From a virus (Duplodnaviria > Caudoviricetes): 37,949 nt of DNA. The stretch lies in IMG/VR virus record IMGVR_UViG_3300049173_000066, positions 1 to 37,949 of that record. One strand, 5' to 3'. Position 1 is the first letter of the stretch, and each line of letters opens with the position of its first letter. Both the position numbers and the translations under genes were made by a program. Shown here in pieces: positions 1-37,949 of this stretch. The notes beneath the pieces were generated by a model. The model was given only the letters and a program-made list of their open reading frames with translations. It ran no database searches and had not been told where the DNA came from.

Positions 1-1252
1 ACCCCGCCCCGTCCACCTCCCGCAACACCGCGGACACCACACCCCACGTGCCGTCCTCCACCCACCGCCGCAACCGCGTCTCCGCCGCATACGGATCCCC
101 CAACCGCTCCGGCAACAACGCCCACGCCCCCCGCGTCTGACACCGCCACGCGATCGCATCCAGAACCCGCCGATGATCCCCCCACGCAGGGCCCCGCGAC
201 GGCACCGACCGGTCCGGCAACAACGACGCCACCCGCGCCCACGCCGCATCCGACACCGGCATCCACGACCGGACCCGCTCCACCTCCACCGCCCGCACCA
301 ACTGCTCAAACTTGCCCGGCAACGGCTCCCACGGCCCATCCCCATCCCACCGGCCCGCCATCACCTCGTTCAACCGGGCCACACCCGACCGGTACGCCGC
401 GCTGAACCCCCACTGCCTAAGCGGCATCCCTGCCGGGTACAGCTCCGACCGGCCATCGGCGAACTGCCGGGATGCGGGGACCACGGTCACCCACAGCGCG
501 CCCGGGTCCGCCCCCTCCAGGGCACCCACCAGATCCCGCCGGAACCGCAGCCAGCGCTCCACCGCCACCACCGTGCCCTCACGCAGCCGCACCGTCTCCT
601 CCACCGCGGGCAGGTGCGCGGCGTTCTGCCGGTGCCACGCCGCCCGCAGCGTCCCGGCGTTCACGTCCATGTCCTCCAGGCGCCGGGCCACCATGTCCCC
701 ACTGGACATGCCCGTATCCAAAGCCACCCCGATCACCGCCAGCGTCCGCGCCAACAGCGCATCCAGCGGCGCCGACGCGGCCATGTCCGCCATCCGCCGA
801 TACAGCGCGGCCGCCTGAGCCGACGTCACCGGCGCCTTCGCCGCAGGCCGCCACACCCGCGGCAACAGCATCTCAACCCCCGCCTCCTCGCCCAGGATCG
901 CCAGGCAGTCCCGCGTCGTCCCGATCGACGACCACGGCAGCGGCCCCGACGCCTGCCTGGCCCGCGCCGGGTCCCGCAGCTCGCCGGCCGCCGCCAGCTC
1001 CAGGAACGCATCCACGCCCTCCGGCCCGAGCAGCACGGACACCGACCCGGTCGCCCCGTCCGGCATCTCCGGCCGCCCTATGGCGCGCTCCAACTGGCGC
1101 ACCGTGGCCCGCAGCTGGAGCGCCCGCGACGTCGACACCAGCCGTCCGCGCTTCAGCGGCGGCCGCACCTCCCACGCGGCCTCACTCCGCGGCGCGACCC
1201 GCTCCACCAACGCATCCAGCTGCCGGATCGCTGGTGGCGTCTTCCCGCTCAC
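1..1252 (-). CDS. Degenerate tyrosine-recombinase-fold protein fused to IS5-family N-terminal (DUF4096-like) domain; 3' end outside window
   Basis: Not in ORF track (no stop in window). Manual translation from GTG 1252 (overlaps recombinase TGA) is open to base 1; contains ARTLAVIGVALDTGMSSGDMVARRLEDMD (box I-like) and, from nt 262, PVSDAAWARVASLLP...DHRRVLDAIAWRCQTRGAWALLPERLG...LRRWVEDGTW. Confidence 0.75.
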   Translation of the reverse strand, partial: MSGKTPPAIRQLDALVERVAPRSEAAWEVRPPLKRGRLVSTSRALQLRATVRQLERAIGRPEMPDGATGSVSVLLGPEGVDAFLELAAAGELRDPARARQASGPLPWSSIGTTRDCLAILGEEAGVEMLLPRVWRPAAKAPVTSAQAAALYRRMADMAASAPLDALLARTLAVIGVALDTGMSSGDMVARRLEDMDVNAGTLRAAWHRQNAAHLPAVEETVRLREGTVVAVERWLRFRRDLVGALEGADPGALWVTVVPASRQFADGRSELYPAGMPLRQWGFSAAYRSGVARLNEVMAGRWDGDGPWEPLPGKFEQLVRAVEVERVRSWMPVSDAAWARVASLLPDRSVPSRGPAWGDHRRVLDAIAWRCQTRGAWALLPERLGDPYAAETRLRRWVEDGTWGVVSAVLREVDGAG

Positions 1253-2403
1253 CCCTGCCCCCTCTGCCTCTTCTCCTGCACCCTCAGCCACGGATTCTCC
1301 GCCCGCGACTGCGCCCGGTCCAGGTACTCCCGCTTCACCACCGCCGAGCCCGGCTTCCACCGGCCCTGCTTCGTCGGATCACCCCCGGCGTCCGCGATCT
1401 CCTGCGCACCGCCCCGGCGCAGCCCGTGCGCGGTGATCTCCTGCCAGTTCTTCAGCCCGGCCTTGTAGGCGCGGCCGCGCACCCAGTCATTGATGGCGTC
1501 ACCGGACACATGGTCACCGCGGTCGGTGGCAGTGGACCGGTTCTGGAGCGTTCCCGCGACGGTCAGGGCCCGGAAGAACGCGCCGTCGCGGACGCCGAGC
1601 CGGTGGAGCATGTTGAACCACGCGCGCGCGGCGTCCACGGGGCAGAGCAGCGGGTCGTCGGGATTGGCCGGGATGTGGGTGGGCTCGCCGTCGCCGTCCT
1701 GGTGGGTCTTGTCGAAGCGGATGTCGAGGGTGACGAAGTAGTCGTCCACGTCGACGTCCACGAGGAGCAGGTCGGCGAGTTCGATCCGCCTGTTCAGGGC
1801 GCCGCGGCCGAGGACGAGCGCGCACCGGTCACGGATACCGATCGGGTGCCGCTGGTCGCAGGTGCCGACCATGGCGCGGAACATGCCATCGGTGATGGCA
1901 GGCGCCTTCTTCACCCGGTTCCGCTTGCCCCACTCCTTCGCGTACTCGTTGATCATGCCGTTGACGACCCGGGTTCCGGGCTTGGCGTCCTCGGGCTGCA
2001 TGGAACGGATCGCCGACTTGTGGGTCTTGAGGCTGTTCGGGCTGTACCTGTCCTGGGCGATGAGGGAAGCGATGTACTCCACGTACGTCGCGGTCGTGCA
2101 CGGCTTGGCGACCCGTCCCATCTCGTCGCACCATCGCTCGAACATGCCCCGCTGGGACCGGTAGTTCCGGTCGGTGTTCTTCGGCGCCGACGCCTCGTCG
2201 ATGCGGCGGGCGGTCTCCTCGGAGACGTAGAAGTCCCGCTCGGTGTACGTGGGCCGTTTCGTGGCGGGGAGTTCCCCGGGCCGGAGGATGGTGTGCCTGT
2301 CGACGAGCGGCCGCGCGGTGGCGGGTTCGGTGAGGGCGGGGAAGTGGTCGTCGTCCACCAGCTCGGCATCGACCACCTCCTCGCCGTGGTGCAGCTCGCT
2401 CAC
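1249..2403 (-). CDS. Cre-like tyrosine recombinase/integrase
   Basis: RDRCALVLGRGALNRRIEL (box I Arg), ITAHGLRRGGA (HxxR), QGRW and REYL (Trp, Tyr); SAM-like N-terminal region; likely GTG start 2403 overlapping upstream TGA. Confidence 0.9.
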   Translation of the reverse strand: MSELHHGEEVVDAELVDDDHFPALTEPATARPLVDRHTILRPGELPATKRPTYTERDFYVSEETARRIDEASAPKNTDRNYRSQRGMFERWCDEMGRVAKPCTTATYVEYIASLIAQDRYSPNSLKTHKSAIRSMQPEDAKPGTRVVNGMINEYAKEWGKRNRVKKAPAITDGMFRAMVGTCDQRHPIGIRDRCALVLGRGALNRRIELADLLLVDVDVDDYFVTLDIRFDKTHQDGDGEPTHIPANPDDPLLCPVDAARAWFNMLHRLGVRDGAFFRALTVAGTLQNRSTATDRGDHVSGDAINDWVRGRAYKAGLKNWQEITAHGLRRGGAQEIADAGGDPTKQGRWKPGSAVVKREYLDRAQSRAENPWLRVQEKRQRGQG

Positions 2404-2939
2404 GGCTGCTTCCTGCGGCGCCAATAGGCTTCTTCGGTGTAGTCGAAGCGTTCCCATCCATCACGGCCCGCGTCCACGTTGACCTCCCAAGTCCGCTCTG
2501 GGACGCCGTTCTCATTAGCGGGCGGAACGCTGCTGTCGAATTGCTTGCGTGCGCCTTCGGTCGTCCGGTACTCGAAGTCCGGGTGCGCGAAGCGCGCGTG
2601 CAGTTCGGAGTCGGTCTTCCCTTCGCGCCAATCCATTGGGGCGTGCTGCACTTCGCGAAGGGCAGACAGAGGGCATCCCGTGTCGCAGGTGACTTCCTGG
2701 CACATAGGGCAACAGGCGTCGTCCTGTCCCCGTTCAACCTGGTCGGCGGTCGCGACCAGTTCCAAACGATCCTGATCGTCGCGGACCTGTTGCGCCACCA
2801 TGCGCAGGGTCGCGGCGACAACCTCATGGGCGTAGGCGTTGAGGTTGACGTCGATCACCCACTCCTCGCCCGGCTGCATCATGCGTCGGGACCGAAGCAC
2901 CTCGACGAATCGGTCCCGCGCGCTGGGCTCTTCCGACAT
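2400..2939 (-). CDS. Hypothetical phage protein with CPMC/C-x3-C cluster
   Basis: ORF 2400..3008; ATG 2939 preceded by AGGGG; stop overlaps recombinase start. Confidence 0.65.
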   Translation of the reverse strand: MSEEPSARDRFVEVLRSRRMMQPGEEWVIDVNLNAYAHEVVAATLRMVAQQVRDDQDRLELVATADQVERGQDDACCPMCQEVTCDTGCPLSALREVQHAPMDWREGKTDSELHARFAHPDFEYRTTEGARKQFDSSVPPANENGVPERTWEVNVDAGRDGWERFDYTEEAYWRRRKQP

Positions 2940-2964
2940 AGTTTCGCCCCTTGATCGCTTCCCT

Positions 2965-3372
2965 CTACGCTCCGAGTTCATCGCGCAAAGCGCGGGTCCG
3001 CTCTTCACGGGCCTGTACTTCGGCCTTCACGGCTTCGTCCTTAATCTGGTCGGCGGGGTGCAGCAGCTTCCCGGCGCGGCACTGCTGAGCGAACGCCACT
3101 GCGGCGGCGGCGACTTTCTGTCCGTCGAGATTGCCTCCGGTGAAGCGGACGAAGGGCTCTCCGCCGTCAGTGGCCTCCTCGGTTTCCTGAAGGCGCCGCT
3201 CGAACCGCTCCAGGTACCGGCGTACCTCGGCAGCCTTCTCCCAGGCGTATCGGATGTTGCCGTCCTCGATCGCTCCGGCCAGTCGTCCGAAGAGGTCGAC
3301 AGCGCCGACGTACTCCTCGGCGAGGTTGTTCTCCGGCGTGCTGCCGCCCAGCATCTCGTACAGGTGGCTCAC
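2965..3372 (-). CDS. Hypothetical helical protein
   Basis: 135-aa ORF, GAGGGG SD before GTG, plausible composition. Confidence 0.7.
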   Translation of the reverse strand: MSHLYEMLGGSTPENNLAEEYVGAVDLFGRLAGAIEDGNIRYAWEKAAEVRRYLERFERRLQETEEATDGGEPFVRFTGGNLDGQKVAAAAVAFAQQCRAGKLLHPADQIKDEAVKAEVQAREERTRALRDELGA

Positions 3373-3421
3373 GCTGATCCCCTCTCAGGCCCGCCCTGGT
3401 AAGCAGGCTTGCATAAGGAAA

Positions 3422-3427
3422 ATTATA
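3422..3427 (-). promoter_or_regulatory. Candidate -10 element (TATAAT) upstream of the accessory/recombinase genes
   Basis: Perfect TATAAT on minus strand in an AT-rich patch 50 nt upstream of GTG 3372; no clear -35. Confidence 0.4.
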
Positions 3428-3571
3428 TGGGGGTGATGATCGACTGGTGCCCCGACTCGGCGAACGGGGCGCCTGCGGGGCTCTAAACACACGTTATGCG
3501 CTTCTGTGAGAGCGATCCTGCGCCGATCGTCCGGCGCACAGTCGAGGCAGAGGTGGGCAGCTACTAGCGCT

Positions 3572-3865
3572 TCACGAGACGCACCCGGGAGCCGGGCCCT
3601 CACCCATGATCTCCAGGGTCCACCGTCCGTTGTCGCACCGGGCGGAGGCGCAGATCTTCCCCTTCCGCCCATCGGGGAGTTCCACTTCGAGGGTGGGCGT
3701 GTTGGGCATGCCGAAGAGCGGGGGCGGGGCGGTGGCTGGCACTCGGGCCGTCCCCTCCCACGACCGCTGGTATTCGAATCCGTCGAAAGGGTGCCGCTCT
3801 TCGTGTAGAGAGACATGGGGGAACTGGACGCCGCCGATGATTGCCGGGCCTTCATAGGTGAACAC
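3572..3865 (-). CDS. Hypothetical protein
   Basis: 97-aa ORF with GGAGGT SD before GTG. Confidence 0.7.
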   Translation of the reverse strand: MFTYEGPAIIGGVQFPHVSLHEERHPFDGFEYQRSWEGTARVPATAPPPLFGMPNTPTLEVELPDGRKGKICASARCDNGRWTLEIMGEGPAPGCVS

Positions 3866-3898
3866 GGGGCACCTCCTGCCGCTCGGGCGTGACTAGAG

Positions 3899-4408
3899 TC
3901 AAGCGTTGATCCATTGCCCGTTGCGCACGAACCCGTGCGTGCCGCAGCACGACCACAGCAGCGAGGGCTCCATGTGCAGCGGCTCGCGGGAGACCAATGT
4001 GTGCTCCGGCGCGGCTTGCGGCATCCATCGGTCCTGTTGGCTGCACCAGTGCCAGAACCAGGGGTTCGGATCACTCGGGTCTGCCGTCAGTTCTGGCGGA
4101 ACCCAGCCGTACGCGAGGTTAGGGGCGAGGTCGTGGACTTCGGTCCACCAGTCGCACCATTCGGTCGGCGGTGTCGAGCGGTCGCGATCGCCCACCGCGA
4201 AGATGGCCTTGGTGTCAGCGAGCGTCAGGCCCTCAAGCGACAGCCAGCAGGAGCACAGGGACACTGCACTGCACTTCTCCCCGCACGTCTCGCAGGTCCA
4301 GGGCGGGCATTCGCCGCAGTGCTCGGTCGGAAACAGGTCGTCCGGCGTACCGGTGGGTTCAGCCTTGGTCCGACCGCAGCCCTTGCAGGCGAGGGTAGGC
4401 GTCGTCAT
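3899..4408 (-). CDS. Cys-rich protein with C-terminal DUF6527-like motif
   Basis: Several CxxC pairs; C-terminus EPLHMEPSLLWSCCGTHGFVRNGQW. Confidence 0.55.
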   Translation of the reverse strand: MTTPTLACKGCGRTKAEPTGTPDDLFPTEHCGECPPWTCETCGEKCSAVSLCSCWLSLEGLTLADTKAIFAVGDRDRSTPPTEWCDWWTEVHDLAPNLAYGWVPPELTADPSDPNPWFWHWCSQQDRWMPQAAPEHTLVSREPLHMEPSLLWSCCGTHGFVRNGQWINA

Positions 4409-4474
4409 GCCGTCATGGTCTCGCGCTACTGACCAGACGTTCCCCCCGGACCCGGAAGCAACTCTGCCACTCCG

Positions 4475-4720
4475 TCATGCTCGCCACTTCTTCTGGTAGT
4501 CGGGGTGGTCGCGCCACCGGCGGGCGATTAGGTGAAGCTGATGAAACTCGAAGGCCGCGCTCTGTCTGTCGCGCATCTCGACTTCAGCAGCAAGGGCGGG
4601 TTCCATCTCTGAGTCATACGAGCTGCGGCGCAGCGGTTCCAGCCTGGCGGTGATGAAGCTGATGATGCTGTCGAAATCTTCGATGCTGGGTGGCACGGTG
4701 CGGGTGGGCTGCTCACTCAT
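4475..4720 (-). CDS. DUF6221-like protein (short form)
   Basis: FITARL near N-terminus and LIARRWRDHPDYQKKW C-terminal signature. Confidence 0.65.
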   Translation of the reverse strand: MSEQPTRTVPPSIEDFDSIISFITARLEPLRRSSYDSEMEPALAAEVEMRDRQSAAFEFHQLHLIARRWRDHPDYQKKWRA

Positions 4721-4792
4721 GGTCCACTTCCCTGATCAAGATCACTGATATGTGAGCTTATCGCGAACCAGACAGCATGATCCCCAGCGAGG

Positions 4793-4825
4793 TCGCGTCG
4801 GATAAGGAGAGGTTATCCGACGCGA
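4793..4825. repeat. Perfect 13-bp inverted repeat in divergent intergenic region
   Basis: TCGCGTCGGATAA-ggagagg-TTATCCGACGCGA. Confidence 0.85.
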
Positions 4826-4940
4826 TCACAAGACGATGCCCCTGGCGCGCGTCAACCGGAGGTCGCATCCGGATCTTCGTCAGGAACGATCCTAAGCGTC
4901 GGGCCCCATGACACCCCAAGAGCACCCTTCGAACTTGCAT

Positions 4941-4986
4941 CCAAGACATTCCTAGACTTTCCTAGAGCTTCCTTGGTCGGTAGTCT
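4941..4986 (+). promoter_or_regulatory. Leaderless promoter candidate with three phased 10-bp direct repeats
   Basis: CCAAGACATT CCTAGACTTT CCTAGAGCTT, then TAGTCT (4981-4986) 6 nt before ATG 4993. Confidence 0.55.
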
Positions 4987-4992
4987 GGCGGC

Positions 4993-5292
4993 ATGTCAGA
5001 CACTCCATCGCCCACCGGCGCCTGCTACTGCGGCTGCGGCAAGTCGGTCGGCTACGGCCGCCTCTTCGCCTCGGGCCACGACAAGATGGCCGAGGCCGCG
5101 TTCATCGCCGTCCACCACGGTGGGTCGGTCGCCCAGCTCCTCCAGGAGCACGGCTACGGCCCCGATGAGTCCATCACCCAGACCGCCGTCGCCGTGGGGG
5201 CCTGGGAGAAGTGCCCCAAGTGCGAGTACGTCGGGGCCCCCGCCAGCATCCGGAACCACCTGAACCGCCACCACCGCACCACCGAGCAGTGA
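4993..5292 (+). CDS. Small zinc-binding protein (CxCGC...GHD motif plus C2H2-like end)
   Basis: CYCGCG...FASGHD and CPKC...IRNHLNRHH. Confidence 0.75.
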   Translation: MSDTPSPTGACYCGCGKSVGYGRLFASGHDKMAEAAFIAVHHGGSVAQLLQEHGYGPDESITQTAVAVGAWEKCPKCEYVGAPASIRNHLNRHHRTTEQ

Positions 5293-5303
5293 GGACACCG
5301 ACC

Positions 5304-5672
5304 ATGAGCATCGACCCGCGCGCCCGGGCCTTAGCGAAAGCCCGACAGGACATGGCCGCCCGAGAGTCGTCCATGGCCCCCGACTGGGACAACCTGCCAG
5401 AGGACACGAAGAAGATCCGCATCAGCGAAGCCGCCGAGTGGCTGCAAGCAGCTGTCGAAGCCGGAATCGCCCCGCTCGCCGAACGCCCCACCGACGAGCA
5501 CGATGCGGTCTGGCTCGACGACGAGGGCCTGCTGTGGGCCGAGTACCAGACCAGCCCGCCGTCGTACGGCGACGCCATCCTCCGCCTCGTCTGGGCATCC
5601 GACGAGTGCAGTTCCAAGCGCGACCTGGAGGACCAGGGCGCCGAGTTCCGACTCATCGGCTGGAGCAAGTAG
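5304..5672 (+). CDS. Hypothetical phage protein
   Basis: ATG 5304 after GAGGA; GC3-rich codons. Confidence 0.7.
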   Translation: MSIDPRARALAKARQDMAARESSMAPDWDNLPEDTKKIRISEAAEWLQAAVEAGIAPLAERPTDEHDAVWLDDEGLLWAEYQTSPPSYGDAILRLVWASDECSSKRDLEDQGAEFRLIGWSK

Positions 5673-5695
5673 TCCACCTGAGAACCGCCGCAGCA

Positions 5696-5730
5696 CGGTG
5701 CCCCGCCTGAGGAAAGCAGGCGGGGCACCG
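5696..5730. terminator. Likely bidirectional terminator hairpin between convergent units
   Basis: 14-bp perfect stem CGGTGCCCCGCCTG / CAGGCGGGGCACCG, 7-nt loop. Confidence 0.75.
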
Positions 5731-5748
5731 CCGTGTCAGCGTAGCCGC

Positions 5749-5782
5749 TCACCTGGGGTTTCCAGTCACCTGGGGTTTCCAG
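5749..5782. repeat. Tandem 17-bp direct repeat x2
   Basis: TCACCTGGGGTTTCCAG at 5749-5765 and 5766-5782. Confidence 0.9.
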
Positions 5783-5839
5783 AGAGATGCGGAGGGCAGG
5801 ACTCCATTATTTATGTCCACAATCTACCGGACATCGAGA

Positions 5840-6997
5840 TCAGGCTGTCGTTCCATCAGTGATCAACCCCAGCGAAGCCAGCGCCGACAACAGTGAAGCC
5901 AGGGCGGCATTCCCGCCCCGAGACCCGGTCACCGTCGGCCTCGCCACCGCAGCACTCCCATAGAACCCGGCCGTCGAACCGACGTGCTTCAACGCCCCGC
6001 CGACCGTGAACGCCCCGTCCGTACGAACCGAGTTCACACCATCGCGGTACACGAAGCTGTCCCGCGCGGCACTGCCAGACCCTAGAGCCAGCTTCCCCGA
6101 CGCCTCGACCCGCCACCGGTCGAACGTGTCGCCCGCGACCCCGCCGCCCATAGCGGCCGACGTGGGCGTTCCGACGTTGACGGTGAGGGTGCCGGTCATC
6201 GTGCTGCCGGTCTTGTAGACGACGCCGTTCTCCAACGCCAGGACCCGGTTCAGGGCGTCCGTAATGTAGCCGTTGACGCTCGTGAAGCCGCTCTCCACGG
6301 CGCTCACCCGGCCCGCCAGAACGTCCGCGTCCGCCTGGGTGTACGCGCCGATCGCGCCCGGGGCGACCGGGTCCGAGCCGCCTGTCGCGTGCGAGCCAGC
6401 GTGAGACATCGGGGGGCGCGCGTTCGTCGTCGTCGGGTCATCGCTCCGCAGCGCGATCGTCGGCCCGGCGCCCGCGTCACCCAGCGGCGGCTGCGGGCCT
6501 GCGGGTCCGGCCGGGCCCTGCTCGCCATCCGCTCCTGCCGGTCCTGCGGGCCCGGTTGCCCCAGCAGGACCTTCGGGGCCCGTCGCGCCAGTCGCGCCAG
6601 TCGCGCCAGTCGCGCCCTGCGGCCCCGGCACGTACACCACCGTCCCGCCGCCCGTGATGGTGCCGGACAGGTCCACCCGCAGGTCACCCAGCCAGTACGG
6701 GCCGCCCGCCTCCGGGACGAGGATGTACGTCAGGATCGGCGCGCCGTCCAGCGCCCGGCCCTCCATCACCGCCCACAGCGTGTCCCCCGCGACGGACTCG
6801 ACCCCCGAGTTCGGCAGCAGGTCCGCCGACCACGCCCCGTCCGTGCCCGGCGTGATCCGCACCGGCTGCACGATCTCGCCCTCAGCGGAGGCCACGTAGC
6901 CCACAGCGCGGGCACCGGTCACGTCGACCAGCTCGGCCGCGACCTCGATCCGGGCTGGTGTGCTCGGGCCGATCAGCTTGCCCTTCACGGTGGTCAT
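5840..6997 (-). CDS. Collagen-repeat tail/head fibre protein
   Basis: Gly-X-Y run (GATGATGATG...GPAGPAGPQ); fibre-like C-terminus [15 protein letters not shown]...LASLGLI. Confidence 0.75.
6582..6616. repeat. 9-bp coding tandem repeat (GTCGCGCCA) x~4
   Basis: Encodes Gly-Ala-Thr collagen triplets on the minus strand. Confidence 0.85.
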
Positions 6998-7009
6998 GGC
7001 GATCTCCAG

Positions 7010-7693
7010 TCAGTAGCGGCGGCGCTCCGGAGCGAGCCCGAGTAGCCCCATGCCGCTCGGGCTGTCAGATGGTTGGGGCTGCGGCGCGCCGTCCCTGCGG
7101 CACACCAGCGCGTCGGGGTCCCAGGACGGGGCCTGGAGGCTGTACCCGTCCGGGCAAGCAGGACCGGCCGGGCCGCGGTCGCCCGTCTCGCCTTTGTCCC
7201 CCTTCTCACCCTGCGGGCCCTGCGCCCCTTGGGGGCCTTCCGGCCCCGGCGGTCCCGCGGCCCCGGCGGCGCCATCCGAGCCGTTGCTGCCATCCGCCCC
7301 GTTCGCCCCGTCGGAACCGTCGGCCCCGCTGGCACCGGGCCGCCCTGGGGACCCCGACGGGCCAGGACTCCCCGGATGCCCGCTCGAGCCATCCCGGCCA
7401 TCCTTCCCGTCCTCACCAGGCCGCCCCGTCGGCCCAGGCGATCCCGGAGGACCAGACGGACCCACATCACCCGGCGTTCCCCGCGACCCCGGCGGGCCGG
7501 CCACTGGCGACTCCCCCAATCCCTGCACCTGCGCGGCGAGCTGGTCTCGGGCTCGGTTCGCGTCCGCCAAGTCCTTGGACAGCCGCAGGAAAGCGGTCAG
7601 GCCGACGGCCAGCAGCGCGGCGAACAGCAGGGCGGCGGCGGCCGCGATGTAGTCCCCGCGGCGCCGCCGTTTACGGGCCTCCACCCGAGTCAT
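7010..7693 (-). CDS. Membrane-anchored collagen-like protein of the lysis cassette
   Basis: ATG 7693 overlaps upstream TGA; basic N-terminus, TM helix, coiled coil, long Gly-X-Y tract, C-terminal Cys pair. Confidence 0.8.
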   Translation of the reverse strand: MTRVEARKRRRRGDYIAAAAALLFAALLAVGLTAFLRLSKDLADANRARDQLAAQVQGLGESPVAGPPGSRGTPGDVGPSGPPGSPGPTGRPGEDGKDGRDGSSGHPGSPGPSGSPGRPGASGADGSDGANGADGSNGSDGAAGAAGPPGPEGPQGAQGPQGEKGDKGETGDRGPAGPACPDGYSLQAPSWDPDALVCRRDGAPQPQPSDSPSGMGLLGLAPERRRY

Positions 7694-8004
7694 GCCCCAG
7701 CCCCCCTCAACACCATCACCAGCGGCAGCACGATCCCGATCAGTGGGATGATGACCGACGCGACGAGCCACCGGCGGGTCTGGGTGACCCGCTCGGCGTC
7801 CCGCTCCCGCTGCCCCTGCAACCCCTCCACCGCCTTCGTCAACTCAGCAATGTCTTTGGCCACGCCCGCCTTCTCGACCGCGTACACGTCGAGGCTGACC
7901 ATCCGATCGAGGCGAGCGTTAAGGCCGGCGATGTCATCGCGGATGTCGCCGCGCATGAGTTCGATGAGCCGCCCCAGCTCGCCCAGAGACGGCTCATCGG
8001 CCAT
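7690..8004 (-). CDS. Coiled-coil membrane protein (lysis accessory)
   Basis: Coiled coil plus C-terminal TM helix, directly after holin. Confidence 0.75.
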   Translation of the reverse strand: MADEPSLGELGRLIELMRGDIRDDIAGLNARLDRMVSLDVYAVEKAGVAKDIAELTKAVEGLQGQRERDAERVTQTRRWLVASVIIPLIGIVLPLVMVLRGAGA

Positions 8005-8031
8005 GTCGTGCTCCGAGGGTGGATAAGGCGC

Positions 8032-8394
8032 TCAGGAGACCGAGCGGACCGGCCGCACGACGGCGGACGCCGGTACGGGGGCGGTGACCTGCGTGCGGTC
8101 GAACATGGCGACCACGGCGGCGGCCACGGACAGGACGACCGCCTGCCGTTCGGCGGACCAGTCCAGGCCGAAGCCGACCGCGAGCGCCAGAGTGGCTTGG
8201 ACGAAGCCGAGGACGGCGGCGCCGACACCGTCGTTGGCCATCACCGCCAGGATGAGTCCGACCAGCGCGGCGGCGAGCGCGTTCACCACGGCCTGCTGCT
8301 CGCCGCTGACGTCGAGGCCGAATGCGGCGGCCATCTTCACGAGGACGGCCACGAGGCCGAGCCACATGGCGGGTTCTCTCTTCAGGATGAGCAC
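8032..8394 (-). CDS. Holin
   Basis: 120 aa, about 4 hydrophobic segments, follows endolysin. Confidence 0.75.
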   Translation of the reverse strand: MLILKREPAMWLGLVAVLVKMAAAFGLDVSGEQQAVVNALAAALVGLILAVMANDGVGAAVLGFVQATLALAVGFGLDWSAERQAVVLSVAAAVVAMFDRTQVTAPVPASAVVRPVRSVS

Positions 8395-8409
8395 TTCTCT
8401 ACTCCTTGA

Positions 8410-9330
8410 TCACACGTTCGGAACGCGAAGTGCGTCCCACGAGGTCTTGCCGGGGATTCCGTCGCAGTCCGCGTCGGACCAGCCGAGTTTGTGTTCCTTC
8501 GAGTACTTCCGCTGCCAGGCGGCGAAGCTCGCCCGGTCCGTGTTCGTCCAGTTCGGCCCGGGGCCCTGCCGGTACTTGCCGCAGCCTTCGGCGACCAGGC
8601 GGCGGCCCATCGCGGTGATGATCGGGGAGTGGCGGCCGCCGTGGAAGAAGGAGGCGCCGGGGAACGGCTCATACGAGGGCTTCGGGCTGGGCTTCGACGG
8701 TGCGGGGGTGTCGGGCTTGGACGGGCCCGGCGAAGACGAGTTCAGGCGGTCCTTCACGCGGGCGCGCATGCTGCTCATCGTGAAGCCGCGCGGGTCGACC
8801 TTCCCCGGCTGCCACTCCAGGTGCCCGATGACCGACCGCTCGTTCCACTCGTGCGCCCGGCACAGCGCCGCGGCAACTTTCTCGATTGCCTCGAGCTGAG
8901 CCTTCGGCCACGGGTCCTTTCCGTCGCCCAGGTTCTCGCACTCGAAGCCGTAGAAGCGGGCGTTGCCGTCGGTGTTGGCCTCGTTGTCGGTCGGCACGGG
9001 GCGCTCGTCAATGACGGCCTGGAGGACGTCGTCGTCGCCGAGACCGGCGTGGTTCGCCCGGCCGTAACCGACGAGGTAGACGGTGCCGTCCTTGGCGATG
9101 ACGCCGTGGCACAGCGGGCCGGGCAGGGACGCGTGCCCGTTGCGGCAGAGGTCGACCGTGTCCTGGGTGCCTCGGGTGACGGTGTGGTGGATCATCACGC
9201 CGTGCATGGGGCCCCAGGCGCCCTTGCTGTTGCGGTTGTGAGTCCGCCAGCTGCCGACCTCGCGGACGGTCAGGCCCTCGTCTCGGAGTGCCTTCAGAAA
9301 TGCGGCGGCGCTCAACGGCTTCGCCATCAC
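8410..9330 (-). CDS. Endolysin: N-acetylmuramoyl-L-alanine amidase plus peptidoglycan-binding domain
   Basis: GVMIHHT, ANHAG, GFECEN, IGHLEWQPGKVDP zinc-amidase motifs; Pro/Ser linker; C-terminal DGIPGKTSW. Confidence 0.92.
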   Translation of the reverse strand: MMAKPLSAAAFLKALRDEGLTVREVGSWRTHNRNSKGAWGPMHGVMIHHTVTRGTQDTVDLCRNGHASLPGPLCHGVIAKDGTVYLVGYGRANHAGLGDDDVLQAVIDERPVPTDNEANTDGNARFYGFECENLGDGKDPWPKAQLEAIEKVAAALCRAHEWNERSVIGHLEWQPGKVDPRGFTMSSMRARVKDRLNSSSPGPSKPDTPAPSKPSPKPSYEPFPGASFFHGGRHSPIITAMGRRLVAEGCGKYRQGPGPNWTNTDRASFAAWQRKYSKEHKLGWSDADCDGIPGKTSWDALRVPNV

Positions 9331-9466
9331 GTGCTCGCTTCTCCCCGCGCCCTTGATTTTCAGGCGTTCTGCGCACCACCAGGGATGCGTCCCTCAGGGT
9401 GAAGCGGGGCGGAGGGTCGCCCGTTGGTCTCAGGCTACGGCCGGCCGGGGACGGGATTCCCCCTGC

Positions 9467-9781
9467 TCACTCCTCCGGCGGCTGCGGGTCCAGCAGGGCG
9501 GCGGACAGGATCGTGGCGCGCTTGCTACACAGGCCGCAGTAGATCACCACGTTGCTGCCGTTGTTGGAGTACATCATCGGCACTTCTTGGACGATGTTGT
9601 AGTTCGGGCAGGTGTTGGTGGCGCAGCAGCACGTGGCCGAGTACCAGAGGTACGGCTGGAAGAAGACCGGCTCGGTGGGCTGGAGCGGCGGCTCGGTGCT
9701 GGGCTCCGGGTCGGTCTGGGTCGGCGGCTCGACGGGCGGATCGTCGGTGGTGGTCTGCTCGGTGTTGATGGTGTCGCTCAT
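9467..9781 (-). CDS. Small Cys-rich tail-associated protein
   Basis: ATG 9781 overlaps upstream TGA; Pro/Thr-rich N-terminus, C-x4-C and CxxC. Confidence 0.6.
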   Translation of the reverse strand: MSDTINTEQTTTDDPPVEPPTQTDPEPSTEPPLQPTEPVFFQPYLWYSATCCCATNTCPNYNIVQEVPMMYSNNGSNVVIYCGLCSKRATILSAALLDPQPPEE

Positions 9782-11562
9782 GATCCAATGACCATCCAGT
9801 TCACTGTGGTGGCGGTTGTGTTTTCGCGGTTGACCCACACCGTCAGCCCGGTTGCGCTGACGGAGGAGACGCTGACGCCGGTGACGCCCGCGCCGGGCGG
9901 AGTGGCGGCTGCGCGGTATCCGGGAACGGTGCTGTTCGGGGTGGCGTAGCCGCGGAAGGTGGTTCCGGCCACGTTCAGGCCGGTGACGATGCTGCTGGTC
10001 GGCGTGTACGCGGCGGCCGGGGTGATGGTGACGGTGCCGGTGGCGATGTTCGGCGCACTGAGCACGCCGCCGATCGTCAGGTTCCCGGCCAAGTCCAGAG
10101 ACATCCGGTAGGTGCTCGCGTCGCTGTTGTACAGGCGCATCATGTAGCCGGTGTGGCCTGCTGCTGTCTCTGCGTAGACGGCGGTGTTACTGCTGGCCGG
10201 TGGAAGGGCCTGGAGTCTGCCGTGGAGCTGCGCGTTGCCGGGGGTAAAGATGAAGTCGGACCGCTGTGGTGAAGTCGCGTCCACCCATCCGATCTGGACG
10301 TAGTCGCCGTTCATGTAGATGCGGCCGCCGATGTAGGTGGTTTGCGACGTGTTGCGGATTCGTTCGGCGACCCAGAAGTCGTTCCCGAAGAACGTCCGCC
10401 ACATCATGTCGGTGTAGCCGCTGCCGGTGAATGTGCCGCTGTTCAGGCCGAGGTCGGCGTCGCCAGGGTTGGGCTCGACGACGTTGATGAACGCGGATTT
10501 GGTACCGCTGGCGTTGGTGAACCGCAGGTTCGGGTAGGTGCTGTTGGGGTCGAGCTGCATGACGGCACCGCTACTGCCCGCGAGTAGGAGTCCCTCGGGA
10601 GAAAGCTCCCCGACCACCCGGCCGGTGGCGTCATAGACGAGGACTGCGTTCTCCCCAGCTTCATTGACGGTGATGCGCTCACCACTGGTGGCGGTCTGGA
10701 ACAGGCCACCGGTGATGGTCTTGCCGGTGATGGCGTCCGCTTTCAGCGCGGTGGCGTCCACGGATCCGGCGGCGAGTTTGCTGGTGGTGACCGAGTTGGC
10801 GTCCAGCTTGTCGGTGGTGATGGCCAGCGCGGCGACCTTCGCCGCGGTGACCGCCTCTGCGGCGAGCTTGTCGGTGAGGACGGCGCCGGTGGCGATCTGC
10901 CCGGCCTGGATAGCTCCGGCGATGACTTTCTGGGTGGTGACGGCGTCGTCGGCGATCTCGGTGGTGCCGATCGCGCCGGTGGCGACCTTGGCCGCGGTCA
11001 CGGCGTCGTTCGCGAGCTTCACCTCGGTGACGATGCCGTCGAGGATGTCGGAGGCGACGACCGGAGACGGACCGTACGGGCCTGTCTCGGTCGAGCTGGG
11101 TGAGGCTGCGCCGGAGGTGTTCCGGGCCACGAGCCGCACGTACACCGGCGTCCCGGTGGGGACGACGACGGTGGCGCCCTGCGCGGTCTCGATCGTCGAC
11201 TGGAGCGTGCTGGGCAGCGGGTCGAAGCCGGGGGTGGCTGATGCGTGGACCTCGACGCGGGACCAGTCCAGCGGGATGGTGGCCCCAGCTGCGAACGTGC
11301 CGTCCCAGGAGACGGTGACACCGCCGAGCACGGAGACGACGATCGGCGCCGACGGGGCCGGGGGCGGCGGGCCGTTGACTACCTGGATCCCCGACGTGCC
11401 GTCCACCTGCTGGCCAACGATCGCGCGCAGCGACCCAGTGTCGTCCTTCACCTCCAGCGCGGCGTTCTCGATGCTCGCGCCGTGCGCGACCCGCTGCCCC
11501 TTGCGGATCTCGGCGACCTCGCGGCGCAGTCGGGCGACCTCCTGGGCGAGGGAGTTGTACAT
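9778..11562 (-). CDS. Minor tail / tail fibre protein
   Basis: ATG 11562 after GGAGGT; FN3-like segment; repeated AVTAAKVA-type motifs. Confidence 0.8.
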   Translation of the reverse strand: MYNSLAQEVARLRREVAEIRKGQRVAHGASIENAALEVKDDTGSLRAIVGQQVDGTSGIQVVNGPPPPAPSAPIVVSVLGGVTVSWDGTFAAGATIPLDWSRVEVHASATPGFDPLPSTLQSTIETAQGATVVVPTGTPVYVRLVARNTSGAASPSSTETGPYGPSPVVASDILDGIVTEVKLANDAVTAAKVATGAIGTTEIADDAVTTQKVIAGAIQAGQIATGAVLTDKLAAEAVTAAKVAALAITTDKLDANSVTTSKLAAGSVDATALKADAITGKTITGGLFQTATSGERITVNEAGENAVLVYDATGRVVGELSPEGLLLAGSSGAVMQLDPNSTYPNLRFTNASGTKSAFINVVEPNPGDADLGLNSGTFTGSGYTDMMWRTFFGNDFWVAERIRNTSQTTYIGGRIYMNGDYVQIGWVDATSPQRSDFIFTPGNAQLHGRLQALPPASSNTAVYAETAAGHTGYMMRLYNSDASTYRMSLDLAGNLTIGGVLSAPNIATGTVTITPAAAYTPTSSIVTGLNVAGTTFRGYATPNSTVPGYRAAATPPGAGVTGVSVSSVSATGLTVWVNRENTTATTVNWMVIGS

Positions 11563-11563
11563 G

Positions 11564-12670
11564 TCAGGCCACCTCCGGGGCGCCGTAGTGGAAGGAGTCG
11601 GCGCGGGCCAGGTCGAGGGTGATGGCGTCCTCTCCTCCGTCGCCCGCGCCGGGCTTGACGGTCCAGCCGGTGATGCGGCACCAGGCGGACCAGGACGTCC
11701 ATTCGTTGTGGACGGTGACCTGGACGTCGTCGCCGATCTGCCAGGAGCCGAGGGGGGCGTGGGGGTGGTGGCGGACGGTGATCTGAGCGGTCTGTCCGAG
11801 GATCTGGCGGCGCTTGCGGTCCGCGGCCGCGCGTCTGGCGAGGACGTCGTTGCCGTTGACGGAGGGCAGGGCGAGGTGCTTTTCGATGCGCAGGCGGCCG
11901 TCGCGGACGGAGTCGATCGCTTTGCGGGTGGCGGTTCCTTCACCGCTGCCGGTGGCGATGACCGTGTTGGCGTAGTCCTCGCCGGAGTAGCGGATGGGCG
12001 GGCTGTCGATGATGTTGATGCCGGATTGAAAGGTGATGTCGGTGCGTCTGCGGCCGAGGCGGGGGTAGCCGAGGCGGACGCGGCGGACGACGGAGCCGTC
12101 GGTGGCGAACGAGGTGTGGTTGGCGTAGTCGGGGCTGTCGTCTTCGGAGACGAGGTTGTCGATGTGGTCGCCGAGTAGGGGCACCTCGTACCAGTGAGAG
12201 TGCCAGGGCTCCTTACCGGTGCCGACCTTGGCGGTGCTGGTGGTGGTGTCGACGACGACGCCGAGGCTGCCGTCGGGCTGCTCCTGGGCGTAGGCCCACA
12301 CGTCGCGGATGATTTTGCAGGGGTCGGTGTTGACGTACGGTCCGCGGGCGTTGAGTTCGCCGTGGTGGTCGTAGCGCTGGTTGAGGTAGGAGGACCATCC
12401 TGCGGCTTCCAGGGCCCAGGAGCGGCCCTGTGGCTGGGAGAACCAGAGGATGCCGCCCCACATCAGGAGCGTGCCGAACTGGGCGTAGAGGAAGACGTTC
12501 CCGGCGTCCAGGGCCGCGGCGTTCGCTTGGACGAAGCGGGGCTCTAGACGCCCGGTGAAGTGCCCGGGTCCGTTGAGTTCGTGGCCGAATTCGGGGTCAG
12601 CGACGGGCAGGGACGCGGCGAGGATCTGGTTGGTGAGGGCGTGCTGGGCCCAGTACCGCCAGCGGGCCAT
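11564..12670 (-). CDS. Minor tail protein (baseplate hub/Tal-like)
   Basis: ATG 12670 overlaps upstream stop; YANTVIATGSGEG and GDDVQV motifs; position after Dit. Confidence 0.78.
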   Translation of the reverse strand: MARWRYWAQHALTNQILAASLPVADPEFGHELNGPGHFTGRLEPRFVQANAAALDAGNVFLYAQFGTLLMWGGILWFSQPQGRSWALEAAGWSSYLNQRYDHHGELNARGPYVNTDPCKIIRDVWAYAQEQPDGSLGVVVDTTTSTAKVGTGKEPWHSHWYEVPLLGDHIDNLVSEDDSPDYANHTSFATDGSVVRRVRLGYPRLGRRRTDITFQSGINIIDSPPIRYSGEDYANTVIATGSGEGTATRKAIDSVRDGRLRIEKHLALPSVNGNDVLARRAAADRKRRQILGQTAQITVRHHPHAPLGSWQIGDDVQVTVHNEWTSWSAWCRITGWTVKPGAGDGGEDAITLDLARADSFHYGAPEVA

Positions 12671-13635
12671 CAGATGGGGCCCTCGGTGAACTCGATGTCG
12701 ATGACGAACGTTGTCGCCCCATCCACGCCGATCTTCCCCGCGTTGGCGGTACGGGTCCGCATGCGGGAGTAGAAGGGCTGGGTGGTGCCGCGCAGGGCCG
12801 CGCCGGTCGTGGTGGTGAGGCTGATCGTCTCGGCCATCATCATGGCGCCGAGCCGTCGGGCCGCAGTGCCCTGGTTGTCGTCGATGGACACCCACTGGGC
12901 GGCTTCCTCGGTGCCCAGCTTGAAGCGGAGGCCGCCGAATACGTTGCCGTCGGCGAGGCGTATGCCGCCGATCGTGAAGACGACCTTCGCTGTGGTGGCC
13001 CAGCTCGGGATGGCGATGTTCTGCATGTTGCCCGCGGGTGATGCGGACGGCAGAGGCGGGTGCGTCTTCCACGTCTCGCTCGTTCCGCTGATCTCCACGA
13101 GCGGGTCCTGCGCGTAGTAGGCGTACAGGACGCGGTCGCGCCGGGGGTTCGCGATCTTCCGCAGGTCGGTGATCATGCCTGCGGTGATGACGGACGTGCT
13201 GGCCGGGATGTTCACCCGGGCCAGGACGATGCCGCTGATTCCCGCGGGCAGGGCTGTCGCGGTCGAGGACACGTTGGAGGCGACGTACAGGTACCCGGCG
13301 GCCTGCGGGTCCCGGTTGCCCTCGTACTCCGGGTCCTCCACGCGCAGAATGATGAGGTCGGCGCGGGAAGAGCCGCCGGTCGCCGCGATCGGCACGTCCT
13401 CCGAGCCGATGTTGAACACGCTGTAGTGGCCCTGGAAAGGGTCGAACCGGCCCTTCACGACACCGGAACCGTCGCCGACGGTGACGCCGGCACCGTTGAT
13501 GGCCATCGGGGTGACCTTTAGATCGGTGCCCTGGGTGACGCCTTCGTTGTCCCGCGCCAGATCTTTGATCATGTGGCGGAAGACCTGCGCGGTGTGGTCG
13601 GCGTTCATCGTCAGCAGCGGGGTCTGCACGGTCAT
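12670..13635 (-). CDS. Minor tail protein
   Basis: RADLIILRVEDPEY and LARVNIPASTSVIT...ITDLR motifs; synteny. Confidence 0.75.
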   Translation of the reverse strand: MTVQTPLLTMNADHTAQVFRHMIKDLARDNEGVTQGTDLKVTPMAINGAGVTVGDGSGVVKGRFDPFQGHYSVFNIGSEDVPIAATGGSSRADLIILRVEDPEYEGNRDPQAAGYLYVASNVSSTATALPAGISGIVLARVNIPASTSVITAGMITDLRKIANPRRDRVLYAYYAQDPLVEISGTSETWKTHPPLPSASPAGNMQNIAIPSWATTAKVVFTIGGIRLADGNVFGGLRFKLGTEEAAQWVSIDDNQGTAARRLGAMMMAETISLTTTTGAALRGTTQPFYSRMRTRTANAGKIGVDGATTFVIDIEFTEGPI

Positions 13636-13648
13636 CGCGGTAGCTCCT

Positions 13649-14545
13649 TCACAGGGCCTTGTATGCGGGCCACCAGGAGACGGCCAGGCTGGAGGTGTTG
13701 GTGTTGTCGGTCGCGGTCCACGTCAGCTCGCTCGGCCCGGGGGGCAGCAGGAACTGATCCAGGCGCGAGTAGGGAGATGTGGGGGCAGTCGAGCCGTTGT
13801 TGCGGAGCACCGTCCGCCAGCCCGGCCGGGTATCGATCTCCAGCCACTCGCCGGTGACCAGGGTCGTGAGAACGGTGATGGTGCGGCCCGTGTCGACGTG
13901 GGTGACGGACGGGTTCGCGCACGGCCCGGTGATGCGAATGACCGGCCAGGTGGGGGCGGTGCCGGATACGTCGATGCGGCCGCGGCGCCCCTCGGGCCCG
14001 CCGTCGCCGTCCACATAGATCGGTGCCGACACCGGGGCCCGGAACCCGCCGGTGGAGATCAGCCCCAAGGTGAGTGTGATGCCCTCGGGCTGGTCGGCGT
14101 AGTACAGGTAGTCAGCCGCGGTGAACTCGATGTCCAGGGGCGCGAACCCGTGGACCATTTTGGTGAGGTCCGGTGCGAGTTTCCGTAGCCGCCCGCGGAC
14201 GGTGCGGGCCTCGCGGCCGGGGAACTTCAGCCGGAGGTCCATGGTGGTGCCGCCGTAGCCGCGTACGGCCTGGGTGTCCGGGGTGTCCTGGAGCGCGGCG
14301 AGCTGGTTCAGGACGGCGGCCGGCTGCCCGGCAGTGCGGATCGCGGCGTCGATACGGACGGTGCGGCCGCTGTAGTAGTCGCGGCCGAGCCACAAACCGT
14401 CTTCGCTGGGAGGTTCCACGTCGCTCGTGCGCAGGGGCGGCTGGCCCAGGCCCTCGATCGCACGCACCTGCACGTCGGTGCCGGCGCCGATGAGGACGCC
14501 GCCCAGCTCGTGCTGGAAGTCGGCCAGCTCCACGGGCGTGGTCAT
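13649..14545 (-). CDS. Distal tail protein (Dit)
   Basis: Directly after tape measure; GTAPTWPVIRITGP..NP and LEIDT motifs. Confidence 0.82.
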   Translation of the reverse strand: MTTPVELADFQHELGGVLIGAGTDVQVRAIEGLGQPPLRTSDVEPPSEDGLWLGRDYYSGRTVRIDAAIRTAGQPAAVLNQLAALQDTPDTQAVRGYGGTTMDLRLKFPGREARTVRGRLRKLAPDLTKMVHGFAPLDIEFTAADYLYYADQPEGITLTLGLISTGGFRAPVSAPIYVDGDGGPEGRRGRIDVSGTAPTWPVIRITGPCANPSVTHVDTGRTITVLTTLVTGEWLEIDTRPGWRTVLRNNGSTAPTSPYSRLDQFLLPPGPSELTWTATDNTNTSSLAVSWWPAYKAL

Positions 14546-17500
14546 CGTGCCCCCACTCCGCCGCGCGCCAGGCGCCGCAGCTGGTACGAGTTGTCGGCGT
14601 CGATCCGACGGGCAGTGTCGACTGCGTTGCCGCCGGAGGAGACGTTCCAGGTCTGCTGGCCGACGAGCGGGCCCTGCTCGCGGATGATGACGACGCGGCC
14701 TCCGGCGTTGGCGTCGGTGAGGCCGAGTCCGAAGCGGTGCGCCACGTCGGTGAGTACGCCCGTGGCCGAGGCTCGCTTGTTGGCGCCGAGCGGGATGTAC
14801 GCTTCGCCGCCGGTCTCGGGCTCCGCGAACCGCACCAGCCCGGCCCCCGTGGAGTACAGGCCCGCGCGGATACCGCCGTTCGCGTACGACAGGCCCTTCT
14901 GGGCGCGCGCCAGGTCGGACAGGAACTGGGCGGCGCGGCCACCGAGGGCGCTGCTGATCTGCCCCTTCGCCTTGGTGGCGACGGTGACGATCTCGTCTTC
15001 GCCGATACCGGTCTTCTCCGCCACGGCATGAATGCCGACCTTGCTGGAGGTGACCGCGGCGATGATCTGCACCATCTCGGCGACCTGCTCGGAGGTGAGC
15101 GCGTTGTTCGCGCGCTTCGCAGCGTCGTTCGCCTTCTTCGCCTTCCCGCGGTCCTTCACCGCGGAGGACGCGATGTCGATCGCGGCCTGGTCACCCTGCG
15201 CGGCGAGCTGGGAGGCGAGGTCCCCGTAGCCCATGCCCGCCAGCTTCGCGAGGTCGGCCTGGAACTTGCTGTTGGAGCTGGACGCCTTCTCCATCTGGCG
15301 GGTGTAGTCCGTCAGCGACGCCTTCGCCGTCTTGCCCAGGTCGCGCAACTGCTTCGCCATCAGCTCGATGTACCGCTTCGAGCCGTGCGCCATTTTGCGC
15401 GTCAGGGCGACGCCGTCCTCGCCCATGCCAGCCAGGGCCTGAGCAACGTCGGCGCCAACGCGGTCTGCGACCGTGGACAGATCCTTGTTCCAGGCGCGCG
15501 CGGCCCGTGCCGACTTCATCAGCTTGCCTTCAACGGCATCCAGGGAGAAGTACTCGACTTCCTTGGTCGTGTACTTGCCGTTCTTGCCCTTGACCCGCAC
15601 CTTCTTGGTCTTGTGTCCGGCCTGCCCAGCGTCGGAGGCGGAGTACAGGGACCCGGTCTGCGGGTCGTACCGCCAGTCGGTGACGCTGCCGTTGGCGTTC
15701 CACGCGATGGTCTGCGGGTCCCCGCCCAGTCGCCGGATGGTCTCCTCGGCTATCGCCCGCGACCGGAGGCGCTTGGTCGGGGCCAGCGGGATGTACGCCT
15801 CGCCGCCGGTTTCCGGTTCGGCCCACATGCGCCACGATCCGGCGGGGGCGATCTCGGCGACGTGGTTCTCGGCCCCGTCGGCGAAGCGGCGCACGCCGCC
15901 GCGCTGGATGCCGCCGTTGGCGTAGTAGTCGACCAACCCGCCGTCCGCCTTTTTCAGGTTGCGGGCCTGCGCGCGAAGCCCGGCGGCTGCGGACTTGGCG
16001 GTCCCCCGTACCTCGAAGACATCGACGTGCTTGGTGGTGATGGTGACGGTCTTGCCCCTGAGTGCGGCGATGGCGCCCTGGATCGCGGCGACCTGGGACC
16101 GCGGTGTGCCGGTGGGGACGGAGACCGTGACGCGCTTCCCCTTCGTGCTCTTGATCTTGAAGCCGAGCAATTCGAGCTGGTGGCGGCCCTCGGCTGTTGG
16201 CACCCGCATGGTGATCGTCTTGCCCTTGGAGCTACGCACCGCGGACTTCAGGTTCTCCAGGTCTTTGATCGCGCCCATCGTGGCCGCGTCGATCTTTATG
16301 GACTTGTTCTTCAGCCCGTCCCGGGTCCGCTTCACCTCCGCCAGCCGAGCCTTCGCGTCCCCCGTCTCCGCGGTCACCTTGAACTGCCCGTTCGGCAGAC
16401 GAGTGACCTTGAAGCCCAGAGACTCCAGCAGGGTGACCGCATCGGCGGTGAGGGCCTTCACCGTGACCGACTTCGCGTTCGGCGTCTTCTGGATAGCGGC
16501 GATCACCGAGTCGAGGCCCGCAATAGCGTCCTCGGTGCGCATCTCGACCTTCGTGGTCTTGCTGTCCGGGATGCTGAGGTACGTGTCGGCGAGCGCTTCA
16601 GCCTGCTCGCGAGTCAGGCCCATCGAATCGGCGGCTTCGACGAACGACTTCCGCCCCTTGCTGTATATGCCGCTGACGTATTCCCAACTCTTGCCCTGCT
16701 CGCGTGCCGAGGTCGCTGCGGCATCCGTGTTCGCAGCCAGCTCACTGAGAACCTTTTCGGCGTCGCGGGCCTTCTGCGAGCCGAGGTCGAGTTCTCCGTT
16801 GCGCACCTTCAGGGAGTTCTCATGGCCCTTGACGGCCTCGGTGGCGTCGTCGAGGGACTGCTCGAACGCGGACATGGCCGAACCGGCGGCCCGGTTGACG
16901 TCGTTCAGCGCCTGAATGCTCTGCCGAAGGCCGTCGGCGGACTTCTTCTGCGCGTCGAGCTTGCCCTGGGTCTCCTGCGCTGCCTTCCCGAACAGGCCCA
17001 TGGACTGGGCGGCCAACTCCTGCTCGAACTTCTGGTCCGCGAGGGCGCTCTTGTAGTCGTCGAGCTTCTTCCGGAAGTCGGACGCGGAGCCCCCGCTCTT
17101 GACGTACGCGGCCTCCATCCGCTTGAGGGCTGCGGCCGCGATGTCGGCTTTCCCGCCCTGCACGAGGTTCGCGAGTGACTTGTCGATCGCGTCGAAGTTC
17201 GCCTTAGCCTCTTTGACCGGAGTCGAGTCCCAGTTGCCGAGCGACAGCGTCTTGACCAGACCCTGCTGAATCTTGTCGGCGTTCGACGGGTCCGTCAGCG
17301 CCTTGACCTTGTCGTGCAGGCCGCCGAGATCCTTGCCGAACGCGCGCGCGGCCTCCCCGCTCACCTTGCCCGTACGGCCGAGGTTGCCGAGCGAGGTGGT
17401 CAGCTTGTCGACGTTGGGCGGGGCCTCCCGGCCCATGTCGGCGAGGCTCTTCACGGCGATGACGGCGGCGGCGATCCCGGCCACTACGATGCTTGCCTTG

Positions 17501-19146
17501 CCTGCGGTGCCCAGCGTGGCGAACGCGGCCCGCAGCCCGGCCAGTCCTCCCCCGGCGGCGGCGGACGCGGTCGCCAGCCCGGTGATCTGGGTGCGGACGC
17601 GGGCGAGCCCACCGGCGAGCGCGGCCATACCGGCGCCGGACAGCTGGAGAATCTTCAGTGCGGTCGCGACCTGGATGATGATGCCGACCAGTTCCGGCGG
17701 GAGCGCGGCGACCAGGCGAGCTACGGCGGTGACCAGGGTGAGCATGCTGGGCCCGGCTTCGGACGCGCCCCGCATGAGCGTGACGACGGCGTCCGAGATG
17801 GCCCGGATCGCCTCACGGGCAGCCGGCCCGTTCTCGCGCGCATACTGCATGAACTCGCTGATCGGGCCGTCGGTGGCCTTGCCCTCGGACAGCATGCGCA
17901 TGAAGTGCATGACCTTGTCGGTCATCTCATCGAGCTGCCGGTCGGTGAAGTCGGCGAACCGGTCGGCCATAGCGTCGAAGCCGGGGGTTTCCACGGCCCC
18001 GCCGGCGACGGTGACGAGCCTGTCCAGCTGGGTGGACGCTGTCTTGACGTGCGGCGTCAGCCGGGGGATCAGTTCGTCCAGGACGGCCAGACTCTTGGTG
18101 ACCGGCTCCATGGTGAACCGGGACATGTCGTCGGACCAGCCGGAGAAGTCTTCCTTCAGCGTCGACAGGGCGATGGAGGTCTTCTGCGTCTCCGGAGGCA
18201 GCTTGGCGAGCTGCTGCTGGTAGGCGTACTGCGCCTCCATCGCCTCTTTCGAGGTGCGGCCGTGCTCGACGATCGCGTCCTGGTACTTCTTCTCCGCGTC
18301 GACTACCTCGCCCAGCGGCCCGATCTGCCCGGCCAGGGCGATACCGAACGCGGCTGCGGCCGTGCCGCCGGCGGCGAACTGCCCGGCGAGCGGGGCGAGG
18401 TTGGCGCCGAGACCGGCCAGGAGCGGGATGGCGGCCGGCGCGAGCATCAGCAGACCTTGCAGCGCGCCCCCCATGCCCCCTCCACCGCCCCCGCCGCCGG
18501 GCCGGTTGAGGATCTGGGTCAGGTCGCCGAGGTCGCTGGTGTCCGCGCGGACCCGCACGGTGATGGTCTGGTTCATCGACGCCCAGCGCACCGCGTCCGT
18601 GACGTCGTGGCGCAGGCCCATGCGGTTCCCCAGGACCAGGGGGATCTCGATTCGGTGGCCCCATGCAGCCCAGCGCACTGCGTCGGTCACGTCGCGGCGC
18701 AGCTGCATCGTGTTCGTCAGGTGCAGGGAAACCCCTAGGCCCTGACCAGCGCCCGCGGAGGTGAGCGCCGTGTTCACCTCGTCGCGCAGATGGTCGGCGT
18801 CGATGTTCAGCGGGACGCGAATGCCCTGTCCGGTCCCGGCAGAGGTGAGGGCGGTTTGTACGTCGTCGCGCAGCCCGGCGGAGTCGATGCCCAAGCGGAC
18901 GCTGAGGCCCTGGCCCGCTCCTGCGGAGGTGAGGGCGGCTTCCACGTCGCTACGCAGGTGGTCGCCATCGACGTCCAGACGGACCGTGATGCCGTTGGCG
19001 GCCTCGGTCCGTAGTCGCTGGATGGCGCGGCGGGCCTCGTCGAGGCGGCGGGTAAGGGTACGGGCCTCCTTGGCGCTGTCGCGCAGCGTAGTCGCAAGAT
19101 CCGACCCCTGCCCGGTCAGGCGTACCGACAGATTCCACTCGGACAT
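14542..19146 (-). CDS. Tape measure protein
   Basis: 1534 aa, Ala-rich helical with hydrophobic middle; two ANGG...AEPETGGEAYIPL motifs; follows chaperones. Confidence 0.92.
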   Translation of the reverse strand: MSEWNLSVRLTGQGSDLATTLRDSAKEARTLTRRLDEARRAIQRLRTEAANGITVRLDVDGDHLRSDVEAALTSAGAGQGLSVRLGIDSAGLRDDVQTALTSAGTGQGIRVPLNIDADHLRDEVNTALTSAGAGQGLGVSLHLTNTMQLRRDVTDAVRWAAWGHRIEIPLVLGNRMGLRHDVTDAVRWASMNQTITVRVRADTSDLGDLTQILNRPGGGGGGGGMGGALQGLLMLAPAAIPLLAGLGANLAPLAGQFAAGGTAAAAFGIALAGQIGPLGEVVDAEKKYQDAIVEHGRTSKEAMEAQYAYQQQLAKLPPETQKTSIALSTLKEDFSGWSDDMSRFTMEPVTKSLAVLDELIPRLTPHVKTASTQLDRLVTVAGGAVETPGFDAMADRFADFTDRQLDEMTDKVMHFMRMLSEGKATDGPISEFMQYARENGPAAREAIRAISDAVVTLMRGASEAGPSMLTLVTAVARLVAALPPELVGIIIQVATALKILQLSGAGMAALAGGLARVRTQITGLATASAAAGGGLAGLRAAFATLGTAGKASIVVAGIAAAVIAVKSLADMGREAPPNVDKLTTSLGNLGRTGKVSGEAARAFGKDLGGLHDKVKALTDPSNADKIQQGLVKTLSLGNWDSTPVKEAKANFDAIDKSLANLVQGGKADIAAAALKRMEAAYVKSGGSASDFRKKLDDYKSALADQKFEQELAAQSMGLFGKAAQETQGKLDAQKKSADGLRQSIQALNDVNRAAGSAMSAFEQSLDDATEAVKGHENSLKVRNGELDLGSQKARDAEKVLSELAANTDAAATSAREQGKSWEYVSGIYSKGRKSFVEAADSMGLTREQAEALADTYLSIPDSKTTKVEMRTEDAIAGLDSVIAAIQKTPNAKSVTVKALTADAVTLLESLGFKVTRLPNGQFKVTAETGDAKARLAEVKRTRDGLKNKSIKIDAATMGAIKDLENLKSAVRSSKGKTITMRVPTAEGRHQLELLGFKIKSTKGKRVTVSVPTGTPRSQVAAIQGAIAALRGKTVTITTKHVDVFEVRGTAKSAAAGLRAQARNLKKADGGLVDYYANGGIQRGGVRRFADGAENHVAEIAPAGSWRMWAEPETGGEAYIPLAPTKRLRSRAIAEETIRRLGGDPQTIAWNANGSVTDWRYDPQTGSLYSASDAGQAGHKTKKVRVKGKNGKYTTKEVEYFSLDAVEGKLMKSARAARAWNKDLSTVADRVGADVAQALAGMGEDGVALTRKMAHGSKRYIELMAKQLRDLGKTAKASLTDYTRQMEKASSSNSKFQADLAKLAGMGYGDLASQLAAQGDQAAIDIASSAVKDRGKAKKANDAAKRANNALTSEQVAEMVQIIAAVTSSKVGIHAVAEKTGIGEDEIVTVATKAKGQISSALGGRAAQFLSDLARAQKGLSYANGGIRAGLYSTGAGLVRFAEPETGGEAYIPLGANKRASATGVLTDVAHRFGLGLTDANAGGRVVIIREQGPLVGQQTWNVSSGGNAVDTARRIDADNSYQLRRLARGGVGAR

Positions 19147-19167
19147 CGAGGCCCCTCCCTTCTGCGG

Positions 19168-19551
19168 CTAGCTGTGGCTGTTGTGGGTGCGGGCGATCTC
19201 GAGGGCCGCGTGCACGCTGGTCGGGATCAGCAGCACCTTCACGCCGTGCCCCTCGTCGCCCTGGGGGACGGTCTTCTGCTTGTCGGCGAGGAGCTGGCAG
19301 CCGATGCAGCGGTGGGTGATGGCGGTGTAGGCGTCCTCGTCGCCGCCCAGTTCCTCGGCCCACTCCTCGGCGCGGGTGCCGCAGTGCGGGCACACGGACC
19401 GTGCGTAGGTGGCGTAGGCGAGGGCTTTGCGCCGGTCGAGGTCGGTCCAGGTGCCGTCGCCGCGGCCGCGGAACTGGGAATGGGGGATGCCCCAGCGGTC
19501 GCACAGCTCCATCTCGGTGCGGAACTTGGGGTCATCGATCAGCCTTTTCCC
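19168..19551 (-). CDS. Tail assembly chaperone, -1 frameshift extension (gpGT-like)
   Basis: Open -1 frame entered at GGGAAAA; WTDLDRRKALAY, CPHC, CIGC. Confidence 0.8.
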   Translation of the reverse strand, partial: GKRLIDDPKFRTEMELCDRWGIPHSQFRGRGDGTWTDLDRRKALAYATYARSVCPHCGTRAEEWAEELGGDEDAYTAITHRCIGCQLLADKQKTVPQGDEGHGVKVLLIPTSVHAALEIARTHNSHS

Positions 19552-20081
19552 AGGTCGGTCCGCTGGGTGTGCTGGACGCCCCAGGCTGCGTTCCACAGGC
19601 CGCGGGCGTCGGCCGCCGACCAGGTATCCAGGCAGTGGCGGGCGTACTCGATGGGCATGCCGTCCAGCGACGCGGCGGAGATCAGGGCCGGGGCAAAGGT
19701 GTCCATCGCGAAGTCCGCGCCGTCGGCCTCTTCCTGCTCGGTGGGCGGGTTCGCGGTCTGCAACGCCTCCACCTGCTTGCGGGGCAGCGCGGTGAACTTC
19801 AGGACGACGGCCTTCTCATCGAACACGGCCTGCGCCTGCGCGAGAGCGGCCCGGGCCCGCTCGGCGCGCTGCTCGAACAGGGCCCGGTGCGGCTCGTCGT
19901 CCTTGGTCAGGCTGCGGACCACCTGCTCGGCCTCGTCGGCTTCGGCTTTGGCGTCGGCCAGCCTGGCGCGCAGGTCGGGGTCGTCGCAGATGGTGAAGCG
20001 GGCGACGGCCGGCTTCAGGTTGTCGAGGCGCTGCTGGAGGTCGTCCCACGCGCTGCTGGCGCTGTTGGTCTTGCTGGTCAT
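19539..20081 (-). CDS. Tail assembly chaperone (gpG-like)
   Basis: Between major tail and tape measure; ends CTG GGA AAA GGC TGA. Confidence 0.85.
   Translation of the reverse strand: MTSKTNSASSAWDDLQQRLDNLKPAVARFTICDDPDLRARLADAKAEADEAEQVVRSLTKDDEPHRALFEQRAERARAALAQAQAVFDEKAVVLKFTALPRKQVEALQTANPPTEQEEADGADFAMDTFAPALISAASLDGMPIEYARHCLDTWSAADARGLWNAAWGVQHTQRTDLGKG
19545..19551 (-). other. Programmed -1 ribosomal frameshift site G GGA AAA
   Basis: X XXY YYZ heptamer in the correct phase just before the chaperone stop. Confidence 0.85.
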
Positions 20082-20175
20082 CGGGGTCTCCGTGGGGAAG
20101 GCCCGGCCGGGCGCTCGGCGCCCTTCCCGTGCACCGGGGCCCGGCCGGGGGCTGGTGGGGTGCGGCGGTCAGCCG

Positions 20176-20643
20176 TCAGGAGGACGGGACGGTCTGGTTG
20201 AAGACCGGGCGGGCCGTGATCGTGAACTGCACAGTGATCTTCGCGGCCTCGTTGTCTGCCGTGTACGCCTTCGAGTTGGACACCACCGTCACGGGGAAGA
20301 CGTCCATGCCCTTCGCGGACGGGGCGTTCCCCTTGGAGAAGATGACGACGAAACCGCTGGTCCCCTTGGCCAGGTCGGTCTCGACGTCGTCCAGCGTGTT
20401 GTCCTCGTAGAACGTCAGCGAGCTGTCGGCTGCGGAGTCGTCGCCACCGATCTTCGACACGAACGTGGACGCCATGTCCGGGGTCTCGATCGGCTGGTTC
20501 TCCAGGCTCCAGCCGTCGATGGCGTTGATCTGCTGGGTGTACTCCGTGCCAGCGGTGATCTCCGCAGAAGTCGGGAGCAGCGCTGTCGATGCGATCGTCG
20601 GCAGAAAGAAAATCTTGGTGGTGCCCTTGCGGTTGAACCTCAT
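20176..20643 (-). CDS. Major tail (tube) protein
   Basis: 155 aa, acidic beta-rich, PTSAEITAG motif; synteny. Confidence 0.85.
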   Translation of the reverse strand: MRFNRKGTTKIFFLPTIASTALLPTSAEITAGTEYTQQINAIDGWSLENQPIETPDMASTFVSKIGGDDSAADSSLTFYEDNTLDDVETDLAKGTSGFVVIFSKGNAPSAKGMDVFPVTVVSNSKAYTADNEAAKITVQFTITARPVFNQTVPSS

Positions 20644-20765
20644 GAGTGGCCCCTCGCGATAGGGGCCAAGCGGGGCCCCTGCTACACGTCGTGTGTGGTC
20701 GTCTCGGCCCGGTGGGGGCTCGTCCGCGAAGGGGCCGCCGCGGTGCGGTCGTACACGCCCGGTGG

Positions 20766-21236
20766 TCAGGCGCTGGTTTCCAGGTGGAACCGGAAACGGA
20801 TCACTGTGGTGATGATGGCATCGGTCTGGTCATTCGTTGCCCCCGCGTCGGCTGCCTCCCGGTGAAAGCACGAGACGCCGGGGATGGTGAGCGGGTTGAC
20901 GTAGCCGGGCGCGCCGTCCGCCGGGCGGGCCATCACGCCGGTCCGGCCCTTGTCAGCCAGCCACTCCGATTGCTCCACCGTGCCGGCGCTGTCGCTGTTG
21001 CCGGGAGCTGGGCCCGACACGAACGTCGCCTGGTATGTGCTGACGGATGCTGTCCCCCGGTCGGCGAGGGTTCCGTCGCTGGAGATGTGGTCGAGCGGGT
21101 AGAGCAGCGTGTACGGCGGTGGGTACGGCTGCCCGGTGCCCGGGTTGATGGGCACCTTGCCGACGCCCACGGGCTTCCCGGTGGCGGAGGCCAGCAGAGT
21201 CTGCACGCCCTTGGTGACCATCTGCCGCTGAATCAT
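20766..21236 (-). CDS. Tail terminator-like protein
   Basis: Synteny; PPYTLLYPL motif. Confidence 0.65.
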   Translation of the reverse strand: MIQRQMVTKGVQTLLASATGKPVGVGKVPINPGTGQPYPPPYTLLYPLDHISSDGTLADRGTASVSTYQATFVSGPAPGNSDSAGTVEQSEWLADKGRTGVMARPADGAPGYVNPLTIPGVSCFHREAADAGATNDQTDAIITTVIRFRFHLETSA

Positions 21237-21631
21237 CCGCCACCTCCGAAGATGCGGTCCAGCGCGTCCCGGAACGCCTGCTGGTACTCGGGCGACAGCT
21301 CGTTCACCGCAGGCTCCACATGCGGCCGGGGGACCTGAAAAAAGTGTCGGCCAATGGAGTCCGTCATGTCGTAGAAGCCGTACTCCAACCGACGCCCCTG
21401 CGGCTCCCTGGTGCCGACCTCAACGCCTCCCCCGTCCGGCACTGGGAACGGCTCCGGCTTCCACGACCCCCGGTAGTCACCACTGATGACGTTCGGGCCC
21501 GGGCGCCCGGAGGCCCGCTCCATGATGAGCGCGCGCAGCAGACGCCCCTGCTGCTGCACCGTGCGGTTCACCTCCGGGCCCACCCGGTCCGCGGCCTGGT
21601 CGAGGCGGTCGCCCAGCTCATCCAGGTCCAT
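21233..21631 (-). CDS. HK97 gp10-like tail completion protein
   Basis: SGDYRGSW, LEYG, PRPHVEPA; ATG 21631 overlaps upstream stop. Confidence 0.8.
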   Translation of the reverse strand: MDLDELGDRLDQAADRVGPEVNRTVQQQGRLLRALIMERASGRPGPNVISGDYRGSWKPEPFPVPDGGGVEVGTREPQGRRLEYGFYDMTDSIGRHFFQVPRPHVEPAVNELSPEYQQAFRDALDRIFGGGG

Positions 21632-22074
21632 CAGGCCGTCTCCCGGGTCTGCTGCACCTGGTCCAGGCCAGTGATCCGCACGACGCTGAGCGTTCCGACC
21701 ACGGACGGGTCCGGCACGCGCCACTGGCGGCCGAGGAGCGACACGTCGCCGCCCGGGTGCACGGCGAGGACGGAGACGAGCACGTCCCGCTCCGCGATCG
21801 GCGCCGAAAGCGGTGTGAGGGCCCGGTATCGGGAGTTCGTCTCGTCAGGCCATGGCAGGTTCGGCACGGGCAGCGCTGATACCCCGCCGGGTGTTCCGGC
21901 GACCTGGACGGCCCCAGGGCCCTCGTACACGGTCTCGGCCTCCGGGTAGACGTACTCGCCGGTGTCCTGGTCGAAGACGGGCTCGCCGGTGCCGGGACGG
22001 GAGAACCGCACGATGTCGAGCAGCACCATGCTCTCGACCAGCCGCGCGATTCCCGAGAGGTCGAGGCCGGCCAT
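21631..22074 (-). CDS. Head-tail joining protein (DUF6093-like)
   Basis: FDQDTGEY...VYEGPGAVQ; coupled start 22074. Confidence 0.72.
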   Translation of the reverse strand: MAGLDLSGIARLVESMVLLDIVRFSRPGTGEPVFDQDTGEYVYPEAETVYEGPGAVQVAGTPGGVSALPVPNLPWPDETNSRYRALTPLSAPIAERDVLVSVLAVHPGGDVSLLGRQWRVPDPSVVGTLSVVRITGLDQVQQTRETA

Positions 22075-22487
22075 CAGGCCGCCCTCCCCTGCGCCCACTC
22101 GATGAGCGTGGCGAGCATCGCCCGGGCGGTCGCGCCGGGCCCGCCGCCGTAATCAGCACGGTTGAGGGCCGCCTGGTCCAGCAGCACCGGGTCGACCTCG
22201 GACAGATACGCCACCACCAGCTCGACCGGGGACTGCTCCACGCCGACCGCGACGCGCGCGAGTCCTTCCCACACGGCCCCGTCCGGCTGCCGGGTGCGCA
22301 GCAGCAGGGTGGGGAGGGAGTCGGTGATGGAGTGGCTGAGCGTGTAGCCGGTGACCTGCCCCGCGGGCAGCGCGACGCCGTCCAGGCGTATCGTGGCGTG
22401 CCCGGGCTGCGCCTCGATACGGACGCCGTACGCCTTCGGCTCACCGGATGCGGCTGCCTTCCCCAGGTCGGTGGGCTGCTCGCTCAC
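22074..22487 (-). CDS. Hypothetical protein
   Basis: 137 aa; start and stop overlap neighbouring genes. Confidence 0.7.
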   Translation of the reverse strand: MSEQPTDLGKAAASGEPKAYGVRIEAQPGHATIRLDGVALPAGQVTGYTLSHSITDSLPTLLLRTRQPDGAVWEGLARVAVGVEQSPVELVVAYLSEVDPVLLDQAALNRADYGGGPGATARAMLATLIEWAQGRAA

Positions 22488-23047
22488 GGGCCTACTTCTT
22501 CCTCTTGCGACCGGTCTTCTTCAGGCTGGGGTACCGCTTGGTCACGACGGCTCGAACCTTCTTCTGCTGCGCCTTCGATCCGTGCTGACTCACCCTGGCC
22601 AACGCGTTCCGGGCCCTGGCCTTGGTGTCCACGGGATACGCCCTCTTCCCGGGCAACGCGAACTTGGACTTCGGAAGCTTCTTCCGCTGCTTGCTGGTCA
22701 GCTTCGCCATCTCTGGCTCCTTCGTCGTCCGTCACAGGGTCGGTCGGGAAGGGGGTTTGGAGGGGCACGGTGCGCTGGAAGGAGACGGCTTCGCGGGTGA
22801 TGAAGTTCAGCTCGCGGGTGCCGTCGGGGTGCTCGTAGTACTGGTGGAACACGATGACGTCGGTCAGCCAGGGCACACCGCCTTGGATCGTGCCGTTAGC
22901 GACAGCCAGCACGTAGATGGGCCGGTCAGCCACGACATGGCAGGGGTCAATGCCGTTGGCCTCCAGCCACGCGTTGATGCGCTGCCGGGTGGCCTCGCGC
23001 GGCACGCCGTTGCCGGGGTGCACGGTCTGCGCGTCCCGCGGCTTCAC
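22484..23047 (-). CDS. Hypothetical protein with acidic C-terminal tail (hosts nested gene)
   Basis: GTG 23047 overlaps TGA of MuF-like gene; TGA 22484 overlaps GTG 22487; globular-looking N-terminal part INAWLEANGIDP. Confidence 0.65.
   Translation of the reverse strand: MKPRDAQTVHPGNGVPREATRQRINAWLEANGIDPCHVVADRPIYVLAVANGTIQGGVPWLTDVIVFHQYYEHPDGTRELNFITREAVSFQRTVPLQTPFPTDPVTDDEGARDGEADQQAAEEASEVQVRVAREEGVSRGHQGQGPERVGQGESARIEGAAEEGSSRRDQAVPQPEEDRSQEEEVGP
22492..22710 (-). CDS. Very basic 72-aa DUF6582-like protein, nested in another frame
   Basis: AAGGAG 7 nt before ATG; LTSKQRKKLPKSKFALPGKRAYPVDTKARARNALARVSQ signature. Confidence 0.75.
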   Translation of the reverse strand: MAKLTSKQRKKLPKSKFALPGKRAYPVDTKARARNALARVSQHGSKAQQKKVRAVVTKRYPSLKKTGRKRKK

Positions 23048-23883
23048 AGGAGGGCTCCGGAGCGGATCTCGGTGCGGCCGATGAGGTCGAGGCGCGGCAG
23101 GAACTCGCGCGCGCAGTGCGGGTGAGCACTGGGGTGAGCGAGAGCGTCCTGCACGGTCCGCAGCGTGCGGTTCGCCCGGTCGGGATCGTTGTGCTCGAGC
23201 CATCCGCAGGCGGCGCCGTCCCGGACCTCCAGCCACTCGCAGCCCAGCTCGTCCAGCGCGGTGCGGGCGGCGCCGCTGTTGGCGGTGGTGACGGCCTGCC
23301 AGGTGATCGCGGCGTGCGCCCACGCGTCGGCGGGGTAGCGGGTGTTGGTGCCGTAGATGACCGCGTCGAGGGGGTGGGCGGCGAGCAGGGCGGCCGGGTC
23401 GAAGCGGGCCGCGGTGTCGCGGGCGGCGGCCTGTACGGCGCGGAGGAACGCCCTCGCGCGGCGCAGGGCTTCTTGGATGCGGGAGGTGAGGTCGGCGTAG
23501 TACTGGGCGGAGGCGGCGGTGATGGCGGCGCGGTGCCGCTGGGTCCAGGTGAAGGTGTCCTGGGGCTGGTCGGCGTGGTCGAGCGTCTGCCAGGCGCCCT
23601 CGCGGTAGATGAGAGGGAGGTCGCTGGTGGCCCAGCGTTCGATGAACGCGGCGGCGGCCCGGTCGAACGCGGCGAGGGAGCGCTGGAAGGTCGCGGTGAT
23701 GCGGCGGATACCGGCGGCGTTCCCGGTGCGGCGGCCGGACCGGATCGAGGAGAGCGCGTTGAGGAGCGCGGTCTGCGCGCCGGCGAGGATGCGCCACACG
23801 GCCTGGAGCCGGGCGGTGGCGTCGGTGATGTAACCGAGGAGTCGGGCTCGGAGGGTTCTTCCGCGCCGAAGGGGGGTGGTCAT
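23044..23883 (-). CDS. Minor capsid / MuF-like head morphogenesis protein
   Basis: C-terminal DGAACGW...AHPHCAREF; ATG 23883 overlaps upstream TGA. Confidence 0.75.
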   Translation of the reverse strand: MTTPLRRGRTLRARLLGYITDATARLQAVWRILAGAQTALLNALSSIRSGRRTGNAAGIRRITATFQRSLAAFDRAAAAFIERWATSDLPLIYREGAWQTLDHADQPQDTFTWTQRHRAAITAASAQYYADLTSRIQEALRRARAFLRAVQAAARDTAARFDPAALLAAHPLDAVIYGTNTRYPADAWAHAAITWQAVTTANSGAARTALDELGCEWLEVRDGAACGWLEHNDPDRANRTLRTVQDALAHPSAHPHCAREFLPRLDLIGRTEIRSGALL

Positions 23884-24221
23884 CGGCGTGGCCGTTCGAT
23901 CAGCTGGATGACGTCGAAGCCAGTGGCGCCGGTGTCGTCGGCTGGCGATGTCGGATCGTCGGGCGCGGGGGGCTGACCGGACTCGAGGAGGGTGATCTGC
24001 CGCTCGATGGCCTTGATGTTCTCGGTGTAGGCGACGGACACGACCGAGCTGACGTTGAGCGAGGCAGGCTGGGCCATAACCATGGCGGCCTTGCGCTCGT
24101 ACAGCACTTCCAGGGCGACCGCCCGCGCGGCGCCGAGGCGGGTGTAGCGCTGGTCGAGGTCGGCGCTGTCGGTGGCGACGCCGAGCTGGGCCAGGAGCCA
24201 TGCGCGGGTTGCTGCGTCCAC
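23880..24221 (-). CDS. Head-to-tail adaptor-like protein
   Basis: GGAGGT SD; 113 aa; synteny after capsid genes. Confidence 0.65.
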   Translation of the reverse strand: MDAATRAWLLAQLGVATDSADLDQRYTRLGAARAVALEVLYERKAAMVMAQPASLNVSSVVSVAYTENIKAIERQITLLESGQPPAPDDPTSPADDTGATGFDVIQLIERPRR

Positions 24222-24282
24222 CAGGTCACCTCCACCCAGTGCAGAGGAAGGCGGGTGTAGCAGTGAAACCGCACAGGTGGGT

Positions 24283-24470
24283 AGCCGCTGCTGCCCTCTT
24301 GACGTCCTTTCCCGCTTGAGGGCGGGATATTTCCTCCCTGGCGTCCGCCTGAGCGATTCGCCTTGAGATGGGTTCCTGGTTCACAGGGTCCTGCCCTCCG
24401 TTACACGGAGGGTCTTACGGCCCCTCCGCAGGCGTTTTGACTCTCCGCCCGTCCGGCGGCGAGTACGATC
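24283..24470 (-). ncRNA. Predicted TnpB omega/reRNA: scaffold ending in TCAA at 24299, guide about 24298-24283
   Basis: Overlaps tnpB 3' end; hairpins 24394-24412 and 24310-24327; IS200/IS605-like right end ...GCGGGAAAGGACGTCAA; 5' boundary approximate. Confidence 0.65.
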
Positions 24471-25555
24471 CGAGCTGCGTTCACATCCCGATCGTGGGTG
24501 GTATGACAGGACCCGCAGGTCCAAGTGCGGACGTTCAGGGGCTTCGGCCCGTCGATGACGAAGCACACCGAGCAGGTCTGCGAGGAAGGTAGCCAGCGGT
24601 CTACACGAGCGAAGGTGCGCCCGTATCGGGCAGCCTTGTACTCCAGCATCGACACGAACTGAGCCCATCCGGCGTCGTGGACAGACTTCGCAAGGCGCGT
24701 GCGGGCGAGCCCCCTCACCTCCAAGTCCTCCACGTACACCGCTTGGTTCTCGCGAATGATCGTCGTGGACAGCTTGTGGTGGTGGTCCCGCCGCGCATCG
24801 GCGACACGAGCATGCATGCGAGCAACGCGTACCGCAGCCTTCTGGCGGTTGGCGGAGCCCTTCTCCTTGCGCGAAAGATCCTGTTGGGCCTTCCGGAGCT
24901 TTCGTTCCACTCGTCGCAGGAACTTCGGCGACCGGATCTTCCGTCCATCGGAGAAGACTGCGAAATGCGTCAACCCCAAGTCGATACCGGTCTCCCTGGG
25001 TGTCTCCGGCAGCGGCTCCCCAGAGTTGACCTGGATAACGAAGGAAGCAAAGTACCGACCGGCCGCGTCCCTGATGATCGTCACCGATGACGGTTGCGAT
25101 GGAAGGGGGCGCGACCATCGCACCTTCACTTCGCCGATCCTGGCCACATACAAGGAGCCGGTTGGGCGAAGCGAAAATCCGTTGCGGGTCAGTCTGATCG
25201 ACTGGCGACTGTCCTTGCGGGATCGGAACCGGGGCGGCTGCACCTTGGAGCCCTTCCTGCGTCCAGCCACGGAGGCGAAGAAGTTCCGGTACGCGTCGTG
25301 AAGATCGGCCAACGCTTGCACCAAGACGACCGACGAGACCTCTGCAAGCCACGCCCTCTCGGGGGTCCGCTTCGCTGCGGTGATGACCCGCTTCTGAAGG
25401 TCCACGTCCTTGACGTACGGCAGGCCCGCCGAGAAGGCGTCTTGTCGAATACGCAGCCCGTCGTTGAATACCGTCCGTGCGCACCCGAAAGCCCGCGCCA
25501 GCGCGATGCGCTGACCAGGCGACGGGTCGAGACGGTAGTTGTACCGAAGCTGCAT
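24401..25555 (-). CDS. tnpB: RNA-guided endonuclease TnpB
   Basis: MQLRYNYRL...FGCARTVFN; RuvC-I GIDLG, RuvC-II VEDL, zinc finger CSVC/CGSC, RuvC-III DRDVNAA all intact. Confidence 0.95.
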   Translation of the reverse strand: MQLRYNYRLDPSPGQRIALARAFGCARTVFNDGLRIRQDAFSAGLPYVKDVDLQKRVITAAKRTPERAWLAEVSSVVLVQALADLHDAYRNFFASVAGRRKGSKVQPPRFRSRKDSRQSIRLTRNGFSLRPTGSLYVARIGEVKVRWSRPLPSQPSSVTIIRDAAGRYFASFVIQVNSGEPLPETPRETGIDLGLTHFAVFSDGRKIRSPKFLRRVERKLRKAQQDLSRKEKGSANRQKAAVRVARMHARVADARRDHHHKLSTTIIRENQAVYVEDLEVRGLARTRLAKSVHDAGWAQFVSMLEYKAARYGRTFARVDRWLPSSQTCSVCFVIDGPKPLNVRTWTCGSCHTTHDRDVNAARIVLAAGRAESQNACGGAVRPSV

Positions 25556-25596
25556 GTACACAGTGTACACCATGGACAGGGTCTACTGTAGGTACA
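25554..25596. promoter_or_regulatory. Divergent leaderless promoters overlapping TGTACA palindromes (Phd/YefM-type operator)
   Basis: TGTACAC-A-GTGTACA palindrome 25555-25569; minus strand TACACT-6nt-ATG(tnpB); plus strand TACTGT-6nt-ATG(phd). Confidence 0.6.
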
Positions 25597-25784
25597 TGAG
25601 TGACACAAAAAGCATGGGCACCCGGGACGCCCGTACGGAACTCGGCCGCCTCGTTGACGAAGCCCACTTCCGAGACCAGCACGTCATCCTGACCAAGAAT
25701 GATGAGCCCCGCGCCGTCCTCGTCCCGTATGCCTGGTGGCAGGACCATCAGACTGGGGAAAGTCCTGCTCCCGGCGCCACGTGA
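25596..25784 (+). CDS. Phd/YefM-family antitoxin-like DNA-binding protein (orphan)
   Basis: MGTRDARTELGRLVDEA...HVILTKNDEPRAVLVP is the Phd N-terminal fold pattern; no toxin gene follows. Confidence 0.82.
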   Translation: MSDTKSMGTRDARTELGRLVDEAHFRDQHVILTKNDEPRAVLVPYAWWQDHQTGESPAPGAT

Positions 25785-25853
25785 AAGCCGCTGCTGTTTG
25801 TTGCGCTGGTTCATCGCAGTGACCTCCCATCGGGTCGGAACGGACTCAGGAAT

Positions 25854-25904
25854 GCGATGTGCAGGTCCGTCTGGCGCCCCTTCCTAGGCGGCCCTGCACA
25901 TCGC
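25854..25904. terminator. Long hairpin between convergent phd-like gene and capsid-operon gene
   Basis: 12-bp perfect outer stem GCGATGTGCAGG / CCTGCACATCGC with imperfect inner extension. Confidence 0.7.
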
Positions 25905-25908
25905 TACG

Positions 25909-26235
25909 TCAGCTGCTGCTGCCCTCTTCAGCGGCTGACCTCCGGCCCCGGGCCGGTCTGGCGGCCGCCGTCTTCTTCGCGGCGGCCGGCTTGGTGCCCT
26001 CGGCGTCAGCGTCGGAAGCCGAGGCGGCGCCAGAGCCTTCGTCCTGGCCGTTTCCCTGCTCTCCGTCGCTTGCCTGGGCCTTCTTCGCGGCGGTCGGCAG
26101 CTTCCCGTCCACCCAGGCGACCGGGTTCGTGACCAGCGCCGCCAGGCGCCGCTCCGGCCTGGTCCCCGGCTCCAGCCGCACGGTCTGCTTCGTCTCCGGG
26201 TCGACGACGTACACGGTGCTCGCGAGCTGGGCCAT
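25909..26235 (-). CDS. Small capsid-adjacent protein with Ala/Lys-rich tail
   Basis: ATG 4 nt after capsid stop; LVTNPVAW motif then low-complexity tail. Confidence 0.78.
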   Translation of the reverse strand: MAQLASTVYVVDPETKQTVRLEPGTRPERRLAALVTNPVAWVDGKLPTAAKKAQASDGEQGNGQDEGSGAASASDADAEGTKPAAAKKTAAARPARGRRSAAEEGSSS

Positions 26236-26238
26236 GGC

Positions 26239-27303
26239 TCACCACACCGTCGCGGCGATGTGGATGTCCGGCACATACATGACCGGCATGGCGGCCGCGT
26301 TGCACTTGGTCCACACCTGCACCGGGTCGTCCTTGTAGCCGCGGGTGACGACGATGCCGGGGGCGTCCTGCCGGGCGATGGCCGGGTTGGCGCCCTGGGA
26401 CATGACCAGGCCCTCCGCCGTCAGGCCGTACTGGGTTTCGGCCCAGGTGTTCGGGTTGGGCGGCAGCAGGAAGAACATGTTCTCCGGCAGGACACGGACG
26501 TCGCTGCCGCTGGGCAGGGGAATGGTGACGTCGTAGTCGGTGATGGGTGGCAGGTTGTAGCGGGCCCGCACCACGTTGACCTCGTTCGGGGCGAGGACGG
26601 CGGTGGGGATCGTGGACGCGGAGTTCACCGCGCCGTAGTAGGCGGCCCGGTAGGAGTCGTTGCCCTGCATGAGCGCCATCGCCTTGTAGGAGGTGAGGGC
26701 GCGGGCGGGGCGCGGGGCTCCGGAGGAGCGCAGGACCTCGATCCAGCGCATCTCGTCGCCGAGGATGTCCGCGGTCGGGTCGGTCCACGCCGTGGCCGCG
26801 GTCGGCATGTTCGCCGCGGGGACCTTGTGATCGGCCTCGACGGTCAGCCCGTTCTCGTTGGAGAGGGAGAACTTGCCGTCCACCAGGAGGTCACCGGCGG
26901 CCAGCTCGAGCCGGTTCTTGATGGACAGGACGTGCGCGGCCAGGTCGTCGTAGATGGCCTGGATGAGCTGTTCGCCGTCGCGACCGTGGGAGACGGCCTC
27001 GAGGATGGTCTCCAGCTCGCCGACGATGTACTTCTGGCTCAGCGGGAGGAGCTTCCCCTCACGCTCGATCTGGGTGATCTCGCGGGTGGCGACCGTCGCC
27101 TTGGCGTCCCACGCGCGGTAGGAGGCGGCGGCGACGCGTCGGCTGGTCGAGCGGATCTTCCAGTTGACCGAGTCAAGGGTCCGCTCGGGGATGACGGTGC
27201 GGGTCAGCTCGTAGTCGGCCGGGGTCTGGATCTCCCGCACGAAGGCGTTGATCTCCGTGGGGGTGATGTCCCGCAGGAGGACTTCAAGCATGTCGTTCGG
27301 CAT
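26239..27303 (-). CDS. Major capsid protein (lambda gpE-like)
   Basis: 354 aa; RLELAAGDLLVDGKF, WTDPTADILGD, DPVQVWTK...AMPV; AGGAG SD. Confidence 0.9.
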   Translation of the reverse strand: MPNDMLEVLLRDITPTEINAFVREIQTPADYELTRTVIPERTLDSVNWKIRSTSRRVAAASYRAWDAKATVATREITQIEREGKLLPLSQKYIVGELETILEAVSHGRDGEQLIQAIYDDLAAHVLSIKNRLELAAGDLLVDGKFSLSNENGLTVEADHKVPAANMPTAATAWTDPTADILGDEMRWIEVLRSSGAPRPARALTSYKAMALMQGNDSYRAAYYGAVNSASTIPTAVLAPNEVNVVRARYNLPPITDYDVTIPLPSGSDVRVLPENMFFLLPPNPNTWAETQYGLTAEGLVMSQGANPAIARQDAPGIVVTRGYKDDPVQVWTKCNAAAMPVMYVPDIHIAATVW

Positions 27304-27318
27304 GTCGGGTTCTCCTGA

Positions 27319-28053
27319 TCAGGCCTTGTAGACGAACTGGGTGTTGGAGCCGGCGGGGATGTCGGCGGGGTCGAAGGCCACGGGCAGCTTGGAGGGGTCG
27401 ATCTGGCCGTGAACCATGAGCGGGGCGGCGACCTTGGTGGTGCCGGGGTAGAAGGACACCTCGGTGAAGAGGAAGCCGCGGAAGGTCTGGGTGCCGTCGG
27501 ACGCGGTGGCGGTGCCACCGGCGGTGGTGGTGGTCACGGTGACGGCGGGGCTGGTACCGCCGGTGAAGGATGCGGTGGCGGTCATCTGGGCGACGTTGTC
27601 ACCGAGGTACTGGCCGCCGAAGGTGACCGTGTAGGGGCCGCCCGCGTTGCCGGTGACGGCCATGTCGCCGGGGTTAACGTTCGACAGCGCCTCGAGGGCG
27701 GTCTGCACGGCGGCAGCGGTGGCGTTGTAGGCGATCGCCGCGGTGGTCTGCCCGCTGTAGGTGAGCGTGAACGTGCCGCCGGTCGGGCCGCCGGTGATGG
27801 TGACGGTCTGGACCTCGTTGGTGACGGCGGCGTACGGCTCGTACAGGCCGCTGGTGGCGTTCTTGCCGAGGGGAATGCCGGACTTCAGCTTCCGCTCGGG
27901 CTGGTACTTGGATGCCTCGGTCCAGTGCAGGTTCTCGTCGAACGCGGTGAGGTCGAGGGTGACGGACTCGTTGGCCTCGATGCCGAGCATGCTCATGAGC
28001 CACGGGCGGCCGACGGCCAGGGTTTCCGTGGTGGTGTACGGCTGGATGTCCAC
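27319..28053 (-). CDS. Head decoration protein with inserted beta-rich domain
   Basis: GTG 28053 after AAAGGGG; LKSGIPLG...GLYEPY and GFLFT...HGQID..KLP flank a Thr/Gly-rich insert. Confidence 0.75.
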   Translation of the reverse strand: MDIQPYTTTETLAVGRPWLMSMLGIEANESVTLDLTAFDENLHWTEASKYQPERKLKSGIPLGKNATSGLYEPYAAVTNEVQTVTITGGPTGGTFTLTYSGQTTAAIAYNATAAAVQTALEALSNVNPGDMAVTGNAGGPYTVTFGGQYLGDNVAQMTATASFTGGTSPAVTVTTTTAGGTATASDGTQTFRGFLFTEVSFYPGTTKVAAPLMVHGQIDPSKLPVAFDPADIPAGSNTQFVYKA

Positions 28054-28154
28054 GCCGTAGCCCCTTTCGCGGTATGCGAGTGGTGGTTCGGGCGCCCGTT
28101 GGGGGCCGTCCACGTGGGGTGAGGGCGTGGTCCCTGGTCTGTCGGCCGCCTTGG

Positions 28155-28895
28155 TCAGGCAGCGTCGTCTGCGGCCCTGAGACCCATGTCGATGGCGCGC
28201 TGCCGCGCTGCCTGGCGGACAGCGTCCTTGGCAGGGGCGGGGGTGCGCGGGGGCTGTCCGCCAGCCGGGGCGCCACCGGGTGCCGGGGGTGTGCTGCTCG
28301 GCGGAGGCGGCGGGGTGACCCCAAACAGCTCGGGCCGGCGCTCCTTCAGGGCCGCCGCCGCGTCCTGCACGGTGGCTTCGTCGGCGTCGTCCGCCACGCG
28401 CAGCAGCGCGGCCGCGTCGTCGAGGTCGTCGCCGGTGGCGCCGAGACCGACGAGGACAGCGCGGCGGTTGGCGTTCCGTTCCCGGGCGACGGCGGCCGCC
28501 TCACGGTCGGCGAGTTCCTGTTCCCGCTTGGCCAGGGCCTGCTCGCGCTTCTCCTGCTCGGACAGCTGCGCTTCGCGTGCCTGCCGGGCTTCCTCGATGA
28601 ACGCCTTCGCGTCCTCGACGTTGCTGAACCCGTGGTCGGCGGCGAACTTCTCCAGCGCGGCGCGGGCCCCGGCGCGCTCGCCCTGGGCCTTCTCCTTCGC
28701 GGCGAGGGAGTTGACCTCGTCCTGGGTGAAGGTCCGCGCGGGCGGCGGGCCGGGCTTCGGCGGGTCAGCGGCCGGAGGCGCGGCGGGATCCGGGTCACCG
28801 TCGGCGTAGAAGATGGCGGGGCTCGGGGCGTAGGGGTGCGACCAGCCGGGCGTGGCCGGGCCGGTGTGCGGGTGGTGCAGCGCGGGGCGGCGCAT
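28155..28895 (-). CDS. Capsid scaffolding protein
   Basis: ATG 28895 after GGAGG; RTFTQDEVN, coiled coil, RPELFG. Confidence 0.8.
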   Translation of the reverse strand: MRRPALHHPHTGPATPGWSHPYAPSPAIFYADGDPDPAAPPAADPPKPGPPPARTFTQDEVNSLAAKEKAQGERAGARAALEKFAADHGFSNVEDAKAFIEEARQAREAQLSEQEKREQALAKREQELADREAAAVARERNANRRAVLVGLGATGDDLDDAAALLRVADDADEATVQDAAAALKERRPELFGVTPPPPPSSTPPAPGGAPAGGQPPRTPAPAKDAVRQAARQRAIDMGLRAADDAA

Positions 28896-28924
28896 GTGGG
28901 CTGTTCCTCCCATGGGAGATCGTC

Positions 28925-28938
28925 CAGGCCCCGCGCCT
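28925..28938 (-). promoter_or_regulatory. Conserved upstream motif AGGCGCGGGGCCTG, copy before scaffold
   Basis: Identical 14-mer at 30890-30903 and 34221-34234. Confidence 0.7.
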
Positions 28939-28960
28939 GCGATCAACTGTGGCACGAATG

Positions 28961-30868
28961 TCATCCGATGTTGCCCCCGCTCTCCCCTGCCGGGTCGTTT
29001 CTGCTGGCCGGATCGTCGCCGTTCGCGACGGCCGGGTCCTGCTCGCCGGGCGCCGGTGGGAGCTGCGGCGCGGGCGGGGCAGGGTCGGGGTTGAGGTCCA
29101 GGCCGAGGAAGTCCCCCACGGCGCCGGTGTCGCCGGTCGCGTCGGCCAACGCCTTCGCCTTCTCGAACTGGCCGGACTGGATGCGCTTGACCTCCTCGGC
29201 CGCGTCGTCGATCGGGAATCCGGCCTCGACGAGCATGCGGATGCAGGTCTCGAGGGAGAGCACCTTGTCGACGCCGGTGGTGACCTGCTCGAGCACGGCG
29301 GCCTTGTCGGTGGGCGTGTACGGGCCGCGGACGAGCTTCGCAGGGAGGACGGGGAGCCCGACCCAGTCCGGGTGCTGTCCGGCCAGGTAGAGGCGCTGAG
29401 CGAACTTGAGGAGCAGGGCGTCCTTGTGGTCGCGGGCGAGGCGCATGCCGCCGATGAGGGAGTCCAGCGGGCCCAAGCTGAGCTGGAGTGCGTACCCGGA
29501 GGGGACCTTGGACGGGTCCATGGTGCCGAGGGCGACGGCGGGGAGGCGGGCGGTGTTCGCCGCCCGGTCCTTCAGGTCGTGGACGTGGTTGCGTAGCTCG
29601 GCGAGCGCGCTGGAGGTGTCGACGTGGGTGAGCCGGCCGTTCTCGCCGAGGGTGAAGAGGGCGCCGGGGGCGACCTGGTATTCGCGGCGGGGGTCGGTGA
29701 CGCCGCTGATGGCGATGATGGGTGATCCGGTGGTGGCGGATGCGCGCGCGGAGTCGGTGTCGGACCCGGCCAGTTCGTCGAAGACCTGCAAGACCTTGGC
29801 CAGGCTGCTCTGCCCCCAGTGCTCCTCGGCGGGCGGCACGGTGTTGGGCTGGTGGACCACCGGTACGAAGTCGAGCATCAGGTCGAGGTGGTCCAGGACC
29901 TCGCCGTCGGACCGGGTCGCGAACGTCGCCAGATCGAGCGGCAGGGAATCGACGTCCACGGGCCCCTTGAGGTCGCCGATCTGCCAGGTGGCATCGGTGA
30001 GGTAGCAGGTGACGTAGGAGGGGACGTCGTTCCAGGCGTACATGCGGGAGATGGCGCCCGACTCGGGGTTGAGGGTGTCGCCGGGGGTGAGCGGCGGCGG
30101 GGGCACCTCGGCCTCGTCGGCGCCTTCCGGGAGCGGCGCGGGGAGGGGCGCCCGGACCGCGCGGCCGTTCTTGTCGACGCCGGGCGCGGTGGCCGGGCGG
30201 ATCCAGTCCAGCTCGTAGGTGATGCGCCGCAGCCGCGCCTTCAGACCGCGCTTGGGGTCCTCGGGGAGTTCCCACGCGAAGTGCACGCGCGTCGGGTACT
30301 CCCCCGCATCACCGTCCTCGGGCAGCACCGGGAAGTAGAAGCCCGGGTCGGTGACGCGCAGCGTGGGCCGGTTCTTCGACGGCTCCCACGCCAGCCGGTA
30401 CACCCCGTCCCCCAGCGCGACAGCTTTCCGCTCGCACTGCTGCTGACGCATCGGCAGCTGCTCGGCCTCCGCCCAATCGCGCAGCAGCTCCTGCACGCGG
30501 GCCGCGGTCGCCGCCTCCGGATCGGGATCGCCGTCGTCGGTGTCGTCCTCAGCGCCCGGCACGGTGATGTGCTGCTCGCGGCCGAGGACGTGGGCGACGA
30601 GCGTGTCGACGAACATGCTGGGGTCGCCGTACTCGCGCTTGTCGCGGGCGTGGATGTCGCCGCCGACTGCGGCCAACTCGGCGGCCTGGTTCTGGTCGTA
30701 CGCGGCGAGCAGCTTGTACGCGGCGAGGCGCCGCTCATCCTCCGCGGGCACCCACATGGCGACCGACTCAGGGAACGCGCGCCGATTCGGCATACCGAGG
30801 GAGTCGCTGTACACCGGCTTGTAGTTCAGCCACGACCAGGCGTGGATGACGACGCTGCGCAGGCTCAC
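28961..30868 (-). CDS. Portal protein
   Basis: 635 aa after terminase; LGDGVYRLAW, FVPVVHQPN...WGQSSL, SGYAL motifs. Confidence 0.88.
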   Translation of the reverse strand: MSLRSVVIHAWSWLNYKPVYSDSLGMPNRRAFPESVAMWVPAEDERRLAAYKLLAAYDQNQAAELAAVGGDIHARDKREYGDPSMFVDTLVAHVLGREQHITVPGAEDDTDDGDPDPEAATAARVQELLRDWAEAEQLPMRQQQCERKAVALGDGVYRLAWEPSKNRPTLRVTDPGFYFPVLPEDGDAGEYPTRVHFAWELPEDPKRGLKARLRRITYELDWIRPATAPGVDKNGRAVRAPLPAPLPEGADEAEVPPPPLTPGDTLNPESGAISRMYAWNDVPSYVTCYLTDATWQIGDLKGPVDVDSLPLDLATFATRSDGEVLDHLDLMLDFVPVVHQPNTVPPAEEHWGQSSLAKVLQVFDELAGSDTDSARASATTGSPIIAISGVTDPRREYQVAPGALFTLGENGRLTHVDTSSALAELRNHVHDLKDRAANTARLPAVALGTMDPSKVPSGYALQLSLGPLDSLIGGMRLARDHKDALLLKFAQRLYLAGQHPDWVGLPVLPAKLVRGPYTPTDKAAVLEQVTTGVDKVLSLETCIRMLVEAGFPIDDAAEEVKRIQSGQFEKAKALADATGDTGAVGDFLGLDLNPDPAPPAPQLPPAPGEQDPAVANGDDPASRNDPAGESGGNIG

Positions 30869-30889
30869 CCGATACTCCCGTTCCCGGTC

Positions 30890-30903
30890 CAGGCCCCGCG
30901 CCT
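30890..30903 (-). promoter_or_regulatory. Conserved upstream motif AGGCGCGGGGCCTG, copy before portal
   Basis: 21 nt upstream of portal GTG; preceded by TACCCT -10-like hexamer. Confidence 0.7.
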
Positions 30904-30946
30904 ATCGATCAGGGTACGGGCGCGGGGGCCGAGAGTTCCCCCCGGG

Positions 30947-33601
30947 CTACCTGCGACCGGACAGCCTGTGGTCGGCGTACGAGCTGCTGCCGGTAGCCGC
31001 CGCGCCCGGGTTGGCCAGCTCTGTCAGGGCGTGTACGGCGGCGTCCATCCGGTCGGGGCTGTTGAGCCCGGGGACCCAGGTGACCATCTGCGTCTCCAGG
31101 CGCGGAAACTCGCCGAGATGGTGAACGAGGCCCTGGGCGTAGAGCTGCGCAATCGGTTCGGCGCGGAGCTGCTTCCCTCGCTTGGCGTTCACCTCGATGA
31201 TGGCGGGCATCAGCATGCCTTTGACCTCGCCGGAACGCTCGAGGTCGCGCCACGCCTGCCGAATGATCTGCGCTGCCTGGTCGCCGCCGAAGTTGTCCTC
31301 CACGACGAACGCGTCAGCCTGGAGTTCGATCGCGAGGCGACAGGCTTCGTGGCCCCAGGTATCGGCGCCCATGTTCGCGGAGCGGTCCGCGAGGACGTAG
31401 AACTCGCCGTTGCTGGTCCGGCCTGCGCCGCATAGGCCGGTCTCGTCGTGGCCAGCGCCTTCACCGCCAGCCTGGTCGACGGCGACGACGATGCGGGACA
31501 GGTCGACACCCCGGAACGCGACCGGGCTGATGCGGTTCTTGCTGATCCAGTCCCATTGCCAGACGCCGCCTTCGAGGGGGCGGGGCTGCTGCTGGTAGAG
31601 GGACCACCAGACACGTTCGCCGACGCCCTTCCGGATGCGCTCCAGGTCGGGGATTGCGTACCGCTCGGGCCACAGAGCCTGCCCGGGGGGCCGGTCGAGC
31701 GGGTCGTCCTCGGACATGGCGATAGCCGGGAGGTCGAGCACTGTCCACTCGGAGCCTTCGGTCTCCAGGAGGCGCCCGGACAGGTCGTCTGGGTTCCATC
31801 TGGTGTTGATGACCACCAGGGAGCCGTTGGGCTCCAGTCGGGTGAGGGCGACGGACTGCCACCAGTCCCAGACGCGATCGCGCTGCGTCTGGGACTCGGC
31901 GTCTTCGGAGCCCTTGAAGGGGTCGTCGACGATCAGGCAGTTGTGGACGAGTACGTCTCCAGCAAAGAAGTTGCTGTTGCCTTCCACTTGGAGGTCATGG
32001 ACTCGGACGCCTGGAGCGTGTACTCGGCGAACCACGGATACGGAGTCACCGTGGACTTGTGGTGCACGGCGTGGCAGGTGTAGCAGATCAGGATCAGGTT
32101 CTCGACGCGGTTGTTCGCCGGGTTCTCGTCCAGGTGATGCACGATCAAGTTCGATCGCTGCGCGGGCAGGCCGTTGCGCATGAACTTGATCGGCTTGAAC
32201 GGTGCCGTGCAGGCGGCGCAGGCGTCCTTGTCCCGCTCGAATATCAGGGGACGGGATTCCTTGAACCACTTGCTGTAGCTGGTGCCGTCCTTGTAGTGGG
32301 AGTTTCCCCAGCCAAGCATGCGGATCGAGTGCGCCTGGTCGGCGCACGGGCGAGAGCAGTACACCGTCCGACTGGTCTTGGGTCGGAAGAACAGCCCGCA
32401 CATCGTGCACGCCTTCTCCGGATGATTCCGCGAGTTGATTCGACATTGCACCGAGCAGAACTTGCGGGTGGATCGGCCGGGCATCGGTACGTCGCAGTGA
32501 TCGCACTTCTTGGCGTTCTTGATTGCATGATGTGCCTGCGAGTGCGGCTTGCAGCAGTAGAAGGAGAAGTGTCCACGCCGAAGGGCCTTGTTGTACTCGT
32601 ACCGGGGTTTCAGAAACTCCTCGTTGCACCAGAGGCACCGCAGCAGAATCTTGACCGAGCGAACCTTCATGTAGCACTCGCGGTGTGCCTGACCGCGCCC
32701 CTGATTGCCCTTCGGCTTGTTGCAGAGGATGCACGTTGCGTTCAGTCGTGACGGCTTGTACGAGAAGCCGGTCTCCGGGGCGTAGAGCAGCGGCCGGTGT
32801 GTAACCGGGTCCATCGGCATAGAAGGGGTGATCTCGGGTAGCCCGTACTCGATTCCCACCAGCGGTAACGATTTCACAGAGTCCATCGGCGCGTGTTGTC
32901 CTTGTCGCCAGGATCCGGCGCCATTCCGGGCGTCCGGTCGCATGATTGAACGACAGAACGCGTGGCTTTTCTTTCATTTGCACGAGTTCCGATATGGCGA
33001 TTCTACCGATTTCTGTGGTCACAAGGGTCTCGTCCGGGAAACAGTTCGCCCCTTTTCCCGTGAGTCCTCCACCGACACCGGCAGTGACCATTCCGCCTTC
33101 GTGTCCGGCAATATCAAATCTGTTGGCCGCATGCGATGCGGGGTTGAGTGATATTCCGAGCGCTTCGGAGTATCCGGTGATGGTGTCGCGGATCCACCGT
33201 CCGTGGTCGTCGGCCAGCGTGGCACTGTATGAGGCGAGCATCAGACGGTGGTCCGGGTTGCGCCGGAGATACCAGACGGGTGCCCAGCGCGATGCCCGGC
33301 GGCTCTTTCCATGGCGCGGCGGCATCGTGAGCATGACCTTGACCCGCTCGCCGTTGGCGATGCGCTGGAACGCCTGGTCTACGAGGTCGAGATGCGGGGC
33401 CTGCATCTCCTTGCCGTTGGTCAGGACCGCGGCGAGCGCGCCCGGGGACCGGTCCATGGCCATCTGGCGTTCGATGCGGGCAAGGCGAAGCCGGAGTTCC
33501 GGGGAGGCGTGGTGGGCTACTCGGCGGCGCTCGGCGACGGTAAGGGACCGGTACTGGGCGAGTAGCACGTCCTCGAGGAGGTCATCCGTCGAGAGCGTCA
33601 C
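30947..33601 (-). CDS. terL: Terminase large subunit precursor with intein (884 aa; about 516 aa spliced)
   Basis: Walker A MPPRHGKS, Walker B LIVDD, TRW motif, nuclease VAVDQA and SPDRMDA; GTG 33601 overlaps terS end. Confidence 0.93.
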   Translation of the reverse strand: MTLSTDDLLEDVLLAQYRSLTVAERRRVAHHASPELRLRLARIERQMAMDRSPGALAAVLTNGKEMQAPHLDLVDQAFQRIANGERVKVMLTMPPRHGKSRRASRWAPVWYLRRNPDHRLMLASYSATLADDHGRWIRDTITGYSEALGISLNPASHAANRFDIAGHEGGMVTAGVGGGLTGKGANCFPDETLVTTEIGRIAISELVQMKEKPRVLSFNHATGRPEWRRILATRTTRADGLCEIVTAGGNRVRATRDHPFYADGPGYTPAAALRPGDRLLVQAVTTERNVHPLQQAEGQSGARSGTPRVLHEGSLGQDSAAVPLVQRGVSETPVRVQQGPSAWTLLLLLLQAALAGTSCNQERQEVRSLRRTDARPIHPQVLLGAMSNQLAESSGEGVHDVRAVLPTQDQSDGVLLSPVRRPGALDPHAWLGKLPLQGRHQLQQVVQGIPSPDIRAGQGRLRRLHGTVQADQVHAQRPARAAIELDRASPGREPGEQPRREPDPDLLHLPRRAPQVHGDSVSVVRRVHAPGVRVHDLQVEGNSNFFAGDVLVHNCLIVDDPFKGSEDAESQTQRDRVWDWWQSVALTRLEPNGSLVVINTRWNPDDLSGRLLETEGSEWTVLDLPAIAMSEDDPLDRPPGQALWPERYAIPDLERIRKGVGERVWWSLYQQQPRPLEGGVWQWDWISKNRISPVAFRGVDLSRIVVAVDQAGGEGAGHDETGLCGAGRTSNGEFYVLADRSANMGADTWGHEACRLAIELQADAFVVEDNFGGDQAAQIIRQAWRDLERSGEVKGMLMPAIIEVNAKRGKQLRAEPIAQLYAQGLVHHLGEFPRLETQMVTWVPGLNSPDRMDAAVHALTELANPGAAATGSSSYADHRLSGRR
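31933..32943 (-). CDS. Zinc-finger-repeat HNH endonuclease in +1 frame inside the intein (start uncertain: 32943, 32886, 32820 or 32814)
   Basis: Repeated CxxC...FCSxxC units; IFERDKDACAAC...VHHLDENPANNRVENLILICYTCHAVHH; GC3 bias favours this frame in the intein interior. Confidence 0.88.
   Translation of the reverse strand: MRPDARNGAGSWRQGQHAPMDSVKSLPLVGIEYGLPEITPSMPMDPVTHRPLLYAPETGFSYKPSRLNATCILCNKPKGNQGRGQAHRECYMKVRSVKILLRCLWCNEEFLKPRYEYNKALRRGHFSFYCCKPHSQAHHAIKNAKKCDHCDVPMPGRSTRKFCSVQCRINSRNHPEKACTMCGLFFRPKTSRTVYCSRPCADQAHSIRMLGWGNSHYKDGTSYSKWFKESRPLIFERDKDACAACTAPFKPIKFMRNGLPAQRSNLIVHHLDENPANNRVENLILICYTCHAVHHKSTVTPYPWFAEYTLQASESMTSKWKATATSLLETYSSTTA
31940..33043 (-). mobile_element. 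Intein (368 aa) inserted just before TerL Walker B
   Basis: Block A CFPDETLV, block B ATRDHPFY, block F VHDLQVEGNSNFFA, block G VLVHN followed by Cys+1. Confidence 0.93.
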
Positions 33602-34187
33602 CCGCGGGCTCCTGGTCCTGCTGGTTCGACTCGGGACCGGTCTGTCCGGCGATGTCGATGAGCGTGTTGAGTTCGGCGAGCGCACCGGTGCCGAGGGGGA
33701 CGGCGCCGCCGTCGGGGCCCGAAACTTCAGCCTTGACGGGCATTTCGAGGCCGTTGAGTTTGGCGCGGCGTTCGCCGTTGCGGCGGCGTGCGTCTTCGAT
33801 TTTGACGAGGCGGTCGATGGCTTGGAGGACGGGTGCGTCGTCTTCCATGGGCTGGTCGGTGTCGGGGTGCAGGATGACGCGGCCGTTGTTGACCATGATG
33901 TGGCGGTTGCGGAGCACGGTGCGGGCGGCGGCTTCCAGATCCTCAAGGCGGCAGAGTTCGTCGTCGAGGCGTTCGTTCTCTTGCTGCCGGTAGATGCTGA
34001 CTTCGGCGGCTTCTTCGTCGCGGTGCTGTTCGAGGGCGCGGTGGAGGTCTCTGCGTGCGCTGCCGGGGTCGGTGTAGCCGAGGGAGAGGATCCGTTCGTC
34101 GTCGTACCGGATGCCTTGACGGCGCAGTTTGAGGAGCTGGGTGCGGCGGACGGCGACTTGGTCGAGCTTGAGTTTGGAGTGGGCCAT
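33582..34187 (-). CDS. terS: Terminase small subunit
   Basis: HTH-like N-terminus (LRRQGIRY...LGY), AIDRLVKIEDARRR..LNGL, EVSGPDGG; upstream of terL. Confidence 0.8.
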   Translation of the reverse strand: MAHSKLKLDQVAVRRTQLLKLRRQGIRYDDERILSLGYTDPGSARRDLHRALEQHRDEEAAEVSIYRQQENERLDDELCRLEDLEAAARTVLRNRHIMVNNGRVILHPDTDQPMEDDAPVLQAIDRLVKIEDARRRNGERRAKLNGLEMPVKAEVSGPDGGAVPLGTGALAELNTLIDIAGQTGPESNQQDQEPAGDALDG

Positions 34188-34220
34188 TGCGGTGGGGCTC
34201 CCGCGTGTGTGGTTGTTGGT

Positions 34221-34234
34221 CAGGCCCCGCGCCT
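34221..34234 (-). promoter_or_regulatory. Conserved upstream motif AGGCGCGGGGCCTG, copy before terS
   Basis: 33 nt upstream of terS ATG. Confidence 0.7.
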
Positions 34235-34488
34235 ACAACCGATGATCGGGCATTTCGGCTGTTCCGTTCCCCTGGGGCGGGCGACGGCATGATTCGGCCC
34301 CGCGGTCCGGGGGGTGTCGGATCGCGGGGCCGGGTGCCCGGGGCGGGGGGATTGCCCTGGGCGGTCTGTGTGTGCGGCCGCCGGCTCGGCGCGGGGACAC
34401 TAAGCCGGTGGCCGCACATCTCTGATGGTGGGGCAGGTTCGCCGATTCATTGCCCCGGGTCCGGTCGGGGGCCGGTGCGTGCGGCGGG

Positions 34489-35139
34489 TTACGCCCAGGG
34501 TGGGGGCCCGCCGGCCGACCATGCGGCCAGGCGCTCGCCGTCGACCAGGCGGATGCCGACCTCGGGTGCGCTGGCGAACTCGCGCGCGGACCGGGTGAAG
34601 CGGGACGTGGTGACGATGACGGCGGCGTGGGCGTGGTGCCAGGCCCGGTAGGTGCCGTTCAGCTCGTACACGACACCGGCTGGCACGGGACGGTCGGGGG
34701 CGTAGCGCTTGCATTGGATGACGATGCGGTGGCCGTCGTGGAGGTGGACGAGGACGTCGGAGACGCGGTCGTCGGCTCCGCCTTGGCGTACGGCGCTGCG
34801 CACGTGAGGGTCGCGGCGGGCGAGCTGGGCGATGGCGTGCTCGAAGTCGTCGGCCTTGAGGGCGAGGTACGCGGCCAGGTCGCGTCCACCAGCGCGGCGG
34901 GGGCGGGGCAGGGTGACGAGGAGCCGGGTGCGGGTGTGGGGGTTGAGGCGGCCGAGGAGGACCGCGGCCGCGACACCGGCGAGGGCGAGCGCGGTGGCGA
35001 TGACCGCGACCTGGATGGGCCAGATGACGGCGGCGACGGTCGCGGCCGCCCACCATCCCCAGTGGACGGCGGATAAGCGGGCCTTGATGCCGCGACGCCG
35101 GGGGCGGCGCCGGGGAGGGCGTCGGGCGGCGGTCGTCAT
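34489..35139 (-). CDS. Membrane-anchored Mrr-family restriction endonuclease
   Basis: Two N-terminal TM segments; FEHAIAQL...DDRVSDV...IQCKRY, VTTSRFT, LVDGERL; ATG overlaps upstream TGA. Confidence 0.85.
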   Translation of the reverse strand: MTTAARRPPRRRPRRRGIKARLSAVHWGWWAAATVAAVIWPIQVAVIATALALAGVAAAVLLGRLNPHTRTRLLVTLPRPRRAGGRDLAAYLALKADDFEHAIAQLARRDPHVRSAVRQGGADDRVSDVLVHLHDGHRIVIQCKRYAPDRPVPAGVVYELNGTYRAWHHAHAAVIVTTSRFTRSAREFASAPEVGIRLVDGERLAAWSAGGPPPWA

Positions 35140-35540
35140 GCGTCGCTCCCGGAGGTGGTGAGGACGCGGGGCAGGTGGGCGTGCAGGTGCTCGATCTCGA
35201 CGTCGCGGTGCAGCCCGCGTAACCGGTGGCCGAGGATTTCGGTGAGGCTGCATGCGCGGTGACGTCCGCCGGCGCAGCCGATCGCGATGGTCTGGGGTCC
35301 GGCGGGGAGGAGGGCGTAGGCGGTGAGGTTGTCGAGGAGTTCGGGGGCGCCCGGGGTGTTGAGGACGACCTGTTGGACGCGTGGGTGGAAGCCGTTGAGG
35401 TCGAGGATGTCGCGGGCTGCGGCGGGGTCGCGGAGCCGGTGGCGGACGTCTTCGATGCGGTCGGCGGCGGGCGGTACGGGCTGGCCGTGCTGGTCGGTGG
35501 GGCAGTGGAGGTAGCCGAAGGAGATCAGACGGAGCGGCAT
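35136..35540 (-). CDS. Stand-alone RapZ C-terminal-domain protein
   Basis: LISFGYLH, DVRHRLRDP, IAIGCAGGRHR, VEIEH. Confidence 0.82.
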   Translation of the reverse strand: MPLRLISFGYLHCPTDQHGQPVPPAADRIEDVRHRLRDPAAARDILDLNGFHPRVQQVVLNTPGAPELLDNLTAYALLPAGPQTIAIGCAGGRHRACSLTEILGHRLRGLHRDVEIEHLHAHLPRVLTTSGSDA

Positions 35541-35580
35541 GGCGAGCCTTTCCGTGGTCGGAGTGACTTGGGTGAGTGGT

Positions 35581-35614
35581 GCCGGGCGGGCCTGTTTCGG
35601 GTAGCCCGCCCGGC
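35581..35614 (-). terminator. Hairpin after traB-like gene
   Basis: 11-bp stem GCCGGGCGGGC / GCCCGCCCGGC just downstream of the stop. Confidence 0.6.
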
Positions 35615-35621
35615 GCTGGGG

Positions 35622-37925
35622 TCAGGTGGCCGGGGTCTCGCCCGGCTCGGGGGTGGGTCCGAGTCCGTACATGCCGCGGTGCTCGGCGCCACGCTTCGGG
35701 CTGCGGTGGATCTTCTCGGCCTTGACCAGCTTGGACAGGGTGTTCTCGAGGGTGGAGGGGTTGAGCTTGGTGAGGCTGACGATCTGGTCCTTGTGGACGT
35801 AGTTGACCGCGAGGCCGAGCGGGTCGGAGACGTCCTGGAGGACTTCGAGGATCTTGTCTTCGGCGCTGGCGGTCTTCGCGGGGGCGAGGCCGAGGCCGGT
35901 GAAGAGCATGCCGCTGTCGCCGGGCGCGAAGCTGTCCCCACCGGGGGCGCCTGCGTCTTCTTCTTCGGCCAGCAGGGAGGCGACCAGAGCGTGCCGGTTC
36001 TCCCAGCCGGGCCAGTCGAAGGGGACGGCGATGCGGTCGGTGTCGATGTAGGGCGTCGCGTCCTCGAGATCGAAGGTGCGGCCCATGGCGCAGATGCCGT
36101 CGGTGGTCATGAAGTAGCCGAGGCCGAACGTGGATTCGGGGTCCTGGATGTGGACGTCGTCGGTGTAGACGAGGGTGCCGTCATCGTCTCCGGTCCAGGT
36201 GGCGGGGATGTCGGCGGGGTTGACGCTCTCCATGCCGGGGGGCAGGTCGATGAGGTGACGCTGGGATGAGTCGGACCGCAGCATGATGGATCCGCCGGAG
36301 CCGACGATGTTGTCGCGGATGGCGGAGTCGCCGCCGATTTCGGCGAGCTGGATGATCTGGTTGGCGAGGACTTCGGATGTCCCGAGGGAGCGGCCCTTTT
36401 TGGCGATCTGGCCGACCGCACCGGTGGCGCGCTTGCGGTGGCGGGCCTTCTCGCCGAGCAGGGTGGATGCCTCGTCGAGGATGAACACGACGTGGGGCAT
36501 CACCGACGGATCGAAGTTCTTCAGCTTCAGCTGGCCGGTGAGGTCGATGCGGTGGTTGACGAGGGCTTCCGCGAGGAGGAGGGCTCCCATGGCGCCGTCC
36601 TCGCCGAGCCCGGTGTAGGCGGCCATTGCCTCGATGGCGGGGTTGGAGGAGCCCTTGGGGTCGGCGTAGATGATGACGGCGCCGGCGAGGTGGGCGGCCA
36701 GGGCGATGAGCTGGAGGACGCCGCCTTTGCCGGATCCGGTGACGCCGGAGATCAGGAGGTGGCGGGCGCCGAGCTTCGGGTCGAGAAGCTGGGCGCGGAC
36801 GGGGCGGCCGGAGACGGCGCGGCCGATGCGGAAGTAGCCGCCGTCTGAGGGCAGGAGGGCCTTCGGGCCGGGGAAGGGGATGCCCGCGCGGAGGGGGTTT
36901 TCCTGCATGAGGCGGACGACGGCGGTGCGGGGGTTGGTGCCGGGTTCGTAGGACAGCAGGATGTGGCTGGTGCGGAGGGCGCCGACGAGGTCGCGCATGT
37001 TGGGGGTGGGGAGGGAATCAGTGTCCTCGTTGGCGACGACGCGGGCGACCTCGCCGCCGGTGTTGGGGTCGGGCTGGACTTCTTCGAGGTGGGTGCCGGA
37101 CATGATGCCGCCGGAGCGGGCGGCGTACTTCTTCCATGCCCCGGCGAGGGTGGTGGGGTCGAGTTCGGCGGGCTGGGTGAGGTTGACGGTGATGTGGCGT
37201 TCGCCTTCGTGGGCGCCGGGCCGGAAGGTGATCCAGTCGACGGGGACCTGGTAGACGGAGGAGACGGTCTCCTTGGTGACGCTGACGCTGGTGCCGACGG
37301 GGGCGGTGATAGTGCCGGTCCAGCGGGTGGGGCCGATGGTGCGGACGTCGAGGTCCTGGCCTTTGTGGGTGCCGTTGTCGTGGTTGGAGATGACCTGGTA
37401 CCAGCGGTAGGCGATCTGCTTGGCGGGTGTGGTGACTGCTTCGGCTGCGGGTGTGCCCGGTGGGGCCGCCACGAGGGTCTTCGGCTTGTGCTGTCGACCG
37501 AGGACCTTGCGGAGCTTCCACGGGACGAGAGCGGTGGCGGCCCACCAGCCGAGGGAGACGATGCCGGGGACGGACGGGGGGTTGAGGATGCCGGCCATCA
37601 GGGCGTCGGTTCCTTCGGGGCCCATGAGGGTTCCGATACCGAGGGCCATCCCGGTGGTGAGCGTGCTGATGAACAGCGGGGACCGGTGGGCGCGCAGCAC
37701 GTCTCCGGCGGGGAGCTGGTCGATGAGGCTGTTCGGGAGCCGGTTCATGTAGTTCGCGGCGAGGAAGCCTGCGGTGCCGCCGTAAGTGACGGCGGCCGTG
37801 AATGCGGCGCCGCCATCGAGGAACGGGGCGAGTACGCCGACGCTGATGGGGGCGGCGGAGGTGACGATGGCGATGGCGCGTTCGGTTGAGGCGGCGCGGG
37901 GGCTGGTGGTGGCGGTGCTGCTCAC
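35622..37925 (-). CDS. TraB/FtsK-SpoIIIE-like DNA translocase
   Basis: N-terminal TM helices, Walker A GVTGSGKG, DPKG, Walker B FILDEA, KGRSLG, C-terminal winged-helix-like region; AAGGAG SD. Confidence 0.82.
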   Translation of the reverse strand: MSSTATTSPRAASTERAIAIVTSAAPISVGVLAPFLDGGAAFTAAVTYGGTAGFLAANYMNRLPNSLIDQLPAGDVLRAHRSPLFISTLTTGMALGIGTLMGPEGTDALMAGILNPPSVPGIVSLGWWAATALVPWKLRKVLGRQHKPKTLVAAPPGTPAAEAVTTPAKQIAYRWYQVISNHDNGTHKGQDLDVRTIGPTRWTGTITAPVGTSVSVTKETVSSVYQVPVDWITFRPGAHEGERHITVNLTQPAELDPTTLAGAWKKYAARSGGIMSGTHLEEVQPDPNTGGEVARVVANEDTDSLPTPNMRDLVGALRTSHILLSYEPGTNPRTAVVRLMQENPLRAGIPFPGPKALLPSDGGYFRIGRAVSGRPVRAQLLDPKLGARHLLISGVTGSGKGGVLQLIALAAHLAGAVIIYADPKGSSNPAIEAMAAYTGLGEDGAMGALLLAEALVNHRIDLTGQLKLKNFDPSVMPHVVFILDEASTLLGEKARHRKRATGAVGQIAKKGRSLGTSEVLANQIIQLAEIGGDSAIRDNIVGSGGSIMLRSDSSQRHLIDLPPGMESVNPADIPATWTGDDDGTLVYTDDVHIQDPESTFGLGYFMTTDGICAMGRTFDLEDATPYIDTDRIAVPFDWPGWENRHALVASLLAEEEDAGAPGGDSFAPGDSGMLFTGLGLAPAKTASAEDKILEVLQDVSDPLGLAVNYVHKDQIVSLTKLNPSTLENTLSKLVKAEKIHRSPKRGAEHRGMYGLGPTPEPGETPAT

Positions 37926-37949
37926 GGCGGGCTCCTTGCGGGCGGGCGG

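Follow-up and report, generated by a model that had tools for sequence, protein, structure and literature searches.

The window, as we call the whole 37.9-kb stretch of viral DNA analyzed here, is a head-and-tail module with genes for capsid, scaffold, an intein-bearing terminase and tail proteins, and with a weak match to TraB/FtsK. Among annotated sequences, it is closest to Streptomyces phage ZL12 and to Streptomyces plasmids of ~86-94 kb that carry capsid genes; pZL12 is termed a plasmid-phage in the title of a reference within PMC4487206. The window resembles these pZL12-type Streptomyces plasmid-phages, and it is from this likeness that we take its probable host and lifestyle. The order capsid-g108-g113 is conserved among relatives, and g108, which has no Pfam or PHROG match, has syntenic homologues of 39-83% identity in cassette-free relatives. 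In the window a tnpB cassette lies between g108 and g113, and the following features are needed to describe it.

26239..27303, minus strand: major capsid protein gene (PF03864, E 1e-25), upstream context
25909..26235, minus strand: g108, a 108-aa phage gene of unknown function known from syntenic homologues, with the target at its 3' end
25775..25794, minus strand: decayed left-end hairpin, aligning with the left-end hairpins of relatives L193, L045, L057 and L061
25596..25784, plus strand: Phd/YefM-family gene divergent from tnpB, with no toxin partner (PF02604, E 2e-8; TIGR01552 above cut-off)
25555..25600, no strand: divergent promoter region whose two TGTACA palindromes immediately precede the tnpB start, read from the sequence as a predicted operator
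24401..25555, minus strand: tnpB, 384 aa (PF12323, PF01385, PF07282; NF040570 above cut-off)
24299..24450, minus strand: predicted omega-RNA scaffold, 5' boundary approximate (85% mean column identity with six relatives)
24310-24328, minus strand: right-end hairpin, as in relatives
24299-24302, minus strand: terminal TCAA of the right end, as in relatives
23880..24221, minus strand: g113, a conserved 113-aa phage gene forming the downstream flank (homologues ~51-82% identical)

The TnpB cassette and its decayed left end

A profile search found HTH, OrfB_IS605 and zinc-finger domains in TnpB (NF038281 scored 332 bits, below its cut-off of 425), and alignment to ISDra2 TnpB (E 3e-70) indicates that the RuvC triad (D192/E276/D357) and the zinc finger are intact. 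No tnpA is present among the ORFs between g108 and g113, in agreement with a preliminary description of the cassette as transposase-free. The same description had placed the end of the omega-RNA at the right end, and the predicted end does fall at TCAA, as in close relatives, and not elsewhere. When the window and six relatives were folded to a consensus, 11 of the 43 omega-RNA pairs were changed on both sides. Rfam gave no match at gathering score across the window, leaving the omega-RNA unmatched, and returned one weak, unrelated match (E 0.59) within 24150-26050.

Repression of tnpB by the Phd protein is likely, since TGTACA palindromes lie at the tnpB start, TGTACA cores in pairs are a binding site of YefM (PMC1802561), and GTAC cores recur in Phd-type relatives (3-6 in each of five, vs 0-1 in five Arc- or HTH-type relatives). 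Such control would parallel that of the Arc-regulated IS605 elements, which likewise combine a small DNA-binding protein with palindromes at the tnpB promoter; those elements use a ribbon-helix-helix protein, whereas the putative repressor in the window has the Phd/YefM fold (10.64898/2026.09.24.754181). The word "Phd" does not occur in the main text of that report.

At the left end, the hairpin arms do not pair, and the loop TTCA alone is in place, where, read on the opposite strand, it supplies the phd stop codon; TGAC is missing at its usual position 26-29 nt before the loop. Because excision of IS605 elements depends on both stem-loop and TAM (10.1101/2023.03.14.532601), we predict that the element is immobile. 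Judged by its sequence, the cassette belongs to the IS605 type, is non-autonomous and has a left end that has decayed. An alternative frame of 477 codons, opening at an ATG at 25814, was considered as a functional read-through ORF and set aside as having no evidential value, since the frame is likewise stop-free inside the tnpB genes of L045 and L193.

Relatives of the element at 75-82% identity occupy unrelated sites, and elements pairing TnpB with Phd, Arc or HTH proteins are common at unrelated actinomycete sites. No near-identical copy was found at another site; for the phage's own genome the comparison covered the window. The preliminary description relied on there being neither a canonical left end with its TAM nor copies at unrelated sites: the window has no intact left end, but close relatives of the element do occur at unrelated sites with canonical left ends. 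The cassette is therefore best seen as a grounded member of a mobile family and not as a purpose-built module.

TnpB has been kept under constraint. Compared with four close relatives it has a dN/dS of 0.15-0.20, and the changes private to the window fall on 72 of 177 synonymous and 32 of 567 non-synonymous sites, a ratio of 0.14 (0.14-0.25 in relatives); the window gene carries the most synonymous changes among the compared elements. These values show long purifying selection on the predicted protein, which dN/dS does not date relative to the loss of the left end. GC3 is 0.77, vs 0.86-0.93 in relatives, a reduction that could mean low expression.

Predicted guide, duplicated target and cassette-free alleles

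By the motif that precedes the left-end hairpin, TnpB relatives divide into groups, some with TGAC and others with CTAC. A quick tree with 96 rows places the window TnpB in a clade of six (SH-aLRT 98) whose other members carry TGAC (L193, L053, L045), TGAT as judged by eye (L057) or an ambiguous motif, TGGC at that distance (L061); the element of L284, 81% identical to that of the window, also has TGAC. Two pairs of element copies (L198/L207 and L071/L072) have flanks that are unrelated up to a common TGAC, which puts the boundary directly after it. A cassette-free orthologue of the L193 site, L269, reads TGAC followed immediately by CCGT, with no duplication; the search for this empty site used the left flank, and as relatives diverge past the stop codon the junction is informed by L269 and more weakly by L265 and L266. 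Window residues at the positions of ISDra2 TAM contacts agree with the TGAC group and not the CTAC group. TGAC and TGAT are reported TAMs of the ISAba30 and ISTfu1 TnpB proteins (PMC10787141), and in ISDra2 the TAM equals the insertion motif (PMC8612924). Assuming the same equality for the window element, and reading the TAM from transposon ends, we conclude that its TAM is probably TGAC.

On the minus strand, the predicted right end reads ...GGACGTCAA and is followed at 24298-24283 by the guide GAGGGCAGCAGCGGCT; the window's own target reads ...GCTGAA and then GAGGGCAGCAGCAGCT at 25926-25911. The following features are involved.

24283..24298, minus strand: predicted 16-nt guide, following the right-end TCAA common to relatives
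25911..25926, minus strand: own copy of the target, matching the guide at 15/16, from the sequence
25927..25930, minus strand: TGAA at the TAM position of the own copy, where the predicted TAM is TGAC
25786..25796, minus strand: 11-nt match to guide positions 6-16, with guide positions 1-5 and the TAM missing

Rereading the sequence bears out the match as first described, with 15 of 16 positions identical, the first 12 perfect and the sole mismatch at position 13; a repeat listing also contains it (D5, 18 nt, 94%). From base composition, a 12-nt seed is expected by chance 0.0005 times per 1.5 kb. We compared 81 TnpB elements, that of the window and those of 80 relatives, having set aside 21 more that were duplicates, short or lacking a called right end. 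Over as much as 1.5 kb of upstream sequence, a seed match of at least 10 nt occurs in the window alone; no other element exceeds 9 nt. The shorter guide piece noted earlier, CAGCAGCGGCT, is indeed at 25796-25786, where it occupies the former place of the 5' arm of the left-end hairpin; it may be a recombination scar or a chance match.

The repeat of guide and target is the best-kept part of a larger duplication that flanks the cassette, 115 nt on the left vs 80 nt on the right.

25812..25926, minus strand: left copy, 115 nt, comprising gene end, stop codon and hairpin 3, then a ribosome-binding site and an ATG in the place of the g113 start codon (alignment with cassette-free alleles)
24219..24298, minus strand: right copy, 80 nt, with the stop codon and hairpin 3 core lost and the guide and g113 ribosome-binding site kept (alignment)
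25942..25956, minus strand: hairpin 1 (5 pairs, with 90.6% of cells paired and without covariation)
25908..25939, minus strand: hairpin 2, with the predicted TAM-target junction in its 10-nt loop (5 of 8 pairs changed on both sides)
25854..25904, minus strand: hairpin 3, intact in the left copy (8 of 12 pairs changed on both sides, 36 sequences)

Thus the left side again has a complete gene end, in line with the restoration that had been proposed; it is not recoded, having been duplicated together with the downstream intergenic region and not altered synonymously. Scores of the right copy against 12 alleles single out no lineage that would distinguish in-place duplication from recombination with another phage. 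Across 36 sequences, which are related and from which the structure itself was drawn, 95.2% of cells in the three-hairpin element are paired, with changes on both sides in 13 of its 25 pairs; none of 500 shuffles scored as high, and slid controls were 35-46% paired. The 8-bp stem of hairpin 2 is retained in nearly all of 70 alleles, and its motif persists past the stop codon in L006. Rfam did not match this element. Location of the insertion point in the hairpin 2 loop accounts both for conservation of the target nucleotides and for the need to restore them, and the left-hand duplication is, on these alignments, what restores the conserved three-hairpin element.

Relatives do carry the target, as the comparison of cassette-free alleles suggested in the preliminary description makes clear. 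Among 143 loci with a g113 match (repeat fetches included), none contains TnpB; 39 were left unparsed as distant or truncated, and the remainder gave 71 distinct alleles. In 30 of these the target lies behind TGAC, and in none behind TGAA. With 41 of 71 lacking TGAC though no cassette is present, absence of the TAM is common. The 12-nt seed is perfect in 13 alleles, 12 of which have TGAC, so that 12 of the 71 (17%) are predicted to be cleavable and 59 resistant. A scan of IMG/VR for GCTGAH plus the seed returned 19 stretches, of which the 13 at this locus all have TGAC. As nearly all seed-perfect alleles and all scanned stretches at this locus carry TGAC, the guide records a genuine allele of the family with its TAM, the place at which an IS605 element would insert, and likely the original insertion site. 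Several relatives match the first 15 guide nucleotides at 15/15, a better fit than the window's own copy.

Two of the ways in which the phage had been proposed to escape self-cleavage fared differently. A TAM variant, first given as CTGAA, is the likely protection; as the motif is probably TGAC, the change would be from TGAC to TGAA. The five gene ends nearest to that of the window have C at position -1, and the C-to-A change is private to the window among them. The position-13 mismatch, in contrast, is ancestral: A at +13 is shared with cassette-free L134 and L209, which rules the mismatch out as a self-escape. ISDra2 TnpB tolerates TAM-distal mismatches at positions 13-16 (PMC10097598).

Competing readings of the cassette's role

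On balance, and with modest confidence, we think that the left-end-decayed Phd-TnpB cassette encodes a free-standing, RNA-guided nuclease that brings about homing into, or exclusion of, related phages and probably spares its own genome, a protection likely owed to the change from TGAC to TGAA. In the scenario that we propose, the element would have inserted 3' of TGAC, in the conserved hairpin loop at the end of g108, whereupon the right flank became the guide. Later recombination or duplication would have rebuilt the full gene end and hairpin element on the left, removing the left-end leader, and an active TnpB would have let only a TAM-less left copy survive. Lifting of Phd repression, or late transcription reading through, may serve as the trigger. 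TnpB would then cut co-resident or co-infecting relatives bearing TGAC and the seed, ~15-21 bp past the TAM. Cleavage would cost the relative its genome or lead to repair templated by the carrier, and between close siblings such repair would copy the cassette.

With the relatives found, which are 60-83% identical, exclusion is more likely than homing. Neither a near-identical empty sibling phage nor a second occupied allele was found. For the latter, pattern scans gave no match in viral sequences and two chance matches in metagenomes, and there was none by phage and plasmid BLAST or in 401 Streptomyces genomes; a Phd query against viral contigs also had no match. Spread is thus not seen. A cassette-free relative is present in the same soil run, X1, at a depth of 71 vs 348, a co-occurrence that may offer an opportunity for action. 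Immunity conferred by TGAA is perhaps incomplete, since at TAM position -1 ISDra2 relies on van der Waals contacts alone (PMC10097598) and the archaeal SisTnpB recognizes and cuts weak TAMs (PMC11043419).

The alternative that survives best, which we regard as possible though the less probable account, is that the cassette is an ordinary non-autonomous IS605 relic. The duplication would have been selected merely for repairing the gene end and hairpins, the Phd-silenced TnpB would have no role, and TGAA would be drift. That elements of this kind are so common at unrelated actinomycete sites fits such a relic, as do the single occurrence of the cassette at this locus and its lowered GC3, and the paired TGTACA operator predicts repression. 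Drift at the TAM is made easier to accept by the 41 of 71 empty alleles without TGAC and by six of 70 with A at -1, albeit together with an altered -2 base. What a relic explains poorly is selective retention: decay has reached the left-end hairpin and the hairpin 3 of the right copy, yet tnpB keeps its reading frame and catalytic residues, and the omega-RNA, right-end hairpin and guide have stayed intact. Moreover, window-private changes are strongly synonymous, and TGAC is present in 12 of the 13 seed-perfect alleles but not in the window.

It is improbable, in our view, that the TGAA copy is itself a weak target, deliberate or tolerated, which TnpB binds or occasionally nicks, thereby influencing recombination or late transcription at the three-hairpin element much as a guide-directed regulator would. 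The perfect 12-nt seed, the alternation of C and T at -1 among related elements, the recognition of weak TAMs by SisTnpB (PMC11043419) and the site's position within a conserved structured element are all consistent with it. However, the RuvC triad is intact, unlike that of nuclease-dead regulators, the guide fits relatives better than self, and the duplication accounts for the match without any regulatory purpose. Still harder to credit is a guide aimed at a host chromosomal site, with the phage match incidental. TGAH plus the 12-nt seed occurs in 11 of 401 Streptomyces genomes (nine with TGAC, four in one orthologous gene), but these matches are rare, mostly mutually unrelated and mostly end after position 12, and the right flank is homologous to the phage intergenic region over 80 nt. 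Least probable of all is a mis-assembly joining two related phage alleles around an IS: although the source is metagenomic with a co-occurring relative, and a search of sequencing runs found the stretch in one DNA run, possibly the source, with no RNA run among the matches listed, a single contig of run X1 (possibly the window's own source) spans 22500-26788 with zero differences and uniform depth, and the 14 exact bases shared by the two copies are too short for the repeat to have confused assembly.

Likeness to known TnpB and homing systems

Our preferred reading of a homing or exclusion nuclease has several precedents. In IS200/IS605 homing, the guide derives from the right flank, the omega-RNA from the right end, and the TAM equals the insertion motif (PMC8612924; 10.1101/2023.03.14.532601). 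The window cassette shares with ISDra2 and ISGst a TnpB with the RuvC triad, a right-end omega-RNA and a right-flank guide, and in those families, too, many copies lack tnpA. ISDra2 and ISGst insert without target duplication, however, whereas the window cassette has a full second copy of the site in cis and a decayed left end; in their case the transposon's presence distinguishes self from non-self, and in the window a TAM base change would. In plasmids, a gene drive has been described in which TnpB cleaves those copies of its replicon that lack the IS (Mears et al., PMC11870625), and "non-restorative homing" needs no TnpA according to a review (PMC13565253). The window's carrier, with its resemblance to plasmid-phages, recalls the plasmid drive, in which, unlike here, an intact IS splits the target and no TAM-less copy is restored (PMC11870625).

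In intronless homing by T4 SegF and SegB, self is spared by sequence substitution, and the nuclease gene lies between two conserved phage genes with its target in the neighboring gene of relatives (PMC13565253). SegF and SegB are protein-guided; the window nuclease would be RNA-guided, is transposon-derived, and has predicted activity. The layout is that of free-standing homing: a stand-alone nuclease between conserved genes, absent from relatives, with an own allele that differs by substitution. Homing endonucleases carry domains such as GIY-YIG, HNH and LAGLIDADG, and none of these protein-guided domains was found in the cassette. Since only TnpB domains are present, we say that the cassette would work like an intronless homing endonuclease and not that it is one.

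TldR proteins are nuclease-dead, whereas the window TnpB retains all three RuvC residues. In other respects the two are alike, TldR being TnpB-derived and fixed beside a guide-related gene, in some cases in phages (10.1101/2023.11.30.569447). No group I intron structure of the IStron type was found by Rfam at the left end in the window. Among the papers listed by our literature search we found none on a phage TnpB whose self target is duplicated and lacks a TAM; supplementary tables may hold such cases.

A parallel case may exist in the same phage family. Another ZL12-type plasmid, L283, has a Phd-TnpB cassette that lacks a left-end hairpin and lies between the terminase gene and the head gene that follows; it shows no duplication, and its guide matches the cassette-free L287 behind GTAC. 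We offer as a tentative generalization, of which we are doubtful, that ZL12-type plasmid-phages repeatedly ground Phd-controlled TnpB in conserved late-operon hairpin loops as RNA-guided intronless homing or exclusion weapons, the interrupted RNA element having here been rebuilt and immunized by one TAM base.

Whereas in known TnpB homing the insertion itself must destroy the target, at this locus the target has been rebuilt in cis and is apparently protected by a one-base TAM change, so that the layout follows the logic of T4-type intronless homing executed by an RNA guide. If the cassette is indeed a plasmid-phage weapon, it would fill the RNA-guided cell missing among known homing types, with self known by substitution and not by transposon presence. 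Two further leads from the locus are a possible role of Phd/YefM proteins as IS605 repressors and a covarying three-hairpin element that is undescribed, and natural alleles predicted to be susceptible or immune exist in sequenced Streptomyces plasmid-phages. A path from selfish transposon nuclease to fixed-guide weapon is the route proposed for the origins of type V CRISPR, and the arrangement described here may offer a concrete step along it, toward a fixed-guide weapon between phages.

TnpB cassettes on other Streptomyces plasmids

Two further loci on Streptomyces plasmids pair a regulator-type gene with TnpB:

L283:2466-3960 (NZ_CP109340.1), a second Phd-TnpB cassette, on a ZL12-type plasmid directly after the terminase gene
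L286:2233-3780 (NZ_CP108279.1), an HTH-type gene with TnpB, on a 99-kb plasmid

The L283 cassette has neither a left-end hairpin nor a TAM, and its guide matches L287, a cassette-free locus; the homologous site in the window (about 30893-30913) differs from the target inside the seed. In the L286 element, a left-end hairpin is not obvious.

Regulator exchange and element ends

Among related tnpB-only elements (L023, L024, L025, L045, L053, L057, L061 and L193), the divergent regulator gene has been exchanged, the types being Phd/YefM, Arc-like and, as judged by eye, MerR-like HTH, and the promoter palindromes vary along with regulator type. At one of these loci, L061, the guide opens with the same 6 nt that follow the presumed left boundary, and TGGC lies at TAM distance; these end features represent either chance or a repair footprint.

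Hairpins and other features of the window

25854-25956, minus strand, conserved element of three hairpins at the end of the gene following the capsid gene
30895-30928, minus strand, hairpin motif between the terminase and the next gene
30947-33946, minus strand, large terminase subunit containing an intein (about 350 aa)
24381-25814, minus strand, alternative frame of 477 codons
35622-37925, minus strand, FtsK/TraB-like gene (767 aa)

The three-hairpin element is found also in L001-L019 and others; its loops are rich in G, and stems 2 and 3 show covariation. An Rfam search with it returned no match, and it could serve as a signal for transcript processing, antitermination or packaging. A related copy of the terminase-side motif occurs at 28929-28945 (minus strand), and L149 and L287 carry similar motifs; it is possibly a late-operon control element. 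The alternative frame, which begins at a duplicated ribosome-binding site and ATG and spans the entire cassette, is probably a GC effect. The terminase intein may constitute a second homing element of this phage, and the FtsK/TraB-like gene, identified by weak matches, is consistent with a conjugative plasmid-phage.
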